A DNA stretch of 64,000 nt. Source: Escherichia phage vB_EcoM_G37-3. Of this stretch, positions 1 to 64,000 are shown piece by piece. The notes beneath the pieces were generated by a model, which was not told where the DNA came from, ran no database searches, and saw only the letters and a program-made list of their open reading frames with translations. The position numbers and the translations under genes were made by a program. The stretch is from the sequence record MK327941.1; one strand, 5' to 3'. How positions within the stretch are numbered: the stretch's first letter is position 1; every line of letters starts with the position of its first letter.

Positions 1-657
1 CTTCGCCAAATTTAACCATTGTCAGGCCGTAACGACTACTAAACAGACGTTTCAACTGTCCAACGATTTTAGAATCAGTGGTTATAATTTCCAATTCTTC
101 TACTTCACGAAAGAATTTTCTATCAGAATCAATAAACCAGCTAGTTCCTTTATGGTCTCTATCTTCGGTTGCGCTCATTAGAGTATGGTCTTTACCATCA
201 ATTTCAATTACATCAATTTGCCCACATGGACTAACATTTTTAACAGTAAAAGGTCTATAATTTATTGCTCGTGCAATAACATAATTAAGGTTAGATACGT
301 TTTCAGCATAATGGCAGAAGTCGGTCATAGCATTCGCATCTTTCCAAGTATAAGTTTTACCAACTTCCCATTTCTGGGGAACTTCTTCAACTTCACGAAA
401 GAATTTTCTATCGAATGGACTAAAGAAATATGTTGCAGTCCAAATGTCTTTTCCTGTAGCAGTTTTCGCCGTATGATAAACACCGTCTAGCTCTATTGCA
501 TTAATCCAACCGTTACCCTCGATCTCGATGATGGTAAATGGCTTGTCACCAATAGCTGCACTAATATCGCTGTTAAGTGGAGAAAGAACACCTTCTCCGT
601 TAGTAATAAACTCAGTTTTAGCGTTTTCATCTTTCCAGGTGTAAGTTTTACCAATTT
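1..657 (-). CDS. Partial ORF (C-terminus beyond window edge), KTYK/FFREV paralog family with two internal repeat units
   Basis: ATG at 655-657 on minus strand (MKWEIGKTYTWKD...), open to window edge; motifs KWE-GKTYTWKD and DRKFFREVEE each occur twice in the translation. Confidence 0.5.
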
Positions 658-679
658 CCCATTTCATAATATATTCCCC

Positions 680-1180
680 TTAACCGATTTTATCAAGTTC
701 GTTTAATGCTTTCTCTGCTTCCTGTATAGCTTGCACTCTTTCCGGCATTTTGTCAAGAAAATCTTTCAACTCTTCAAAACTGGAGATATGACGCAAGGCA
801 TTAGCACCGATAGCCGCATGTGATTTGCATTCAAAGCGGATTTTATAATTATCCATAGCCAATTTGAGAAGGTCTATTAGATCATATTCATGACCAGGCA
901 ATAAAACTTCTTTGAAGCACGCTCGGTCGCCATCGGAAAACCATATATTATCACCAACATCGATAGAACTAATATAATCCCCTTCGTGATTATAGATTGA
1001 ACGTACATTACCCCAACGGTCTACCGTAGCGACAGTAAATGGTTTATCTAGATATGTAAACACACCATCAATATTAGGTTTTTGTTCGTAACGCCAACAA
1101 TCACGCAAAATGCGCTTTTCGTCCTCACCAACCAACTTATATGTCTTCCCTTCTTCCCATTTCATAATATCATCTCTCAT
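680..1180 (-). CDS. Hypothetical protein, KTYK/FFREV paralog family
   Basis: 166-aa ORF starting MKWEEGKTYKL; shares N-terminal and DR-x-FKEV motifs with neighbouring ORFs. Confidence 0.55.
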   Translation of the reverse strand: MRDDIMKWEEGKTYKLVGEDEKRILRDCWRYEQKPNIDGVFTYLDKPFTVATVDRWGNVRSIYNHEGDYISSIDVGDNIWFSDGDRACFKEVLLPGHEYDLIDLLKLAMDNYKIRFECKSHAAIGANALRHISSFEELKDFLDKMPERVQAIQEAEKALNELDKIG

Positions 1181-1704
1181 TTTTGATACGTGATTCTAAT
1201 TGGATCATACGGTCGCGCGTTTGCTTGTATTCTCGAATAGCACCGATCCGGCTAGGCATACCATCAAGCACGCTCTTAATCCCTTCTATGGTAGTGATTT
1301 TAGCAATGCTATTATGTAACCCCATCTTATCGATCAACTGAATGTCGTAGGCTTCCATAAGCAGACCCAGACGTTCTAAAGTTAGGTCTTCTTTTTTCTT
1401 CCGATTCTGGAATCTTAGGTTCAATAGTAACTTCGGTAAAGAAACGGCGCTCACCTGACCAAAACCACACACCGGAACAACCAATAGGGGATTCTTTTAG
1501 CGTCATAGAGTCGTAACCACTGCCGATAATAGTAATTTCTCTAACATCACCATCATCGTCAATGTCTTCTACCATAAAAGGGCGACCAGCCAACAAGTCA
1601 ACAATACATCTGTTAATAGACGACGAAAATTTAGTCAGTTCGGCTTTCGACGCTTCGCATTCAATCTTGTAAGTTTTACCAACTTCCCATTCCATAATAA
1701 TCAC
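1170..1704 (-). pseudogene. Frameshifted member of KTYK/FFREV paralog family (two overlapping ORFs 1327-1704 and 1170-1484)
   Basis: N-terminal part MEWEVGKTYKI in one frame, paralog-like C-terminal part (DGMPSRIGAIREYK) in another; frames switch at homopolymer run 1392-1397. Confidence 0.45.
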
Positions 1705-1705
1705 C

Positions 1706-2209
1706 TCAAATAATTTTCACTGGAATACTATTAACAATCTTGTATTGTACTTGATTGTCAGACCCCCGCCACGGCTTCTTCGTTGGCATATCTTTAATAT
1801 AACGACCATCGATGAACATGTCAACTGATTCTACAATTTTTCTTTGCTCATCATTCAATTGGTCAAGGGTATAACCGGACCATAGCCAAATATCTTTATT
1901 TGGCATCCATGATTTTACTTCATCGATGATCCGCTGTACACCCTTTAAATTGCGTTTATACAGTGGATCGCCACCTAAGAATGTTAGCCCCTGAATAAAA
2001 TCAGGTCTAAGCAGATCCAGAATCAATCCCATTGTATCATCGGTGAATGGTTCCCCGTTCTTAGGATTGAGTATGCTAGCATTAAAGCAACCATCACATG
2101 CGTGTGAACATCCGGTAACGTAAAGGGAGACTCTCACTCCCTCACCGTTAACCATATCACAATCTTTAATATCGGCATAGCGTAGTTTGCCGTATGTATC
2201 AGAACTCAT
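1706..2209 (-). CDS. nrdG: Anaerobic ribonucleotide reductase activating protein NrdG (radical SAM)
   Basis: Translation aligns closely with E. coli/T4 NrdG (VNGEGVRVSLYVTGCSHACDGCFN, GGDPL, IWLWSGY, WRGSDNQ); ATG at 2207-2209, track start 2215 is TTG. Confidence 0.9.
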   Translation of the reverse strand: MSSDTYGKLRYADIKDCDMVNGEGVRVSLYVTGCSHACDGCFNASILNPKNGEPFTDDTMGLILDLLRPDFIQGLTFLGGDPLYKRNLKGVQRIIDEVKSWMPNKDIWLWSGYTLDQLNDEQRKIVESVDMFIDGRYIKDMPTKKPWRGSDNQVQYKIVNSIPVKII

Positions 2210-2215
2210 ATTCAA

Positions 2216-2353
2216 TTACCCCGAACTCGTTTACAATCTGCGCTTTATAGTAACCACCGCGAGATGCCAATAGATAAGCTGGGCTTAGGTATTCGTATTC
2301 ACGGATTTCTACTTGTGCGTTTTCAGTTTCCCAAATCAGTAAAGTCCACATAT
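2216..2353 (-). CDS. Small ORF (about 45 aa) missed by the 60-aa ORF track
   Basis: ATG about 2351-2353 preceded by strong RBS AGGAGA and a PeSL-type promoter; MWTLLIWETENAQVEIREYEY... Confidence 0.3.
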
Positions 2354-2393
2354 TTGATTCTCCTGTAAAGTTGTATCTCGTCTTGATGAATAT

Positions 2394-2422
2394 AGTATAG
2401 GGGATCTCGCGATCCCCGTCAA
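2394..2422 (-). promoter_or_regulatory. Early sigma70-type promoter with spacer palindrome (PeSL-like)
   Basis: Minus strand: TTGACG, palindrome GGGGATCGCGAGATCCCC in spacer, -10 TATACT, then leader and AGGAGA RBS. Confidence 0.55.
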
Positions 2423-2431
2423 GCGTTTATT

Positions 2432-2974
2432 TTAATTTTTTCGAATGTATTCAGACCATTCCTTCCCTGTCAGTTCGGTCCCATTCTGGAAACTGAAATA
2501 TTCATACGGCATCGAGTCAAGATAAAACAGGATCATACATCGCGCCATATAATACCAATCACGATTAAAGTAAACTACGTTATCACCATTACCATCAGCA
2601 CCTTTATCATAACCATCGCGGGTACGGGCAACCCATTGAATAGTATCATTTTTCTCACGGATAATAACAGGTTCCCAATATCCAGCACATCCAGCATGAC
2701 CACACGAACAAGTAAGGAAATATTGACCTTTTGCTTTGTTGTCATCCCATTCACGATGGATTGGTTCGATCTCGTGAAACAATGCCAAGCAATCATGATT
2801 ATGCAACACTGGCTTACCATCAATCAATGCATGGAATGTATACAAACGACCAGTAGACAGATAGCTATCCTCACGCTCAACCAGTTCAATAGCAATCTTT
2901 TTAGCTCGTTCTTTGTGTCGTTGTGCTTTACGCTTACGGTTTAATGATTTCATATTCACCCCACACATTATCAA
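2432..2974 (-). CDS. Hypothetical protein (180 aa)
   Basis: Minus-strand ORF in gene chain, start overlaps stop of upstream gene (ATGA). Confidence 0.5.
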   Translation of the reverse strand: MIMCGVNMKSLNRKRKAQRHKERAKKIAIELVEREDSYLSTGRLYTFHALIDGKPVLHNHDCLALFHEIEPIHREWDDNKAKGQYFLTCSCGHAGCAGYWEPVIIREKNDTIQWVARTRDGYDKGADGNGDNVVYFNRDWYYMARCMILFYLDSMPYEYFSFQNGTELTGKEWSEYIRKN

Positions 2975-3510
2975 AGGTCGCGATATAGTACATTATGAAA
3001 ATGAGAACTTGCATTACCAATATTGTAGATAATAAATTCTTCATCCGGCGCTTGCGCTACAAATTGAGTATGAGCAACCGCCACAACCTTAAAAATACGA
3101 TCCGTGATCTTGTGTTTAATTTCTGCCCCTACTTCCATAGGAACATATTCATTTGTTTCTGTTTCAGTCGCAAAACAGCCATCTTCTTCATAAGCACGAA
3201 TAAATCGGTCGCAATCAGTACGCTTAACAAATTCAAGAGTATATAATTCTCGTGAATTGTCGGTATAGACCAATACAGAATTATTATGATAGCGAATCAC
3301 ATACAGGTTATTATCATCGTCAATTACGCAAAAGCTACGGATTCCTTCGCCTTGACTCCAGCAGATATTAACCACCGTTCCTCTAATAAAAAAACTTTCC
3401 TTTAAATTAAAACTAGCCAATGTGCTAGCGTGCATTTTAACAACAACACCATCACCAATTTCCAGTTTACGAAGTTTAACTTCTTTGCTCAGTACACAAA
3501 ACATCATCAT
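2971..3510 (-). CDS. Hypothetical protein (179 aa)
   Basis: ORF starting MMMFCVLSKE with RBS GAGGA upstream and PeSL-type promoter. Confidence 0.5.
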   Translation of the reverse strand: MMMFCVLSKEVKLRKLEIGDGVVVKMHASTLASFNLKESFFIRGTVVNICWSQGEGIRSFCVIDDDNNLYVIRYHNNSVLVYTDNSRELYTLEFVKRTDCDRFIRAYEEDGCFATETETNEYVPMEVGAEIKHKITDRIFKVVAVAHTQFVAQAPDEEFIIYNIGNASSHFHNVLYRDL

Positions 3511-3539
3511 GTTGTCCTCTCGTTGTTTTCGATGTGAGC

Positions 3540-3567
3540 ATTATACATTAGCTAATCATGTTGTCAA
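3540..3567 (-). promoter_or_regulatory. Early sigma70-type promoter
   Basis: Minus strand TTGACA, 16-nt spacer, TATAAT, followed by conserved leader and RBS. Confidence 0.55.
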
Positions 3568-3576
3568 CACCCCAAA

Positions 3577-3606
3577 ACGAAAAAGCCGACCCTTTCGGAT
3601 CGGCTG
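3577..3606 (-). terminator. Rho-independent terminator downstream of nrdD
   Basis: Minus strand hairpin AGCCGATCC-GAAA-GGGTCGGCT followed by T-rich run. Confidence 0.6.
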
Positions 3607-3610
3607 AAAT

Positions 3611-5473
3611 TTACATGTGCTTAACGCGGTTTACCATCTCGGAGTGTTTCCCGTGGTTGAATGGACGCAGATCAACAGATCCAAGATATCCACTAACGCG
3701 ACGGATAACATTCATCTTTTCCAGATTGTCATTACCGCAATCAGGACAAACAAAACCAGACTCGGTCGCTCTCATTTCCTTAGTGGATCCGCATACATGA
3801 CATACATCAGAAGGAGTATTAACACCGAAGTAGTGCAATTTATCCATTGCATAGTCTACTACAGTTTCAAGACCTTTCAGGTTGTTTTTCATGTCTGGGA
3901 ACTCAACATAAGAGATCATGCCACCGGACGCCAGCCAGTGATAATCTTTCTCAAAGTCGATTTTCTCAAATGGAGTGACTTTCCGGTCTACGTCAAGATG
4001 GAATGAGTTGGTGTACCAGTCTTTATCGGTAGCACCCTTAACAATACCAAATTGCTCTCGGTCCAGTCGATTAAATCGATAGCAAAGGCTCTCGGCTGGC
4101 GTACCGTAAAGACTAAACCCAAGTCCGGTTTCATCCTTCCATTTTTCAGTATAATGACGCAAGATCTTAAGAATATGTTTACCGTATCGCTGCGCATCTT
4201 CCGAATCAAACGGATGAACATCAAACAGGACGCTCAATACCTCATGTAAACCAATATATCCAAGAGAGATACTAGCGCGACCATCTTTCAGAACTTCCAA
4301 AATTTCATCGTTTTGATGAATACGGAAAAATGCACCTTCTGTATACAGTACAGGAGCAACATTGGCTTTAGCCCCTTTTAAAGCGTCTACGCGACTCATG
4401 AGCGCATCAAAGCAAATAGGCATACGATTAGCTAGCTCTTGTTCGAATAGCTCAATTCTGCGCATTACAGACGCTTTACCAGCACGACGCGCGGCAATAA
4501 GGGCAATACGCGGAAGATTTAGAGTCACAACACCTAAGTTATTACGTCCGTCTAATACTTCTTCGCCTTTCTCATTATGCCACACACCCAGGAAGCTACG
4601 ACAACCCATCGGGCTAACCGGAACACTAGATCCGGTGATACTACGGTTATTCTTCGCAGAGATATAATCAGGGTAAAGACGCTTACTCGAACATTCCAAT
4701 GCAAGTTGCTTAATGTCGTAGTTCGGATCTTCCGGTTTAAGGTTTAATCCTTCTTCTAAGAACATCACCAGCTTAGGAAACACCGGAGTGATACCATCTT
4801 TACCTAAACCTTTAGTTCGAACGTTCAGGATCGCTTTCTGAATCAGTTTTTCTTCCCAGCTAGTACCCATACCAAAGGTTAAAGTCACAAAAGGCGTTTG
4901 ACCGTTGGTGGAGAACAAAGTGTTGATTTCATATTCCAACGCTTGATACCCGTCTAAAGTTTCTTTTTCTGTCTTCTCTTGTGCATAGAGAGTATCAGCT
5001 TTGATTCCGTAGGTTTCGGCATCAGCAAGGTGTTTATGATATGTTTTCTCAACATACGGTGCTAACACCTGATCGATGTTTGCGATTGTGGTCCCGCCAT
5101 ATTGATGACTTGCCACCTGTGCGATAATTTGAGCGGTTACAGCACAAGCAACGCCGATTGATTTCGGACTTTCGATTTGTGCGCTACCCAATTTAAAACC
5201 ATTCTCTAACATGTCTTTTAGATTAACAAGACAGCAGTTAGTAAACGGCATAGCGGGTGCATAATCCATATCATGATAATGAATATCACCGTCTACATGC
5301 GCTTTATAGATGTGCTCAGGTAACACGGTTTTAGCAATCTGTTTAGACACAGCACCAGCAATCAGATCTCGACGTGTCGGGAATGTTCGCGCGTCTTTGT
5401 TCGCGTTCTCTTTGCTTACTTCGTTTTCTTTACCCGTTGCGATCTCTGTAATGTCTTTGATTAGTTTTTCCAT
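3611..5473 (-). CDS. nrdD: Anaerobic ribonucleoside-triphosphate reductase NrdD (glycyl radical enzyme), uninterrupted
   Basis: 620-aa ORF collinear with T4 NrdD (FPTRRDLIAGAVSK, PFTNCCLVNLKDMLENGFKLG, C-terminal Cys cluster CHVCGS...CPDCG). Confidence 0.95.
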   Translation of the reverse strand: MEKLIKDITEIATGKENEVSKENANKDARTFPTRRDLIAGAVSKQIAKTVLPEHIYKAHVDGDIHYHDMDYAPAMPFTNCCLVNLKDMLENGFKLGSAQIESPKSIGVACAVTAQIIAQVASHQYGGTTIANIDQVLAPYVEKTYHKHLADAETYGIKADTLYAQEKTEKETLDGYQALEYEINTLFSTNGQTPFVTLTFGMGTSWEEKLIQKAILNVRTKGLGKDGITPVFPKLVMFLEEGLNLKPEDPNYDIKQLALECSSKRLYPDYISAKNNRSITGSSVPVSPMGCRSFLGVWHNEKGEEVLDGRNNLGVVTLNLPRIALIAARRAGKASVMRRIELFEQELANRMPICFDALMSRVDALKGAKANVAPVLYTEGAFFRIHQNDEILEVLKDGRASISLGYIGLHEVLSVLFDVHPFDSEDAQRYGKHILKILRHYTEKWKDETGLGFSLYGTPAESLCYRFNRLDREQFGIVKGATDKDWYTNSFHLDVDRKVTPFEKIDFEKDYHWLASGGMISYVEFPDMKNNLKGLETVVDYAMDKLHYFGVNTPSDVCHVCGSTKEMRATESGFVCPDCGNDNLEKMNVIRRVSGYLGSVDLRPFNHGKHSEMVNRVKHM

Positions 5474-5486
5474 TGTATCACCTATG

Positions 5487-5512
5487 AAAAAGCGGGATTT
5501 TCTCCCGCTCGT
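5487..5512 (-). terminator. Rho-independent terminator
   Basis: Minus strand hairpin GCGGGAGAAAATCCCGC followed by TTTTT. Confidence 0.5.
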
Positions 5513-5518
5513 TGATAG

Positions 5519-6013
5519 TTATTTTACCAGTTCTGCTAATTCTTTTTCCGCCGATTCCAGTTCAGCCTTAAGCTGTTTAATCTCTTGTCGCTTCTTATTA
5601 GCGGCTTCCTGCTTACTATTTCGGATAACCTGATCTAGATACAACTCCCAATCCTGAATATTTTTGATAATGTAACCGTCAACATTAATTGGTCGGAGAT
5701 TCAGTAAAGCTTCCAGTTTAGTCGCAAAAACTTTAATTGCTGGTGTGAAGTATTCATATTCGTTATCTTCAAACCAATAACCTAGACTTGCATTATCAAT
5801 ACGAAGACGAAGTTCAAGATCAAGGTCTTTATCTTCGGTGTAAAGATCTTTCACCTGACCCAGCGAACTAACAACAACTTTAAAACGAATTTTATCTACA
5901 CCACCAAACACATCAGTAAGTATACCAGCAATTGAGCTATTAGCGCAAGATTGGTCGCTGAATGCGTCAAGGTTTTCTTTAGTTACAGTATACCAAACAT
6001 CTTGTACCCACAT
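5519..6013 (-). CDS. Hypothetical protein with C-terminal coiled coil (164 aa)
   Basis: ORF with ATG at 6011-6013, RBS GAGGAT. Confidence 0.5.
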   Translation of the reverse strand: MWVQDVWYTVTKENLDAFSDQSCANSSIAGILTDVFGGVDKIRFKVVVSSLGQVKDLYTEDKDLDLELRLRIDNASLGYWFEDNEYEYFTPAIKVFATKLEALLNLRPINVDGYIIKNIQDWELYLDQVIRNSKQEAANKKRQEIKQLKAELESAEKELAELVK

Positions 6014-6043
6014 AATATAATCCTCTCGTTGTTAAGTGGGAGT

Positions 6044-6071
6044 ATTATAGCATACTCCCTTCGCATGTCAA
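6044..6071 (-). promoter_or_regulatory. Early promoter with palindrome around -10 (PeSL-like)
   Basis: Minus strand TTGACA, spacer, TATAAT embedded in inverted repeat GGGAGTA...TACTCCC. Confidence 0.55.
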
Positions 6072-7246
6072 GCACTAACTTTTTTCTTTACTGCTTTCAC
6101 CTTCTGGCGAATTGCTCGAATCTCTTCGATCTCTTTTTCAGTATCTTTAACAATTTCTTTGCGATTCTGAATATCTTTATCGAGATTATCATCAAGTTTA
6201 GGCAGCATGTCAATCAAGAACTTTTTAAAGTCTTTCAGGTTTCGGATAACAGCACCTTCACCCATTACCGCCACGCCTACACCATCCGGCAGGTCGCCAA
6301 ACAGTTTAACCAGTTCAGACAGATGATCATGATCTTCTAGTGCTTCTTCCGGTTCAGATGGCAGTTCCACAAAGTAATAACGTTCATCATTGCTGATCAG
6401 GTGATACCAGCAAAGCCCAAAAGATTTAGGAGTATATTCTACACCACCAACTTCAACTGCGTCAACACTTCCGAAAGAATCTACTTTAGTTACCTTAAAT
6501 CCATGTTCCAGCGTTTTAATAATTTCAATAACATGACTGGATACGGTTTCAGTATTAAACCAATGAGGCAAATTATGTGGATTTGGCTTGTATCGTTCGC
6601 CTACTTTAAATCTCTGACCACGCTCTTGCATACGGACATATTCAACTCGCGTGATTTCCGCGAAGTATTCAAATTCGCCACCGTCAAACACAGAAGCCCA
6701 TTGATCACAAAAACGATCTGCCTTAACAGTTTCACCTTTCGCGGTGATCATGGTAGCTGATCCGTGCAATTCTTCTTCAACTAAAAAGCCATATTCGACA
6801 AAATCAACAAGTTTCATAGCTTCTTTGTGATCTGGATCATGCTCTCCCCAGAATCGCTTAAATTCTTGCAAACCTTCTGGGGTAAACGAATAACATTTAC
6901 CTTTTTCAAAGTAAGTCGGCATTGCATCCTCTTTCTTGTTCATCGCTTCGTATGCCTCTTTTGAGATGCGTTTAAAGTATTTACGCTCATTGTGCATAAT
7001 CATAGTAGCCCAATAATCAACAATATCATTAGCGGAATAAACTACATCTCCAGCTTCAATAGTAATAACATGACCGTGGTCATCTTTTTCTAATACTTTA
7101 AAGCCCTTTTCTACGATTTCAGCAACACGAATATGACCACGGCGCGAAGCATCGGTCAGAATAATTGAATAGCGAGAAAAGTCTAGAAACTCATCTTTAC
7201 CGCCTTCACGGAATGCATAGTAATGACCTTCAAAGAATTTAGCCAT
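6068..7246 (-). CDS. Hypothetical protein, KTYK/GFKV/ERKYF paralog family, three internal repeat units (392 aa)
   Basis: Repeated GFKV-x-VD-x-G and ERKYFKR motifs shared with ORFs 7303-7887 and 7884-8156. Confidence 0.55.
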   Translation of the reverse strand: MAKFFEGHYYAFREGGKDEFLDFSRYSIILTDASRRGHIRVAEIVEKGFKVLEKDDHGHVITIEAGDVVYSANDIVDYWATMIMHNERKYFKRISKEAYEAMNKKEDAMPTYFEKGKCYSFTPEGLQEFKRFWGEHDPDHKEAMKLVDFVEYGFLVEEELHGSATMITAKGETVKADRFCDQWASVFDGGEFEYFAEITRVEYVRMQERGQRFKVGERYKPNPHNLPHWFNTETVSSHVIEIIKTLEHGFKVTKVDSFGSVDAVEVGGVEYTPKSFGLCWYHLISNDERYYFVELPSEPEEALEDHDHLSELVKLFGDLPDGVGVAVMGEGAVIRNLKDFKKFLIDMLPKLDDNLDKDIQNRKEIVKDTEKEIEEIRAIRQKVKAVKKKVSA

Positions 7247-7276
7247 AATATAATCCTCTCGTTGTTTAGATGGGAG

Positions 7277-7305
7277 TATCTTACTACTCCCGTTTCATCA
7301 TGTCA
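7277..7305 (-). promoter_or_regulatory. Early promoter with palindrome around -10 (PeSL-like)
   Basis: Minus strand TTGACA, 17-nt spacer, TAAGAT within GGGAGTAG...ACTCCC inverted repeat. Confidence 0.55.
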
Positions 7306-7887
7306 AGCGTTAAATGACTTTTGGATCTCTTTCAGTTCAGCTACTTTATCGGCGCTATATTTTGCTTGATGTTCCATGCGCTTAAGCTCACCTTTGATAT
7401 AGGTTTCTAGCTTAGGTTTATTCTCAATCAGAAAATCTTTCAAGTCATCGGCATTTTTAAAGTATAGCTGATTATCAAAGCTAAAATCTTCCAGCGTCAA
7501 TGATACCAAAGAAGACTTCGCAAACAAGTTAATCAGATCTTCCAGAGATTCTTCTTTCTTAATTGGTTTCATTTCTTCAAACTGCTTTTTAGTGATGCGT
7601 TTAAAGTATTTTCGCTCGTTTGCAGCAATCAGAACAGATGCACCTTCATACTCATGAGTTTCTACCAGATACACACGCCCCATCGCATCAACAGTGAGAA
7701 CTTTAAAGCCGTTACAAAGCACGTCATACAAGAACTTATTATGTTGCGGACATCGTTTGATAAATTCTGCGACTGTTTCTGCACTACGGAAAGTATAGTA
7801 ACGACCTCGTTCAAAAACAGCGTCATTGGGTGACTTAACCGAATATACTTTGTATGTTTTCTGTACCATAATATAATCCTCTATCAT
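7303..7887 (-). CDS. Hypothetical protein, same paralog family (194 aa)
   Basis: Contains NERKYFKRITKKQFEEM and GFKVLTVD motifs; C-terminal LKDFL-x-KPKL motif as in ORF 680-1180. Confidence 0.55.
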   Translation of the reverse strand: MIEDYIMVQKTYKVYSVKSPNDAVFERGRYYTFRSAETVAEFIKRCPQHNKFLYDVLCNGFKVLTVDAMGRVYLVETHEYEGASVLIAANERKYFKRITKKQFEEMKPIKKEESLEDLINLFAKSSLVSLTLEDFSFDNQLYFKNADDLKDFLIENKPKLETYIKGELKRMEHQAKYSADKVAELKEIQKSFNA

Positions 7888-8156
7888 TTCACTAATTGAA
7901 CAGCACGGAACAGAATGCGGTCACACGGAAGCAGCATAAATTCCCAACGCGGATCAAAGTCTTTAGCGGTATATGTTTTCCCATCAACCGAGATTTCACT
8001 TACATAACCAATAGGTGACACTTTAAGAACAGTAAATCCATTCTTGATGACTTCGTAGGTATCTTTCAATCCTTCGTAGTCATCCTCTAGGAAGTCTTTA
8101 CGTGCTTGCTCAGATTTAAAAACATAGGCCACACCGGATTTAAACATCTTACGCAT
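7884..8156 (-). CDS. Hypothetical protein, short member of same paralog family (90 aa)
   Basis: GVAYVFKSEQARKDF and NGFTVLKV motifs. Confidence 0.5.
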   Translation of the reverse strand: MRKMFKSGVAYVFKSEQARKDFLEDDYEGLKDTYEVIKNGFTVLKVSPIGYVSEISVDGKTYTAKDFDPRWEFMLLPCDRILFRAVQLVK

Positions 8157-8187
8157 TGTTGATTCTCCTTCTTGATTAGATGGGAGT

Positions 8188-8216
8188 ATTTTACTACTCC
8201 CATTTCATGTTGTCAA
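8188..8216 (-). promoter_or_regulatory. Early promoter with palindrome around -10 (PeSL-like)
   Basis: Minus strand TTGACA, 17-nt spacer, TAAAAT within GGGAGTAG...ACTCCC inverted repeat. Confidence 0.55.
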
Positions 8217-8219
8217 CCA

Positions 8220-8708
8220 CTATCTTAATCTTTGTATGAATTGTTTCTTATACTTCTTCGTGATCTCTTCTCTTGTATCCGCGTCACAGTAATCGAAACC
8301 TTCTGCGTCCATAATAGCAACCATCTCCGCTCGTGTCAAGCGTGAAAATCGTTTTACTTTATCAACAGCATATTGAGGATGTAAATGATTGTTGGTGTAG
8401 TCTCCTTTGATGTAATTAACATAGTTTGTAGCCCAAACAACGAAATCAGCACCTAAAGCACCAACACCAAACCGTTTAAAGTCTCCGGTCAACGATCCTT
8501 CTAGGCGGTTGCAACACGAATGAAGCAATCCCCTTACGCGGCCTTGCCCTTTCCCATCTAGATCGTGGTCGTGGTCAAGATGGTTTTTGCTCATATCCTC
8601 AAAAAGTGGCAATTGACAAAGGGGGCAAATGCCCCCCTGTTTTTCGAATAGTTCTTGTTTGTACTCTTTAGCACTCTTAGCAGTCAGTAACATAAATTCA
8701 CCCTCCAA
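8220..8708 (-). CDS. 49: Endonuclease VII (Holliday junction resolvase), T4 gene 49 homolog
   Basis: Matches T4 gp49 zinc-binding core (CPLCQ...HLDHDH...GKVRGLLHSCCN). Confidence 0.85.
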   Translation of the reverse strand: MEGEFMLLTAKSAKEYKQELFEKQGGICPLCQLPLFEDMSKNHLDHDHDLDGKGQGRVRGLLHSCCNRLEGSLTGDFKRFGVGALGADFVVWATNYVNYIKGDYTNNHLHPQYAVDKVKRFSRLTRAEMVAIMDAEGFDYCDADTREEITKKYKKQFIQRLR

Positions 8709-8717
8709 AGAAGGTAT

Positions 8718-9011
8718 TTAACCATTAATCTTGTTTTTGACTACAAAGGATCGGAACTCATCAAAACCACCGATATAATCACCATCATAGAAAATCTGCG
8801 GCATGGTGGCAATAACTTCTACCCCTGCGCGATCCTGAATATCGGCAATGATAGAATCAATCTTTACCGGACGACCGTTTTCGTCCACACCATCATTAAC
8901 CGGAATGTAGATGTAAGGGATCTTACGCGCTTCACAAAGGCGCTTTGCATTCTGGCAATACTTACAGTTGTAACCTTCAAAACCAAAAATTTCTACCATG
9001 TTATACCTCAA
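8718..9011 (-). CDS. nrdC: Glutaredoxin/thioredoxin-like NrdC
   Basis: CKYCQNAKRL redox motif and MPQIFYDGDYIGGFDE resemble T4 NrdC. Confidence 0.75.
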   Translation of the reverse strand: MRYNMVEIFGFEGYNCKYCQNAKRLCEARKIPYIYIPVNDGVDENGRPVKIDSIIADIQDRAGVEVIATMPQIFYDGDYIGGFDEFRSFVVKNKING

Positions 9012-9820
9012 TCTACGTTAGTTACATAAACTTCTTGCGTATCAGAAGACTTACCACCTGAACGATCTAGGCAATAGGTCTTATTCAACAGGACGCAGTT
9101 TAAATCATTCCGCTTGATAAAGTCAAGGAGATGATCATTTACCTTTCCCTTATGATGCGTGACATTACTGATACCAAACTGAAAACCACGCGCCATAATC
9201 GATTCTACCCACTGATAGAATTTAATCTCTTCCTCGTCACTCCAGAACTTATTATATTCCGCAGAAGTGATAAGGTACGGCGGGTCCAAATAAACGAAAT
9301 CACCTGGCAAGATCTCGATCTCGTCATAGCGACCAGACGTAAAACTGATTCGACCGTCTTTGTTTTCTTCCTTAAAATTCAGGACACGCTCTACCGCGTT
9401 TTCGTTAAAAGTCCGGCGACCAAAATTAGCATTAAATTCTCCCTTCCTGTTATGGCGGTTAATGTTGCTAAAACTGTGCTGAATCAGAACAAACAGAGAT
9501 AGCGGATCTGGATTCTCATTATACTTCTTGCGGAATGCCATATAAGAATCTTTATCATCACGAGACAAACCATTCTCGGCAATAATCAGCTTGATCGTAG
9601 AAACCGGATCAGGACACTCGTCAATCGCTTTGTACGCGTCAATTAAGCGGTGATCATAGTCATTAGCCAGAACACCCCCTTCGACGTACAGAGACACGCT
9701 CAAGCCACCACAAAAGGCATCAACAAAGCGGTTATAGTGCTTAGGGAAATACTTACTAACACTTGGCAATAACTTTTCCTTATTGCCAGTATAGGGAATT
9801 AAACCTAATGCTTTCTTCAT
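9008..9820 (-). CDS. dam: DNA adenine methyltransferase (Dam-like, alpha class)
   Basis: N-terminal FVDAFCGGLSVSL (motif I) and FVYLDPPYLITSAEYNKFW (motif IV DPPY), collinear with T4 Dam. Confidence 0.85.
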   Translation of the reverse strand: MKKALGLIPYTGNKEKLLPSVSKYFPKHYNRFVDAFCGGLSVSLYVEGGVLANDYDHRLIDAYKAIDECPDPVSTIKLIIAENGLSRDDKDSYMAFRKKYNENPDPLSLFVLIQHSFSNINRHNRKGEFNANFGRRTFNENAVERVLNFKEENKDGRISFTSGRYDEIEILPGDFVYLDPPYLITSAEYNKFWSDEEEIKFYQWVESIMARGFQFGISNVTHHKGKVNDHLLDFIKRNDLNCVLLNKTYCLDRSGGKSSDTQEVYVTNVD

Positions 9821-10251
9821 TATCCCTTCCTCAAATAAGTTCGCTCAATCTCTACCAGTTCGAAAAATTCATCCCAATCACACGGAAAATTGCAGTTTCC
9901 AAAATGGTCTTCATTGTAAAGCTCTTTACCGGATGGCAACTTAATATCTGTTACAGTATACCAACCGCAACAATCACAATCACCCTCAACAACAGAAACT
10001 TTCGTCGGAATTTGCATCATTGCCAGATAGGTCGGCACGTCAGACTGTTCAAAGATCATGTAACCTTCATTGTCAAACGAAACAAAATTATCATCGCCCA
10101 AAAAAGGGATATAGTGGTCATAATCGGTTACAGGTTGACCGTGCAATTCCCATTCTACAATTTTAACATTACCACTAAACTTGATACCCATCATATCAAC
10201 CATAAAATGAGTATCGTCAATGTAAATCTTACTAGGAGTTGGATAAACCAT
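9820..10251 (-). CDS. Hypothetical protein (143 aa, Cys-rich segment GDCDCCGW)
   Basis: Minus-strand ORF in tightly packed early gene chain. Confidence 0.5.
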   Translation of the reverse strand: MVYPTPSKIYIDDTHFMVDMMGIKFSGNVKIVEWELHGQPVTDYDHYIPFLGDDNFVSFDNEGYMIFEQSDVPTYLAMMQIPTKVSVVEGDCDCCGWYTVTDIKLPSGKELYNEDHFGNCNFPCDWDEFFELVEIERTYLRKG

Positions 10252-10261
10252 TATATAATCC

Positions 10262-10558
10262 TCATATCTCAGAGAATAGAATCTCTGTTAGCTTCACTGA
10301 CTGCTCTCTGAATGTTAGCGTATACTCGAAAGGAAAGTCAACACCTAATTTCAGAAGAGAATAGCCTACCGCCTCTTTATGCTTATCTGTTAGGGCAATC
10401 CTAACCAATTCCAGTTGAATCTCTTTAGGCGGTGAATGGATAGTAACACGGGTATCATGCAATGTCCAGTCACCATTACGAATCAAGATTAACGGTTTAT
10501 CGTCATTGAAGATCACCGACCCCTTTCCGGTCGGTGAGTGTTTTATACTAATCATCAA
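10262..10558 (-). CDS. Hypothetical protein (98 aa)
   Basis: ORF in minus-strand gene chain. Confidence 0.45.
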   Translation of the reverse strand: MMISIKHSPTGKGSVIFNDDKPLILIRNGDWTLHDTRVTIHSPPKEIQLELVRIALTDKHKEAVGYSLLKLGVDFPFEYTLTFREQSVKLTEILFSEI

Positions 10559-10769
10559 ATTCTAAGAAATATTCTGGAACGATATAACCGTTAAAGTCAT
10601 TGCACTTATAAAAATGTGGTGCATTTAATGCTGGATGAGCGTTTGTAAAGAGTTTACCCTCTAGAAACAGAATGTAATTAATAGGTCTAATACCTACAGA
10701 ATCAGGGTCTAAACCTTTTTCTTTCAGTTCAGCCAGCGTTAAAACTCGTCCAGATCGTAACTTAGCCAT
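10548..10769 (-). CDS. Hypothetical protein (73 aa)
   Basis: ORF in minus-strand gene chain. Confidence 0.4.
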   Translation of the reverse strand: MAKLRSGRVLTLAELKEKGLDPDSVGIRPINYILFLEGKLFTNAHPALNAPHFYKCNDFNGYIVPEYFLEFDD

Positions 10770-11055
10770 GATTTACCCCTAATTCATCAAGATTATGTCG
10801 CAGCATTTCAGAGTATTTTTCTACTTCCTTGATCTTAGTGTGGATCTCCACGATCTCATCTTCACTATCAGAAAGTTTAATAGCAATCGCGAGCGTGCTT
10901 TTACCAGCTTTCATAGTCTCTTTCCGTTCAACCAATAGATCCGCGTGTTTCAATAGCAATTCTTCACGTCGAACATAAGCGACGGTCAAAGCCTCATCAG
11001 CGATTTCTAAAGCATTTTCAGCGACACCAACAACCATTTTACGAGTAGACAGCAT
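10762..11055 (-). CDS. Hypothetical coiled-coil protein (97 aa)
   Basis: ORF in minus-strand gene chain. Confidence 0.45.
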   Translation of the reverse strand: MLSTRKMVVGVAENALEIADEALTVAYVRREELLLKHADLLVERKETMKAGKSTLAIAIKLSDSEDEIVEIHTKIKEVEKYSEMLRHNLDELGVNHG

Positions 11056-11069
11056 AAATTCACCTCACA

Positions 11070-11378
11070 TTATTTCACGTTAACGCCGTCATAAATCCAG
11101 CCGACGCTATTTGGTTTAACAGTTTTACCATAGGATGCATACTTAATCAAGCATGGGTTAACATCATTATCAAATCTTCCTAAACGTACTCCCAAATCAG
11201 GAATATCCATGTATGCGGCTTTATATCCCCATGTGCCATATTCAGAATCAATCTCAACCGGACGGCCTTTAAAAGCATACACTACACCGTGACGGTCAAC
11301 GATAACATAACAATAACCAGCCGGAAGATACACAGTTTCGCCGTAAACTTTAACTGGAGTAGCAGAAGAGATAAACAT
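11070..11378 (-). CDS. Hypothetical protein (about 103 aa)
   Basis: Likely ATG at MFISSATPVKV preceded by RBS GAGGAT and PeSL-type promoter; track start 11414. Confidence 0.5.
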   Translation of the reverse strand: MFISSATPVKVYGETVYLPAGYCYVIVDRHGVVYAFKGRPVEIDSEYGTWGYKAAYMDIPDLGVRLGRFDNDVNPCLIKYASYGKTVKPNSVGWIYDGVNVK

Positions 11379-11413
11379 AATATAATCCTCACATCGTTCA
11401 TTTGATGCGGTCA

Positions 11414-11441
11414 TTATATGATAACCGCATTTTCATGTCAA
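11414..11441 (-). promoter_or_regulatory. Early promoter with palindrome around -10 (PeSL-like)
   Basis: Minus strand TTGACA, spacer, TATAAT embedded in GCGGTTATCATATAATGACCGC inverted repeat. Confidence 0.55.
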
Positions 11442-11447
11442 CAGTTT

Positions 11448-11756
11448 TTAAAAATCTTCTTCCGGTTTATATCGACCGTCATCAACTGGTTTTGGGCTGA
11501 ATCCGGTATGTTTGCGCGGCTTCGCTTCCGGTTTCCCCGCAATCATCAAACCAAAACATTTCAGCCCCTTATAACACATAACAATATCAACCACGGTCCA
11601 CGTTATAGGCCATACGATTGCAGCAATACAAAATGCTCCTGTATCGACCTCTTTGGTGTCCTTGTCGAATCTGGCGTACAAGCAGAATACTAGATACGAG
11701 ATCATTGCACCCGTAGTCCAGATATAAAGCACACTGACAATATCTTGTGTTGTCAC
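11448..11756 (-). CDS. Hypothetical membrane protein (two predicted TM helices)
   Basis: GTG start with RBS GGAGGA at 11761-11766; hydrophobic segments MISYLVFCLYA and IAAIVWPITWTVVDIVM. Confidence 0.45.
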   Translation of the reverse strand: MTTQDIVSVLYIWTTGAMISYLVFCLYARFDKDTKEVDTGAFCIAAIVWPITWTVVDIVMCYKGLKCFGLMIAGKPEAKPRKHTGFSPKPVDDGRYKPEEDF

Positions 11757-11766
11757 GTTATCCTCC

Positions 11767-12045
11767 TTACATGTCTTGCAGTGCATAAAAGCATTTTTCT
11801 TCATAGTCATAGAAAATGTCAAAGTATGCTTTTTCTACATACTCACCATTGATCCAAGCGGCAGTAACAATCAGAGTGGTCCAGTTCGATCCGCTCTCAA
11901 CGGTAAAGGTTTTAATACCCAGCTTCGCTGCCAAGTCGAACGCAAACCGGACGCAACCACGGCAGGAAGTGATATTTGAAGTTTTGATTTTAAAGCCACC
12001 GCGAGTTTTGGTAATTTCTACTTTAGCGAAAGACAGGTTGCTCAT
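11767..12045 (-). CDS. Hypothetical protein (92 aa)
   Basis: ATG 12043-12045 preceded by RBS AAGGAGAATCAA and PeSL-type promoter. Confidence 0.5.
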   Translation of the reverse strand: MSNLSFAKVEITKTRGGFKIKTSNITSCRGCVRFAFDLAAKLGIKTFTVESGSNWTTLIVTAAWINGEYVEKAYFDIFYDYEEKCFYALQDM

Positions 12046-12087
12046 TTTGATTCTCCTTAAGAAAGTGTGTTTCGTTTTGATGTGTGT

Positions 12088-12116
12088 AGTATAGGGGATA
12101 TGTGATCCCCTGTCAA
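12088..12116 (-). promoter_or_regulatory. Early promoter with spacer palindrome (PeSL-like)
   Basis: Minus strand TTGACA, spacer GGGGATCACATATCCCC (inverted repeat), TATACT. Confidence 0.6.
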
Positions 12117-12123
12117 CAACTTT

Positions 12124-12333
12124 TTATGATTTTAGTGAATTAACCACTACATCAAAATGATGTACAGAGTACACCTTATTAAACACATATTCATCGTGTT
12201 TAGGAATAGCCCCTAATCGCTCTATTTCGCTCGCTGACACGATAAACCGTTTATCCGGTGCATTTACCTTATATGCTTCAACAACGCACGGAAAACGCGT
12301 TTTAGCGAGTTCGGGATAGTTTTCTGACTCCAT
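12124..12333 (-). CDS. Hypothetical protein (start uncertain; track ORF 12124-12453 overlaps next ORF)
   Basis: ORF 12124-12453 overlaps 12353-12694 by 100 nt in another frame; internal ATG at 12331-12333 avoids overlap. Confidence 0.3.
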   Translation of the reverse strand: MESENYPELAKTRFPCVVEAYKVNAPDKRFIVSASEIERLGAIPKHDEYVFNKVYSVHHFDVVVNSLKS

Positions 12334-12352
12334 CAGGACAATGAATACCCTG

Positions 12353-12694
12353 TTACATTGATTGTAGAATCCTGTTTTTGATTTCATCAAGTTTTCTTCT
12401 ATGTTCAAGTCGTGCAATCTTCTTTTCATGATTTCGTTGGTTCTTGTCTTCACAGTTTACCCACTCAACAAGATCTTTACCTAACTCGAAAGCCCATTCT
12501 CGGTCTTGCTTTACGTTTTGTAGGTATGGACTTTCTGACACTCTACGAAGTGATGTTGTCGTAACAAGAATGATCCCAGGAATGGTCGGATGTTCCTTTC
12601 CATATACAATCGGACGGGAATCACTTTCGACACCTTGTAAGAAGGTGTATCCTGAATCATTCAGCAACAAATACATTTTCGGTTCGTTCATCAC
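12353..12694 (-). CDS. Hypothetical protein, small-protein family (LLLNDSGYTFLQGV...LVTT)
   Basis: Shares motif pattern with ORFs 12691-12948 and 13979-14200. Confidence 0.45.
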   Translation of the reverse strand: MMNEPKMYLLLNDSGYTFLQGVESDSRPIVYGKEHPTIPGIILVTTTSLRRVSESPYLQNVKQDREWAFELGKDLVEWVNCEDKNQRNHEKKIARLEHRRKLDEIKNRILQSM

Positions 12695-12948
12695 AGATTC
12701 CTCAACCAGTTATTAAAGCGAGCAAAGCATGATTCTTTTCGTGCTTTTTCTGCTTTACGGGCAAATCTATCCAAGAAACACCATTCATAATCATCATTGT
12801 AAATTCCCTCAAAGGAAGCTCCAGCTTTGCGTAATTCTTTGGTTGTTACCAAGAAACTATCATAGAAGGGAGTTCCTCTAACAATGATCGGAAGTTTAAC
12901 ACCTTTCAAGAAAGAATAATCGGCATCATTAATAATTTCAATTTTCAT
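12691..12948 (-). CDS. Hypothetical protein, same small-protein family
   Basis: EIINDADYSFLKGVKLPIIVRG...FLVTTKELRKAG aligns with neighbour. Confidence 0.45.
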   Translation of the reverse strand: MKIEIINDADYSFLKGVKLPIIVRGTPFYDSFLVTTKELRKAGASFEGIYNDDYEWCFLDRFARKAEKARKESCFARFNNWLRNL

Positions 12949-13193
12949 TTTACATTATCTCCATAGATCTTTCCAGCAATATCAATTTCACCAGCACGAA
13001 CATCTAGGATAAGATGCGGTAGGTGTATGCAGTTTTCCCACCCTACGCGCTTCATTTCTTCTACGGTAACGTAAGCCCACCCGTTAGCTGTAATAACGTC
13101 TACTTCAACCTTGAGAGGAAAGCAAGACTTTTCTATGTCTTCGAATCCGACAATATGTTTTGTTGTTGAATATGGAATATATCCTGTGATCAT
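12945..13193 (-). CDS. Hypothetical protein (82 aa)
   Basis: ORF in overlapping (ATGA-type) gene chain. Confidence 0.4.
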   Translation of the reverse strand: MITGYIPYSTTKHIVGFEDIEKSCFPLKVEVDVITANGWAYVTVEEMKRVGWENCIHLPHLILDVRAGEIDIAGKIYGDNVK

Positions 13194-13435
13194 TTTGTGA
13201 TCTCCTTATACTCAACACACCATAAGCGGGTAGCCCATGATAAACGCTCATACCGCTGGCAGAAATCGGACCATAGATATTGTGTACCGTCTTGCATGGT
13301 TGAAATATGCGTTTTCTCACCTACTTTCACGAAAGAAGTATTCGATTTTGTGATCTCGACCGGAGTATATCCGAAAGCTGTCGGTATTACTGATTCGTTG
13401 GTCTTCATTCTATATTCCTCACTCTTCTGTTTCAT
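13190..13435 (-). CDS. Hypothetical protein (81 aa)
   Basis: ORF in gene chain. Confidence 0.4.
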   Translation of the reverse strand: MKQKSEEYRMKTNESVIPTAFGYTPVEITKSNTSFVKVGEKTHISTMQDGTQYLWSDFCQRYERLSWATRLWCVEYKEITK

Positions 13436-13655
13436 TTCTTTTATATGGTACTATAACAGGATTAATACAGCAAGCACCAATTACGTTATGAGCACCACAA
13501 TTTAAGCATTTATAATCATGGAACTTATTAAGGAATCGCCCGAACTCATAACCGACTAACGCCGCGTGTACTTGAGTCTCGATCTCATCCATATCAGCCA
13601 ATGTTTTAACCTTCATAATATAATCCTCAAATACTGGTTTTGCGAAGATGGTCAT
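13419..13655 (-). CDS. Hypothetical Cys-rich small protein (CLNCG...CC)
   Basis: ORF in gene chain; putative zinc-binding cysteines. Confidence 0.4.
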   Translation of the reverse strand: MTIFAKPVFEDYIMKVKTLADMDEIETQVHAALVGYEFGRFLNKFHDYKCLNCGAHNVIGACCINPVIVPYKRNETEE

Positions 13656-13917
13656 TACATGCTTTTAATGCATCAGTCGAGGTGTCATAGCGAGTATTAT
13701 CATAGCACCAGTAACCATCTGTCAACTGATAAATTAATCCATCCTTTTTAGCGTCGATGAAAGACAATTCTTTGAAAGTTTCTACTTTCTTTGCTGATAC
13801 TCCACGGTCACGGCGTTTATAGAGTTTAGCTAAAACGCGTTCAGCTTGTTCCTCTTTATCGCCAGACAGATCCCAGATGACGTTTCTGATATGCTTGATT
13901 AATTGTTCAGTGGTCAT
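13627..13917 (-). CDS. Hypothetical protein (96 aa)
   Basis: ORF with RBS and PeSL-type promoter upstream. Confidence 0.45.
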   Translation of the reverse strand: MTTEQLIKHIRNVIWDLSGDKEEQAERVLAKLYKRRDRGVSAKKVETFKELSFIDAKKDGLIYQLTDGYWCYDNTRYDTSTDALKACNDHLRKTSI

Positions 13918-13948
13918 ATTTGATTCTCCTTAGTTGGTATGGTTATCA

Positions 13949-13975
13949 TTATACGGGGATTTCTCCCCGTGTCAA
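13949..13975 (-). promoter_or_regulatory. Early promoter with spacer palindrome (PeSL-like)
   Basis: Minus strand TTGACA, spacer CGGGGAGAAATCCCCG, TATAAT. Confidence 0.6.
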
Positions 13976-13978
13976 CAA

Positions 13979-14200
13979 TTAAATGATCTCTGCTTCACCG
14001 TTAAGGAAGAAAGACCATGTTTTGTTAGGATAACGAAGCGCCCATGATTCAGCAGTTTTAACACCAGCTTCGAACAATTGACGGCTGGTTACTTTAGCCA
14101 TACCATCTTCGATGGCAACGTTTTCAATAATCATCGGGTACTTAGCACCACGCATGAAACCGAAGCCAGCGGAAGATTTGATAATTTTAACAGTTGCCAT
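13979..14200 (-). CDS. Hypothetical protein, small-protein family (73 aa)
   Basis: ATG at MATVKIIKSSAGFGFMRG with RBS AGGAGAATCAAAA; track start 14254 lies inside promoter. Confidence 0.5.
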   Translation of the reverse strand: MATVKIIKSSAGFGFMRGAKYPMIIENVAIEDGMAKVTSRQLFEAGVKTAESWALRYPNKTWSFFLNGEAEII

Positions 14201-14239
14201 TTTTGATTCTCCTAGAAAGTGTCGTGTTTCGATGGGTGT

Positions 14240-14268
14240 ATTATGCAATAACACCGGATCGCTGTCAA
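14240..14268 (-). promoter_or_regulatory. Early sigma70-type promoter (PeSL-like cassette)
   Basis: Minus strand TTGACA, 17-nt spacer, CATAAT, conserved leader ACCCATCGAAACACGACAC. Confidence 0.5.
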
Positions 14269-14286
14269 CACTTTCTAAGAAAAATT

Positions 14287-14571
14287 TTAAATTAATCGAA
14301 TATAACCAAGAATTTCAGCGCCTTTAGCCAGTCCTAAAACTTCCCATTCAAGGTCGCCGTAGTCATAATTTGCAACCATCAACTGACCATTTTTCATGCA
14401 GCAATCATGAGAGAAAATTTTCCCCGTATAAACTACGATAGTAATAAACTTTCCTGATTCTGGCGGTGTGGAAGACAAAGCGACCATATGACCATTCAGC
14501 TTAGTCACCAGTGATGGAACAATAAAATTCGGGCTTACCTGAATACCGTTAAATTCGTTTGTGTCTTTCAT
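14287..14571 (-). CDS. Hypothetical protein (94 aa)
   Basis: ORF in gene chain. Confidence 0.45.
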   Translation of the reverse strand: MKDTNEFNGIQVSPNFIVPSLVTKLNGHMVALSSTPPESGKFITIVVYTGKIFSHDCCMKNGQLMVANYDYGDLEWEVLGLAKGAEILGYIRLI

Positions 14572-14918
14572 GCCAGACCTCGCAAAACACTAATAGCATA
14601 ATCATGCTGGTTATTCATAATATCAATTGCATTGTGATAACGAGCTAAACCATCAAGGATAAATTCTTGTTTATCCTGTTTCAGTTTTGTATCACGCGCA
14701 GCCATAAGAGCATCAAGAACAGGTCCAAAGTGATTATCTAATTCATCTTCGGTTGCAATGTTTCCTATTGCCTCGTCGATCCGTGATTCTAATGCTTGCT
14801 TTTCGTTGATCACTTGCTGGGTATATTCCAACACATCAAGAATATCGCGGGTAACGTCGCCATGATAAGGTATTCCCGCATGAAAATGATCAATTAATCG
14901 CTGAATATCAATGTTCAT
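14568..14918 (-). CDS. Hypothetical protein (116 aa)
   Basis: ORF in gene chain (ATGA overlap). Confidence 0.45.
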   Translation of the reverse strand: MNIDIQRLIDHFHAGIPYHGDVTRDILDVLEYTQQVINEKQALESRIDEAIGNIATEDELDNHFGPVLDALMAARDTKLKQDKQEFILDGLARYHNAIDIMNNQHDYAISVLRGLA

Positions 14919-15253
14919 TTGTAACCCTCCTCTGAAAGCACATCCCAGATCGTTGCGTCAAGATGCATTAAATTCCACATAATAGAGTCATAACTACCGA
15001 AGCCAGAAGTAAAAATTACATCACACTGGCGATATGTCTTATGAAAATCGGTGGCTGTCTCTGCATCAATCGGCATATCGTCACCGGAAAGCACCAGACA
15101 TTTAAGAATCATAACTCTGTTAGCCGTTGGCGCTTGCTTAGTCTTTTCAGCATATTTTTCGATGATCCGTTTTGCCTTTTCTTCTTTGATACGTCCAGAC
15201 CAAATCCGGTTTCGGTATTGATTCATAATAATTTCAATCACATCATTTTGCAT
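14915..15253 (-). CDS. Hypothetical protein (112 aa)
   Basis: ORF in gene chain. Confidence 0.45.
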   Translation of the reverse strand: MQNDVIEIIMNQYRNRIWSGRIKEEKAKRIIEKYAEKTKQAPTANRVMILKCLVLSGDDMPIDAETATDFHKTYRQCDVIFTSGFGSYDSIMWNLMHLDATIWDVLSEEGYK

Positions 15254-15452
15254 TCTTCACGGTCTCCATAATTGTTTTGTAAGCCAGCTTAAGATGATCA
15301 CCGAAAAACTTTGCAGTGTTACCCTTCGGATCGCGGAGCATGGTTTCTACGATCTCATCGGCAGTAACAATTTCTCCTTTCTTTGCTGCATGTTCTACCA
15401 TATACTTCAAAGTTTCTTCGGAAGCAAGTGCTGCGGCTACTGGATTAATCAT
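15243..15452 (-). CDS. Hypothetical protein (69 aa)
   Basis: ATG 15450-15452 with RBS and PeSL-type promoter. Confidence 0.45.
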   Translation of the reverse strand: MINPVAAALASEETLKYMVEHAAKKGEIVTADEIVETMLRDPKGNTAKFFGDHLKLAYKTIMETVKNAK

Positions 15453-15481
15453 TTTGGTTCTCCTTTGTTGTCGATGTGTGC

Positions 15482-15510
15482 ATTATGCTATACCCTATTC
15501 CTGTTGTCAA
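15482..15510 (-). promoter_or_regulatory. Early sigma70-type promoter (PeSL-like cassette)
   Basis: Minus strand TTGACA, 17-nt spacer, CATAAT, conserved leader. Confidence 0.5.
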
Positions 15511-15520
15511 CACCTAAAAA

Positions 15521-15550
15521 CGAAAAAGCCACCCTTTCGGATGGCTTTTT
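15521..15550 (-). terminator. Rho-independent terminator
   Basis: Minus strand hairpin GCCATCCGAAAGGGTGGC followed by TTTTTCGTTTTT. Confidence 0.6.
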
Positions 15551-15780
15551 GATTATATTTTATTCACGTCCATTTGTATAGTAGTGTTTGAATCGACCTT
15601 TGCTAAACTAGTTAAACATAGTAACCAATTCACCATCCCTTTCCAATGATAACCCTTCCTCGTCTTAGACGGGTCTTCCGATTCGGCAGTAATTGAACAC
15701 GCGAAAGTATGAGGAAGCCAAATAGTTGTGTTAATGCTAGTATTCTTTTACTTCTGGTATGCATCCCACGGTGACTAACA

Positions 15781-16180
15781 TTAAGCCAGTTGAGTGAGTT
15801 TATAAATTGTTTTAAAGCATAGAGCTTTGATATCGTCTAAAACACTCTGTAACGAGCTATCAACATCATTATAAATCTCACTAGCCATTTGCGTTAACTC
15901 TTGCAAATAGGCAATTTCGCTAATCTCCTTGCGGACGACCAACTTTGGCTGATAACGACCAGTGATCCCAATATTGGTTTCAGTGAAATTATCAACCAAT
16001 TCTTGCATTTCAAGATAGAACTCTTCTAGAGCCTTATGTTTTGCATAAGATCCAGGACCAGTTACCCCAAAATGCGCAGAATGCATATAAGTAACACTCA
16101 TCAGACATTCACCGATAAAGCGGTCAACTTTATTAGCCTTTCCCTCTTCGGACGTCTTTAGAAAATCACTGAATTTCATG
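15781..16180 (-). CDS. Hypothetical protein (about 133 aa)
   Basis: Probable ATG at MKFSDFLKTSEEGK with RBS GGAGAA; track start 16278. Confidence 0.45.
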
Positions 16181-16468
16181 TTCTCGATTCTCCATATTAT
16201 GCAACAGAACAAATTGTTGTGCGGCATATCCCCCCATAATAAAACACTGCCTAGAATCCATACATTTACTACGAGCATACATCTTCATAATATGGGCATG
16301 AAATTTCTGGCTGGTTTCAATGGAAGGAGATATTTTGTTTACATATACTATCATTGCGCCGTCGAAATAATCAGTAAAGTCACCAGTTGGATCATATTGA
16401 TCAGCACTGACACTTCCGACCGCAGTCAAGCATATTGCCGCTGTTAGAGTTTTACGAATAAATGACAT
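16166..16468 (-). CDS. Hypothetical secreted protein with N-terminal signal peptide
   Basis: MSFIRKTLTAAICLTAVGSVSA signal-like N-terminus; RBS GGGGGA; TATAAATA late-promoter motif upstream. Confidence 0.45.
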   Translation of the reverse strand: MSFIRKTLTAAICLTAVGSVSADQYDPTGDFTDYFDGAMIVYVNKISPSIETSQKFHAHIMKMYARSKCMDSRQCFIMGGYAAQQFVLLHNMENREHEIQ

Positions 16469-16476
16469 AAGTCATT

Positions 16477-16518
16477 CCCCCAGATTGAAAATATTCAGTT
16501 ATATTTATAATCTGGGGC
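16477..16518 (-). promoter_or_regulatory. T4 late-promoter motif TATAAATA inside an inverted repeat
   Basis: Minus-strand TATAAATA (plus 16502-16509) flanked by CCCCAGATT / AATCTGGGG arms. Confidence 0.45.
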
Positions 16519-16536
16519 TTTATTTATGATTAACTC

Positions 16537-17133
16537 TTATTTGGTAGTACCGTCAATAAAATGTTTACGGCACACAGAAACATATTTATCCTCTGCGCCG
16601 ACTTCTATTTGAGCACCATCGCGAATAACATTACCCTCTTTATCTACACGAAGGACCATTGTTGCTTTCTTGCCACAATGACAAATACCTTTCATTTCGA
16701 CCAGTTTATCAGCAAGTGCCATCAATGCCGCAGATCCTTCAAATAGATTGCCCTGAAAGTCAGTGCGAAGGCCATAGCACAGTACAGGGATATTTGCATC
16801 ATCGACAAGCGCACACAAGCCTAAAACATGCTCTTTAGTCATAAATTGGGCTTCGTCTACAAAAACTGCATCTGGACGCCATCGATCCGGTCTACGTTTA
16901 CCTAACGATTCACGATAAACCAAATCGAAAAGATCATCCGATTTAGTGAAGGTGATCGCTGGAGCACTTAGACCAATTCGGGAAACAACTTCACTTTCTG
17001 AATATCGATTATCAATCGCTGGCTTAAGAATTAATACTCGCATATCACGTTCGGTATAGTTATAAGCACTTTGTAACAGAGAAGTTGATTTGCCAGCGTT
17101 CATAGATGCATAGTAGAAATATAATTGCGCCAT
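16537..17133 (-). CDS. tk: Thymidine kinase
   Basis: ASMNAGKST P-loop, VDEAQF, C-terminal CHCGKKA zinc motif; collinear with T4 Tk. Confidence 0.9.
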   Translation of the reverse strand: MAQLYFYYASMNAGKSTSLLQSAYNYTERDMRVLILKPAIDNRYSESEVVSRIGLSAPAITFTKSDDLFDLVYRESLGKRRPDRWRPDAVFVDEAQFMTKEHVLGLCALVDDANIPVLCYGLRTDFQGNLFEGSAALMALADKLVEMKGICHCGKKATMVLRVDKEGNVIRDGAQIEVGAEDKYVSVCRKHFIDGTTK

Positions 17134-17426
17134 TAATTAATCTCCAAAAATCCAGCAAGACCTAAACCGATATAAGTCCAGATACCAATAAAAAAGATGT
17201 TAATGCTCATGACAAGGATAAACCCTTTTAGCGTTTTAGGATATCCGACCCAATATTCCCGACCATCTTCTAACCGGATCAACTTATTTCCTTGCGAGTC
17301 CATATCAACCACAACATGTTTATTTCGAGATTGCAATAGATATTGTTTTACAATCTCCACACCCGCCATAATAACAATAACGAAAATAAAAGTCCACACA
17401 ACAAGATTAATGATAGTCTCAAGCAT
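17133..17426 (-). CDS. Hypothetical membrane protein (two TM helices)
   Basis: Hydrophobic N- and C-terminal segments. Confidence 0.45.
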   Translation of the reverse strand: MLETIINLVVWTFIFVIVIMAGVEIVKQYLLQSRNKHVVVDMDSQGNKLIRLEDGREYWVGYPKTLKGFILVMSINIFFIGIWTYIGLGLAGFLEIN

Positions 17427-17661
17427 TTTCTATCACCTCCACCCAATCAGGTGTTTCCTGAAAGACTCCTTCACCTTCATGATGGTCGCAACCTTTATTG
17501 CTGCAATACATCCACCAATCCCACATTCCCCACGGTAAACGCTGCATATCGTCGTTACAGCAAGTGAATATAATAGGCCAACCACATCTAACACATCGGC
17601 AGTTTTCCTTCATGTGTGCGGTATTAGGCTTCTTCATAGATGACTCCAATATAATCGACAT
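17419..17661 (-). CDS. Hypothetical Cys-rich protein
   Basis: CRCVRCGW...CCND...CDHH cysteine/histidine cluster. Confidence 0.4.
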   Translation of the reverse strand: MSIILESSMKKPNTAHMKENCRCVRCGWPIIFTCCNDDMQRLPWGMWDWWMYCSNKGCDHHEGEGVFQETPDWVEVIENA

Positions 17662-17864
17662 TTACATTTAGGGCAATGCGGTTCTTTAATATAATACCCG
17701 TCTGTCTTTGGAACACTAACAGGAGCGGTTTTTATATTGTATTCAGTGAAACAACGAAAACAAGTTACGTTTTCTACAGACTGACGTTTCACCCAATCAC
17801 CGGAATATAGATCATTTTTATTTGTCATATTCAACCACCACAATGTTAATGTCTGGAGTAGCAA
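17634..17864 (-). CDS. Hypothetical zinc-ribbon protein
   Basis: CFRC...CPKCKC motif; start probably at internal MTNKND. Confidence 0.4.
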   Translation of the reverse strand: MLLQTLTLWWLNMTNKNDLYSGDWVKRQSVENVTCFRCFTEYNIKTAPVSVPKTDGYYIKEPHCPKCKCRLYWSHL

Positions 17865-18273
17865 TATTAATGATCTCTTCTACACATTCCCACTCAAGGC
17901 CACCGATACCGCAACCGATTTTAGGAATATAGAAAGGCTGTATAGCACCTTCAAAAACATCATTGATAGTCTCAAATCCTTTCAGGATAGCACCATATTC
18001 AGCATTTGGACCCGGTCGGAATTGGGTATAGAGATTCACCCCGCACCAGTTATAACCATTAACTTGATGCGTCCAGACACTAAACCCACCCAGCTTTTCT
18101 ACCTTACCGCGAGAAGTTTGCTTGTCAATCTCTAACGCTTGCGGGAACTCTTTCGCGATCTTTGCAGCAATACCAGCGCCCATAGTATGAAAACAATTAC
18201 AACCATGAATTAAATGACCGTTTCCTTGTTTAAACAGGGCGATGAGATCGCCCTTTACAGTATCAATAATCAT
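17818..18273 (-). CDS. Macro-domain-like protein (putative ADP-ribose binding/hydrolase)
   Basis: GDLIALF...GHLIHGCNCFHTMGAGIAAKI resembles the macro-domain N-x-x-N / GGG-V-A-x-AI signature; assignment by eye only. Confidence 0.45.
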   Translation of the reverse strand: MIIDTVKGDLIALFKQGNGHLIHGCNCFHTMGAGIAAKIAKEFPQALEIDKQTSRGKVEKLGGFSVWTHQVNGYNWCGVNLYTQFRPGPNAEYGAILKGFETINDVFEGAIQPFYIPKIGCGIGGLEWECVEEIINIATPDINIVVVEYDK

Positions 18274-18288
18274 AATATAAACCTCTCA

Positions 18289-18648
18289 TTAGTCACGGGA
18301 AGACAACCCAGCCATAAAACGGCTTAACAGTGTGTCGCGATAAGCAAAGCATAATTGCTTATCAGGGGCAGTATCACAAAGGTTGCGTTTTGTTTTAGCA
18401 AAGCTGGCAATACTCAGATCCCACGCTCGATTTTTTCGTTTTTCGTCTCGACCTTGTTTGTATGCTTCATCAAGTTCGAGCGCGATAAAATCACTACACA
18501 TGTTATCATCATCACAGAAAGTTTTAATGATCTTTTTGTTGATCTCAAATCCTTTGTATTCGAACTTTGGATAAGGGCGCTCATTACTAGCAAGCGCACC
18601 AGCAGAGAACATCATAGCAATCATAGCAATTATTGTCAACTTTTTCAT
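18289..18648 (-). CDS. Hypothetical periplasmic/secreted protein
   Basis: N-terminal MKKLTIIAMIAMMFSAGALA signal peptide. Confidence 0.45.
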   Translation of the reverse strand: MKKLTIIAMIAMMFSAGALASNERPYPKFEYKGFEINKKIIKTFCDDDNMCSDFIALELDEAYKQGRDEKRKNRAWDLSIASFAKTKRNLCDTAPDKQLCFAYRDTLLSRFMAGLSSRD

Positions 18649-18655
18649 ATATTCC

Positions 18656-19246
18656 TCAATAGCGTTTAGTCTTAAGAATGCCTTTACTCTTTAGATGGTT
18701 AGCCTTTTTTAGTACGTCATCAGCATAACCTAATCCGGCTTTATAGTTCCATCCAGCATTGTAAGAAGCTAGCGCGAGTCGGATATTACCGTTTCGAACA
18801 TCCAGCCAGTATGCTAACTCATCCATCGCGTAGAATGCAGAAACCTCGCGATTCATGATAAAGTTGATAGTCTGGCGATCACTCATTTTAACACCGCGCT
18901 TTGCATTTTTCGCTTTCACCGTTTTAAGGTAATTTTGAAATAATCCATAAGCATGATGATTTTTCTTTGGTGCTAAGTTTGCACCCGCGCTTGATTCTTG
19001 CCATGCGATACCCGCCAGGATGTGACCTAAACCCTTTCCGTTATAGCGAATATTCGGATGGTACTTTTTCAACTTACCGCTTTTCTCAAATTGCTCGCCG
19101 TATTGATAGGCGAAATGTAAATTATCTAGTTGGTGTGGTGTAAAGTTGTCTATCGGCGCTTTTTTGATCGGTGCGCTAGTCGATGCGTGTGTAGCACCAA
19201 CGGCTAGTGACAGACTCAATACTATCGCTTTTAGAACTTTTAACAT
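18656..19246 (-). CDS. Putative lytic transglycosylase-like protein with signal peptide
   Basis: Signal peptide then AWQESSAG...YGLFQ...SYNAGW motifs resembling the SLT/lysozyme-like fold. Confidence 0.55.
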   Translation of the reverse strand: MLKVLKAIVLSLSLAVGATHASTSAPIKKAPIDNFTPHQLDNLHFAYQYGEQFEKSGKLKKYHPNIRYNGKGLGHILAGIAWQESSAGANLAPKKNHHAYGLFQNYLKTVKAKNAKRGVKMSDRQTINFIMNREVSAFYAMDELAYWLDVRNGNIRLALASYNAGWNYKAGLGYADDVLKKANHLKSKGILKTKRY

Positions 19247-19281
19247 TAATTTCTCCTGTTTGGCTTAACTTTCTGATTCCA

Positions 19282-19308
19282 TAATATAGCCCTATCACCA
19301 GAAAGTCA
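19282..19308 (-). promoter_or_regulatory. Putative early sigma70 promoter for regB
   Basis: Minus strand TTGACT, 15-nt spacer, TATATT, RBS AGGAGA before ATG. Confidence 0.4.
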
Positions 19309-19332
19309 AGCATTATTTTTAACCAATTTCCA

Positions 19333-19755
19333 TTATTGGTCTACCTTCAAAACAACCGCCGACATTTTACCCGCCAGTCGTTTTGGATTCTCTATAATCA
19401 TTCGGCAGCATAGACCGTGATATGGCTTACCCTCTTCGATTAGATCTACTGTCATCCCGATCCACATGTTACCGTCAGTAATTTCTAATCGATTCGGTCG
19501 GTCTTCCATTTTCAGGAAGTCGAAGATCTCCGGCAAACGAGTTTCTATCTTATTGAATAGTTCCATTGTCTTATGTTCATCGATATGACGATCGGTTAGA
19601 CGGTCGATCATATGCGGACTAAAGCGAATGAAAATATACTCACCATAACCATCATTCAAGCACTTTTCTTTGATCTTCGCATTGGTTTTGCGCATTTCGG
19701 TTTCGAAGAATCTACGCAGCTTACTACGGCGAACATGTACGTTAATTGTTTCCAT
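19333..19755 (-). CDS. regB: Endoribonuclease RegB
   Basis: METINVHVRRSKLRRFFETEMRK...RLEITDGNMW...LCCRMIIENPKRLAGK matches T4 RegB; track ORF extends upstream to 19827. Confidence 0.8.
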   Translation of the reverse strand: METINVHVRRSKLRRFFETEMRKTNAKIKEKCLNDGYGEYIFIRFSPHMIDRLTDRHIDEHKTMELFNKIETRLPEIFDFLKMEDRPNRLEITDGNMWIGMTVDLIEEGKPYHGLCCRMIIENPKRLAGKMSAVVLKVDQ

Positions 19756-19759
19756 TTTA

Positions 19760-20095
19760 TTATCCTTTCTTAAACAAATTGCGAATCCAGTATACAAACG
19801 GGATTTCTTTAAACTTGAACTTGTCAATAGTTAATTCTTTAGTAGCAAGATGAATACCATAAGCATCATGTGTCACGATATGCCATTTTCTATAGTCCAA
19901 ATGTGAACAACCGTCTGGATCTAGGTTAATAAGAGTTTCTCGCTCACTAGGATTATTTTTCCACAATTTTGTAATAGGATCGCACATAATTCGACCTAGC
20001 GTACCATGAATAATCTCACAACGGTAAAGTTTTCCAGCAGTGAGATAGGCGCACCCGTCATAGTCTGTATAAACAAACACTTCTTTAACACTCAT
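19760..20095 (-). CDS. Hypothetical protein, GC(S/A)HLD small-protein family
   Basis: Probable start MSVKEVFVYTDYDGCAYL with RBS and PeSL-type promoter; motif DPDGCSHLD. Confidence 0.45.
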   Translation of the reverse strand: MSVKEVFVYTDYDGCAYLTAGKLYRCEIIHGTLGRIMCDPITKLWKNNPSERETLINLDPDGCSHLDYRKWHIVTHDAYGIHLATKELTIDKFKFKEIPFVYWIRNLFKKG

Positions 20096-20123
20096 TTTAA
20101 TACTCCTTTGTTTCGATGGGGGT

Positions 20124-20152
20124 ATATTACTACCCCCGTTTTGTTGTGTCAA
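20124..20152 (-). promoter_or_regulatory. Early promoter with palindrome around -10 (PeSL-like)
   Basis: Minus strand TTGACA, 17-nt spacer, TAATAT within GGGGGTAG...ACCCCC inverted repeat. Confidence 0.55.
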
Positions 20153-20413
20153 CTACTTTTTCAAGATTTTTTTAATTGCGTTCCAAAGACCTTTATTCTC
20201 AGGTTGTTTTGGTTCTTCGATCAGTGTCCAGGTTCGACCGTCTAAGTGTGCACAATTTTTAAGACAAATAAAAATCTGGTGTCCTTTATCATCACGGATA
20301 TAACCACTATTCGCAAATCTTTCATGTGGTGTATATTCATACAGTGTATTTGGTGTAATATACTTGCGGTTACTATAAGGTGTCATCACATACATCATGG
20401 TACTAACTCCCAT
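20153..20413 (-). CDS. Hypothetical protein, GC(S/A)HLD family
   Basis: Motif NCAHLDGRTW shared with neighbours. Confidence 0.4.
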   Translation of the reverse strand: MGVSTMMYVMTPYSNRKYITPNTLYEYTPHERFANSGYIRDDKGHQIFICLKNCAHLDGRTWTLIEEPKQPENKGLWNAIKKILKK

Positions 20414-20589
20414 TTATCACCGCGAAGATGAGAACATCCACCATCAAGAAGGATCGTAATACGAAACCCCGCATCATCTTCAATATACCCGATAGTCGGT
20501 GGATTTTCGTCGTCTCGTGTCGGGGTAAAATCATACATCTTTCCGGGCGTAATATCTTGTCCTTTATTACTATTGGTATAAACTTGCAT
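20395..20589 (-). CDS. Hypothetical protein, GC(S/A)HLD family
   Basis: Motif DGGCSHLRGDKW shared with neighbours. Confidence 0.4.
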   Translation of the reverse strand: MQVYTNSNKGQDITPGKMYDFTPTRDDENPPTIGYIEDDAGFRITILLDGGCSHLRGDKWELVP

Positions 20590-20610
20590 TTTCTTAATCT
20601 CCTATATTAA

Positions 20611-21309
20611 CTAACCACGGGTATAGTGTTCCAGAACAACGGTCAGATGAATATATTCTAATAAATCCTTCCAAAAGTCAACATCTGGTTCTTCCGGCAT
20701 ACCGTTTTTCTTTGCCTCTTCACGCGCGAGTTTAACACGCTCGTAGAGATCTTTCAATTCTTCCCGCACATTATCAAAGGTTCTTTCTCCTAACTTACAC
20801 GCTAAAATAGAAGAACGTCGCGCGAGCGGGAATTGTAGATCACCAGTTTGATAGATTTCAAGTAGCTGATAACCAACACGCAGAGCATGAGAAAGATCTT
20901 TCCAGTTACTGAAATACTTTTCAGATTTTGCTACCTGCTTTTTGAGATAACCAGACAAACCCCACATCCCAACATGATAGAATTTATCGCGATGTGTTCT
21001 GATGTATTCCCATTCTCTGGAGGATTCAATCAACATGTTACTAGGCGCGTGCACCATGTCAATAGCGCCGATATCGCCTTTACATGCCAGATTGATAAAC
21101 CGTTTTAGACTGAACATATTAACGTCAATATCGTCTTTGGTGTTCTTGATACCTTGACCGCTAGTGCTTTGGTCATAGTGTTCTTTCATCGATCCTAAGA
21201 TAATTTCTTTCGCAGTCGGAACAAAGATACCACGATAATCTTTATCTGAATTTTCAGTATCAAGGCCGTATAAGTGAGATCCGAAGACCATTTTAACCAT
21301 AGTATGCAT
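20611..21309 (-). CDS. Putative nucleotidyltransferase-fold protein
   Basis: N-terminal FGSHLYGLDTENSDKDYRGIF fits the G-S-x9-D-x-D nucleotidyltransferase signature. Confidence 0.45.
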   Translation of the reverse strand: MHTMVKMVFGSHLYGLDTENSDKDYRGIFVPTAKEIILGSMKEHYDQSTSGQGIKNTKDDIDVNMFSLKRFINLACKGDIGAIDMVHAPSNMLIESSREWEYIRTHRDKFYHVGMWGLSGYLKKQVAKSEKYFSNWKDLSHALRVGYQLLEIYQTGDLQFPLARRSSILACKLGERTFDNVREELKDLYERVKLAREEAKKNGMPEEPDVDFWKDLLEYIHLTVVLEHYTRG

Positions 21310-21327
21310 AATTAAACCCTCAGTTGA

Positions 21328-21921
21328 TTAAACGTATTCAGCGACAACATTGTGTTTAAAATTACCACTTCTTTTTGGATTTGGATTTTTCAATCGACTA
21401 TGTATTAAATTTTTGTTATATCCGGTTGCTTTAGACGCTTCTCCAATACTTTGATAAACAACACCATCAACACGAATCGGACGAGACTTATTAAACAGTT
21501 TATTCAATCCGGTATCATATGCATGGTTTTGGTTTTCTTGTCTTGTTGCGATCTCAAGATTCCAAACACAATTACAAGATTTTACCCCACTTTTATGATT
21601 AATTTCAAGCCCTTCACAATCACCTATAAAGTGTTCAGCGACTAGTCTATGAATATAGCGATATTTCTTAGTTTCCCCGTCATGCAAGCATACATTATAA
21701 TAACCATCACCAGCGCGTTTAGGTCGGAGTAGTTTACCTTTAACACGTTTTATAGTAGGGAACTCACCAAATTGATTTCGCTGGATAAAAGGAATCTCTC
21801 GGTCAAGTGAACGGATTCGACCATAGTTAGATACTTGATAAAACCCCCCATAGCCCTTAATCTGCTTCCATATCTCGGGGATTTCAACACCATCAATAAC
21901 AACAAGTTTAAGTTCTTCCAT
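21328..21921 (-). CDS. HNH homing endonuclease (Mob-like)
   Basis: YQVSNYGRIRS (NUMOD4-like) and HRLVAEHFIGDCEGLEINHKSGVKSCNCVWNLE (HNH) motifs. Confidence 0.75.
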   Translation of the reverse strand: MEELKLVVIDGVEIPEIWKQIKGYGGFYQVSNYGRIRSLDREIPFIQRNQFGEFPTIKRVKGKLLRPKRAGDGYYNVCLHDGETKKYRYIHRLVAEHFIGDCEGLEINHKSGVKSCNCVWNLEIATRQENQNHAYDTGLNKLFNKSRPIRVDGVVYQSIGEASKATGYNKNLIHSRLKNPNPKRSGNFKHNVVAEYV

Positions 21922-21933
21922 ATATCACCTCAT

Positions 21934-21962
21934 AAAAATAAAGCCAACCCTTTCGGATTGGC
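21934..21962 (-). terminator. Rho-independent terminator downstream of GrcA-like gene
   Basis: Minus strand hairpin AGCCAATCC-GAAA-GGGTTGGCT followed by T-rich tract. Confidence 0.55.
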
Positions 21963-21969
21963 TTGTGTA

Positions 21970-22386
21970 TTACATAGATTCCGTAAAGGTACGGGTGATA
22001 ATATCAAGTTGCTGTTCGCGTGTCAAGGCATTGAAGCGGGTAGCATAACCACTGATTCGAATTGTAAGCTGCGGGTACTTTTCAGGATTTTCTAACGCAT
22101 CAAGAAGAGTCTCCCGACGCAGTACGTTCGCGTTTAGGTGCATTCCCCCTTCGATAATCGGTTTACCCGCATCGATTTCGCAAATTCGAAAATTGGTCTT
22201 ATGCAGCGCCAGCGAATCGACGTCTTCTGCGGTGATCACATGGTCTTCTGCGAAAGTTTTACTAACAATTACTTTAGCGCCGATCAGTGCTTTCGGTTCG
22301 GATACCAGAATCATAGGCGCGAAGTGTCCACCAATAATAGTACCTTTATGCTCACCTTTCATGATTTGAATTGCTTTAAATTCCAT
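21970..22386 (-). CDS. grcA: Autonomous glycyl radical cofactor GrcA/YfiD-like protein
   Basis: C-terminus [57 protein letters not shown] is near-identical in pattern to E. coli GrcA glycyl radical motif (RVSGY). Confidence 0.8.
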
Positions 22387-22521
22387 AATTCACCTCTTAT
22401 AGATCAGGACGTTCGTCATTAATTTTACCAACCAAAACACCATAGAGTTTATCAGGTTGGATTTTACGATTCTTTTTAATTGTAGCACGAAATCGACGAG
22501 CTACGCTATCTTTATTTTTCA

Positions 22522-23013
22522 TTAGTTGATACCTAAGCCAATGAAAATAGGTTGGTCTTCTACACTACCCCTTCCAACACTAAATCGATTCAATTCTAAA
22601 AACTGCAATACGCTGTCAGTAAATCCGCGCATGGTAGTATCTAGGATAAAAATTGTTTTGTCAAGACTACGACCTCGCCATGTGATCGGATTCAGGAAAG
22701 TTCGGATCGACGTACAATCTACATTTGAAATATTTACATTTTCACCGCGACCGCGATCTCGGATCGTTTTGGCATGTTCCCGCGTCGTTGAAACGATAAA
22801 GACACTATAGCCTTTTCTCGTATAATGGTCATATAACTTGATTGTAGCGTCTGTATGCCCTGTCTGACGTCCTAAATTGATTGAGACAATGGAATCTAGG
22901 TCATCAGCAAAATTGCGTCGCTTACGACGTTCTATGATGCCATTTACGGCAGATACACACGCAGCATAAATCAAATCTTTACTTTCTAATTCTAAATCAA
23001 TGTCAATATTCAT
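22522..23013 (-). CDS. Hypothetical protein (163 aa)
   Basis: ORF with ATG and RBS; no recognised domain. Confidence 0.45.
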   Translation of the reverse strand: MNIDIDLELESKDLIYAACVSAVNGIIERRKRRNFADDLDSIVSINLGRQTGHTDATIKLYDHYTRKGYSVFIVSTTREHAKTIRDRGRGENVNISNVDCTSIRTFLNPITWRGRSLDKTIFILDTTMRGFTDSVLQFLELNRFSVGRGSVEDQPIFIGLGIN

Positions 23014-23021
23014 GGTAAAGT

Positions 23022-23056
23022 CTCCAGTGAACGGGGAGAGATCCTTAGATTGTCTC
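23022..23056. other. Stable GC-rich stem-loop downstream of endolysin gene
   Basis: Inverted repeat AACGGGGAGA...TCTCCCCGTT. Confidence 0.4.
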
Positions 23057-23075
23057 CCCGTTGATGGTTAATATT

Positions 23076-23465
23076 TTATTTTGGATCTGGGTATTTGCTG
23101 TGTGGTAGCTGAAAATGAACACCGTCTTTAAACGATACCCAATCCCCACCCCATTCAACAGGAACACCCAATTCTCGACCAGCTTGTTTAAATGCATCCG
23201 CGATCATGCGGTAGTATTTCATGTTCCATGTATCCTTATCTTTCGGATACGCTACAACATCAACCGCGAAACCGTGAAGATGACGAGATTTCATAGTCTT
23301 AGATTTACCTTCCGCAACATATTTCTTTTGCGTTTCTAGACTACGCACACCTTCCGTAATACCAAAATCGACCAGAGTCAGTTCTAACGCACGATGAACG
23401 ACTTTTACCAGATCAGGATGTACACCAACAAGCCGATCTTTGCTTCTTTGAGATAATTTAAACAT
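23076..23465 (-). CDS. M15-family L-alanyl-D-glutamate peptidase (T5 Lys-type endolysin)
   Basis: Aligns with phage T5 endolysin: KVVHRALELT, SRHLHGFAVDV, DAFKQAGRELG, GGDW, DGVHFQL (zinc-binding H/D residues). Confidence 0.75.
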   Translation of the reverse strand: MFKLSQRSKDRLVGVHPDLVKVVHRALELTLVDFGITEGVRSLETQKKYVAEGKSKTMKSRHLHGFAVDVVAYPKDKDTWNMKYYRMIADAFKQAGRELGVPVEWGGDWVSFKDGVHFQLPHSKYPDPK

Positions 23466-23493
23466 TATTCACCCCCTTTGTGAGTGATAATAT

Positions 23494-23685
23494 TTAGATT
23501 CCGGCGATCCTGCATATAGTTCTTGTATTAGCACCAATCAGGATCGCATTAACGACAACCATTCCCCAATCAACCCACTGATTATTATAAATGCTAAACC
23601 CGTTTGCAAGACCAAATACAAGCATTCCGGTACACATACTCAGAGCAATAATCAACATCACGGTAAAACCAAATGCAAATCTCAT
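23494..23685 (-). CDS. Small membrane protein (2 TM)
   Basis: Hydrophobic 63-aa ORF immediately upstream of endolysin. Confidence 0.4.
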   Translation of the reverse strand: MRFAFGFTVMLIIALSMCTGMLVFGLANGFSIYNNQWVDWGMVVVNAILIGANTRTICRIAGI

Positions 23686-23686
23686 A

Positions 23687-23953
23687 TTATTTTCCTTTTC
23701 TCTGTTTACGTTTATAAAAGTAATACATTACCTCATCGCGTCCGGTGATCCAACATGCTAGGGCGGTAAACAGGTTTACAATTCCCAACACACCTACTGA
23801 CGCGGCGCTGTCAACAGACATAGGAACAGTAAAGGCCATAGCTAACATAGCAACGCCACAAATGACATTAAGCACCATTATAATAAGACCGAAGAAAACC
23901 ATTGTCAATCCTCCGACACAAGAAAACCAACAATCACGCCAGTGATAAGACAT
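23687..23953 (-). CDS. Small membrane protein with basic C-terminal tail (holin-like features)
   Basis: Multiple hydrophobic helices then YKRKQRKGK tail. Confidence 0.4.
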   Translation of the reverse strand: MSYHWRDCWFSCVGGLTMVFFGLIIMVLNVICGVAMLAMAFTVPMSVDSAASVGVLGIVNLFTALACWITGRDEVMYYFYKRKQRKGK

Positions 23954-24096
23954 GATGCACCGCTAATCAGACAACCCGCGCCCATAGTTTCCCACCAGAT
24001 CAGAGAAGCGACAATAACACAGAATCCCCATACTACCGCAATCACAACATAGGCAAGGGTCGCCCAAAACATATATTTGTTCATAATAAATCCCAT
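23905..24096 (-). CDS. Small membrane protein
   Basis: Hydrophobic 63-aa ORF; start may be internal. Confidence 0.35.
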   Translation of the reverse strand: MGFIMNKYMFWATLAYVVIAVVWGFCVIVASLIWWETMGAGCLISGASCLITGVIVGFLVSED

Positions 24097-24269
24097 TCAC
24101 CAAACAAATAAGAAAAAAGCCATATCAACAGAAACGAGGCAATTGATCCGGCAAGCAAAATGATATTAGAGAATCCGCCGTCTATCCAGGCGACAAAACA
24201 GAATACGCCAGTATAGAAGCATAAACCCATTACAAAGCATACTATAAGCAACCATAGACAAAACTCCAT
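24081..24269 (-). CDS. Small membrane protein
   Basis: Hydrophobic 62-aa ORF with RBS GGAGGG. Confidence 0.35.
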   Translation of the reverse strand: MEFCLWLLIVCFVMGLCFYTGVFCFVAWIDGGFSNIILLAGSIASFLLIWLFSYLFGEWDLL

Positions 24270-24330
24270 AGAAAGCCCTCCAGCGAGATAAATTAGTGCG
24301 GGTAGTGGAATGTACTACCCGCTTTGTTAA

Positions 24331-24489
24331 TCAACGCAGAGCTTCTTCTAGCGCGATCCCAAACCATCCACAAACAACGCCCATACAGACAGCTACAAGA
24401 AGATTCATTCTCTCTTTAGGGATCATTGCAATCATAACAACAACCATACAGAAAGCCATTACCATTGAAGTTAACATTTGTTCAACCAT
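24331..24489 (-). CDS. Small membrane protein (about 52 aa) missed by ORF track
   Basis: ATG 24487-24489 with RBS AAGGTG; MVEQMLTSMVMAFCMVVVMIAMIPKE... Confidence 0.3.
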   Translation of the reverse strand: MVEQMLTSMVMAFCMVVVMIAMIPKERMNLLVAVCMGVVCGWFGIALEEALR

Positions 24490-24491
24490 TA

Positions 24492-24830
24492 TCACACCTT
24501 TAAAGTCATAGACGCATAAACATTAATGCCAGGCCAGTTAGGATCGCAATTATACTCAACATCCCACAAATAAAGCGGTTTAGATGTATCAGCCAAGTTT
24601 TTAAAATCTTCTACCCACATTTCAAGGCTATATGATGGATAAACTAGGCTATCATATCCGCCGTAACGTTGGCCTACTGGTCGGTCAGTAAAAACTACCT
24701 CAAGATCCGGTAATTCTTTTTCAAGGATAACCGCCAGCGCATAAATCAGACGGTCTTCCTTGTTACGCTGCCGAAGGACCGTTGTCAATTGGTTTTTCTG
24801 GTTCACTAGCAAGCACCTACACATTTTCAC
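24492..24830 (-). CDS. Hypothetical protein (112 aa)
   Basis: ORF in gene chain. Confidence 0.45.
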   Translation of the reverse strand: MKMCRCLLVNQKNQLTTVLRQRNKEDRLIYALAVILEKELPDLEVVFTDRPVGQRYGGYDSLVYPSYSLEMWVEDFKNLADTSKPLYLWDVEYNCDPNWPGINVYASMTLKV

Positions 24831-25083
24831 AGAATGAAATTTTCACAGACACAATTTTACCATAAGTGAAGAATGAATATACATTATCGAGATATTCAAC
24901 GTCACCTACAATCACATCAAACTGCGGATCAGCCACTGCCGCAACATATTCTACCAGTTCATCAAGAGAATGCAACTTAATTTCATCAATTCGGCTGTAT
25001 TTGGTTGCATCTTTGATTTTAAAACCACGTTCTTTCAGCTTATCAATCAGAATTTCACGCGGAGTTTCAAACAGTTTGCTCAT
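24817..25083 (-). CDS. Hypothetical protein (88 aa)
   Basis: ATG with RBS GAGGAT. Confidence 0.45.
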   Translation of the reverse strand: MSKLFETPREILIDKLKERGFKIKDATKYSRIDEIKLHSLDELVEYVAAVADPQFDVIVGDVEYLDNVYSFFTYGKIVSVKISFCENV

Positions 25084-25104
25084 AATATAATCCTCACATT
25101 AAAT

Positions 25105-25302
25105 CTAAAATTTGTTAACGACGAATTGCATAATTAGACTAATCACAAACATTGCAAACCAAGTATAAATGCAACAGATAAAAGCTACATACAATTCAAT
25201 CTGGTCAGAGAATACACCGGGTAAAAGCATTAGCAAAATAACAACAGTAAAGACGCTAGCGATACCCGCAACAAAACCAATATCATTTTTACTAATCGTC
25301 AT
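25105..25302 (-). CDS. Small membrane protein
   Basis: Hydrophobic ORF; ATG just inside TTG track start. Confidence 0.4.
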   Translation of the reverse strand: MTISKNDIGFVAGIASVFTVVILLMLLPGVFSDQIELYVAFICCIYTWFAMFVISLIMQFVVNKF

Positions 25303-25303
25303 C

Positions 25304-25447
25304 AAGTCACCGTTTTGTAAAGAAACACAATAAAATCCAAGACAAGAAAGACAGTGTAAATGATCATCGTCAAGACAGTAAACACTGTCAAATTTTCATC
25401 GTTAGTTAATTCATAGTCGCCCATCCATACAATCACAAGATATAGCA
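25304..25447 (-). CDS. Small membrane protein (about 48 aa), coordinates approximate
   Basis: MLYLVIVWMGDYELTNDENLTVFTVLTMIIYTVFLVLDFIVFLYKTVT; stop overlaps next start (TGATG). Confidence 0.25.
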
Positions 25448-25502
25448 TTGAAAGAATGGAAGCACCTACGAAGTTAAAAAAAACATATTCTTGAGCGTCA
25501 TA

Positions 25503-25685
25503 TTAACAACCATCGCGGCTTAAGTCAACAGCAATTGCATACAGCATAATGAATATGCTAGCAGATCCGAGAATCAATGCACCATCACATTTTGAAACTC
25601 GCTCATCAAAATGTAACATTATCCATCCGAGGATGTTAAAGGCGCAGACCGCGCCTATGTTCGCTAACCAATTAATCTTTTTCAT
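25503..25685 (-). CDS. Small membrane protein
   Basis: Hydrophobic 60-aa ORF. Confidence 0.4.
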   Translation of the reverse strand: MKKINWLANIGAVCAFNILGWIMLHFDERVSKCDGALILGSASIFIMLYAIAVDLSRDGC

Positions 25686-25693
25686 AATATACC

Positions 25694-26020
25694 TTAGAAA
25701 GAAACAGTTTTCAAGAAATCCAGATTTTTAGTACCGAAAACAGAAAAGTAGTGTTTTCCTTTTTCGGTTTTAGAGAAAGCGATTGTCTTCTCTACATGGT
25801 GACGGAAGCCAGACAGACGATCACCCAGGTCAAGGCGGCAAGCGTAAGTAGTGCCGTTTTCGAAAGTAACCTCGATTTGAGTTTTGTCATATTCGCTTTC
25901 ATAGGCTTTTGCTGCCGCGTCCTGTGCTTTACGCTCGAAGTCTTCGAAGTGGAATACTTCGTTTGCGTTAGCGAATACAGAAGATTCAGAGAAGATAACT
26001 TTAACAGATACTGGTTTCAT
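25694..26020 (-). CDS. Hypothetical protein (108 aa)
   Basis: ATG with RBS AAGGAGTATCAA and PeSL-type promoter. Confidence 0.5.
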   Translation of the reverse strand: MKPVSVKVIFSESSVFANANEVFHFEDFERKAQDAAAKAYESEYDKTQIEVTFENGTTYACRLDLGDRLSGFRHHVEKTIAFSKTEKGKHYFSVFGTKNLDFLKTVSF

Positions 26021-26052
26021 TTTGATACTCCTTAGTAGTTCGTGTTTCGTTT

Positions 26053-26081
26053 CGATGGGTGTATTATGCTATACACCCTCT
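26053..26081 (-). promoter_or_regulatory. Early sigma70-type promoter (PeSL-like cassette)
   Basis: Minus strand TTGACA, 17-nt spacer, CATAAT, conserved leader ACCCATCGAAACGAAACACGAAC. Confidence 0.5.
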
Positions 26082-26099
26082 CGCGTGTCAACAACTTTT

Positions 26100-26288
26100 T
26101 TAGTCTTTTTTCATAATTTCTAGAGCAGTTTCTACAGCACCTTTCCAACCTTCCCACATAATGGACATAGTAAGGAAGTTAAAGCACCCGCAGGAATCAA
26201 CCTTTTTAGAGATAAACCATTCTACAAACGCTTCGCTCATACCATGCTCTTTAGCGGATTCGCGTAATTGTTCAATTTGGTCTTCCAT
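26100..26288 (-). CDS. Hypothetical protein (62 aa)
   Basis: ORF in gene chain. Confidence 0.45.
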   Translation of the reverse strand: MEDQIEQLRESAKEHGMSEAFVEWFISKKVDSCGCFNFLTMSIMWEGWKGAVETALEIMKKD

Positions 26289-26310
26289 AGTATCACCTCA
26301 ACACTTAACG

Positions 26311-26505
26311 TTATTCAAACTCAAACGGTCTATTCAACCTATTGTAAAAGTACATATAACAAGCAAAATTATGCTTTGGCTGTACCGTATCAGATAGACA
26401 CGCTTTTACAGCCTCGCGGTCCGATGGGTCTACACCCTCAGCTTTAAGTAATGCTAAAATCTGGTTATAGCGTACTCTTAGTTGTACTAATGGTTTATCC
26501 CCCAT
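26311..26505 (-). CDS. Hypothetical protein (64 aa)
   Basis: ORF in gene chain. Confidence 0.4.
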   Translation of the reverse strand: MGDKPLVQLRVRYNQILALLKAEGVDPSDREAVKACLSDTVQPKHNFACYMYFYNRLNRPFEFE

Positions 26506-26514
26506 ATTACCCCC

Positions 26515-26742
26515 TTATAGTTGATCAGCAATGTATGCGGTGCATTTGCGGAGTTTAGCCATAGCACCACCTTTCATGTCGCTTGCGCCTACAATGTTCA
26601 TGATCTCTAAGCGATCAGCCGGATTCAGTCTAGTAGCCAAGATCTGGTTAGCCAGTTCCATTTTACCCATCTGCGGTTCCATCTCAAACATTTCACGCTC
26701 AAAGTCGATAATTTCTTTTGCTGCGTCTTTAAAGTTAATCAT
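26515..26742 (-). CDS. Hypothetical protein (75 aa)
   Basis: ATG with RBS GGAGGACCAAA and PeSL-type promoter. Confidence 0.45.
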   Translation of the reverse strand: MINFKDAAKEIIDFEREMFEMEPQMGKMELANQILATRLNPADRLEIMNIVGASDMKGGAMAKLRKCTAYIADQL

Positions 26743-26771
26743 TTTGGTCCTCCCGTTTCGTTGATGGTTGT

Positions 26772-26800
26772 ATTGTAGGGGAGTTATCCTCCCCTGTCAA
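26772..26800 (-). promoter_or_regulatory. Early promoter with spacer palindrome (PeSL-like)
   Basis: Minus strand TTGACA, spacer GGGGAGGATAACTCCCC, TACAAT. Confidence 0.6.
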
Positions 26801-26808
26801 CACTTTTA

Positions 26809-26994
26809 TCAGAAATATGCAATATAGTTTGCCAGTCCTACAGAGTCATCATTCGGCATTGCTTTTACCGCCAGTTCAAACCCTGCTTCAACTTTCTGTT
26901 TAGCGGATTCTTCGTTATAACCCCAGATGACCAGAATAGCTACTACGTTTTCTTTGCTTACTGCTTTCAGTGCTTTAGTGATGCGACGTGCCAT
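26809..26994 (-). CDS. Hypothetical protein (61 aa)
   Basis: ATG with RBS GGAGAATCAAATT and PeSL-type promoter. Confidence 0.45.
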   Translation of the reverse strand: MARRITKALKAVSKENVVAILVIWGYNEESAKQKVEAGFELAVKAMPNDDSVGLANYIAYF

Positions 26995-27040
26995 AATTTG
27001 ATTCTCCGTTTAAGAAAGTGTGTTTCGTTTCGATGGGTGT

Positions 27041-27069
27041 ATTATGCTATAGGCGTGATCTGGTGTCAA
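27041..27069 (-). promoter_or_regulatory. Early sigma70-type promoter (PeSL-like cassette)
   Basis: Minus strand TTGACA, 17-nt spacer, CATAAT, conserved leader. Confidence 0.5.
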
Positions 27070-27094
27070 CAACTTTTTTAAAAAATTTTAGGCA

Positions 27095-27125
27095 ATAAAA
27101 AAGCCACTCCGAAGAGTGGCTTATA
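27095..27125 (-). terminator. Rho-independent terminator
   Basis: Minus strand hairpin GCCACTC-TTCG-GAGTGGC followed by TTTTTT. Confidence 0.6.
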
Positions 27126-27271
27126 GGGAAGGTAGCGAATCTTCCTTATCTCCAACCTGCTAGCGGCCTAGCAAGTGAATGCTTTAGCGTACCGGATCAC
27201 CCCCATACGCTGTAATAAATGCGGCTAGGTGACGTCCAAATCATTCTAACCGCGCTGTCTTTAGTTCACTA

Positions 27272-27490
27272 TTATTTATATCGCTTTCTCTCGCGACGTT
27301 TTTGATCTTCTTCCTTGATAGAGTTAAACGCATCAAAAAGACACATGACACTAATAATAAACATAACCGTATTTTCTACGATATCCCACGGCTTCGCATC
27401 GGTACAGATTCCCCAAACTGTAAGAAATGCAAATAGTGCAGAAGAGATCACAAGCATGATACTTGCTAAGATATAAAAAGTCATTTTCAT
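27272..27490 (-). CDS. Small membrane protein
   Basis: Hydrophobic ORF with basic C-terminus KEEDQKRRERKRYK. Confidence 0.4.
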   Translation of the reverse strand: MKMTFYILASIMLVISSALFAFLTVWGICTDAKPWDIVENTVMFIISVMCLFDAFNSIKEEDQKRRERKRYK

Positions 27491-27681
27491 GGTTTTACCT
27501 CAATTCTTCGATATTCATCACACATCCACGCAGTAAGCAAGAATCCCAACACATAAGCAACAAAATACGTTAATGCTTCTTCTGGTTTCGTGCTATGTAT
27601 CATCAGTAAACCAGCGAGAACGGTCTTAACAATTGCATTTAAAATAATTAACCACGCAAATAATTTCATCGTTTGCCCCAT
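27487..27681 (-). CDS. Small membrane protein
   Basis: Hydrophobic 64-aa ORF. Confidence 0.4.
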   Translation of the reverse strand: MGQTMKLFAWLIILNAIVKTVLAGLLMIHSTKPEEALTYFVAYVLGFLLTAWMCDEYRRIEVKP

Positions 27682-27905
27682 TTCGGTCGAGTCTTTTCAA
27701 ACTTATACATTCCGTAACAATCTCGAATCATCCACGTAACAAGAGCACCAGTCAACACAGACAATACACAGAAGAAGTAAAACGGTCCGGTTGCATTATC
27801 AACATGAGCAAGCCAGGTAAAGAAAACACATGCAAGGAATGTAAAGAACATCATAAAACACAAGAAAGCAAAATATTTTATGCTACTCATAGCGCCACCA
27901 TACAA
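27666..27905 (-). CDS. Small membrane protein
   Basis: Hydrophobic 79-aa ORF. Confidence 0.4.
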   Translation of the reverse strand: MYGGAMSSIKYFAFLCFMMFFTFLACVFFTWLAHVDNATGPFYFFCVLSVLTGALVTWMIRDCYGMYKFEKTRPKWGKR

Positions 27906-27993
27906 CAGATCATAAGAAAACCCAACGCAATAAGAATTGCATCAAATTTAGTGAACTCAGATCCACCTATCAACATCATTCGTTCCTGTTCAT

Positions 27994-28236
27994 TCATAGA
28001 TCACAGAGCCATCTTAAAGCACCACATAAAGCGATCAAAAGACTAGGTATAAACGAGACTAAAACAAGACTACAAAAATCATCTAAGGTAACGCCGGAAT
28101 AGCTACCTACTGTAACAACACCGATCATCAGACACAGAAAGAAAACAAATGCAATCAGAAACAAAGTATTGCTAAACAGTTTAGTGATCATTAGACACCC
28201 CACGACGATCAATTTCAAAAACTTTTTTACCATCAA
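27994..28236 (-). CDS. Small membrane protein
   Basis: Hydrophobic 80-aa ORF. Confidence 0.4.
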   Translation of the reverse strand: MMVKKFLKLIVVGCLMITKLFSNTLFLIAFVFFLCLMIGVVTVGSYSGVTLDDFCSLVLVSFIPSLLIALCGALRWLCDL

Positions 28237-28384
28237 CGAAGCATGTCACAACTGCCTCGTTGACTTCCGCAAATTGTTGTGTTACCCACTTAAGGTCAGA
28301 GCGAAACAATGTTCTATTAATAACAAATGTTTTACCTTTCTTATCCATACCCATAAATTTTGCTTTAACCATATCCAATTCCAT
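28181..28384 (-). CDS. Hypothetical protein (67 aa), overlaps downstream ORF in another frame
   Basis: ORF with ATG; 56-nt overlap with 27994-28236. Confidence 0.35.
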   Translation of the reverse strand: MELDMVKAKFMGMDKKGKTFVINRTLFRSDLKWVTQQFAEVNEAVVTCFVDGKKVFEIDRRGVSNDH

Positions 28385-28552
28385 ATTATCACCTTATTTG
28401 CTAATCGCTAAACCCAATCCGAAGAGAGCACCCGATGCTACAGTATACCCGAAAGTTTCAAAGGAAGTAAAGATATCTAAGCCGCCAGCTAACAGAGTTG
28501 CTGTAAACAGAGTACCAGCTACGAACATAAAAGTTTTACCGATAAATTTCAT
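28385..28552 (-). CDS. Small membrane protein (about 55 aa) missed by ORF track
   Basis: ATG 28550-28552 with RBS AAGGAGAATCAAA and PeSL-type promoter; MKFIGKTFMFVAGTLFTATLLAGG... Confidence 0.35.
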
Positions 28553-28583
28553 TTTGATTCTCCTTTCGTTTGTTTGTGGGGGT

Positions 28584-28612
28584 ATCTTACTACCCCCGTT
28601 TCATGTTGTCAA
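28584..28612 (-). promoter_or_regulatory. Early promoter with palindrome around -10 (PeSL-like)
   Basis: Minus strand TTGACA, 17-nt spacer, TAAGAT within GGGGGTAG...ACCCCC inverted repeat. Confidence 0.55.
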
Positions 28613-28618
28613 CTATTT

Positions 28619-28991
28619 TTAAGAATATTTTACTTCGTCTACAATATCTTTCATGACATTGATTTCCATTCCGGTCAGAACACGTTGGAACATGTGCTGC
28701 ACATACGCTTTCAGGTATTCATTTGATGGCTTGCTATCGAAAGTCTTTTTAGTGTAGTAGTCATCACCGAAAGCTACTGTAATTACATTTTCGTCGTCGT
28801 TCCAAGCGATATAAGCAAATTTGCCGTTATCCCAGAAGCGAGCACTAATTGCTACTTTTGTTGAATCGAATCCTACTTCGCTGTGAGATTCAAGAACTAC
28901 TTGCGTGCCAGTTTCTTTATGAATGTAGTAGCGGGATACTAAGTCAAAGTTACGGGTGTAGTGACATTCAAATTTATCTTTAAACATCATC
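28619..28991 (-). CDS. Hypothetical protein (about 124 aa)
   Basis: Probable ATG at MMMFKDKFECHY with RBS AGGAGAATCAAA; track start 29062 lies in promoter. Confidence 0.45.
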
Positions 28992-29030
28992 ATTTTGATT
29001 CTCCTAAGTGTGTTTCGTTTCGATATGTGC

Positions 29031-29059
29031 ATTATGCTATAGTCGTTTATGGTTGTCAA
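29031..29059 (-). promoter_or_regulatory. Early sigma70-type promoter (PeSL-like cassette)
   Basis: Minus strand TTGACA, 17-nt spacer, CATAAT, conserved leader. Confidence 0.5.
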
Positions 29060-29062
29060 CAC

Positions 29063-29100
29063 CTAAAAACAAAAAACCCCGAAAATTTTTCGGGGTATAA
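29063..29100 (-). terminator. Rho-independent terminator downstream of 57B
   Basis: Minus strand hairpin CCCCGAAAAATTTTCGGGG followed by TTTTTTG. Confidence 0.6.
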
Positions 29101-29102
29101 AA

Positions 29103-29573
29103 TTACAGTTTGGTCGTCCACTCCAGGTCTAGATCTTCGACATACTCATGAGATCGGACAATCTCTAAATCGAACTCTAGGTCAGTGCCAAATTTACGCG
29201 CACCAACATCATAAGAAAGCGTGATATGCGGTACATATTCAGGATAATCCCACGTCGCACCTAAAGCAGTGCCGATATCGTGTCTGAATTGCATGTAGTC
29301 GCTTTCAAATGCCAACACAAGTGCATTAGTACCGGATTGAGTTTCAAACACTTTCAGATGACACAGAGAGCCTAAGAACTTCTCCCCTTCTTCTGGGATA
29401 AACGGAACATAGACACGAGAATATAAGATAGTGCTATGCAGTTTATCACGAGGAACGGCATTAGGCAGATCGTAGAACTCCTGCAATTTTTCAATGCGGT
29501 CTAGTGTATCCTCAGTGAATTTAACCGCCGCATATGTACCTTTAACGGATTCTCTAAACGGGGTCATAATCAA
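29103..29573 (-). CDS. 57B: 2H-phosphoesterase-fold protein, T4 57B/Acb1-like (anti-CBASS cyclic-nucleotide phosphodiesterase)
   Basis: Two H-x-T motifs (LHSTILYS, PHITLSY) typical of 2H phosphoesterases; position next to 57A and gene 1 as in T4. Confidence 0.65.
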   Translation of the reverse strand: MIMTPFRESVKGTYAAVKFTEDTLDRIEKLQEFYDLPNAVPRDKLHSTILYSRVYVPFIPEEGEKFLGSLCHLKVFETQSGTNALVLAFESDYMQFRHDIGTALGATWDYPEYVPHITLSYDVGARKFGTDLEFDLEIVRSHEYVEDLDLEWTTKL

Positions 29574-29836
29574 GCCTCCGTGATCAGTTCTACTTCCTCT
29601 TCTGCGTCTTCCGCTGCTTCGTCTTTAGGGAGAAGTGCTTTCACTTCTTCGACAATAGCATCAAGGGAAACAGTCCCGTTTTCGTCTGGCTGAATACCCA
29701 GAATGCGTACCAGTTCCATCAATACACGCTCACGATCTTTCAGTTGGCCTTCTAAGAATGCGGCCTTTTCTTGAGTGTCAAACAGACGTACTTTCAGGAC
29801 ATTAATCATTTGTTCATGCTGATTGGACATATTCAC
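29570..29836 (-). CDS. 57A: Tail fibre assembly chaperone gp57A-like
   Basis: Small acidic coiled-coil protein, syntenic with T4 57A. Confidence 0.6.
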   Translation of the reverse strand: MNMSNQHEQMINVLKVRLFDTQEKAAFLEGQLKDRERVLMELVRILGIQPDENGTVSLDAIVEEVKALLPKDEAAEDAEEEVELITEA

Positions 29837-29862
29837 ATCTCCTACTTGTTGATAACTTTTTA

Positions 29863-30519
29863 TTAAATGTTCGCGAGAATCGCGCTTTCAAATTCTTCTA
29901 ATGTACCATTATTTATGATAATGGTTTCACCGTCAATAGGCAAAATTCCTTTTTCGGTGGAGTGAGTCGATACAATACCAGTATCACGATGAATATGCAA
30001 CACCTTAGCACCCATAGCACGCATGAGAGCAATTTCAATAGGCTGACGCACATCAACCACTACAAAATACCCTTCTTCATTTTTGCGCTTCATAAACTCA
30101 TTCACGAAGAGATTACACCAATAAAGCGGATTGATCAAGTTAACCATTATATCAGTACCGAGAGTGGTTAACATGAGACGAATAGACCAGACGTTATTAT
30201 GTTTTTCGCCGATCTCATTAACGACCTTGTAAATCTCAGCCAGACGATCACAAGTAAAGGAACTACCGCCATACTTCGAATCTAGCATAAGCAGACACTG
30301 AATAAACCACTTATGCGCGGTATAGGTATCAATACCTAGATCGGCTTCTCTGTCACGCCCCAACCCGTCAAAGTCAAGATAAGTCAGACCTAAGTCTGGT
30401 TGACATTCGCACAATATTTCTTTGATCGGTGCTGCCAGTTGATAACTATGTCCATCAATGATTAACGCGGCAGTGTCTTTTCCTACTCGCTTTTTACCAC
30501 AAAGTGCAATCAATTTCAT
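29863..30519 (-). CDS. 1: Deoxynucleoside monophosphate kinase (gene 1)
   Basis: MKLIALCGKKRVGKDT P-loop and overall collinearity with T4 gp1. Confidence 0.85.
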   Translation of the reverse strand: MKLIALCGKKRVGKDTAALIIDGHSYQLAAPIKEILCECQPDLGLTYLDFDGLGRDREADLGIDTYTAHKWFIQCLLMLDSKYGGSSFTCDRLAEIYKVVNEIGEKHNNVWSIRLMLTTLGTDIMVNLINPLYWCNLFVNEFMKRKNEEGYFVVVDVRQPIEIALMRAMGAKVLHIHRDTGIVSTHSTEKGILPIDGETIIINNGTLEEFESAILANI

Positions 30520-30534
30520 TATATAAGCCTCTTA

Positions 30535-31125
30535 TTACTTTCTAAAAGCAGGGTGCATAGCTTTAATACCTTCCACCCTCTGACGATCCGCCGCCTGAAT
30601 TGCTGGGCGAGGAACGATCAGTTGACCATCACGTTCAATGCTCATTGTTTTAAAGGGAAGAATTGCAGTACACACCAGAGATTCATGCATATCATCGGTG
30701 TATGTTAACTCAAGTTCCCCCAATTGTGAACACCAACAACCATAAAAGTTAAAAGTGCACACAATGTTACGTCGTTCGTTGTCCATCATGTGAACTTGAA
30801 CGGCTTCCGGCATTGAATCCTTCCACGCAGTGGAGTTACCGTTATTGTAGTCTACTATAGAAAGCATCCATGTGTAAAGGTTTAGATAGCTTTCCAAATG
30901 CTCATCGACAATAAACCGGACTACCAACGGGTCAAACTCCACATGACTAGACGGATAATCAGCGACCGCCAAACCATATTGTCCAGCAACTTGCTTAGTC
31001 GGTGGAATGGTTATAGCCGGAAGTGTAACACCTTGAGCATTTAAAGTAAAGCCTTTTGTTAGTTGTCCATCTGGAATATTGATCTGCCAGTTGCTGGGGT
31101 TAGCATAGTTAAAGAGATTAGACAT
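30535..31125 (-). CDS. 3: Tail completion / sheath stabiliser protein gp3 (by synteny)
   Basis: ORF between gene 1 and gene 2 homologs; assignment mainly positional. Confidence 0.55.
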   Translation of the reverse strand: MSNLFNYANPSNWQINIPDGQLTKGFTLNAQGVTLPAITIPPTKQVAGQYGLAVADYPSSHVEFDPLVVRFIVDEHLESYLNLYTWMLSIVDYNNGNSTAWKDSMPEAVQVHMMDNERRNIVCTFNFYGCWCSQLGELELTYTDDMHESLVCTAILPFKTMSIERDGQLIVPRPAIQAADRQRVEGIKAMHPAFRK

Positions 31126-31315
31126 TACTGATTCCTCAAATGAAAATATTTATTAACAATTGTCGCTTTGCGACGTGCCGGAGGCATTGACTACTTTTTA
31201 ACCGAAACAAATTTTCTATTATTCTAAAGATCTTTCTTCGTTTTGGTTATGTTTTAACCAATAACTATATTTTTATACAGTAATAAATAAAACGGGTACT
31301 ATACGAGGACTTCTT

Positions 31316-31570
31316 ATGACAGAAGACATTTTGTTAAAACTCTATGATCGTCTGGATAACGAATTAGCAACATTGCGGGGTGAAGTTCTCTATTTGTCTA
31401 AATGCAATACAGATCTGCTTAAGCAGATTGCAGAAAGGGATGATCAAATAAAATCCCTTTCAGGTGCATTACGTGATCGCGACAAGGCATTAGAGATTTT
31501 ACAGCGTGTTACCAATAAGGAAGAATTAAAAGACTTCTTACATGGTTATGCTCATGCTATCGATCTATAA
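31316..31570 (+). CDS. Hypothetical coiled-coil protein (84 aa), plus-strand gene inside minus-strand block
   Basis: ATG with RBS GAGGA; ends at bidirectional hairpin. Confidence 0.4.
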   Translation: MTEDILLKLYDRLDNELATLRGEVLYLSKCNTDLLKQIAERDDQIKSLSGALRDRDKALEILQRVTNKEELKDFLHGYAHAIDL

Positions 31571-31574
31571 TAAA

Positions 31575-31600
31575 AAAGCCCGTCATTGACGGGCTTAATC
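31575..31600. terminator. Bidirectional hairpin terminator
   Basis: AGCCCGTCA-TTGACGGGCT hairpin; T-run on minus strand side. Confidence 0.5.
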
Positions 31601-32743
31601 TTAACTATTGATCATATCAATGACGTTTTGTAGCTCTGATATGGATAGCGTTTCTGTATATCCATCGGGCATATCTTCTTTACTAACATAGAAACCTTTA
31701 TACTTTTTCTTTATTGCACATTCCATAGAAAGAGCATCATCACCGTTATCGTATTTTTTATAAAATGTCAACTCATGACGAAATATAGATTTTGAAGATT
31801 GGTTTTGTATTCTTTTTATTAATCTGTTGTTGGTTATACCAAATTTTATAGCAACCGCAACATCTTCTTTGTATAAAGTTTGTACATAAATGTATGCAGG
31901 TTTATTCCTCTTAAATCCATGATTGCTACACATAGGGCAACCGCTATTTTTTGATACGTAGTCTCCTAAGTTTGGCGTAAATTCATGTCCGCTACTACAA
32001 CGCATTACCAATTTTGTTTTTAGCATTCCTCTATACTCACCGCCAACAAAATCAACAAATGTATCACCTTTATCAATCGCCTTATCTGTTATTTCCTTTA
32101 CTACTTGCTCAGTTGACTTCTTGTTTTTACCTGAACATAGTTTACATCTAGATCCATTAACTAAAAACGAGTGACCGGATGCAGTATATTCATGTCCATT
32201 AGGGCATTTAACTAAGATATTTCTTTCATAAAAATCTTTATAATCAGACACATAGTCAATGACTTCGTGGTCTTTTTGGTTATTCCTCATCTCTGTTAGC
32301 AACTCTTCGCTATTCCAGCGTTTACCCTTAACGCAGAGACAACCATGACCTTGATAAAGATATATAAATTTCTTAGTAAAGTTTTTGTTGCAATCAGGAC
32401 AATGCATTAGTAATTCTGTCATTTGACCTGTATATCCTTTAGGAATATCGATCAATGTGTATTTTCCGCATATTGTCTTTAATGCATCATCTATTCTTTC
32501 TTTGGTCCAGCGTAAGCGACCAGTGCATTCATGACATTTTACACCCAGTCTAAGAGTATCTAAACTAAATATAGTTGACGTATGTCCTTTATCACATTTT
32601 AACTTAAATCTAGTATCCTTTGCGTTGGTGTATTCTCCGACTAGACCATACCATTCATAACCACATGGGATATGTTCTTTTACCTTCTCTAGATATACAC
32701 CGAACGGTCTAGGAACTGAATTAGGTTTTCTTTCTTTAGTCAT
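31601..32743 (-). CDS. Multi zinc-ribbon protein with C-terminal GIY-YIG-like (T5orf172-type) domain; putative homing-endonuclease-like selfish gene
   Basis: At least six C-x2-C ... GH pairs; C-terminal AYIYVQ...IKFGITNN...GYTETLSIS resembles the T5orf172 motif pattern; inserted between gene 3 and gene 2. Confidence 0.55.
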   Translation of the reverse strand: MTKERKPNSVPRPFGVYLEKVKEHIPCGYEWYGLVGEYTNAKDTRFKLKCDKGHTSTIFSLDTLRLGVKCHECTGRLRWTKERIDDALKTICGKYTLIDIPKGYTGQMTELLMHCPDCNKNFTKKFIYLYQGHGCLCVKGKRWNSEELLTEMRNNQKDHEVIDYVSDYKDFYERNILVKCPNGHEYTASGHSFLVNGSRCKLCSGKNKKSTEQVVKEITDKAIDKGDTFVDFVGGEYRGMLKTKLVMRCSSGHEFTPNLGDYVSKNSGCPMCSNHGFKRNKPAYIYVQTLYKEDVAVAIKFGITNNRLIKRIQNQSSKSIFRHELTFYKKYDNGDDALSMECAIKKKYKGFYVSKEDMPDGYTETLSISELQNVIDMINS

Positions 32744-32761
32744 ATTTTTATATCCTGTAAA

Positions 32762-32785
32762 TTAAAGCGCCGTCACCAGCGGCGC
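32762..32785. other. Hairpin between gene 2 and inserted gene
   Basis: Inverted repeat AGCGCCG-TCACCAG-CGGCGCT. Confidence 0.4.
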
Positions 32786-32799
32786 TATTTTTATAATCA

Positions 32800-33621
32800 T
32801 TAAAACAATTTCCACACCTTACGAGCATCATATTTCTTGTCTTTGCTCATAAACTGGTAGGTCGGAAGATACACAACCGTGCTCCAATCTTTTGGTGCGA
32901 TCTCAATCAGTTTTGTTTGGATGTGTCCAGGCAAATATGCTTTGATCATGTGGTCTGCGCCTCTCATACCTTTAACATCACTCCATTTAATTTTTAAACG
33001 AGTTTTATTACTAAGAGTAGGTGTACTCGCGTATTGTCGCAACAACGCTTCTAAGAACTGCTGGCGAGCTTTAGGTGGCGCATAGTGCAAGTTCAAACCT
33101 AGCATAATCTCGTTTCCCGCTTTAGATGTACCAAATCCTAGACAGATAATCAAGGGGTATCGGTCAAAGAATGGCAAAGAATCCCGATATTTTGGGTTAT
33201 ACGCATAAGTATAGATCCGTCCCACTTGTGGTTTTACTACCTGATGACCTTTTACACCATCCTTGATGGTCTTCATAAACCACTCCTGTGATTTTTCTTT
33301 AGGACGACTCTTTGATACAGCACGCATAGACGCACGAAAATCATTAATCATCATCATTGCGCGTTGCTGCTTATTGAGACCCTTTGCGCCTTTCCCTTTT
33401 AGTTTTTCAACTTCTATTGCTGTTTTAATTTCGCTGGCATAACGAGACATACTTTTAGTGAAAGTCGCATAGGCTATTCCCTTAGAATCTGCAAATGCTT
33501 TAGCTGTCATTCCTTTGGCTTTTGCTTTCGCAAATTCTACACCCAATTCGACCCACTGTTTAGACTTTCGTTTTTTGGGAGACGGCTTTTCGTCTTCTGT
33601 GATTATTTCAAATACGCTCAT
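32800..33621 (-). CDS. 2: DNA end protector protein gp2
   Basis: 273-aa basic protein, syntenic with T4 gp2 (between genes 3 and 4). Confidence 0.7.
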   Translation of the reverse strand: MSVFEIITEDEKPSPKKRKSKQWVELGVEFAKAKAKGMTAKAFADSKGIAYATFTKSMSRYASEIKTAIEVEKLKGKGAKGLNKQQRAMMMINDFRASMRAVSKSRPKEKSQEWFMKTIKDGVKGHQVVKPQVGRIYTYAYNPKYRDSLPFFDRYPLIICLGFGTSKAGNEIMLGLNLHYAPPKARQQFLEALLRQYASTPTLSNKTRLKIKWSDVKGMRGADHMIKAYLPGHIQTKLIEIAPKDWSTVVYLPTYQFMSKDKKYDARKVWKLF

Positions 33622-33632
33622 AATATTATCCT

Positions 33633-34106
33633 CTATTTGTTAAGCCCTTTAAAGCCAAACACTTTCTTTAATGCATGTTCGGTGATGATCTTAAACTCCA
33701 TGTTATGCTTTTGGCATAATTTCACGGCAGCTAACCATTTTTCAGTATTTTTTGTGTATGTCCATACTTCATGCATATATCGTTGCTTTGTCTTCGCGGT
33801 CATTCTTTTTGGCTTTTCCGGTGGCCTTGTCTCTTTAGCTGGTTTAACTTCCCATAAATGCTCCTTGCCATCATCAAACTTAACGTAAAAATCCATAAAG
33901 TATCTGTGTCTTTTCCCGTCTGTTGATGACTCATAAGGAATTACTACGGTCTCAGATCCCCATTTTGAAACTCTAGGATTGCGGTCTAGCCACTGCATGA
34001 TCCATCTTTCCCAGCTTGAACGGTATGTGATCTTACGTATATCCCCTTTATACTTTTCCTTATTCTCAGGAACATACTTGCCCTTATAAGTGTTAGATCC
34101 TCCCAT
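33633..34106 (-). CDS. 4: Head completion protein gp4
   Basis: Aligns with T4 gp4 (GKYVP, YRSSWERW, VVIPY, DGKRHRYFMDFY, FKIITEH). Confidence 0.8.
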   Translation of the reverse strand: MGGSNTYKGKYVPENKEKYKGDIRKITYRSSWERWIMQWLDRNPRVSKWGSETVVIPYESSTDGKRHRYFMDFYVKFDDGKEHLWEVKPAKETRPPEKPKRMTAKTKQRYMHEVWTYTKNTEKWLAAVKLCQKHNMEFKIITEHALKKVFGFKGLNK

Positions 34107-34110
34107 TTTA

Positions 34111-34157
34111 GCACCCTTTATTATAAATACATAATACTATTTATCAATTGAGGGTGC
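34111..34157 (+). promoter_or_regulatory. T4-type late promoter TATAAATA (34122-34129) flanked by inverted repeat, upstream of gene 53
   Basis: Exact TATAAATA; arms TAGCACCCT / AGGGTGCTA. Confidence 0.6.
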
Positions 34158-34161
34158 TAAA

Positions 34162-34716
34162 ATGCTCTTTTCTTTCTTCCCTGCCATTGAATACAACGGC
34201 AAGATGATTACTGACATTGTGCGCAATTACCGCGCCTATTTCAACGCAATAATTTCTGATTATAACATACAAACATATTACATTCAAGGTAGTCCACGAC
34301 CGGAACAAGTTGCATATGAAGTATACGGAAACCAACAACTTTATTGGATCTTGCTGATGCTTAATGACGTATACGATCCGTTCCATGACTGGATCACCGA
34401 TCAAGAGACAGCATATGAATCAGCCGAACAGCGATATGCAAATGTAGGAGGAAATCAAGTATTATACCACGTTGATATTGACGGAAACAAGTATTGGAAT
34501 CTTACCGAATATCCGAAAGGATCAAGCAATTGGTATGATAAAGGGGATATTCATCATCGTCATTTGCAGTTTCAAGGTGCACTATCGGCAGTAGACACAC
34601 TGGAAGATGCGATCCTCCGTAATGAGGAACGACGCAAGATCAAGATCATAGATCCTACACAAATTAAACAATTTATTAACGCATTCATTCGAGAAATGGA
34701 AAAGGCTGATGTGTAA
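34162..34716 (+). CDS. 53: Baseplate wedge protein gp53
   Basis: Aligns with T4 gp53 (YYIQGSPRPE, QLYWILLMLND, WYDKGD, GALSAVDT). Confidence 0.8.
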   Translation: MLFSFFPAIEYNGKMITDIVRNYRAYFNAIISDYNIQTYYIQGSPRPEQVAYEVYGNQQLYWILLMLNDVYDPFHDWITDQETAYESAEQRYANVGGNQVLYHVDIDGNKYWNLTEYPKGSSNWYDKGDIHHRHLQFQGALSAVDTLEDAILRNEERRKIKIIDPTQIKQFINAFIREMEKADV

Positions 34717-34727
34717 GGTGATTAATT

Positions 34728-36527
34728 ATGCTAATGTTTAATAACTCCGTTAAATGGTTTACCGGAATTGTAGAAAACAGGGAAGACCCATTAATGCTGG
34801 GTCGTGTTCAGGTTAGGATTCATGGTATACATCCCTCGCTATCCGCACACGGTGACATTCAAGGTCTTCCAACCGAAGATCTATTATGGATTACGCCAGT
34901 ACAAGATATTACAAGCGCGGCGATCTCCGGTATAGGTCAAAGCCCTACTGGTATTGTTGAAGGTTCAATGGTATTTGGTTTGGCTTTAGATGAACGTTAT
35001 TTAAACTGCGTTATTCTTGGTACTATTGCCGGACAATATACAGAGAAACCACTCACTACAGAGGGTTTTTGTGACCCTTCTGGTGCATATCCTCGTTATA
35101 TTGGTAATGATGTTAATATTCTTGCTCGTGGCGGTATTAACCCAGAAACCGGACAAACAACAAAACCTGATAGTGTCTATATTCGAGATGAAAACACTGG
35201 AGTTGCAGTAAATCCAGACGACGAGCCATTAGACCAAATTCCGGTTGATGATAATCCTGATTTTACAATAGAAAAAATGCTGCGGGGCGATGAGGGATAT
35301 CGCGAGAAATGGTATCTTGATTCAGAAGGATATCCGACAATAGGCATCGGGCATTTGATCATTTATAAGAAAACCAGTGATCTTGGTATTATCAATAATG
35401 AACTTTCTAAGCTGGTAGGGCGTGAAGTTACAAACGGAAGACTTACCGCCGAAGAAGTTAGTAAAGTATTTGCCGACGATATAGAAAAGACTCGTCGTGA
35501 TATGCGCAAACATCCACGAATTGCACCTGTCTATAATAAATGTAATGCCTCTCGTCGCATGGCATTAGAAAATATGGCGTTTCAAATGGGTGTTGGTGGA
35601 TTGGGTAAATTTAAGAATAGTCTTGCTGCGATGTTAGCGGAAGAATGGAAACAAGCCTATGATGGATTACGTCAATCGGTATGGGCTAACCAAACTCCAG
35701 GACGCTCCAGCCGTGTTTCTAAAATTATTTTAACTGGTAACTTAGAATCATATGGCGTAATTGCTCCAAAGAAAGAGGAATCAATTTCTGATGATCCGCG
35801 AGAACGTTTGAGAAATGCCCGTATTGCTGCCTATAAGACGCAGAGAGCAGAAGAAGACCCAGAAGCACCGTTTACCCCACAAGACACACGAATCATGTTT
35901 AAAGAGCCTAAGAGTTCGTATTCTGCAAGGTATCCATATAACCATGTGTACGAGTCAGAGAGCGGTCATATTATCGAGATTGATGATACTCCTTCTCATG
36001 AGCGATATCATCGTAAACATCCTTCTGGTACATTTGAAGAAACCAGACCGGACGGAACGAGGGTAGAAAAGATTGAAGGCGATGATTATCTGATCGTTAA
36101 ACAAGGCCGGAAAGTAAACGTCAAGGGTAATTTGCAAGTTGTTGTTGAAGGTGACGCGCAAGTTTATTATATGGGTAATGTGATGCAAACCGTTGATGGT
36201 AACGTCACTGAATTTATTCGTGGCAATGTTAATCAGACCGTTGAAGGTACTGCTAACATGCATGTTGTTGGTGATGTTATCGCACAGCTTGACGCTAATT
36301 TGACGGCTAACGTCAAGGGTAATGCTGAATTAATGATCGAGGGTAACACTACCGAAACAATTAAAGGTAACTATGATTTAACCGTTGAGGGTAATTTTAA
36401 TATGACAGTCAATGGCACTAAATCAGATCAGGTTAATGGTGACTGGTCCCGTAATTGTGGTGCAAGCGTTAAAGATATTGCATCTGGTACAGTTAAAATT
36501 GATGGTAGCCGTATTGATCTTGGGTGA
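34728..36527 (+). CDS. 5: Baseplate hub + tail lysozyme gp5 (cell-puncturing device)
   Basis: OB-fold N-terminus, lysozyme domain GYPTIGIGHLI..., C-terminal beta-helix VxGxxxxx repeats. Confidence 0.95.
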   Translation: MLMFNNSVKWFTGIVENREDPLMLGRVQVRIHGIHPSLSAHGDIQGLPTEDLLWITPVQDITSAAISGIGQSPTGIVEGSMVFGLALDERYLNCVILGTIAGQYTEKPLTTEGFCDPSGAYPRYIGNDVNILARGGINPETGQTTKPDSVYIRDENTGVAVNPDDEPLDQIPVDDNPDFTIEKMLRGDEGYREKWYLDSEGYPTIGIGHLIIYKKTSDLGIINNELSKLVGREVTNGRLTAEEVSKVFADDIEKTRRDMRKHPRIAPVYNKCNASRRMALENMAFQMGVGGLGKFKNSLAAMLAEEWKQAYDGLRQSVWANQTPGRSSRVSKIILTGNLESYGVIAPKKEESISDDPRERLRNARIAAYKTQRAEEDPEAPFTPQDTRIMFKEPKSSYSARYPYNHVYESESGHIIEIDDTPSHERYHRKHPSGTFEETRPDGTRVEKIEGDDYLIVKQGRKVNVKGNLQVVVEGDAQVYYMGNVMQTVDGNVTEFIRGNVNQTVEGTANMHVVGDVIAQLDANLTANVKGNAELMIEGNTTETIKGNYDLTVEGNFNMTVNGTKSDQVNGDWSRNCGASVKDIASGTVKIDGSRIDLG

Positions 36528-36535
36528 GGTAACTA

Positions 36536-37105
36536 ATGGTTGAAATTCTTCCGATGAGTTCAAAATTGGAGGATATCAGCGAGCGAGAAATCTTTGAGGT
36601 GGTGTTCTCTTATAAAGCAACGCCACCGGATGCAAATACCACATACACGATTAAAGAGTTTAAGATCAGCGAGTATCGCCCTAATAAGGGCGTTACCGTT
36701 GAAGAAACTAAAATATCTGGTGAGTATCGGGATAGTTTTTCGCTTGGCGCGGATTCTCTTAAATATATAACGAAAGATAGAATTAAAAAATCTGCCGGAA
36801 GTTTTGATGATTTACCAGATCCAACTACCGCAGATCTATATTATTTTAACGCTCCTACACGTCTACAGGAGGTTTATACTTATAAAGTAACCCTAACCTA
36901 TATCCAATCTGTTTCAGAGTCTTCTGGTGGTTCTGGTGAAGGAAATAGTGGTGGTTCCAGTAGCCGAGAGGGTGCTGGTGAAACTAATCCGCCTCCGGTA
37001 GTAACCGAGCACACAATAGAGAAAGTTTATACTCAAACCGTTTTTGGAAATTGGGATGTGTGGAGTAAACAGTTAAGAGATTATGTTAGAAGAAGTGAGG
37101 GATAA
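36536..37105 (+). CDS. Hypothetical protein (gene 5.1 position)
   Basis: 189-aa ORF with Gly/Ser-rich linker; positional analog of T4 5.1. Confidence 0.45.
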   Translation: MVEILPMSSKLEDISEREIFEVVFSYKATPPDANTTYTIKEFKISEYRPNKGVTVEETKISGEYRDSFSLGADSLKYITKDRIKKSAGSFDDLPDPTTADLYYFNAPTRLQEVYTYKVTLTYIQSVSESSGGSGEGNSGGSSSREGAGETNPPPVVTEHTIEKVYTQTVFGNWDVWSKQLRDYVRRSEG

Positions 37106-37106
37106 T

Positions 37107-37646
37107 ATGATTGAAGTAATTCATTACACCAAAGAAGATGAAATTTTATATAATAGACTACATGAACTATTTTATGAAGTTGACGGAAAGGTTTATAGAA
37201 GGTTCTCTCGTGGACGTTCTAAAGCCGGAAGTCTAGTTGGTGGATTGAAGATAAATCCATGTGGATATAGATATTGGAGACTTGCTGTTGATGGTAAAGA
37301 GTTTCAGAGGTCTCATGTTGTTTATCATATGCATCACGGACACACTCCAAAAAAACCACTACAAATAGATCATATTAACACAAACTCCCTTGACGACCGA
37401 GTTAGCAATTTAAGACCAGTAACAGTTACTCAACAAATGTACAACCAAAATAAACAATCCGATTGCACATCTTCATATATTGGTGTTAATTGGAATAAAA
37501 ATTCCAAAAAATGGGAAGCTAGAATTAGAGCTAATGGAAAACGAATCCGTTTAGGTCTATTTGATAATGAAATTGACGCTGCGATTGCCTATAACACCGC
37601 TGCATTATCTAGAGATTCAAAAGTTAACAAATTAAACGATGTATGA
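37107..37646 (+). CDS. HNH homing endonuclease with AP2-like DNA-binding domain
   Basis: HVVYHMHHGHTPKKPLQIDHINTNSLDDRVSNLR (HNH) and YIGVNWNKNSKKWEARIRANGKRIRLGLF (AP2-like); ATG at 37107 with RBS GAGGGA. Confidence 0.75.
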   Translation: MIEVIHYTKEDEILYNRLHELFYEVDGKVYRRFSRGRSKAGSLVGGLKINPCGYRYWRLAVDGKEFQRSHVVYHMHHGHTPKKPLQIDHINTNSLDDRVSNLRPVTVTQQMYNQNKQSDCTSSYIGVNWNKNSKKWEARIRANGKRIRLGLFDNEIDAAIAYNTAALSRDSKVNKLNDV

Positions 37647-37661
37647 GGATGGGGGTGTTTA

Positions 37662-37955
37662 ATGGCTGGATTATCCTACGATAAAGCTAAAACTACAGGG
37701 CACGGAAACTACCCACCTACTGTAATTAATGCAACTCAATCGAAGGTATTTGTTGAGGGTATCCCTGTATTAGTAGAAGGAGACCCAATTACACCACACA
37801 CAAAAACAACAAAGCCTTATGATACACACGGGGGAACTACGGTCGCCAGTACCCCGAAAGTCTTTGTTACCGGAAAGAAAGCAATTCAAATGGCAGATCG
37901 TATTAGCTGTGGCGATACCGTCGCTATGGCATCACCGAAGGTTTATATCAAATGA
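37662..37955 (+). CDS. 5.4: PAAR-repeat spike tip protein gp5.4
   Basis: 97-aa protein directly upstream of gene 6, as T4 gp5.4. Confidence 0.75.
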
Positions 37956-39601
37956 CAAAGCAAAAGATTACACAAATTCCTGATATTTTTAATGCTGCTA
38001 CATTCGATGAAATTAAAAGCGCATTAACAGACTGGATGAGAAACCAGGAAGAATTTAAAGATTTTGATTTTAATGGTGCTGGTATTAACGTATTGATGGA
38101 CTTGCTCGCATATAATACCCTTTATATTCAGCAATTCGCCAACGCCGCGCTATATGAATCTTTTATCAGAACGGCAATTAAGCGTAGTTCAGTTGTTCAA
38201 GCCGCGCAAGATTTAGGATATTTGCCAGCAAGTAAAACTAGTGCATCAACTACAATTATGTTGCATGTATCACATCCACGAAATCCGGCAAGTATTCGAA
38301 TCCCACGAGGAACTAAATTTATTGCAAGTGTGGACCGCCAGACGTCTTATCCGTTTGTTACTACAGAAGACGTTGTGAGCGTTTTAGGTTCAAATGGTTT
38401 ATATACTCCTATGCTTAAAGTCGCACAAGGTCGTATTGTTCGTACAGAAATGTTATTTGATCCGAAGAAACAAATTCTGATCCGCGATCCTGATATTGAC
38501 CGCGCTCAGGTTAAATTGTGGGTGGATGGGGCTGAATGGAAAGACTGGACGCGAGAAAGTATTGTTAATGCAACTGGCGCCAGTAATATTTTCTATATGC
38601 GTGAAACCGTAGACGGTCATACAGAAATCTTCTTTGGTGAAGGTGAATCAACTTTATCTGCTGCTGGCGGTGCACTGGAAGCAAATTATATTGGTGGACT
38701 TAAGCCGTCAACTGGTGCTAATATTGTTATTGAATATATTAGCACTAAAGGCGCGGAAGCAAACGGATCTGTCAATTTCACATACGCGGATACCCTTGCA
38801 TCTATCTCTATTGTTAAAATTATTGAGAATCCGACAAATGATCGTGATTATGTCGGTGCAGATGGTGGTGGTGATCCTGAATCAATCGAACGTATTCGTG
38901 AACTTGCTCCGGTAATGCGTGAATCTCAGCGTCGTTGTGTTACTGCTTCCGACTATGAGGCTTTTGTATCTAGCCGTTTTGGTAGTATTGTTCAGGCGGT
39001 ACAATGTTTCACCGATCGAGAAAAACCAGGTTATGCTTTTGTTGCTGTTAAGCCTAAATCTGGTTTGCGATTGACAACTATTCAAAAAGAAGATATGCGG
39101 GATTATCTGGCAAAATATAACCTTGCCCCTATCACACCGAGCATCATTGACCCTAACTATCTGTATATTAAACAGAATATTAAAGTTTCCTATTCAATCA
39201 ATGACTTATCAGAATCAGAGCAGTGGTTGCGCGGTGCGGTTATTGATCAGATTGATGCATATTATACCGACGAAGTGGAAATTTTTAACCAGACCTTTAG
39301 TAAGTCTAAAATGCTTGCGCGTATTGACAAAGCTGATGTATCTGTGATAGGTTCTAGTGCAGAAATAGAGATGGTTCGAGAGATCGACAACTTCTATAAA
39401 GCACCTATGGCGGGAATCAAGTTTTTAAACCAGTATAAGAGCGGAATCAAGTCTAGTTCGTTCAACTTCGAAAAGGACGGTAAACAATACCCGATCCATT
39501 ATGTAAGTACAGAAATGAACAAAGAATCCGGTTTAGCTAAATTGCTGGTTGGACCTTTCCCTGTTGATTCTACAATCGCTTTACCGCACTTCCGGCACTG
39601 A
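37952..39601 (+). CDS. 6: Baseplate wedge protein gp6, N-terminal frame (interrupted by frameshift)
   Basis: 549-aa ORF at gene 6 position; terminates prematurely at 39599-39601. Confidence 0.75.
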
Positions 39602-39854
39602 TTTTGATAAAGAGGTTATTGACGGTGCGGACCTATACTTTGAGGTTGGAGAGGTTCAGCATTATGACGACCTTATTTCATGGGATCTGGGTAAACTGAA
39701 TATCAATAGCGATCGCTTTACTGGTTCATATATTGAGTTGACAGCTAAACCGATTGCTGATAACATCTTTACTAAAGACGGTTCTTTGATCGTGTTTGAA
39801 AACGATCTCCGTCCTCAGTACACAACTATTAGTCTGGAGGCAATTGCTCAATGA
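39537..39854 (+). CDS. 6: gp6 C-terminal segment in +1 frame (ends with ATGA overlap onto gene 7)
   Basis: Open frame from 39537; stop TGA overlaps gene 7 ATG at 39851. Confidence 0.55.
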   Translation, partial: LNCWLDLSLLILQSLYRTSGTDFDKEVIDGADLYFEVGEVQHYDDLISWDLGKLNINSDRFTGSYIELTAKPIADNIFTKDGSLIVFENDLRPQYTTISLEAIAQ

Positions 39855-42800
39855 TTAAAGCGCCTAGTGTAACTAGCTTGACAATAGAAAAATTGTCTGC
39901 TAATCAGGCGTATATCACATGGGATGACGTAGGCGAAAACTTCTTTTATTTTGTGGAGTTAGCCGAAACCAGAACACGAGACGGGGAGATCATCCCCGTC
40001 GATGAGTTAAGCTGGGTAAACCTGGGATATACTGCCGAACAAAACTGGTTTGAGGATAAAAACCTTTTTCCAGAATATTATTACAAGTTTCGTGTAGCAG
40101 TAGCCGCAGAAGGATTTGAACAAAGTAAATGGGTTGAGACAGAAGAGTTTCAGACATTTAAAACAAACGCATATAATTTTTCTATGATGCGAGAGTTCAA
40201 CCTTGCAAACGAGTTTATAAAGGAAAAATTTACATACGATAATCGAGAGTATGTCAAGTTTAATACCGACCTTATTCAAGCATCATTGATGAAGGAAGAT
40301 TTTGTCTTTAGTCCTGAATATGCAAACATGACAAATATCTCAAACTACATTGTAGTTGATGAGAACTTTCATGAAATACAGGACCACATAGAAAAAGTTT
40401 GTACTGATATAAACCACACTATGTTAGCGGAAATGAACGGTGTTTTGTACCTTTTCGAACGGTTCCAGCCGATCGTGAAAGTGTCAAATGATAAAGGCCA
40501 ATCATGGAAGGCATACAAGGCTTTTAATGACCGTGTAGGCAATCCGGTTTCCCGTACATGCGTTTATCAGTCTAAAACCACTACTTACGTTTTAGGATAT
40601 GACCGAATCTTTTACGGACGACAAGCGAGCGATACTCGATGGAGCGCGGACGATGTTCGATTTAGTGATGATACGATCACTTTTGCAAAGGTCGGTGACG
40701 AAAACGATTTAGGCTTTGACGTTGAGGTCTTTGGTGTATTTTCCAGATTAACAGGTGATACCACAAAATACGCCGAAGCTATGGCGTGTAGTGATGACTA
40801 TTTGTGGGTTGGTGCTAAAGATGTTATTCGCCGGATTCGTCTTAAGAATACTCCTGTTGATACCGTACAGGGTTCGCCTACGTTTGGAGAAAAAATATTC
40901 GATCCTGATGTTATCCGAGTAACAGGAAATGATAAAGCTGTCATTCAGAAAATGGATGTGGTCGACGGTAAATTGCTTGTATTTGTTACGGGTGAAGTTA
41001 AACAGCGTTATCAAGATCCAACTAAACCAGAAAACGTTGTTCCGTCAGATGATGCGGGTGTATACTTAATAGGGAGTGATGGTCTGTCTTTTCAGAGAGT
41101 ATTTGGCAACACTCCGCAGGAAAGGGAATATATTCAGCATGGGTTCAGTAATATGTCAACCAATGGTGATGAGGTGTTCATAAGCCATTATAATCATCAC
41201 TTCGAAAGCATTTTACCTGATCCAGAAACTGCCGAGAAATATGAATTGGGAGAAGCTGTAAAATATTCTCATGAGCCAACTTATCTAACTGATAAGAAAA
41301 TACATCAAACTACTTTCAGAGCAAGTTATGATGATTTGCGTATTTGGGAGTTAGGACCGCAAGCGTATTATAATGAGGCCGATTATACATGGATGCGTCG
41401 AAACGGTGTCCGTGTGTGGATCACAAATGATAATCGCCCGTTGGTTGTTTATCCAGAGGTTATCTATACTCAAGAAGTTGATACATCTGGCATTCTTGAC
41501 CAAAATAGGATCAACCGAGAAGTTTATGATAAAGGGACCGTGACCTGTTATCTTAACAATGTTAAATTTGAAGGATTCAAACAATATGCATCCGGTGTAA
41601 TGTTCCATAAAAACACAGGAGAGATCATAGGATTCTATCAATTTAATTATCGTGTTCGTGATCAGGTTGGTGTATATTGGAAACCTACAAATGTAGCATT
41701 TGTTGCTGAATTGCAAAATCAGGTTCGAGAGGTTCCCTGGGTTCCGGTTCACTACGATCGAGAGCAAGATCCAGATTTGCGGCCTTTACTGAATAAGATG
41801 ACCCCTGATAGCTTTTTACTTGAGAACGAAAATTTCAGAAAATTCTCTGAATATTATCTGCAATTCTTAAGCGATGGTTCAGGAACATATTATAATAAAC
41901 TAAAAAATCTGATTAAAAACAAATATCCACGCGAGAAAGATGCATATGAGTATCTTTGGTCAGAGATGAACAAACGAAACATCTATGCAGATAAAAACAA
42001 GCGAGATGCGGTAGTAAGATTCTTTGAATCCCGCAAATCAGATTTTTATTCCACTAAGGGCGTGGAGGCTTCTTATAAGTTCTTGTTTAAGTTACTTTAT
42101 AATGAAGATGTGGAAATTGAGGTTGAATCACAAGCCGGACTAGAGTATGATATTGTTGTTAGTTCAACGAACATTGACGAGGATATCGTAGGTCGCACGA
42201 TTTATACTCCAACCGGACGGGCTAACGTGACGTATCTTGAAAGGGAATATGAAGGTGGTCGCCTACGCTGGCGAGTAACCATTCATAACCTGATCGGGCG
42301 GTTCGAAGAAGGTCAAGTGATCAAATCAGAGAAAACAGCGTTTGAAGGGATGATCCTTGTTGGTGTACGTGGTAAAGAGTTGTTGAGTAGTTCAATCGAC
42401 TATATCAACCGCTCACGAAGCCAATACACCATGAAGATTAAAAGTGCATTGCCAGTTTCGCGCTATGCAAATGATGTAATGCGATTCGTTCATCCTGTCG
42501 GCTTTGGGTTTATCGGTGTTACCCTGCTTACGATGTTCATTAACAGCGGGTTGAGCATGAAGCACACCGAGACGATAATTCAATCTCTGAAAAATTATAA
42601 GTTTGACAGCGGATTGCCTAGCGTGTATCCTGATCGGGTGGCAGACCTTGACGTTGACGGAAACATTAAGAAAGACCCGCTTACCGGAAAAGCATTATAT
42701 TTGACTTCACCTTTAATCGGTGATGAATTTCCGGTTCCTCCTGAATATGATCAGGAGAACAGCGAATTGTTCCACGGACTTAAAGCAAGCGAACGAAGAT

Positions 42801-42937
42801 TTGCAATGAGTCCACTGTTTGACCAGTCGGCGGTAACATTCTCTATGTTCCGTGAGCTTGTGGATAAACGGTTGAAGGATAATATAGGGAATCCACGCGA
42901 TCCGAAGAATCCGACACAGAGGAAAATTAATGGCTAA
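39851..42937 (+). CDS. 7: Baseplate wedge protein gp7
   Basis: 1028 aa, collinear with T4 gp7 (IKAPSVTSL, YLFERFQPIVKVSNDKGQSWKA, NPRDPKNPTQ). Confidence 0.92.
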   Translation: MIKAPSVTSLTIEKLSANQAYITWDDVGENFFYFVELAETRTRDGEIIPVDELSWVNLGYTAEQNWFEDKNLFPEYYYKFRVAVAAEGFEQSKWVETEEFQTFKTNAYNFSMMREFNLANEFIKEKFTYDNREYVKFNTDLIQASLMKEDFVFSPEYANMTNISNYIVVDENFHEIQDHIEKVCTDINHTMLAEMNGVLYLFERFQPIVKVSNDKGQSWKAYKAFNDRVGNPVSRTCVYQSKTTTYVLGYDRIFYGRQASDTRWSADDVRFSDDTITFAKVGDENDLGFDVEVFGVFSRLTGDTTKYAEAMACSDDYLWVGAKDVIRRIRLKNTPVDTVQGSPTFGEKIFDPDVIRVTGNDKAVIQKMDVVDGKLLVFVTGEVKQRYQDPTKPENVVPSDDAGVYLIGSDGLSFQRVFGNTPQEREYIQHGFSNMSTNGDEVFISHYNHHFESILPDPETAEKYELGEAVKYSHEPTYLTDKKIHQTTFRASYDDLRIWELGPQAYYNEADYTWMRRNGVRVWITNDNRPLVVYPEVIYTQEVDTSGILDQNRINREVYDKGTVTCYLNNVKFEGFKQYASGVMFHKNTGEIIGFYQFNYRVRDQVGVYWKPTNVAFVAELQNQVREVPWVPVHYDREQDPDLRPLLNKMTPDSFLLENENFRKFSEYYLQFLSDGSGTYYNKLKNLIKNKYPREKDAYEYLWSEMNKRNIYADKNKRDAVVRFFESRKSDFYSTKGVEASYKFLFKLLYNEDVEIEVESQAGLEYDIVVSSTNIDEDIVGRTIYTPTGRANVTYLEREYEGGRLRWRVTIHNLIGRFEEGQVIKSEKTAFEGMILVGVRGKELLSSSIDYINRSRSQYTMKIKSALPVSRYANDVMRFVHPVGFGFIGVTLLTMFINSGLSMKHTETIIQSLKNYKFDSGLPSVYPDRVADLDVDGNIKKDPLTGKALYLTSPLIGDEFPVPPEYDQENSELFHGLKASERRFAMSPLFDQSAVTFSMFRELVDKRLKDNIGNPRDPKNPTQRKING

Positions 42938-43925
42938 TGAAAATAGTGTGATCTATCGCTCAATCATTACTAGTAAATTCAGAACGGAAAAACTTCTGAA
43001 TTTCTATAATTCTGTAGGCGATGGGGCAAATCAAATTACAATTTATGGAACGTTTGGACGTTCGGAGCCGTGGTCAGAAAACGAAAAAGAGGTGGGCTTT
43101 GCCCCACCTTATCCGACCGATTCAACGGCTGGTGTTGTTGACATGTGGACCCATATGATGGGGGCGGTTAAGATTAACAAATCACTTCTTGATGCGGTTA
43201 TCCCTCGTAAAGATTGGGGTGATACCGGACAGGATAACCCGCGCACATTCTTTATCAATGACATTGTTGTTGTCAACTCAGCACCATATAACCGAACTGA
43301 TGTTGGTAGCGGCTGGATGGTGTATCGCGTAACCGATGTTCCTGATCGCGGTTACTGCTCGATTTCAAGCATTGACGCTAAAGTAGAGTGTTTGAAGTTG
43401 GGCGGAAAGTGGACACCCACTCATGAATCAATTGCGCCACCTGTAGGAAAGGGCGATTCTATTGATATGGGTGATGGGTATCGTTGGGAATATCTGTACA
43501 CAATTCCACCTGATGCGGCGATCAACCGTTGCACCAATGAACATATTGTTGTACCGTTCCCCGATGAACTGCGACAAGATCCGGCGCGTTGGGGTTATGA
43601 CAATGTGATCACCTGGTATAATGACTATAATCTGCTTTATCGGCTGAAAGTAGTAACTTTGCGTTTTCAGGCTTATATGGACTCTGCGCAATTCCCAACT
43701 ACCGCGTTAGTGGGTAATACTGGTTTCCGTCAGTTAAGCATTATCCTTAACCCATTGGAAAAGAAAGCACGCCCTAGCGATCCAGACGTTAAAGCGGTTG
43801 AAGATAAGTACCGACCGCAAGACTTAGAGCCACACTCAGGCGAAATGATCTACATGGAAAACCGACAACCTATCGTTCGGTCATTAGATCAAACAGAACT
43901 TGTTTCTGTATTGTTTGAGTTCTAA
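42930..43925 (+). CDS. 8: Baseplate wedge protein gp8
   Basis: VIYRSIITSKFRTEKLLNFYNS, FGRSEPW matches T4 gp8. Confidence 0.9.
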   Translation: MANENSVIYRSIITSKFRTEKLLNFYNSVGDGANQITIYGTFGRSEPWSENEKEVGFAPPYPTDSTAGVVDMWTHMMGAVKINKSLLDAVIPRKDWGDTGQDNPRTFFINDIVVVNSAPYNRTDVGSGWMVYRVTDVPDRGYCSISSIDAKVECLKLGGKWTPTHESIAPPVGKGDSIDMGDGYRWEYLYTIPPDAAINRCTNEHIVVPFPDELRQDPARWGYDNVITWYNDYNLLYRLKVVTLRFQAYMDSAQFPTTALVGNTGFRQLSIILNPLEKKARPSDPDVKAVEDKYRPQDLEPHSGEMIYMENRQPIVRSLDQTELVSVLFEF

Positions 43926-43941
43926 GTGTATGATTTAAAAA

Positions 43942-43966
43942 GCCAATTCTAGAGAGTTGGCTTTTT
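43942..43966 (+). terminator. Rho-independent terminator after gene 8
   Basis: Hairpin AGCCAA-TTCTAGAGAG-TTGGCT followed by TTTTT. Confidence 0.6.
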
Positions 43967-43969
43967 CTA

Positions 43970-43997
43970 TTTTGGGTGTTGACAATCTTGTCTGATA
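43970..43997 (+). promoter_or_regulatory. Sigma70-type promoter driving inserted cassette
   Basis: TTGACA (43970-43975), 16-nt spacer, TATAAT (43992-43997); RBS GGAGGA before ATG 44036. Confidence 0.65.
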
Positions 43998-44035
43998 AGG
44001 TATAATGCTCACATCTAAACAACGGAGGATAAATT

Positions 44036-44293
44036 ATGGCACGTCGTAAATTTACAGATAATTGTGAAGCAATTCAGGTATCCCCTTGCGGTTGGGATGT
44101 GATCGCGAACGGTGAAAAGATCGGAGAGATCATCGATCATACTCATTCATCACTAGCCGATTACACCGATGAACTATGGGAGGGTATCAACTTCATGAAT
44201 GACACTAAACGATTCAAGACTATCGACGAAGCTATCTATTTTGTGTATAATCCAACTTTCGGTATGTGGGGAACTAGAAAATGGCACGCGTAA
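44036..44293 (+). CDS. Hypothetical protein (85 aa), cassette gene 1
   Basis: ATG with RBS GGAGGA; no recognised domain. Confidence 0.5.
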   Translation: MARRKFTDNCEAIQVSPCGWDVIANGEKIGEIIDHTHSSLADYTDELWEGINFMNDTKRFKTIDEAIYFVYNPTFGMWGTRKWHA

Positions 44294-44613
44294 ACATTAA
44301 ACTACACTACACAATGGGTAAAGCTAAGTTCCCAATGCAAAAGCATTACTATGGTCTACGTGCACAAGATCCAAAACTCTATGGTACTCATTGGTTTTGT
44401 AAACATGATAACCAATGGCACACATACGAAGAAATGCACGAGATGATGAAACAGGGTATTGAATTGAGTTATTCTAATTATGACCATCGTATAACTTGCA
44501 TTCGAAAATTGAAACGATGGATTCGTAAGAATCCGCAATTTAAAAACTTTGTGTTCTTTATGTCTCATGTTTATTTGGGACATAGCGTTACCGTCACAGC
44601 AAAGGTTAAATAA
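44281..44613 (+). CDS. Hypothetical protein (110 aa, His/Trp-rich), cassette gene 2
   Basis: ORF overlapping upstream stop; no recognised domain. Confidence 0.5.
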   Translation: MARVNIKLHYTMGKAKFPMQKHYYGLRAQDPKLYGTHWFCKHDNQWHTYEEMHEMMKQGIELSYSNYDHRITCIRKLKRWIRKNPQFKNFVFFMSHVYLGHSVTVTAKVK

Positions 44614-45452
44614 TGGCACGACTTTCTAAACAAGAACAAAAATTACACGATCGGGTGATGGAGTTGATTAATTCAGATCGCCCATTGACATATGAAGAAA
44701 AAGAATTTTGCTATAATAACTATCATGGCGATGGTCTAGGCGGTTCAGGTGCATTCTTTACCCCAGAAGGGCTTGCATGGGATTTTACCATCGATGCACA
44801 TTGCACAGGAAAAGTATTAGATCTTTGTGCTGGGATCGGTCGCTTATCTTTTTGTATGTTACATCGTTGTAAGCCAGAAAAGATCGTATGCGTCGAACTC
44901 AATCCAGAATTTGCGCGGATTGGCAAGCGACTATTACCGGAGGCAGAATGGATCACCAGCGATGTATTCGAATTTGAGTCAAACGAAAAATTCGATGTGG
45001 TGATCAGCAATCCACCCTTCGGGAAAATCAATACAACCGACACAAAGGATGTATTTGAGTACACTGGTGGCGAATTTGAATTTAAGGTTATGACATTAGG
45101 CCAGAAGTTTGCCGATGTAGGTTATTTTATTGTTCCTTCTGGTTCCGCTGGTTTTGCCTATTCCGGCAGACCTTATTATGACGGGACCATGAAGTCTAAT
45201 AAATATCTAAAATGGAGCAAACAAACTGGTTTGGTGACTTATGCCGGATGTGGGATCGATACATCAATCTATCGTGATGAATGGCATAGTACCAACGTTT
45301 TAACAGAAGTGGTTGAGGTTCGGTATTACGAGAAAGAAGCCGTAGAAGCGCCTAAATCACGTCCTAACGAACAAATAGAAGAAAGTAAGGAGATTACCTT
45401 ACCGAAACAGGAAAGCGAGTCTGGGACGCTCTCAGATTTGTTTGACATTTAA
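44613..45452 (+). CDS. Putative gamma-class amino-methyltransferase (N6-adenine-type, NPPF motif), cassette gene 3
   Basis: FFTPEGLAWDF (motif X), VLDLCAGIGRLS (motif I), DVVISNPPFGK (motif IV) in order X-I-IV. Confidence 0.65.
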   Translation: MARLSKQEQKLHDRVMELINSDRPLTYEEKEFCYNNYHGDGLGGSGAFFTPEGLAWDFTIDAHCTGKVLDLCAGIGRLSFCMLHRCKPEKIVCVELNPEFARIGKRLLPEAEWITSDVFEFESNEKFDVVISNPPFGKINTTDTKDVFEYTGGEFEFKVMTLGQKFADVGYFIVPSGSAGFAYSGRPYYDGTMKSNKYLKWSKQTGLVTYAGCGIDTSIYRDEWHSTNVLTEVVEVRYYEKEAVEAPKSRPNEQIEESKEITLPKQESESGTLSDLFDI

Positions 45453-45454
45453 TT

Positions 45455-45482
45455 ATAAGCCGTCCTTGTGGACGGCTTTTTT
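45455..45482 (+). terminator. Rho-independent terminator after cassette
   Basis: Hairpin AGCCGTCC-TTGT-GGACGGCT followed by TTTTTT. Confidence 0.65.
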
Positions 45483-45492
45483 GTATGTGTTT

Positions 45493-45500
45493 TATAAATA
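45493..45500 (+). promoter_or_regulatory. T4-type late promoter TATAAATA upstream of gene 9
   Basis: Exact TATAAATA about 27 nt before gene 9 ATG. Confidence 0.6.
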
Positions 45501-45527
45501 ATACATCATAACATGAGGAATTAAACA

Positions 45528-46382
45528 ATGGCACAAGTTCCAAAGAAAAGAATAGACACAGGTACTGTCGGCAATCCATCGACTGGCGATATCTTATATG
45601 ATGGCGGTAATAAAATTAACGATAACTTTGATTCAATATATGACGCATTTGCTGATCAACGTCTAAAAGAGATTGATCATGGTGCTGGTCGAATGGTTAT
45701 TCATGCCACGGGATACTATCAGAAACACCCACGACAAAGCTATGCAGGGTCGGCGGTAGAGATTGGTAGCTTACATGATATTGACACAACTCAAGGCGCA
45801 TTAATAGCAATTCTTCCTAAAGCTAAAGTCGGTGAGGGTGTTGTGTTCATAAATAGTAACGGTAGCTTTTCGGCAACAACACCACTAAACATTAGAACTC
45901 AAGCAGGAGATTCTATTAGCGGGTATTCCGGTGACGCGGTAATAACTCAACCTTTCTCAAAAGTCACCGTCTGGTGTACTGCCGTCGAAGGTAGTAGAGT
46001 TACCTGGCGGCTAGGCATCGAAAGTATGTTTACCGACACAACCACACCACTAGATAGGACAGTTAATGTAACTGGAGTTGCAACCAACGTTGCTATTGCA
46101 GCAAAAACAGAATATGTATCAATTAAACTATTAACAACCGCTAGCAATACGACGGGTTCAAAAATGCGCTCAAGCGAAACTCTATTGATGATTGATGCCA
46201 GAGCCGGAAAAGTTTACGCGACAGAATATGCGGTTTTACAGAAAACAGAAGACGAATTATACACGGTTCGTTATTTCATTGGTTCCGGCGATAAAGTATA
46301 TGCAGAGTATAAGGCTACTGGCGAAAATATTCGTTTAGCAGTTAAAGCCACAGACACTATTAAAATCGGGGTTGCTACATGA
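45528..46382 (+). CDS. 9: Baseplate wedge / long tail fibre socket protein gp9
   Basis: KKRIDTGTVGNPSTGDILYDGGNKINDNFDSIYDAF matches T4 gp9. Confidence 0.9.
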   Translation: MAQVPKKRIDTGTVGNPSTGDILYDGGNKINDNFDSIYDAFADQRLKEIDHGAGRMVIHATGYYQKHPRQSYAGSAVEIGSLHDIDTTQGALIAILPKAKVGEGVVFINSNGSFSATTPLNIRTQAGDSISGYSGDAVITQPFSKVTVWCTAVEGSRVTWRLGIESMFTDTTTPLDRTVNVTGVATNVAIAAKTEYVSIKLLTTASNTTGSKMRSSETLLMIDARAGKVYATEYAVLQKTEDELYTVRYFIGSGDKVYAEYKATGENIRLAVKATDTIKIGVAT

Positions 46383-48181
46383 AACAATTAATTAATATCG
46401 GTAACGTTGTAGATGACGGTACTGGTGATTATCTAAGAAAAGGCGGTCAAAAGATCAACGACAACTTTTCTGAACTTTATACTAAGCTGGGGGATGGAGA
46501 TACCCCCCACGCATCCGGTGCATGGAAAACGCATACAGATCCATTATTAAAGCCTAATTTTGGTGATGCGTGGGCTATCAATACAACAAACAACGCGGTG
46601 TCGGTAGAGCTTCCTAAAGGTGGCGTTGGTGATTATAACAAGACAATTAAACTTCGTGATGTTTGGCGCTCGTGGGCGTCTCATAACGTAACACTTAAGC
46701 CAGCACAAGGTGATACCATTAAGGGATCTCCAATCGACCGTGAGTTGTATAAAGATTTTATGGATGTTGAATTGGTTTATTGTGCGCCTGGACGCTGGGA
46801 ATATATCGAAAATAAGCGAGTTGACACGATCACCACGTCTGACCTAAGCACAGTAGCTAAGGAAGTTTATATTGCCACAGAAGGGCAAACAGATTTCCCT
46901 AATGTATTTGGTTCTAACACATATAACACTCGAAATGTTGAAGTATATTATCGAGGAAACCTTTTATATTATGGCAAGTCTTTTAGTAATGACTCTAACT
47001 ACGGTTCAATCGGTGAGGATGGATCACTTGTTGAACTTGATGGCAAAAGCATAAAACTTCGTTTTCCTTGTTCGGCTGGGGACACCGTTCAAATTATTAC
47101 ATATATGGACGGAATTGCATCATTCCGGTCTAGTTATATCACACACACAATTAGAGTGTATGATACCGGAATGACAGCACTAGAAACTATTCCGGGTGAA
47201 GTGTGGGTAGGTGATTTATCGACGAAAAAAGAATTTACCAATGCTGATTTGGGAGTTAGTAAACGTGATATAATTAACCCAAATTCATTTGAGTTATTAA
47301 TAAATGGTACTCAAATGATTAAAGCTGGTGATGCTGATCTTCCTTCGTTTGTTTGTGAAGGTGCTGACGGAGAAACCGAAGAGAGTTGCGCACTTGCTGG
47401 CGGTCAGTGGGTACAGTCTGGAGAAGATTATTCACTGGTATTTGATGAGAATAGCATTGTAACAGGGATTAAATTAGCTAAAGCGTTGGACAATAGAGAT
47501 ACTATCACAATTCGTTGGTTTAATAACGATATCGGAACTCTATTAGAATGGGATGGTGTCGGCGGAATTAAAGAAAAAGCAGACAAGATTTATCTCAATA
47601 ACGAAGACGAAGTTAATTTAACAAAACAAATTGAATATACCGACTTCCAGAATCCCAGCCAGAAAAACACTCGTCCGGCAGAAGAGTATTCAGGTCGAAT
47701 TATGGATATATATGCACTGTTTGATATTTTCCATCCGATCGGCACGATATACGAAAACGCACATAACCCAGCTAACCCAGCGACCTATATGGGTATTGGT
47801 ATCTGGGTTCGGTATGCGGAAGGAGAATTTCTTGCTGGTTGGTCTTCCGATGCCAGCGACCAGAATTTTGCATTAAACAATAACGATCTTGATATTCATG
47901 GACAACCTACACACACCGCTGGTGGTACTGGTGGTGAAGTTGCCTATCAAATCAAGAAAGATATGATTCCTGAATTACAATCCAGCGATCGTGTTTTGGT
48001 GAAAGACGATACAGGGTCAATTATCATTGGTGGTTGTCAAGTTGATCCCGATGCGGCAGGTCCAGCGTTTACGAAATATAGAGAGGATATCGTAAAAGTT
48101 AATTCTGGAAATGCTGATCCATCAATGATGGGCATTCTTCCTCCATATCGCACCGTTCATCGCTGGTTAAGGGTAGGTTAA
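46379..48181 (+). CDS. 10: Baseplate wedge protein gp10
   Basis: MKQLINIGNVVDDGTGDYLRKGGQKINDNF matches T4 gp10. Confidence 0.9.
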   Translation: MKQLINIGNVVDDGTGDYLRKGGQKINDNFSELYTKLGDGDTPHASGAWKTHTDPLLKPNFGDAWAINTTNNAVSVELPKGGVGDYNKTIKLRDVWRSWASHNVTLKPAQGDTIKGSPIDRELYKDFMDVELVYCAPGRWEYIENKRVDTITTSDLSTVAKEVYIATEGQTDFPNVFGSNTYNTRNVEVYYRGNLLYYGKSFSNDSNYGSIGEDGSLVELDGKSIKLRFPCSAGDTVQIITYMDGIASFRSSYITHTIRVYDTGMTALETIPGEVWVGDLSTKKEFTNADLGVSKRDIINPNSFELLINGTQMIKAGDADLPSFVCEGADGETEESCALAGGQWVQSGEDYSLVFDENSIVTGIKLAKALDNRDTITIRWFNNDIGTLLEWDGVGGIKEKADKIYLNNEDEVNLTKQIEYTDFQNPSQKNTRPAEEYSGRIMDIYALFDIFHPIGTIYENAHNPANPATYMGIGIWVRYAEGEFLAGWSSDASDQNFALNNNDLDIHGQPTHTAGGTGGEVAYQIKKDMIPELQSSDRVLVKDDTGSIIIGGCQVDPDAAGPAFTKYREDIVKVNSGNADPSMMGILPPYRTVHRWLRVG

Positions 48182-48182
48182 T

Positions 48183-48827
48183 ATGATTTCTAAAACACGT
48201 TCTAAAGCAAGCGTATTTTCTAGCGACGCAGCATTCATTTCATACGATCCGGGGTCGAAAGACCCCATTATTGGTGACATTCGCCCAATTGGTGGATTAA
48301 ACGTAGACCAATCTCGCAAAGGTTCTTTTATTAACAACGTACAATCAGCCATTGATGATTTGTATAGCATTTCTATGCTTAATGTCGGTGATGTATTGGT
48401 AACTACAAATTCAACTCCACCGGAAGCGGCTGGACAAATAGAAACTCTTTCTTTCACTGGAACGGTAACAAATAAACACGATCCAGCCGCGACAAAAGTT
48501 GTAATTGAAGTTTTGGGTTATCCATTTGTTGTTAATGTTGGAACATCGAATGTTGCATTATGCGAAATGGTCACAACAAAATTTACTGAATTGAAAGACA
48601 AAAGTATCTTATTCTCTAAAGTTGAGAGGAAAGGTACTGGCAACGATAAAATAGAGATTCAGTATATTGATTCAAACGCACACGAAGCAACGGTCGTAGA
48701 AAAATATGGTATTAGCGTTCGTGGGGAAATAAATTCCCCTGCTCGTTATGGTTATGGTGCATGGTCCAGATTGGGAACGGAAGAAAAATTTGATTCAACA
48801 CTATTTTATTTTAAGCGTATTGCGTAA
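48183..48827 (+). CDS. 11: Baseplate wedge protein gp11
   Basis: C-terminus GYGAWSRLGTEEKFDSTLFYFKRIA matches T4 gp11. Confidence 0.88.
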   Translation: MISKTRSKASVFSSDAAFISYDPGSKDPIIGDIRPIGGLNVDQSRKGSFINNVQSAIDDLYSISMLNVGDVLVTTNSTPPEAAGQIETLSFTGTVTNKHDPAATKVVIEVLGYPFVVNVGTSNVALCEMVTTKFTELKDKSILFSKVERKGTGNDKIEIQYIDSNAHEATVVEKYGISVRGEINSPARYGYGAWSRLGTEEKFDSTLFYFKRIA

Positions 48828-48838
48828 GGTGTAAAATT

Positions 48839-50242
48839 ATGAATAACACTATTAATCACGTAAAAGACGATGCACAGTATGTTAAGTTTGACCCTACCGG
48901 AAATTGGCCTAGCAATATAAAAAACGTACAAGCGGCATTAGCCGCTATTCAGGGATTTGCGATTGCAGGTCTTCCAACGGCAACCGAAGAAACAGCGGGT
49001 ATTGCTGAAATTGCTACTCAACAAGAAGTAGATGATGGGTTGGATGGAACGAAAATTGTTACCCCAAAAACATTGGCTGTTAAGCTGTCAAGACCGGACG
49101 CAACAAAACTTGTCAAAGGGATCACTCGCTATGCTAATAACGATGAAGCTATGGGCGATACTCCAAATATTGCAATTGGTCCTGATACATTAACCCATGT
49201 ATTCGAGAACAAGAAAGCAACGGAAACCGTACAGGGTACAATTAAAATCTGTTCTATGGATGCGGCAAAAATAGGTAGCGATGACACTATGGCAGTAACG
49301 CCTAAAAAGATGCACGCTGCTATTGCTCAGATTGTTCCAGGGTTGATTCCAGAACAAAACACGGCGACCGAGTCCCGTGAGGGTTTAGTTAGACTGGCGA
49401 CAAGCCAACAAACGCTTGCTGGTACTATCAGAGAAGGATTTGCCGTTAGTCCATATGCATTTTCCAACGCAAGAGCCAATGAAAATCAGGCGGGTACTGT
49501 TAAAATTGCCTCATCCCAACAAATGATTGACGGCAATGACAACACAGTAGTAGTATCAGCACAAAAATTTGCGAACACTAAAGCAACCACTGGACAATTC
49601 GGTGTTGTTAAGCTAACAGATAACCCAGGATCAGGCGAGGCAAACACAGCACTGTCGGCAAACGCTCGTGTATTGCCTCTAAGTGGTGGTGTCGTTACTG
49701 GTGATGTGTATCGTCATAGCGGAGGCGACGGAAACCAGTTTATCATTAAAAATGAACTGGATGGTCTTTGTATGCCTATTGGTGGCATCATTCTTACAGC
49801 ATTTAACAGTTTCGACCACGCACAATTCAAAATCTGTAACGGTCAATGGTTAAATAAACACCAATATCCAGTATTATTTTCACGAATCGGTTTCACTTAT
49901 GGCGGAGATGGTGGAGACAACTTTGCTCTACCCGATATGCGAGGGCTTGTTGCTAGAGGATGCGACCACGGTCGAGGACTAGACCCAGGTCGTGGATTTG
50001 GTACTTATCAAGACGACACCATGCAACATATGACAGGTAACTTCCCTGTAGCTAACCGTTGGCGCGGTTGGACTGGTGGTGCATTTGCCATCACAGGCGG
50101 TCAATGGAGCACGAACTATAAAAACGGTGGTGGCGATGATTGGGGTAGTATTGTTAACTTTGACAGCGCAAGACAGGTTAGAACGTCTGGCGAAACTCGC
50201 GTTAAAAGCCTTGCATTAAACTACATGATAAGGGTACAATAA
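48839..50242 (+). CDS. 12: Short tail fibre protein gp12
   Basis: YVKFDPTGNWPSNIKNVQAALAAI and repeated GT-x-KIA / GVVKLT motifs as in T4 gp12. Confidence 0.88.
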   Translation: MNNTINHVKDDAQYVKFDPTGNWPSNIKNVQAALAAIQGFAIAGLPTATEETAGIAEIATQQEVDDGLDGTKIVTPKTLAVKLSRPDATKLVKGITRYANNDEAMGDTPNIAIGPDTLTHVFENKKATETVQGTIKICSMDAAKIGSDDTMAVTPKKMHAAIAQIVPGLIPEQNTATESREGLVRLATSQQTLAGTIREGFAVSPYAFSNARANENQAGTVKIASSQQMIDGNDNTVVVSAQKFANTKATTGQFGVVKLTDNPGSGEANTALSANARVLPLSGGVVTGDVYRHSGGDGNQFIIKNELDGLCMPIGGIILTAFNSFDHAQFKICNGQWLNKHQYPVLFSRIGFTYGGDGGDNFALPDMRGLVARGCDHGRGLDPGRGFGTYQDDTMQHMTGNFPVANRWRGWTGGAFAITGGQWSTNYKNGGGDDWGSIVNFDSARQVRTSGETRVKSLALNYMIRVQ

Positions 50243-52011
50243 TGATCGAACAGTTAAACATTCGAAAGATCCCTAACGTCGATGGTGTCCCTGGAGAGGG
50301 ACAGCATTCTATTAGCTGGATTAAAAATGGTGAATGTCTAAGCGCAGCAACCACAGAAACAGGACACGAGGGGACGCTTAACCGCGCCCCTTATGCGATT
50401 CAAGAAAATATTGTTCGTCTGGATGAAAATTCTAAGACAACGGTAACAAAAGTTAACGAAGTTGTTACAGCAGTTAATGATATTAAAACTACTTTAGGCG
50501 CGGTTGCTGATGGTAGTATTATTGATATTGTCAATCAAACTATTGCAAAGGTTGAGTCTGTAGAAGAAAATTTAGGAGAAACTTCAAGGACATTACAAAC
50601 CACAGTAGATGAACTGGCGGAGACAGGAAAGAAAATTGGTGTTCGTCCGGCAGCAGATCCGAGTACACGAACAATATATGATGATATTTCTTTCATCAAA
50701 CAAGAATTGGGCGCTTTCCCTAACTTCAATATCAACGGTTCTCCAGATCCGGGTAGTTCCGGTTCCGGTATCAAATATCGAGTTATCCAGAATACGGAAG
50801 CATTAAACAACCACGGTCAGCGAATCCGCCAACTAGAAAACGACTGGCAAGATTCTGACGTTGGAGAGCTAACAAAACAAGTTAACAAAATGCGAAGCGA
50901 GCTAGGCGATACATCACTAGCAACACAGGACAATGTTTATCTTCGTCTTCGCACAAATACTCGCAATATCGCTAGTATATCAAACGAAGTTCAGGAAGTA
51001 AAGAAAGCGATTCTATTTGAATCAATTCCTGATATCGGGACTAAAGTAACTAAGCTACAATCTGATTATACACAGCTTAATGATGAAGTCAACGGCGTTG
51101 ACGCTGGTATCCGTCCTCGTTTAACTCTTCTGGAAAATAATATTGGCAATCCTCAAGCCGCTGGAAGTATTGATTATCGATTGACTAATCAAGAACGGGA
51201 ATGTGTAGATCTTAAATCTGTTGTCGGTGTTAGTGGTGCTGATGGCCTACGTGGTGAGGTTGCACGAATATCTAACACAGTTGGTACTGATAGTGAGCGT
51301 CATACTATCGCAGGTCGTCTAAAAATTGTAGAAAACACACAGGGACGACTAGAAGCTAGCGTACAGGATATCGAGCAAATGATCGGCGATCGAGATTCCG
51401 GTCTAACCGCCGGGGTTATTAAGCTGTCAAGCGACATGTACGGTAATCCAGAAGGAAGCACGCAGCTTGAACAAGATGGGATCGTGAAAACTGTTAAGGA
51501 ATTGAGCACATCCAATGCAAGTAAGGTAACAGACGTTCCTGATGATGGTTTCCATTATCTACGTAAGCACGGGGAATGGGTTCAGGTCGCATGGGCGGCT
51601 GGTGCATTTAAAAACACCGCTCAGATTGATATTACTCTCGACGGACAAGATCAATACAAAGGAATCCCGCTAAACGATATGACCGAAGAAGTTCCTGCGC
51701 GTGGAATGGTTAAGAGCGAATCTATTGTTACGGTTAACGACAAAGGCTTATTCCGTTGTGTTTTCCGTTGTTCTGTACATGCTGCACATAACGCTACTTT
51801 CGTAGTCGGTATTGCTAAAAATGGTCAGATTGTACATGAGGTACGAAATGGTCAGTATGGAACTGATGATTTAATTAGCTATTCTACCAGTGCTTTCCTA
51901 AATATTGAAAAGGGCGACCGGATCGATATTCGCATTAAGGGCGTATCCGAAGAAACATTAGCGCAACAGCTACAAATTAAAGAGTTCCTCTTTGGAATTT
52001 CTCCGGTATAA
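50242..52011 (+). CDS. wac: Fibritin (whisker antigen control) Wac
   Basis: N-terminus VDGVPGEGQHSISWIKNGE matches T4 fibritin; coiled-coil body. Confidence 0.85.
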   Translation: MIEQLNIRKIPNVDGVPGEGQHSISWIKNGECLSAATTETGHEGTLNRAPYAIQENIVRLDENSKTTVTKVNEVVTAVNDIKTTLGAVADGSIIDIVNQTIAKVESVEENLGETSRTLQTTVDELAETGKKIGVRPAADPSTRTIYDDISFIKQELGAFPNFNINGSPDPGSSGSGIKYRVIQNTEALNNHGQRIRQLENDWQDSDVGELTKQVNKMRSELGDTSLATQDNVYLRLRTNTRNIASISNEVQEVKKAILFESIPDIGTKVTKLQSDYTQLNDEVNGVDAGIRPRLTLLENNIGNPQAAGSIDYRLTNQERECVDLKSVVGVSGADGLRGEVARISNTVGTDSERHTIAGRLKIVENTQGRLEASVQDIEQMIGDRDSGLTAGVIKLSSDMYGNPEGSTQLEQDGIVKTVKELSTSNASKVTDVPDDGFHYLRKHGEWVQVAWAAGAFKNTAQIDITLDGQDQYKGIPLNDMTEEVPARGMVKSESIVTVNDKGLFRCVFRCSVHAAHNATFVVGIAKNGQIVHEVRNGQYGTDDLISYSTSAFLNIEKGDRIDIRIKGVSEETLAQQLQIKEFLFGISPV

Positions 52012-52018
52012 GAAATTA

Positions 52019-52041
52019 AAGGGGCGTTAAGCCCCTTTTCC
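52019..52041 (+). terminator. Rho-independent terminator after wac
   Basis: Hairpin AGGGGC-GTTA-AGCCCCT followed by TTTT. Confidence 0.6.
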
Positions 52042-52057
52042 GTTTATAGGTGATATT

Positions 52058-52990
52058 ATGTCAGGATATGTAACCAATAACCCAAGAGAATTAAAAGACG
52101 CTATTCTGCGTCGTTTAGGCGCACCAGTAATTAACGTAGAAGTCACAGAAGACCAGATTTACGATTGTATTCAGAGAGCACTAGAACTCTATGGGGAATA
52201 TCATTTCGATGGTGTGAATAAAGGATATAAAGTATTTCGTGTTAGTGCAGAGCAAGCGCAACACGGGGTATTTGATTTAAGCGATTCTGGAGTATTCGCA
52301 GTAACTAAAATAATTCGAACAAACGTAGGTAGCGCGGCTACGATGGATGGTACTGCCGTTTATCCGTGGTTTACTGACTTTCTGTTGGGTTTAGCGGGTG
52401 TAAATGGCGGTTTAGGATCTGGCTGTAGTAAATTTTATGGTCCAAATGCAATGGGCGGTGATCTGGGATATTTCGAACAGCTTATGAGCTATCGCGCAAC
52501 TATGCAAAATATGCTCAATCCGCTTCCAGATTATTGGTATAATAGCGCAAACGGACAACTTAAGATTACAGGAAACTTCCGAGAAGGTGATCTCATTGTT
52601 GTTGAATTATATGTTAAAAGCTATATAGACGTTCCTGATATGATCGGTGCGGTTGCTGGTTATGCTCATGCGGGAGGATGTTCTACCGCTGGCGGGATTA
52701 GCGCCGTTTATGATAACCCAACTGCTGGTTTAAGCGGGATTGTTGCTGGCATGGGACCGATCCGTGATAACAAGCAGGGCGCATATAATAACCGTTGGGT
52801 TAAAGACATGGCAACCGCTTTCACTAAGGAGGTGTGGGGGTCCATCATGGCTAAACATCAAGGTCTGCAATTACCCGGAGGTGTCACTGTTGATGGTATC
52901 CGAATCATTGAAGAAGCACGCGCCGACATTGAGAAATTGCGACAAGAACTACTTGACTTAGATCCACCATTTGGTATACTAATGATTTGA
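52058..52990 (+). CDS. 13: Neck protein gp13
   Basis: 310-aa ORF at gene 13 position after wac. Confidence 0.8.
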
Positions 52991-53007
52991 TTTATTGGGG
53001 GAGTATT

Positions 53008-53652
53008 ATGAAAAGACGAAACACATTTTTACGATTGTATGTTACCGAATTTTTATCATCCTCCGGCAAAAAGATATATGGAGGGAAACGACACTCTCCA
53101 TATAAAAATTTCGAATCAGACCCGTATGTCGGGTCTGGAGTGATTATAAAACGAGCAATAGAAAAATATGGAAAGGATTGTGTAATTTCCATATCTTGGT
53201 CAAAACCATTTGAAACACCAGAATTATTGAAAGAGGCCGAAGAATTATTAATAGACGAACTCAAAGACAAATATTCCTATTTTTGCGCTAATTTGGTTAA
53301 AGGTGGACAAGGTGGTTCATATTATGACAAAGACAAAAATCCACGCGTAGGAAAAAAGAGAACTAAAGAAAGTCGAAATAAAATGTCAGAGGCAGCAAAA
53401 AATAGAAAATGGACAGAAGAAGGGTTGAAACGTAGAATCGAAGCAACAATTAAAATGAAAAAAACAGCAAAAGTCCCAGATTTTTCTGGCGACAAAAATC
53501 CAGCCGCAAAGAAAATACAGGTAGGAGATCTTATTTTTAATACTGGAAAAGAATGCGCGAAATATTTTAATATATGTCAAGCAACGGTCATAGATAGGTG
53601 CAAAAATCAACGTCCTAAATGGAAAGAATGGAGATATTATGATTCAATATAA
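53008..53652 (+). CDS. GIY-YIG homing endonuclease (Seg-like)
   Basis: [24 protein letters not shown] (GIY-x10-YIG) and C-terminal basic DNA-binding region; ATG at 53008 with RBS GGGGGA. Confidence 0.7.
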
Positions 53653-54385
53653 TTCTAACTTATTCGCAAGACTAGAAAATGGTAGCGGATATGATAAAAC
53701 ATACGCGACGGAGATTTTAAATCCGTGGGTGAATTTTAATTCACATACAAACACCCAGACGTTAGCCGACGTTATGGTCGCCGAAGCTATTCAGATGCGA
53801 GGTGTAGAATTATATTACATCCCTCGTGAATTTGTCAAACCAGATATGATATTTGGTGAGGATGTTCAAAGCAAATTTACTAAAGCATGGAAATTTGCGG
53901 CTTATATTAACTCATTTGATGGGTATGAAGGAGCGGGTAACTTCTTCTCTAGTTTCGGTTATCAAGCCAATGATGAACTAACTTTTACGGTTAACCCCAA
54001 CCTATTCAAGCATCAAGTAGATGATCAAGAGCCAAAATCAGGTGACTTGATTTATATTCCAATGAGTAATGATTTATTTGAAATCTCATATGTAGAGCCA
54101 TATCAGCCGTTTTTTCAGGCTGGCAAAAATGCCATGCGTAAAATTATTGCAGAGAAATTCGTGTATAGCGGCGAGGAATTGCGACCAGAATTACAACGCA
54201 ATGAGGGAATTAATGTTGATGAGTTTGCGGATCTGGACCTTGCACCGATCACTAATCTGGACGGATTAACAGATATCAACTTAGAACAGTACAAAGAAGA
54301 TAAGCAATTCAGAAGCGAAGGACAAGATTTTATTGACCCGTTTGATCCTATTAATGGCAAGGGTTCACCTTTTGCTAATTTTTGA
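53639..54385 (+). CDS. 14: Neck protein gp14
   Basis: 248-aa ORF at gene 14 position. Confidence 0.8.
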
Positions 54386-54411
54386 TAAATACTCATAAAC
54401 AAGGGGGTCAA

Positions 54412-55245
54412 ATGTTCGGTTGGCACTATAATTCGTCAATTAGACGGTATATTGTATTGCTGGGTAATTTATTCTCCGGCGTACAAATTAAAAGGGTGCG
54501 TAGTGACGGTGAGCGTTTTATTAAAGTTCCTATCACCTACGCAAAGAAAGAAAAATTCATGATGAGTCTGGACAAATATAACAATATCTCAAGCGAGGAA
54601 GACGTAGCAAAGGTAGAAACTATTTTACCGCGTATGTGTCTTTCTTTGATTGATATGACATACGCCCAGAACTTTAAAACAAATATTGCAAATAAGACAG
54701 TACCAAAATATACGGCTGATGGAATCAGGAGTGTGACACAATATAATCCTGTACCATATAAGTTTACTTTCGAGTTGGGGATTTATACACGTAACGAAGA
54801 TGATATGTTTCAGATAATTGAACAGATTCTCCCTTACTTCCAGCCTCATTTTAACTGTAAGATTAAAGAACTACACGGCAATGATGTATGGATTGATCGA
54901 GATATTCAGGTCACAATTAGTTCTATTACTCCAGATGAACAGGTAGGCGAAGATAAGTTTTCTCGTCGTCGTCTTGAGTGGACCATCATGTTTGAGTTCA
55001 TCGGGTTTATCTATCCTCCAGCTACCGACGTTAAGGGGGAAATCAGAACGATTTATCTCGATTTTCATGCTAATTCTCGTGAATTAAATCCTAGCGGTAA
55101 TTTTGAATCTGTGGATCATGAGGTCGTTAAACGTGATGTTGAGCAAGAAGAATGGGATGGAACAATCAAAGAATCATATTCTAGTGATATTCCAATACCA
55201 GTTGCACCAACTCCACCGGGTCCACGTATTGTAAGAGAATTTTAA
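54412..55245 (+). CDS. 15: Tail sheath stabiliser / tail terminator gp15
   Basis: MFGWHYNSSIRRYIVLLGNLFSGVQIKR matches T4 gp15 N-terminus; ATG at 54412 with RBS AAGGGGG. Confidence 0.85.
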   Translation: MFGWHYNSSIRRYIVLLGNLFSGVQIKRVRSDGERFIKVPITYAKKEKFMMSLDKYNNISSEEDVAKVETILPRMCLSLIDMTYAQNFKTNIANKTVPKYTADGIRSVTQYNPVPYKFTFELGIYTRNEDDMFQIIEQILPYFQPHFNCKIKELHGNDVWIDRDIQVTISSITPDEQVGEDKFSRRRLEWTIMFEFIGFIYPPATDVKGEIRTIYLDFHANSRELNPSGNFESVDHEVVKRDVEQEEWDGTIKESYSSDIPIPVAPTPPGPRIVREF

Positions 55246-55258
55246 GAGGTAATTTATT

Positions 55259-57576
<2,318 letters not shown>

Positions 57577-57610
57577 ATACGATAATGCATAAAAAGATGA
57601 GGAAATTCTA

Positions 57611-59608
57611 ATGACTCTATTATCACCGGGTTTCGAAACGAAAGAAACTACTCTCTCCACTACCATTGTGCAATCTGCGACTGGTCGCGCGGCACTGGTG
57701 GGTAAATTCCAATGGGGTCCAGCTTTCCAGATTGTTCAAGTAACTAATGAAGTTGAATTAGTTAATAAATTTGGTCAGCCGGATAATAACACCGCAGACT
57801 ATTTCATGAGCGGGGCTAACTTCCTCCAGTATGGCAATGACCTGCGTGTTGTTCGTGTACTCAATAAAGAAAAAGCAAAAAACGCAACTGTCCTAGCTGG
57901 TAACGTAGAGTTTGAAATCACAAACGAAGGTTCTAACTACAAAGTAGGCGATTCAATTAAAGTAAAATACAATCGTCAGGATGTTGAAACCGCTGGCAAA
58001 GTAACCAAAGTAGATACCGAAGGTAAAATTAAAGGTATTTTCATCCCAACCGGGAAAATCATTTCTCTGGCTAAATCCATTGGTGTTTACCCTAATCTGG
58101 ATGGGTTTACCGTAGAAATCACTTCCGGCACTGGTAACTCAACTGCGGCAATTACCATTTCCAAAATTGTAACCGATTCCGGTCTTCTCTTAACGGATCT
58201 GGAAACTTCCCGTGCCAATATCACAAATCAAACTTTCTTGACTAAACTCAAGAAATATGATATGCCAGCGGTAAGTGCAATCTATGCGGGTGAGATCGGG
58301 GACTCTCTGGAAGTCGAGATCCTAGCACGTAGTGCGTTTAAGAACACCGCACCGGATCTGACAATGTATCCTTACGGCGGTACTCGCACCGCAGCACGCA
58401 ACCTGATTCCATATGCACCGCAGAATGATAATCAATATGCGTTTATTGTTCGTCGTGATGGTGTTGTGGTAGAATCCTATGTACTGTCTACTCTGAAAGG
58501 GGATAAAGACGTATACGGCAATTCTATCTATATGGACGACTTCTTTGCTCGTGGTTCTAGCCAGTACATCTATGCAACCGCTCAGGGCTGGGTAGATGGT
58601 TTCAGTGGTATTATCTCTCTTGCTGGTGGTGTGTCTGCTAACGAAGCAACGATCGGTGGAGTTGGTGCTGATCCGTTCATCGGTGCGATGATGCAAGGTT
58701 GGGATCTGTTTGCTGAACGAGAATCTATTCACGTAAACCTGTTGATTGCTGGTGCATGTGCTGGCGAAGGCGATGCGTTCTCTACCGTACAGAAACATGC
58801 TGTTTCCATCGGTGATGAGCGTCAGGATTGCTTAGTAATGGTTTCTCCGCCGCGTAGCACTGTTGTTAATATTCCGGTGACTACTGCAATTGATAACCTG
58901 ATTGCATGGCGCGAAGGTTCAGGAAACTATAATGAAAACAACATGAACATTAATACCACTTACGCGGTTATTGATGGTAACTACAAATATCAGTATGACA
59001 AATACAACGACGTAAACCGTTGGGTTCCGTTGGCTGCTGATATTGCTGGTTTGTGCGCTCGTACTGATGCTGTATCCCAGCCGTGGATGAGTCCGGCAGG
59101 TTATAACCGTGGTCAGATCATGAACGTGGTTAAACTGGCAATTGAGCCTCGTAAGGCGCACCGCGATCGTCTGTATCAGGCCGCAATTAACCCGGTAATC
59201 GGTGCTGGCGGTGAAGGGTTTATCCTAATGGGTGATAAAACCGCTACGACTGTTCCTAGCCCGTTTGACCGCATTAACGTTCGTCGTCTGTTTAACATGC
59301 TGAAAAAGAATATCGGCGATTCAAGCAAATACAAACTGTTTGAAAACAACGATAACTTTACTCGCGCTTCCTTCCGTATGGAGGTTTCGCAATATCTCAG
59401 CACGATTCGCTCTCTGGGTGGCATTTATGACTTCCGAGTACAATGCGACACCACGAATAACACGCCGGATGTAATTGATCGTAACGAATTTGTTGCTAGT
59501 ATGTTCATCAAACCAGCAAAATCGATCAACTATATCATGCTCAATTTCACTGCTGTTGCAACTGGTTCTGATTTTGACGAAATTATCGGTCCAGCTAACC
59601 AGGCATAA
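57611..59608 (+). CDS. 18: Tail sheath protein gp18
   Basis: MTLLSPGFETKETT... and extensive identity blocks with T4 gp18. Confidence 0.95.
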   Translation: MTLLSPGFETKETTLSTTIVQSATGRAALVGKFQWGPAFQIVQVTNEVELVNKFGQPDNNTADYFMSGANFLQYGNDLRVVRVLNKEKAKNATVLAGNVEFEITNEGSNYKVGDSIKVKYNRQDVETAGKVTKVDTEGKIKGIFIPTGKIISLAKSIGVYPNLDGFTVEITSGTGNSTAAITISKIVTDSGLLLTDLETSRANITNQTFLTKLKKYDMPAVSAIYAGEIGDSLEVEILARSAFKNTAPDLTMYPYGGTRTAARNLIPYAPQNDNQYAFIVRRDGVVVESYVLSTLKGDKDVYGNSIYMDDFFARGSSQYIYATAQGWVDGFSGIISLAGGVSANEATIGGVGADPFIGAMMQGWDLFAERESIHVNLLIAGACAGEGDAFSTVQKHAVSIGDERQDCLVMVSPPRSTVVNIPVTTAIDNLIAWREGSGNYNENNMNINTTYAVIDGNYKYQYDKYNDVNRWVPLAADIAGLCARTDAVSQPWMSPAGYNRGQIMNVVKLAIEPRKAHRDRLYQAAINPVIGAGGEGFILMGDKTATTVPSPFDRINVRRLFNMLKKNIGDSSKYKLFENNDNFTRASFRMEVSQYLSTIRSLGGIYDFRVQCDTTNNTPDVIDRNEFVASMFIKPAKSINYIMLNFTAVATGSDFDEIIGPANQA

Positions 59609-59641
59609 TCAGTAAATTAGCATAGATTAAAAGTTAAATCA

Positions 59642-59661
59642 AGCGGGGAGAAAATCCCCGC
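59642..59661 (+). other. Conserved stem-loop between genes 18 and 19
   Basis: AGCGGGGAG-AAAA-TCCCCGCT hairpin. Confidence 0.5.
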
Positions 59662-59681
59662 TCTATTAAGGAATATCAATT

Positions 59682-60176
59682 ATGGCACTCGATTTGAATG
59701 ATATTACACGCGGTTTCGAGTCTGGCGATTTTGCTCGTCCTAACCTGTTTGAAGTTGAGATACCGTATCTGGGGCAAAACTTTAAGCTGATGTGTAAGGC
59801 TGCGACTGTCCCGGCTGCTACCGTAGAAAAAATTGCTGTAGGCTATCAAAACCGTAAAATTAACATCGCTGGCGACCGTGTATACGACGACTGGACCATC
59901 ACTGTATTCAACGATGACGCACACAAGATCCGTGATGCTATCGTTGCATGGAGCGATCAGACACACGGCACTGGTTCGGCGATCACTGGTGCAACTCCTG
60001 CACAATATAAGAAACAAGCTATTGTTCGTCAACTTAACCGTAACACCGAATCAACTAGCGAAAAAACATTGTACGGTATTTTCCCAACCAACGTTGGTGA
60101 AGTAACCCTCGATTGGGAACAAAACAACGAAGTTGAAACGTTTGAAGTTACTTTTGCTATCGATTGGGTAGAATAA
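59682..60176 (+). CDS. 19: Tail tube protein gp19
   Basis: 164-aa ORF between sheath and portal genes, size and position as T4 gp19. Confidence 0.88.
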   Translation: MALDLNDITRGFESGDFARPNLFEVEIPYLGQNFKLMCKAATVPAATVEKIAVGYQNRKINIAGDRVYDDWTITVFNDDAHKIRDAIVAWSDQTHGTGSAITGATPAQYKKQAIVRQLNRNTESTSEKTLYGIFPTNVGEVTLDWEQNNEVETFEVTFAIDWVE

Positions 60177-60188
60177 ATATATTATCAT

Positions 60189-60207
60189 GCGGGGAGAAGT
60201 TCCCCGC
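60189..60207 (+). other. Conserved stem-loop between genes 19 and 20
   Basis: GCGGGGAGAAGTTCCCCGC hairpin, near-identical to hairpin at 59642-59661. Confidence 0.5.
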
Positions 60208-60234
60208 CTAATTTCTCCCAATTCGAGGTGAATA

Positions 60235-61800
60235 ATGTTTAGTAGATTAAAAATGCTTGCGCGTTGGGCTGATTTTGACAACGACAAATACGAAGAACAA
60301 ATTAAAGATAAAGCAGAGTCTATCGCCGCACCTAAAAACAATGATGGTGCTACGGAAGTAGAAATTAATGATAATTCACCTGCTAGCTCGTGGAACTCTC
60401 TTACCCAGCAATTTTACAGCACCGACCAGAAAATCAGCACAACTAAGCAATTAGTTAACACATATCGCGGTTTGATGAATAACCATGAAGTCGAAAACGC
60501 TGTACAAAATATCGTTAACGATGCGATTGTATTTGAAGAAGGTCATGAAGTTGTTTCATTAAATCTTGAGGCGACTGGCTTTAGTGAATCTGTAAAAGAG
60601 CGCATTCATGAAGAATTTAAAGATCTTTTAAACACTATCCAGTTTGATAGACGCGGTCAGGATATGTTCCGTCGCTGGTATGTCGATTCTCGTATTTTCT
60701 TCCATAAAATCATCGGCAAAAATCCAAAAGATGGTATCATAGAATTACGCCAGCTTGACCCACGTAATCTTGAATACGTTCGAGAGATCATTACAGAAGA
60801 CACACCGGAAGGTAAAATTTATAAAGCAACGAAAGAATATTTCATTTACACTGTAGGCAATAGCTCTTATTGCGCAGGTGGTCAAGTATTCTCTCCTAAT
60901 AGTCGCGTTAAAATCCCGCGTAGTGCTATTACATACGCTCACAGCGGCTTGATGGATTGCGATGATAAATATATCATTGGTTATTTGCATCGGGCTGTTA
61001 AGCCAGCAAACCAGCTTAAATTGTTGGAAGACGCAATGGTCGTTTATCGTATCACGCGTGCACCGGAACGCCGAGTGTTCTTTATTGATACCGGAAACAT
61101 GAACAACCGCAAGGCTGCACAGCACATGAACTCAGTGGCACAGTCTTTTAAAAACCGCGTTGTTTATGATGCATCGACTGGTAAACTTAAAAACCAGCAA
61201 GCAAATCTATCAATGACAGAGGACTACTGGTTACAGCGTCGAGATGGTAAAGCAATCACCGACGTTACTACTTTACCAGGTGCATCCGGTATGAGTGATA
61301 TCGATGATATTCGCTACTTTAACCGTAAATTGTATGAAGCGTTGCGTGTGCCATTGTCACGTAGCAATCTCTCCGATGCAAATATGGTGATCGGTGGTGA
61401 CGGTTCAGAAATTACTCGCGATGAGTTGGAATTTTCGAAATTCATTAGAACTCTGCAATCACAGTTTTCGGAAGTATTGCGCGATCCGCTTAAATATAAT
61501 CTGATTCTCAAAAATGTAATTACGGAAGACGATTGGGATCGTGAAATAAATAATATCAAGGTGGTTTTCCATCGGGACTCTTACTATACAGAAGTTAAAG
61601 ACGCGGAAATTTTAGAGCGTCGAATCGGTCTAATCGAACGTATTACACCTTACATTGGTAAATATTTCTCTAACCAGACAGTGATGCGTGACATTCTGAA
61701 ATATACCGATGACCAGATGGACACCGAGAAGAAACAGATCGAAGAAGAAGCGAACGATCCGCGCTTTAAACAAACTCCCGATGAAATAGAGGATTTTTAA
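60235..61800 (+). CDS. 20: Portal vertex protein gp20
   Basis: Identity blocks with T4 gp20 (RRWYVDSRIFFHKII, GYLHRAVKPANQLKLLEDA, MTEDYWLQRRDGKA). Confidence 0.92.
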   Translation: MFSRLKMLARWADFDNDKYEEQIKDKAESIAAPKNNDGATEVEINDNSPASSWNSLTQQFYSTDQKISTTKQLVNTYRGLMNNHEVENAVQNIVNDAIVFEEGHEVVSLNLEATGFSESVKERIHEEFKDLLNTIQFDRRGQDMFRRWYVDSRIFFHKIIGKNPKDGIIELRQLDPRNLEYVREIITEDTPEGKIYKATKEYFIYTVGNSSYCAGGQVFSPNSRVKIPRSAITYAHSGLMDCDDKYIIGYLHRAVKPANQLKLLEDAMVVYRITRAPERRVFFIDTGNMNNRKAAQHMNSVAQSFKNRVVYDASTGKLKNQQANLSMTEDYWLQRRDGKAITDVTTLPGASGMSDIDDIRYFNRKLYEALRVPLSRSNLSDANMVIGGDGSEITRDELEFSKFIRTLQSQFSEVLRDPLKYNLILKNVITEDDWDREINNIKVVFHRDSYYTEVKDAEILERRIGLIERITPYIGKYFSNQTVMRDILKYTDDQMDTEKKQIEEEANDPRFKQTPDEIEDF

Positions 61801-62043
61801 ATGAAACAATTTATCGAAGCAATTGAAACTCGCGATCTAACGCTGATCGAAAAAGAATTTGATAAGATCATGGAGGCTAAAAAAGCCCAGATCATCGAAT
61901 CCCAGCGTGTCGAAATCGCATCCAGTATCATGATCGAAGGTGAAGAAGAAAAAGACCGCGATGATGAAAAAGATATGGATGATGAGGACGACGAAGACGA
62001 AGATCGCAAAGACGATAAAAAAGACAAAGAAGACGACGAATAA
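61801..62043 (+). CDS. 67: Prohead core protein gp67
   Basis: 80-aa protein with highly acidic C-terminus, position as T4 gp67. Confidence 0.7.
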   Translation: MKQFIEAIETRDLTLIEKEFDKIMEAKKAQIIESQRVEIASSIMIEGEEEKDRDDEKDMDDEDDEDEDRKDDKKDKEDDE

Positions 62044-62055
62044 TAGGAAGCCAAC

Positions 62056-62463
62056 ATGATTAAAGATTTTACTCCTAAAGCTGACTTAGAAACTTTTCTG
62101 CCGGAAGCACAGGAAAAATTGGACATGTTGGCTATGTTTGAGTCAGAAGAACTATTGAAAATCGTTGAAGGTATCTCCGAGGATGAGCCGGAACTGGCGG
62201 TAGCAATGCTGTCTATCATCGACGGAATTACTGTAAATGAAGCAATGGTTAAACATGTAAACGCACGCGGGGAAGTTGCACGTAAGAAAGATCGCAAAAC
62301 CCGTGAGCGTAATGCTTACATGACTACTGGCCTAAGCAAAGCTAAACGCCGTCAAATTGCCCGTCGTGCTGCAAAAACCAAACGCGCAAATCCATCTATC
62401 GAACGTCATGCGGAACGTAAGCGCAAAAAAGCAATGCGTAAACGTAAGGCGTTAGGATTATAA
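62056..62463 (+). CDS. 68: Prohead core protein gp68
   Basis: 135-aa protein with basic C-terminus between gp67 and gp21. Confidence 0.65.
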   Translation: MIKDFTPKADLETFLPEAQEKLDMLAMFESEELLKIVEGISEDEPELAVAMLSIIDGITVNEAMVKHVNARGEVARKKDRKTRERNAYMTTGLSKAKRRQIARRAAKTKRANPSIERHAERKRKKAMRKRKALGL

Positions 62464-62474
62464 CAGGAAACAAC

Positions 62475-63170
62475 ATGGAAAAGAACGAATTACTGATCGA
62501 ACAATGGGGCGTTCCTGGTGCTCGCGGTAGTTCGTCATTGCTTGAATCATTTGATGATAAGGCTACAGGAAATCTCTATATTCAAGGGATTTTCCTGCAA
62601 GCCGAAACGGTAAACCGCAATAAACGCTGGTATCCTCGCAGTGTTCTAGAAAATGCGGTTACTAAATACATACATGAACAAGTTGAGACACATCAAGCTC
62701 TAGGCGAACTTAATCACCCAGCAAGAGCAATGCCAGATCCATCTAATGCTTGCATCATAATTGAAAAATTATGGTGGGAAGGTAATAACGTGATGGGTAA
62801 AGCCCGTGTTATTGAAGGGGATAAAGGCGCAGGTGATAAACTTGCGGCACTGATTCGCGCTGGCTGGATTCCTGGCGTTTCCTCCCGTGGGTTGGGTCGG
62901 TTGAAAGACTCTGGTCGCGGATACAATATTGTACAGGAAGGTTTTGTGTTGACGGTTGGTGTTGATGTTGTATGGGGTCCGAGCGCACCAGATGCGTGGG
63001 TAACTCCGGTGGTTGAGTCAACGGATAGCGATTCTAGCGCGTCAGACGCACCAGAAATCGATAAAACCGAAAAAGTGACTAACCCTACAGCCTCACAACA
63101 AAACATCGTAGAATTGAATAATAGCGCGTTTATGGCGCTCGCAGAAGCGTTATCTAAACGCTATAAATAA
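62475..63170 (+). CDS. 21: Prohead core scaffold protease gp21
   Basis: 231-aa ORF at gene 21 position; assignment by position and memory of T4 gp21 pattern. Confidence 0.85.
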   Translation: MEKNELLIEQWGVPGARGSSSLLESFDDKATGNLYIQGIFLQAETVNRNKRWYPRSVLENAVTKYIHEQVETHQALGELNHPARAMPDPSNACIIIEKLWWEGNNVMGKARVIEGDKGAGDKLAALIRAGWIPGVSSRGLGRLKDSGRGYNIVQEGFVLTVGVDVVWGPSAPDAWVTPVVESTDSDSSASDAPEIDKTEKVTNPTASQQNIVELNNSAFMALAEALSKRYK

Positions 63171-63201
63171 TAACGTCGTTATCAACAAGAAGGTTATAAC
63201 C

Positions 63202-63996
63202 ATGCTTAAAGAAATGCTGCTCGAAGAAGCAAAACAGATCACCGTAGACGTTGCTCTCGATGACCTGTTTGAATCCGTCGAACTGTCGCCGGAAGTAAAA
63301 GAAAATTTTGGTACTATCTACGCTCAGGCGGTAAAAGCTAATGCTGTTGCTCTGGCAGAAAGCCACATTGAAAAAATCGCCGCTAAAGCCGATGAACTGG
63401 TAGAATCAAAGGTCGAAGAAGCACGCACCGAGATTGAAACCAAACTGTACGAAGATGCAGATAAATTCCTGAATCACTTAGGCGCTAAATGGCTGGCAGA
63501 AAATAAAGAAGCCGTTACCCGTAATATTAAAGCGGATCTGTGCGAATCCCTGATTGGTTCTCTGAAAGATGTTTTCGTTACTCACAATGTTGTAGTACCG
63601 GAAGAATCTGTAGACGTTGTTGCTGAACTTGACGAAGCACTCAAAGAAGAAAAAGAAAAAACCTCTGAACTCTTTGATGCCAAACTGCAACTTGAAAGCG
63701 AAATTCGTGGCATGAAGCGCGAACAAGCGATCAATGAAAGCACTCGTGATCTTTCCGATACTCAGAAAGAAAAAGTAACCGCGCTGATTGAAGGTCTGGA
63801 ATATAGCGAAACTTTCGATAAGAAATTAACTGCAATTGTCGAAATGGTTGCTAAGAAAGAAGACAAACCAGCGAAGATTGAAGAATCACTAAATACTGAT
63901 GCCGACAAGCTGAATGTTATTGCAGAAGCTGTCGAAGAATCAGAGAAAAAGGCAACTGTAGATTCCGGCGTATCCCGCTACCTGAATTTCATCTAA
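63202..63996 (+). CDS. 22: Prohead core scaffold protein gp22
   Basis: 264-aa acidic coiled-coil protein following gp21. Confidence 0.8.
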   Translation: MLKEMLLEEAKQITVDVALDDLFESVELSPEVKENFGTIYAQAVKANAVALAESHIEKIAAKADELVESKVEEARTEIETKLYEDADKFLNHLGAKWLAENKEAVTRNIKADLCESLIGSLKDVFVTHNVVVPEESVDVVAELDEALKEEKEKTSELFDAKLQLESEIRGMKREQAINESTRDLSDTQKEKVTALIEGLEYSETFDKKLTAIVEMVAKKEDKPAKIEESLNTDADKLNVIAEAVEESEKKATVDSGVSRYLNFI

Positions 63997-64000
63997 TGTA

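What the first reader, a model, noticed from the sequence alone, without database searches (positions are those of the whole stretch)
59642..60207. Near-identical 19-bp hairpins on both sides of the tail tube gene 19
GCGGGGAGAAAATCCCCGC (59642-59661) and GCGGGGAGAAGTTCCCCGC (60189-60207) flank gene 19. Neither is followed by a strong T-run, so they are unlikely to be simple terminators. They may be RNA processing or stability elements that set the sheath-to-tube-to-portal expression ratio, or sites for recombination.
Basis: seen in the sequence. Interest (0 to 1): 0.35.

Follow-up and report, generated by a model that had tools for sequence, protein, structure and literature searches.

The report
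Ordinary intercistronic hairpins flanking tail-tube gene
The two look-alike hairpins around the tail tube gene are real, but they are ordinary members of a well-known class of RNA stem-loops that T4-like phages place after their late genes, and one of them was already published as a predicted terminator in 2006.

Summary
The window is an RB49-like T4-type phage (Krischvirus), 100% identical to vB_EcoM_G5211. Both hairpins exist: HP1 at 59642-59662 (8-bp stem, loop GAAAA) and HP2 at 60189-60207 (7-bp stem, loop GAAGT). They match at 17 of 19 bases and neither has a good T-run.

They are not special to gene 19. The genome holds about 20 intergenic "G-run, loop, C-run" stem-loops. They are about 16-fold enriched in non-coding DNA, and 18 of 22 have the G-rich arm first on the transcribed strand. 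The exact HP1 stem recurs between tail-fibre genes 36 and 37.

In 13 genera of T4-like phages, 25 of 26 regions after gene 18 and gene 19 carry a strong hairpin, with unrelated stem sequences.

HP2 was predicted as the RB49 "19-->20" terminator in 2006. Both hairpins are annotated as putative terminators in GenBank MK327932.

Most likely they act on the late gene 18-19-20 mRNA as 3'-end barriers or weak attenuators. This is inferred, not shown. They are not PeSLs, because no early promoter is present.

Small extras: the HP1 loop equals the HP2 loop in 6 of 58 relatives and is flipped in JSE and Skers. Low interest; already known.

The parts
59642..59662 (+). HP1: stem A59642-A59649 paired with T59655-T59662 (8 bp), loop GAAAA 59650-59654. 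It lies 34 nt after the gene 18 stop codon and 5 nt before the gene 19 Shine-Dalgarno sequence.
   Evidence: -15.9 kcal/mol; z -5.3
60189..60207 (+). HP2: stem G60189-A60195 paired with T60201-C60207 (7 bp), loop GAAGT 60196-60200. It lies 12 nt after the gene 19 stop codon. It corresponds to RB49 89423-89441, the published TransTerm terminator '19-->20'.
   Evidence: -13.7 kcal/mol; Nolan 2006 supplement
57611..59608 (+). gene 18, tail sheath (665 aa)
59682..60176 (+). gene 19, tail tube (164 aa)
60235..61800 (+). gene 20, portal (521 aa)
57572..57579 (+). TATAAATA late promoter motif 39 nt upstream of gene 18. It matches RB49 Pl:86777, and the next predicted late promoter in RB49 is Pl:92358. 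HP1 and HP2 therefore lie inside one predicted late transcription unit.
60172..60179 (+). AATAAATA, the A(-13) variant of the late-promoter octamer. It overlaps the gene 19 stop codon. The predicted start is about 60185, which would put HP2 at +5 of a gene 20 transcript. It was not called as a promoter in RB49 by Nolan 2006.
60210..60219 (+). AATTTCTCCC, which can pair with GGGAGAAGTT (60192-60201). This alternative to HP2 is nearly isoenergetic but is not conserved in phage JK32.
13953..13970 (-). Family member in the early region: TTGAC-ACGGGGAGAAATCCCCGT-ATAAT. The same stem-loop type sits in the spacer of a sigma-70-type early promoter, which makes it a PeSL.
5491..5509 (-). Family member AGCGGGAGAAAATCCCGCT followed by TTTT, which is the terminator form of the same hairpin.
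39980..40000 (+). Related hairpin GACGGGGAGATCATCCCCGTC lying inside the 1028-aa ORF 39851-42937.

Best explanation
HP1 and HP2 are two copies of this phage's standard intercistronic RNA stem-loop: a G-run, a short loop and a C-run. They are transcribed as part of the late gene 18-19-20 message, which starts at the TATAAATA promoter before gene 18.

Each folds into a very stable hairpin just after the stop codon of the upstream gene. There it probably blocks 3'-to-5' exonucleases, and it may pause or weakly terminate RNA polymerase. Messages ending after gene 18, or after genes 18-19, would then be more abundant or longer-lived than the part that runs on into the portal gene. By established T4 knowledge the portal is needed in far fewer copies: 12, against about 138 each for sheath and tube.

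The two look alike because all such hairpins in this genome share one 'dialect'. That dialect is kept by selection for the same stable fold and probably by occasional sequence exchange between copies.

Shown here: the structures, their family, their orientation, and the conservation of their position. Inferred: the effect on RNA ends and on protein ratios.
For: 1. **Family.** The genome has 58 perfect GC-rich hairpins. Of these, 32 lie in the roughly 7% that is non-coding. Among those between co-directional genes, 18 have the G-rich arm first on the transcribed strand and 4 have the C-rich arm first. This holds on both strands, as expected for an RNA-level element.
2. **Close relatives in the same genome.** The same 8-bp stem as HP1 sits between tail-fibre genes 36 and 37. 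Close variants lie at window 5491 and 13953.
3. **Conserved position.** In 13 Straboviridae genera, 25 of 26 regions after gene 18 and gene 19 hold a hairpin far beyond shuffled controls (z -2 to -7), with unrelated stem sequences. The sense strand is the more stable one in 19 of 26.
4. **One transcription unit.** RB49 has no predicted early or late promoter between Pl:86777 (before gene 18) and Pl:92358, so both hairpins are internal to one late unit.
5. **Experimental precedent.** A stem-loop of this G(N)-loop-C(N) type from RB49/phi1 reduced downstream lacZ expression about as much as rrnB T1 (PMC2839356).
6. **Earlier predictions.** HP2 is the TransTerm '19-->20' terminator of RB49 (PMC1524935 supplement). 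Both are annotated as putative terminators in MK327932.
7. **Variation among relatives.** Every loop variant seen in 58 Krischvirus genomes keeps the stem and a fold of -15 to -16 kcal/mol.
Against: - No transcript 3'-end, half-life or protein-ratio data exist for any Krischvirus.
- The T-tracts are poor. The classical terminator score is negative for both hairpins (formula recalled from memory), so real termination may be negligible.
- Stem conservation within the genus is not statistically distinguishable from the low background divergence. I estimate about 1.4 changes expected in the stem by chance, using the variable sites seen.
- HP1 sits between two genes needed in equal numbers, so a ratio-setting role is less obvious there.
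Confidence: 0.6

Rival explanations
1. HP2 is mainly a 5'-terminal stabiliser. A variant late promoter, AATAAATA at 60172-60179, starts a gene 20 transcript at about 60185. HP2 would then sit 4 nt from the 5' end and protect that mRNA from 5'-end-dependent decay, as the ompA 5' hairpin does.
For: - A(-13) variants make up 9 of 50 listed T4 late promoters, and A or T is common at -13 in RB49.
- Kanagawavirus and Gaprivervirus have TATAAATA, then about 9-12 nt (including TATTAT), then a hairpin, in the same place.
- In the window, all four + strand TATAAATA motifs lie 35-40 nt before an ATG. This one lies 63 nt before, and the extra length corresponds roughly to the hairpin.
Against: - Nolan 2006 did not call a late promoter here in RB49.
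- AATAAATA also occurs inside genes, at 45198 and 61545.
- In Slopekvirus and Pseudotevenvirus the predicted start falls inside the stem, so the arrangement is not general.
- It does not explain HP1, which has no late-promoter motif nearby.
Confidence: 0.15
2. The hairpins are chiefly DNA-level recombination substrates, like PeSLs but without a promoter. They would mediate gene conversion or module exchange around gene 19.
For: - The HP1 loop is GAAGT, identical to HP2, in 6 of 58 Krischvirus records and one IMG/VR contig. It is exactly inverted (TTTTC) in JSE and Skers.
- In RB49, a PeSL crossover was mapped within a stem-loop loop (PMC2839356).
- The 18/19 and 19/20 regions take up optional ORFs in many T4-like phages.
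Against: - The strong strand-orientation bias of the family points to RNA, not DNA.
- Recombination between two direct repeats flanking an essential gene would delete it.
- A 19-bp homology is very short.
- The phiS insertion next to HP1 is an HNH-like homing-endonuclease-family gene found in 238 T4-like records, often at this same site. Homing explains it.
- Arbiol et al. report that PeSLs are rare in virion modules.
Confidence: 0.1
3. They are protein-binding or cleavage sites, for example targets of the RegB nuclease (GGAG) or a translational operator for gene 19 or gene 20.
For: Both hairpins contain GGAG followed by purines. HP1 ends 5 nt before the gene 19 Shine-Dalgarno sequence. HP2 has a nearly isoenergetic alternative pairing with AAUUUCUCCC.
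Against: - The RegB site is 11 nt of single-stranded GGAGRAYARAA. Structured GGAGs are resistant, and RegB does not accelerate late mRNA decay. Here GGA is in the stem and positions 7 and 9-11 do not fit.
- Neither Shine-Dalgarno sequence is sequestered by the hairpins.
- The alternative pairing is lost in JK32.
- No Rfam family matches.
Confidence: 0.05

Closest known systems
Predicted rho-independent terminators and intercistronic stable hairpins of T4-like phages (TransTerm sets of Nolan et al. 2006, PMC1524935; T4 tetraloop hairpins of Tuerk et al. 1988, recalled from memory)
   Same: A GC-rich stem with a short, often GNRA- or UUCG-type loop, placed just after a stop codon between co-directional genes. 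HP2 is literally on the published RB49 list ('19-->20', 89423-89441). The T4 and RB69-type phages carry (A)TGGGGAGAAATCCCCA(T) after gene 19, with the same GGGGA-GAA-TCCCC core.
   Different: HP1 and HP2 lack a usable U-tract, so by classical criteria they are not canonical intrinsic terminators. HP1 was not on the 2006 list.
PeSLs, promoter-early stem-loops of RB49/phi1 (Arbiol et al. 2010, PMC2839356; Comeau et al. 2014, PMC4122927)
   Same: The same phage genus and the same G(N)-loop-C(N) stem-loop dialect. The window PeSL at 13953-13970 differs from HP1 only by its closing pair and one loop base.
   Different: There are no sigma-70-type -35/-10 hexamers at working spacing around HP1. Only a chance-level 9/12 match lies before HP2. 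RB49 has no predicted early promoter between 73.8 and 98.3 kb. The hairpins sit in a late virion operon on the late strand, next to core genes rather than ORFans.
REP-type intercistronic stabilisers in E. coli operons (malE-malF; Newbury et al. 1987, recalled from memory)
   Same: A stable hairpin between two cistrons of one operon that shields the upstream segment from 3' exonucleases and so raises the upstream/downstream expression ratio. This is the mechanism proposed here.
   Different: There is no sequence relationship. REPs are host elements bound by host proteins. The effect of the phage hairpins on decay has not been measured.

Membership tests
T4-like intercistronic stem-loop / predicted terminator | Stable GC-rich hairpin with a short loop, well beyond shuffled sequence | tested here: met
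   Fold energies are -15.9 and -13.7 kcal/mol. None of 60 shuffles does as well. Perfect 8-bp and 7-bp stems.
T4-like intercistronic stem-loop / predicted terminator | Lies in an intergenic region just downstream of a stop codon, oriented with the flanking genes | tested here: met
   HP1 lies 34 nt after the gene 18 stop and HP2 12 nt after the gene 19 stop. Family orientation is 18 G-first against 4 C-first.
T4-like intercistronic stem-loop / predicted terminator | A hairpin at the same position in related phages | tested here: met
   25 of 26 regions after gene 18 and gene 19 in 13 genera. All Krischvirus sequences read directly carry both hairpins, and the HP1 region is conserved in all 58 records.
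Canonical intrinsic (rho-independent) terminator | U-rich tract immediately after the stem | tested here: not met
   The tails are CTATTAAGGA and CTAATTTCTC. T-scores are 1.9 and 1.1, and d-scores are -13.5 and -31.5, against +10 to +40 for the phage's T-run terminators. The simple scan does accept HP2, with 5 T in 8.
Canonical intrinsic (rho-independent) terminator | RNA 3' ends generated at the site in vivo or in vitro | not testable with these tools
   No transcriptome or Term-seq data were found for Krischvirus.
PeSL (promoter-early stem-loop) | G(N)-loop-C(N) stem-loop in an intergenic region | tested here: met
PeSL (promoter-early stem-loop) | Sigma-70-type early promoter (-35 and -10 hexamers, AT-rich upstream) combined with the stem-loop | tested here: not met
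   HP1: TTAAAT and TATTAA lie 24 nt apart. HP2: only a 9/12 match at 60154-60183, in a scan that finds no more sites than shuffles give. None of the 51 published RB49 early promoters lies between 73,830 and 98,352.
PeSL (promoter-early stem-loop) | Association with variable ORFans in hyperplastic regions | tested here: not met
   They flank the core genes 18, 19 and 20 in the virion module.
RegB nuclease target | 11 nt of single-stranded GGAGRAYARAA | tested here: not met
   GGA is base-paired. The HP1 sequence GGAGAAAAUCC fails at positions 7 and 9-11.
Any Rfam RNA family | Covariance-model match | tested here: not met
   Only chance-level hits, with E of 1.5 or more, in 57000-62000.

The most novel reading that the evidence does not exclude
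The late-operon hairpins are promoter-less relatives of PeSLs that evolve in concert. Sequence passes between HP1 and HP2, which are 19/19 identical in several relatives. Loops also flip by intramolecular recombination across the stem arms, as in JSE and Skers. If so, the stem-loop 'dialect' of a T4-like genome is maintained by DNA exchange even inside the conserved virion module, and not only by selection on RNA folding.
Probability: 0.25. Interest if true: 0.3.

Novelty: already known. Interest (0 to 1): 0.12.

Why it matters
It matters little beyond annotation. It shows that the pair is not a gene-19-specific device. It is the local instance of a conserved rule in T4-like phages: each abundant late gene is followed by a stable stem-loop. 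For anyone engineering these therapy-relevant phages, the hairpins are likely expression-tuning parts that should be kept when genes are moved. The loop exchange and loop flip among relatives are a small, cheap data point on how such elements evolve.

Tried and rejected
- **Rfam scan of 57000-62000:** nothing above chance.
- **PeSL membership:** rejected, because no early promoter is present.
- **RegB target:** rejected on sequence and structure.
- **HP2 alternative pairing as a switch on gene 20 translation:** the two folds are nearly isoenergetic in the window, but the alternative is lost in JK32 and the Shine-Dalgarno sequence is only half-occluded in every genus. Kept only as a passing note.
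- **phiS insertion beside HP1 as evidence of hairpin-mediated recombination:** rejected. The insert is an HNH-like homing-endonuclease-family ORF that recurs at this site in many T4-like phages.
- **Covariation test within Krischvirus:** not informative, because the stems never vary.
- **Quick tree of gene 19 to polarise the HP1 loop states:** unresolved, and the UPWr_E1 anchor mis-hit.
- **Literature:** no transcript-end data for Krischvirus or for T4 genes 18-20 in the held library. Desplats 2002 and Miller 2003 are not held, and the Arbiol supplement is not held. One supplement text search failed because of tab-separated text and was replaced by reading the table.

Full report
**What the window is.** The region 59300-60500 is 100% identical to Escherichia phage vB_EcoM_G5211 (MK327947) and 99.5% identical to RB49. 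Both are Krischvirus, the 'pseudo-T-even' branch of the T4-like phages. The ORFs are gene 18 (sheath, 57611-59608), gene 19 (tail tube, 59682-60176) and gene 20 (portal, 60235-61800), all on the + strand.

**The observation.**
- HP1 is GCGGGGAGAAAATCCCCGC at 59643-59661. An A-T pair at 59642/59662 extends the stem to 8 bp.
- HP2 is GCGGGGAGAAGTTCCCCGC at 60189-60207, with a 7-bp stem.
- They differ at two loop bases.
- The pattern with up to three mismatches is expected 0.08 times in the window.
- The hairpins fold at -15.9 and -13.7 kcal/mol and beat all 60 shuffles of their intergenic regions.
- The tails, CTATTAAGGA and CTAATTTCTC, are poor T-tracts.
- With the classical hairpin-plus-T-tract score (formula recalled from memory), they score -13.5 and -31.5. 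The phage's T-run terminators score +10 to +40.

**The pair belongs to a genome-wide family.** I assembled the whole genome from the window plus three fetched pieces.
- There are 58 perfect hairpins with a stem of at least 6 bp and at least 5 G-C pairs.
- Of these, 32 lie in the roughly 7% of the genome outside ORFs, an enrichment of about 16-fold.
- Of the 23 that lie between co-directional genes, 18 have the G-rich arm first on the transcribed strand and 4 have the C-rich arm first (binomial about 0.004). This holds in the leftward early regions and in the rightward late regions.
- The four C-first cases include the three highest-scoring T-run terminators; the fourth, at genome 13954, was left out.
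- Close relatives of HP1 and HP2:
  - AGCGGGGA-TTA-TCCCCGCT between tail-fibre genes 36 and 37, with a stem identical to HP1.
  - AGCGGGAGAAAATCCCGCT followed by TTTT, at window 5491 on the minus strand.
  - ACGGGGAGAAATCCCCGT at window 13953 on the minus strand.
  - GACGGGGAGATCATCCCCGTC inside a large ORF at 39980.
- The near-identity of HP1 and HP2 therefore reflects a shared 'dialect', not a device built around gene 19.

**Relation to PeSLs.** In this very genus, Arbiol et al. described about 50 PeSLs per genome. Each combines a sigma-70-type early promoter with a G(N)-loop-C(N) stem-loop.
- One such stem-loop cut downstream lacZ expression about as much as rrnB T1.
- Recombination between PeSLs shuffles small ORFs (PMC2839356; PMC4122927).
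- The window shows textbook cases, for example TTGAC-ACGGGGAGAAATCCCCGT-ATAAT at 13953-13970.
- HP1 and HP2 have the stem-loop but not the promoter. Around HP1 the nearest hexamer-like strings are 24 nt apart. Before HP2 there is only a 9/12 match, in a scan that finds no more sites than shuffles give.
- None of the 51 published RB49 early promoters lies between 73.8 and 98.3 kb.
- They are therefore not PeSLs, although they use the same hairpin.

**Transcription context.**
- On the + strand of the window, TATAAATA occurs four times, each 35-40 nt before an ATG. One copy is at 57572, before gene 18.
- The published RB49 late-promoter set has Pl:86777 (that site) and then nothing until Pl:92358.
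- Both hairpins therefore sit inside one predicted late unit covering genes 18, 19, 20 and beyond.
- An AATAAATA at 60172-60179 overlaps the gene 19 stop codon. A at -13 is a common variant in T4 (9 of 50 sites) and in RB49.
- Kanagawavirus and Gaprivervirus have TATAAATA plus TATTAT plus a hairpin at the same place.
- HP2 could therefore also be the 5' end of a gene 20 transcript. This is possible but unproven, and it is not general across genera.

**Conservation.**
- In twelve further Straboviridae genera, the region after gene 18 and the region after gene 19 almost always hold a strong hairpin soon after the stop codon.
- Counting the window, that is 25 of 26 regions, with z from -2 to -7 against shuffles.
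- The stems are unrelated in sequence and the loops are often GAAA, UUCG or GCAA.
- The only exception is the Dhakavirus 19/20 region, where an HNH endonuclease gene is inserted.
- The sense strand is the more stable one in 19 of 26 cases (one-sided sign test about 0.014).
- T4-type and RB69-type phages carry (A)TGGGGAGAAATCCCCA(T) after gene 19, with the same core as here.
- Conservation of structure and position without conservation of sequence is the strongest sign that the fold itself is functional.

**Variation within Krischvirus.**
- The stems never vary. All change is in the loops.
- HP1 has GAAAA in most genomes.
- It has GAAGT, identical to HP2, in JK32, pEJ01, Whisky, MIZ2, MIZ3 and MIZ6, and in one IMG/VR contig.
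- It has GAAA in G2248 and TAAAA in UPWr_E1.
- It has the exact inverse, TTTTC, in JSE and Skers.
- HP2 has GAAGT everywhere except JK32, which has TTAT.
- All variants fold at -15 to -16 kcal/mol.
- Loop identity is thus not required.
- The flip and the HP2-like loop hint at DNA-level exchange, but divergence is too low to test stem constraint statistically.

**Prior knowledge.**
- HP2 is listed as the TransTerm terminator '19-->20', 89423-89441, 7 bp, in the RB49 supplement of Nolan et al. 2006.
- Both hairpins are annotated as putative transcriptional terminators (-14.2 and -13.7) in MK327932.
- HP1 is annotated as a terminator in MN894885, on the minus strand, which is probably the wrong one.
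- Nothing here is new as an object.

**Mechanism.**
- I commit to RNA-level action in cis on the late polycistronic mRNA.
- Each hairpin is a barrier to 3' exonucleases and a pause or weak termination point after gene 18 and after gene 19.
- This favours the upstream segments over the portal gene, in the manner of REP elements in malEFG (established knowledge, recalled from memory).
- The stoichiometry argument uses about 138 copies each of gp18 and gp19 against 12 of gp20 in T4, which is established knowledge. It fits HP2 better than HP1.
- All functional steps are inferred. I found no transcript-end data for this genus.

**Rivals considered.**
- A 5'-stabiliser role for HP2 (see the transcription context above).
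- DNA recombination sites. The orientation bias, the essential gene between the repeats, and the homing-endonuclease explanation for the phiS insertion argue against this as the main role.
- A RegB or operator site. The structured GGAG and the poor fit to GGAGRAYARAA argue against it.

**Verdict.** The feature is real and ordinary, and it is already described and annotated. The score is low.

Noticed in passing
window 13953-13970 (-), 2400-2417 (-), 26777-26795 (-): Textbook PeSLs. A G-run/loop/C-run hairpin fills the spacer between TTGAC(A) and a TATAAT-like -10 of early promoters. Examples are TTGAC-ACGGGGAGAAATCCCCGT-ATAAT and TTGAC-GGGGATCGCGAGATCCCC-TATACT.
   Followed up: partly
window 20118-20137 (-) and 28578-28597 (-): A second pair of near-identical hairpins, GGGGGTAGTAATATACCCCC and GGGGGTAGTAAGATACCCCC. 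Each lies 9 nt downstream of TTGACA, which looks like another PeSL subclass with the -10 inside the loop.
   Followed up: no
window 39980-40000 (+): A hairpin of the same family, GACGGGGAGATCATCCCCGTC, lies inside the 1028-aa ORF 39851-42937 rather than between genes. It folds at about -22.7 kcal/mol in a 71-nt context.
   Followed up: no
window 60192-60229 (+): GGGAGAAGTT in HP2 can pair instead with AATTTCTCCC (60210-60219); the two folds score -17.4 and -17.6 kcal/mol. A UCCC...GGAG mini-hairpin partly covering the gene 20 Shine-Dalgarno sequence recurs upstream of gene 20 in many genera. The alternative pairing is lost in JK32.
   Followed up: partly
L021 (phiS, PP449093) 2350-3050: phiS has a 199-aa ORF inserted between gene 18 and HP1. 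It is preceded by its own hairpin, GGGGGAGGTCAACTCCCCCC. The protein has an HNH-like C-terminus, is 36% identical to the ORF between genes 18 and 19 of a Dhakavirus, and has relatives in 238 T4-like phage records, often at this same site. It looks like a freestanding homing endonuclease that targets the 18/19 spacer.
   Followed up: partly
L026 (JSE) 347-425; Skers MW748999: The HP1 loop is the exact reverse complement (GCGGGGATTTTCTCCCCGC) of the usual form. This is a loop flip between the inverted stem arms.
   Followed up: partly
L011 (Acinetobacter phage, Lazarusvirus) after gene 18 and after gene 19: The late-promoter octamer TATAAATA sits in the loop of both long hairpins (GGCTCTCTATAAATAAAAATATAGAGAGCC and TCCGATTGGTATAAATAAACTTATATCAATCGGA). 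This is a late-promoter counterpart of the PeSL arrangement.
   Followed up: no
L010 (Vibrio phage D482) flanks of gene 19: The two hairpins flanking gene 19 also share a stem there, GAGGGGCG...: a different dialect with the same pairing of look-alikes.
   Followed up: no
genome MK327947 151225-151243 (outside the window; L029 5631-5649): AGCGGGGATTATCCCCGCT followed by TTTCT, between tail-fibre genes 36 and 37. It has the same 8-bp stem as HP1.
   Followed up: partly
L001 (Ec_Makalu_001, MN894885) 3342-3362: HP1 is annotated as a terminator on the minus strand, opposite to all the surrounding genes. This is probably a strand error from an automatic predictor, because the minus-strand tail has more T.
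   Followed up: no
window 45457-45500 (+): A canonical terminator, AAGCCGTCCTTGTGGACGGCTT followed by TTTT, is followed 14 nt later by TATAAATA before the ORF at 45528 (gene 9 in RB49). This is a composite terminator plus late-promoter unit.
   Followed up: no
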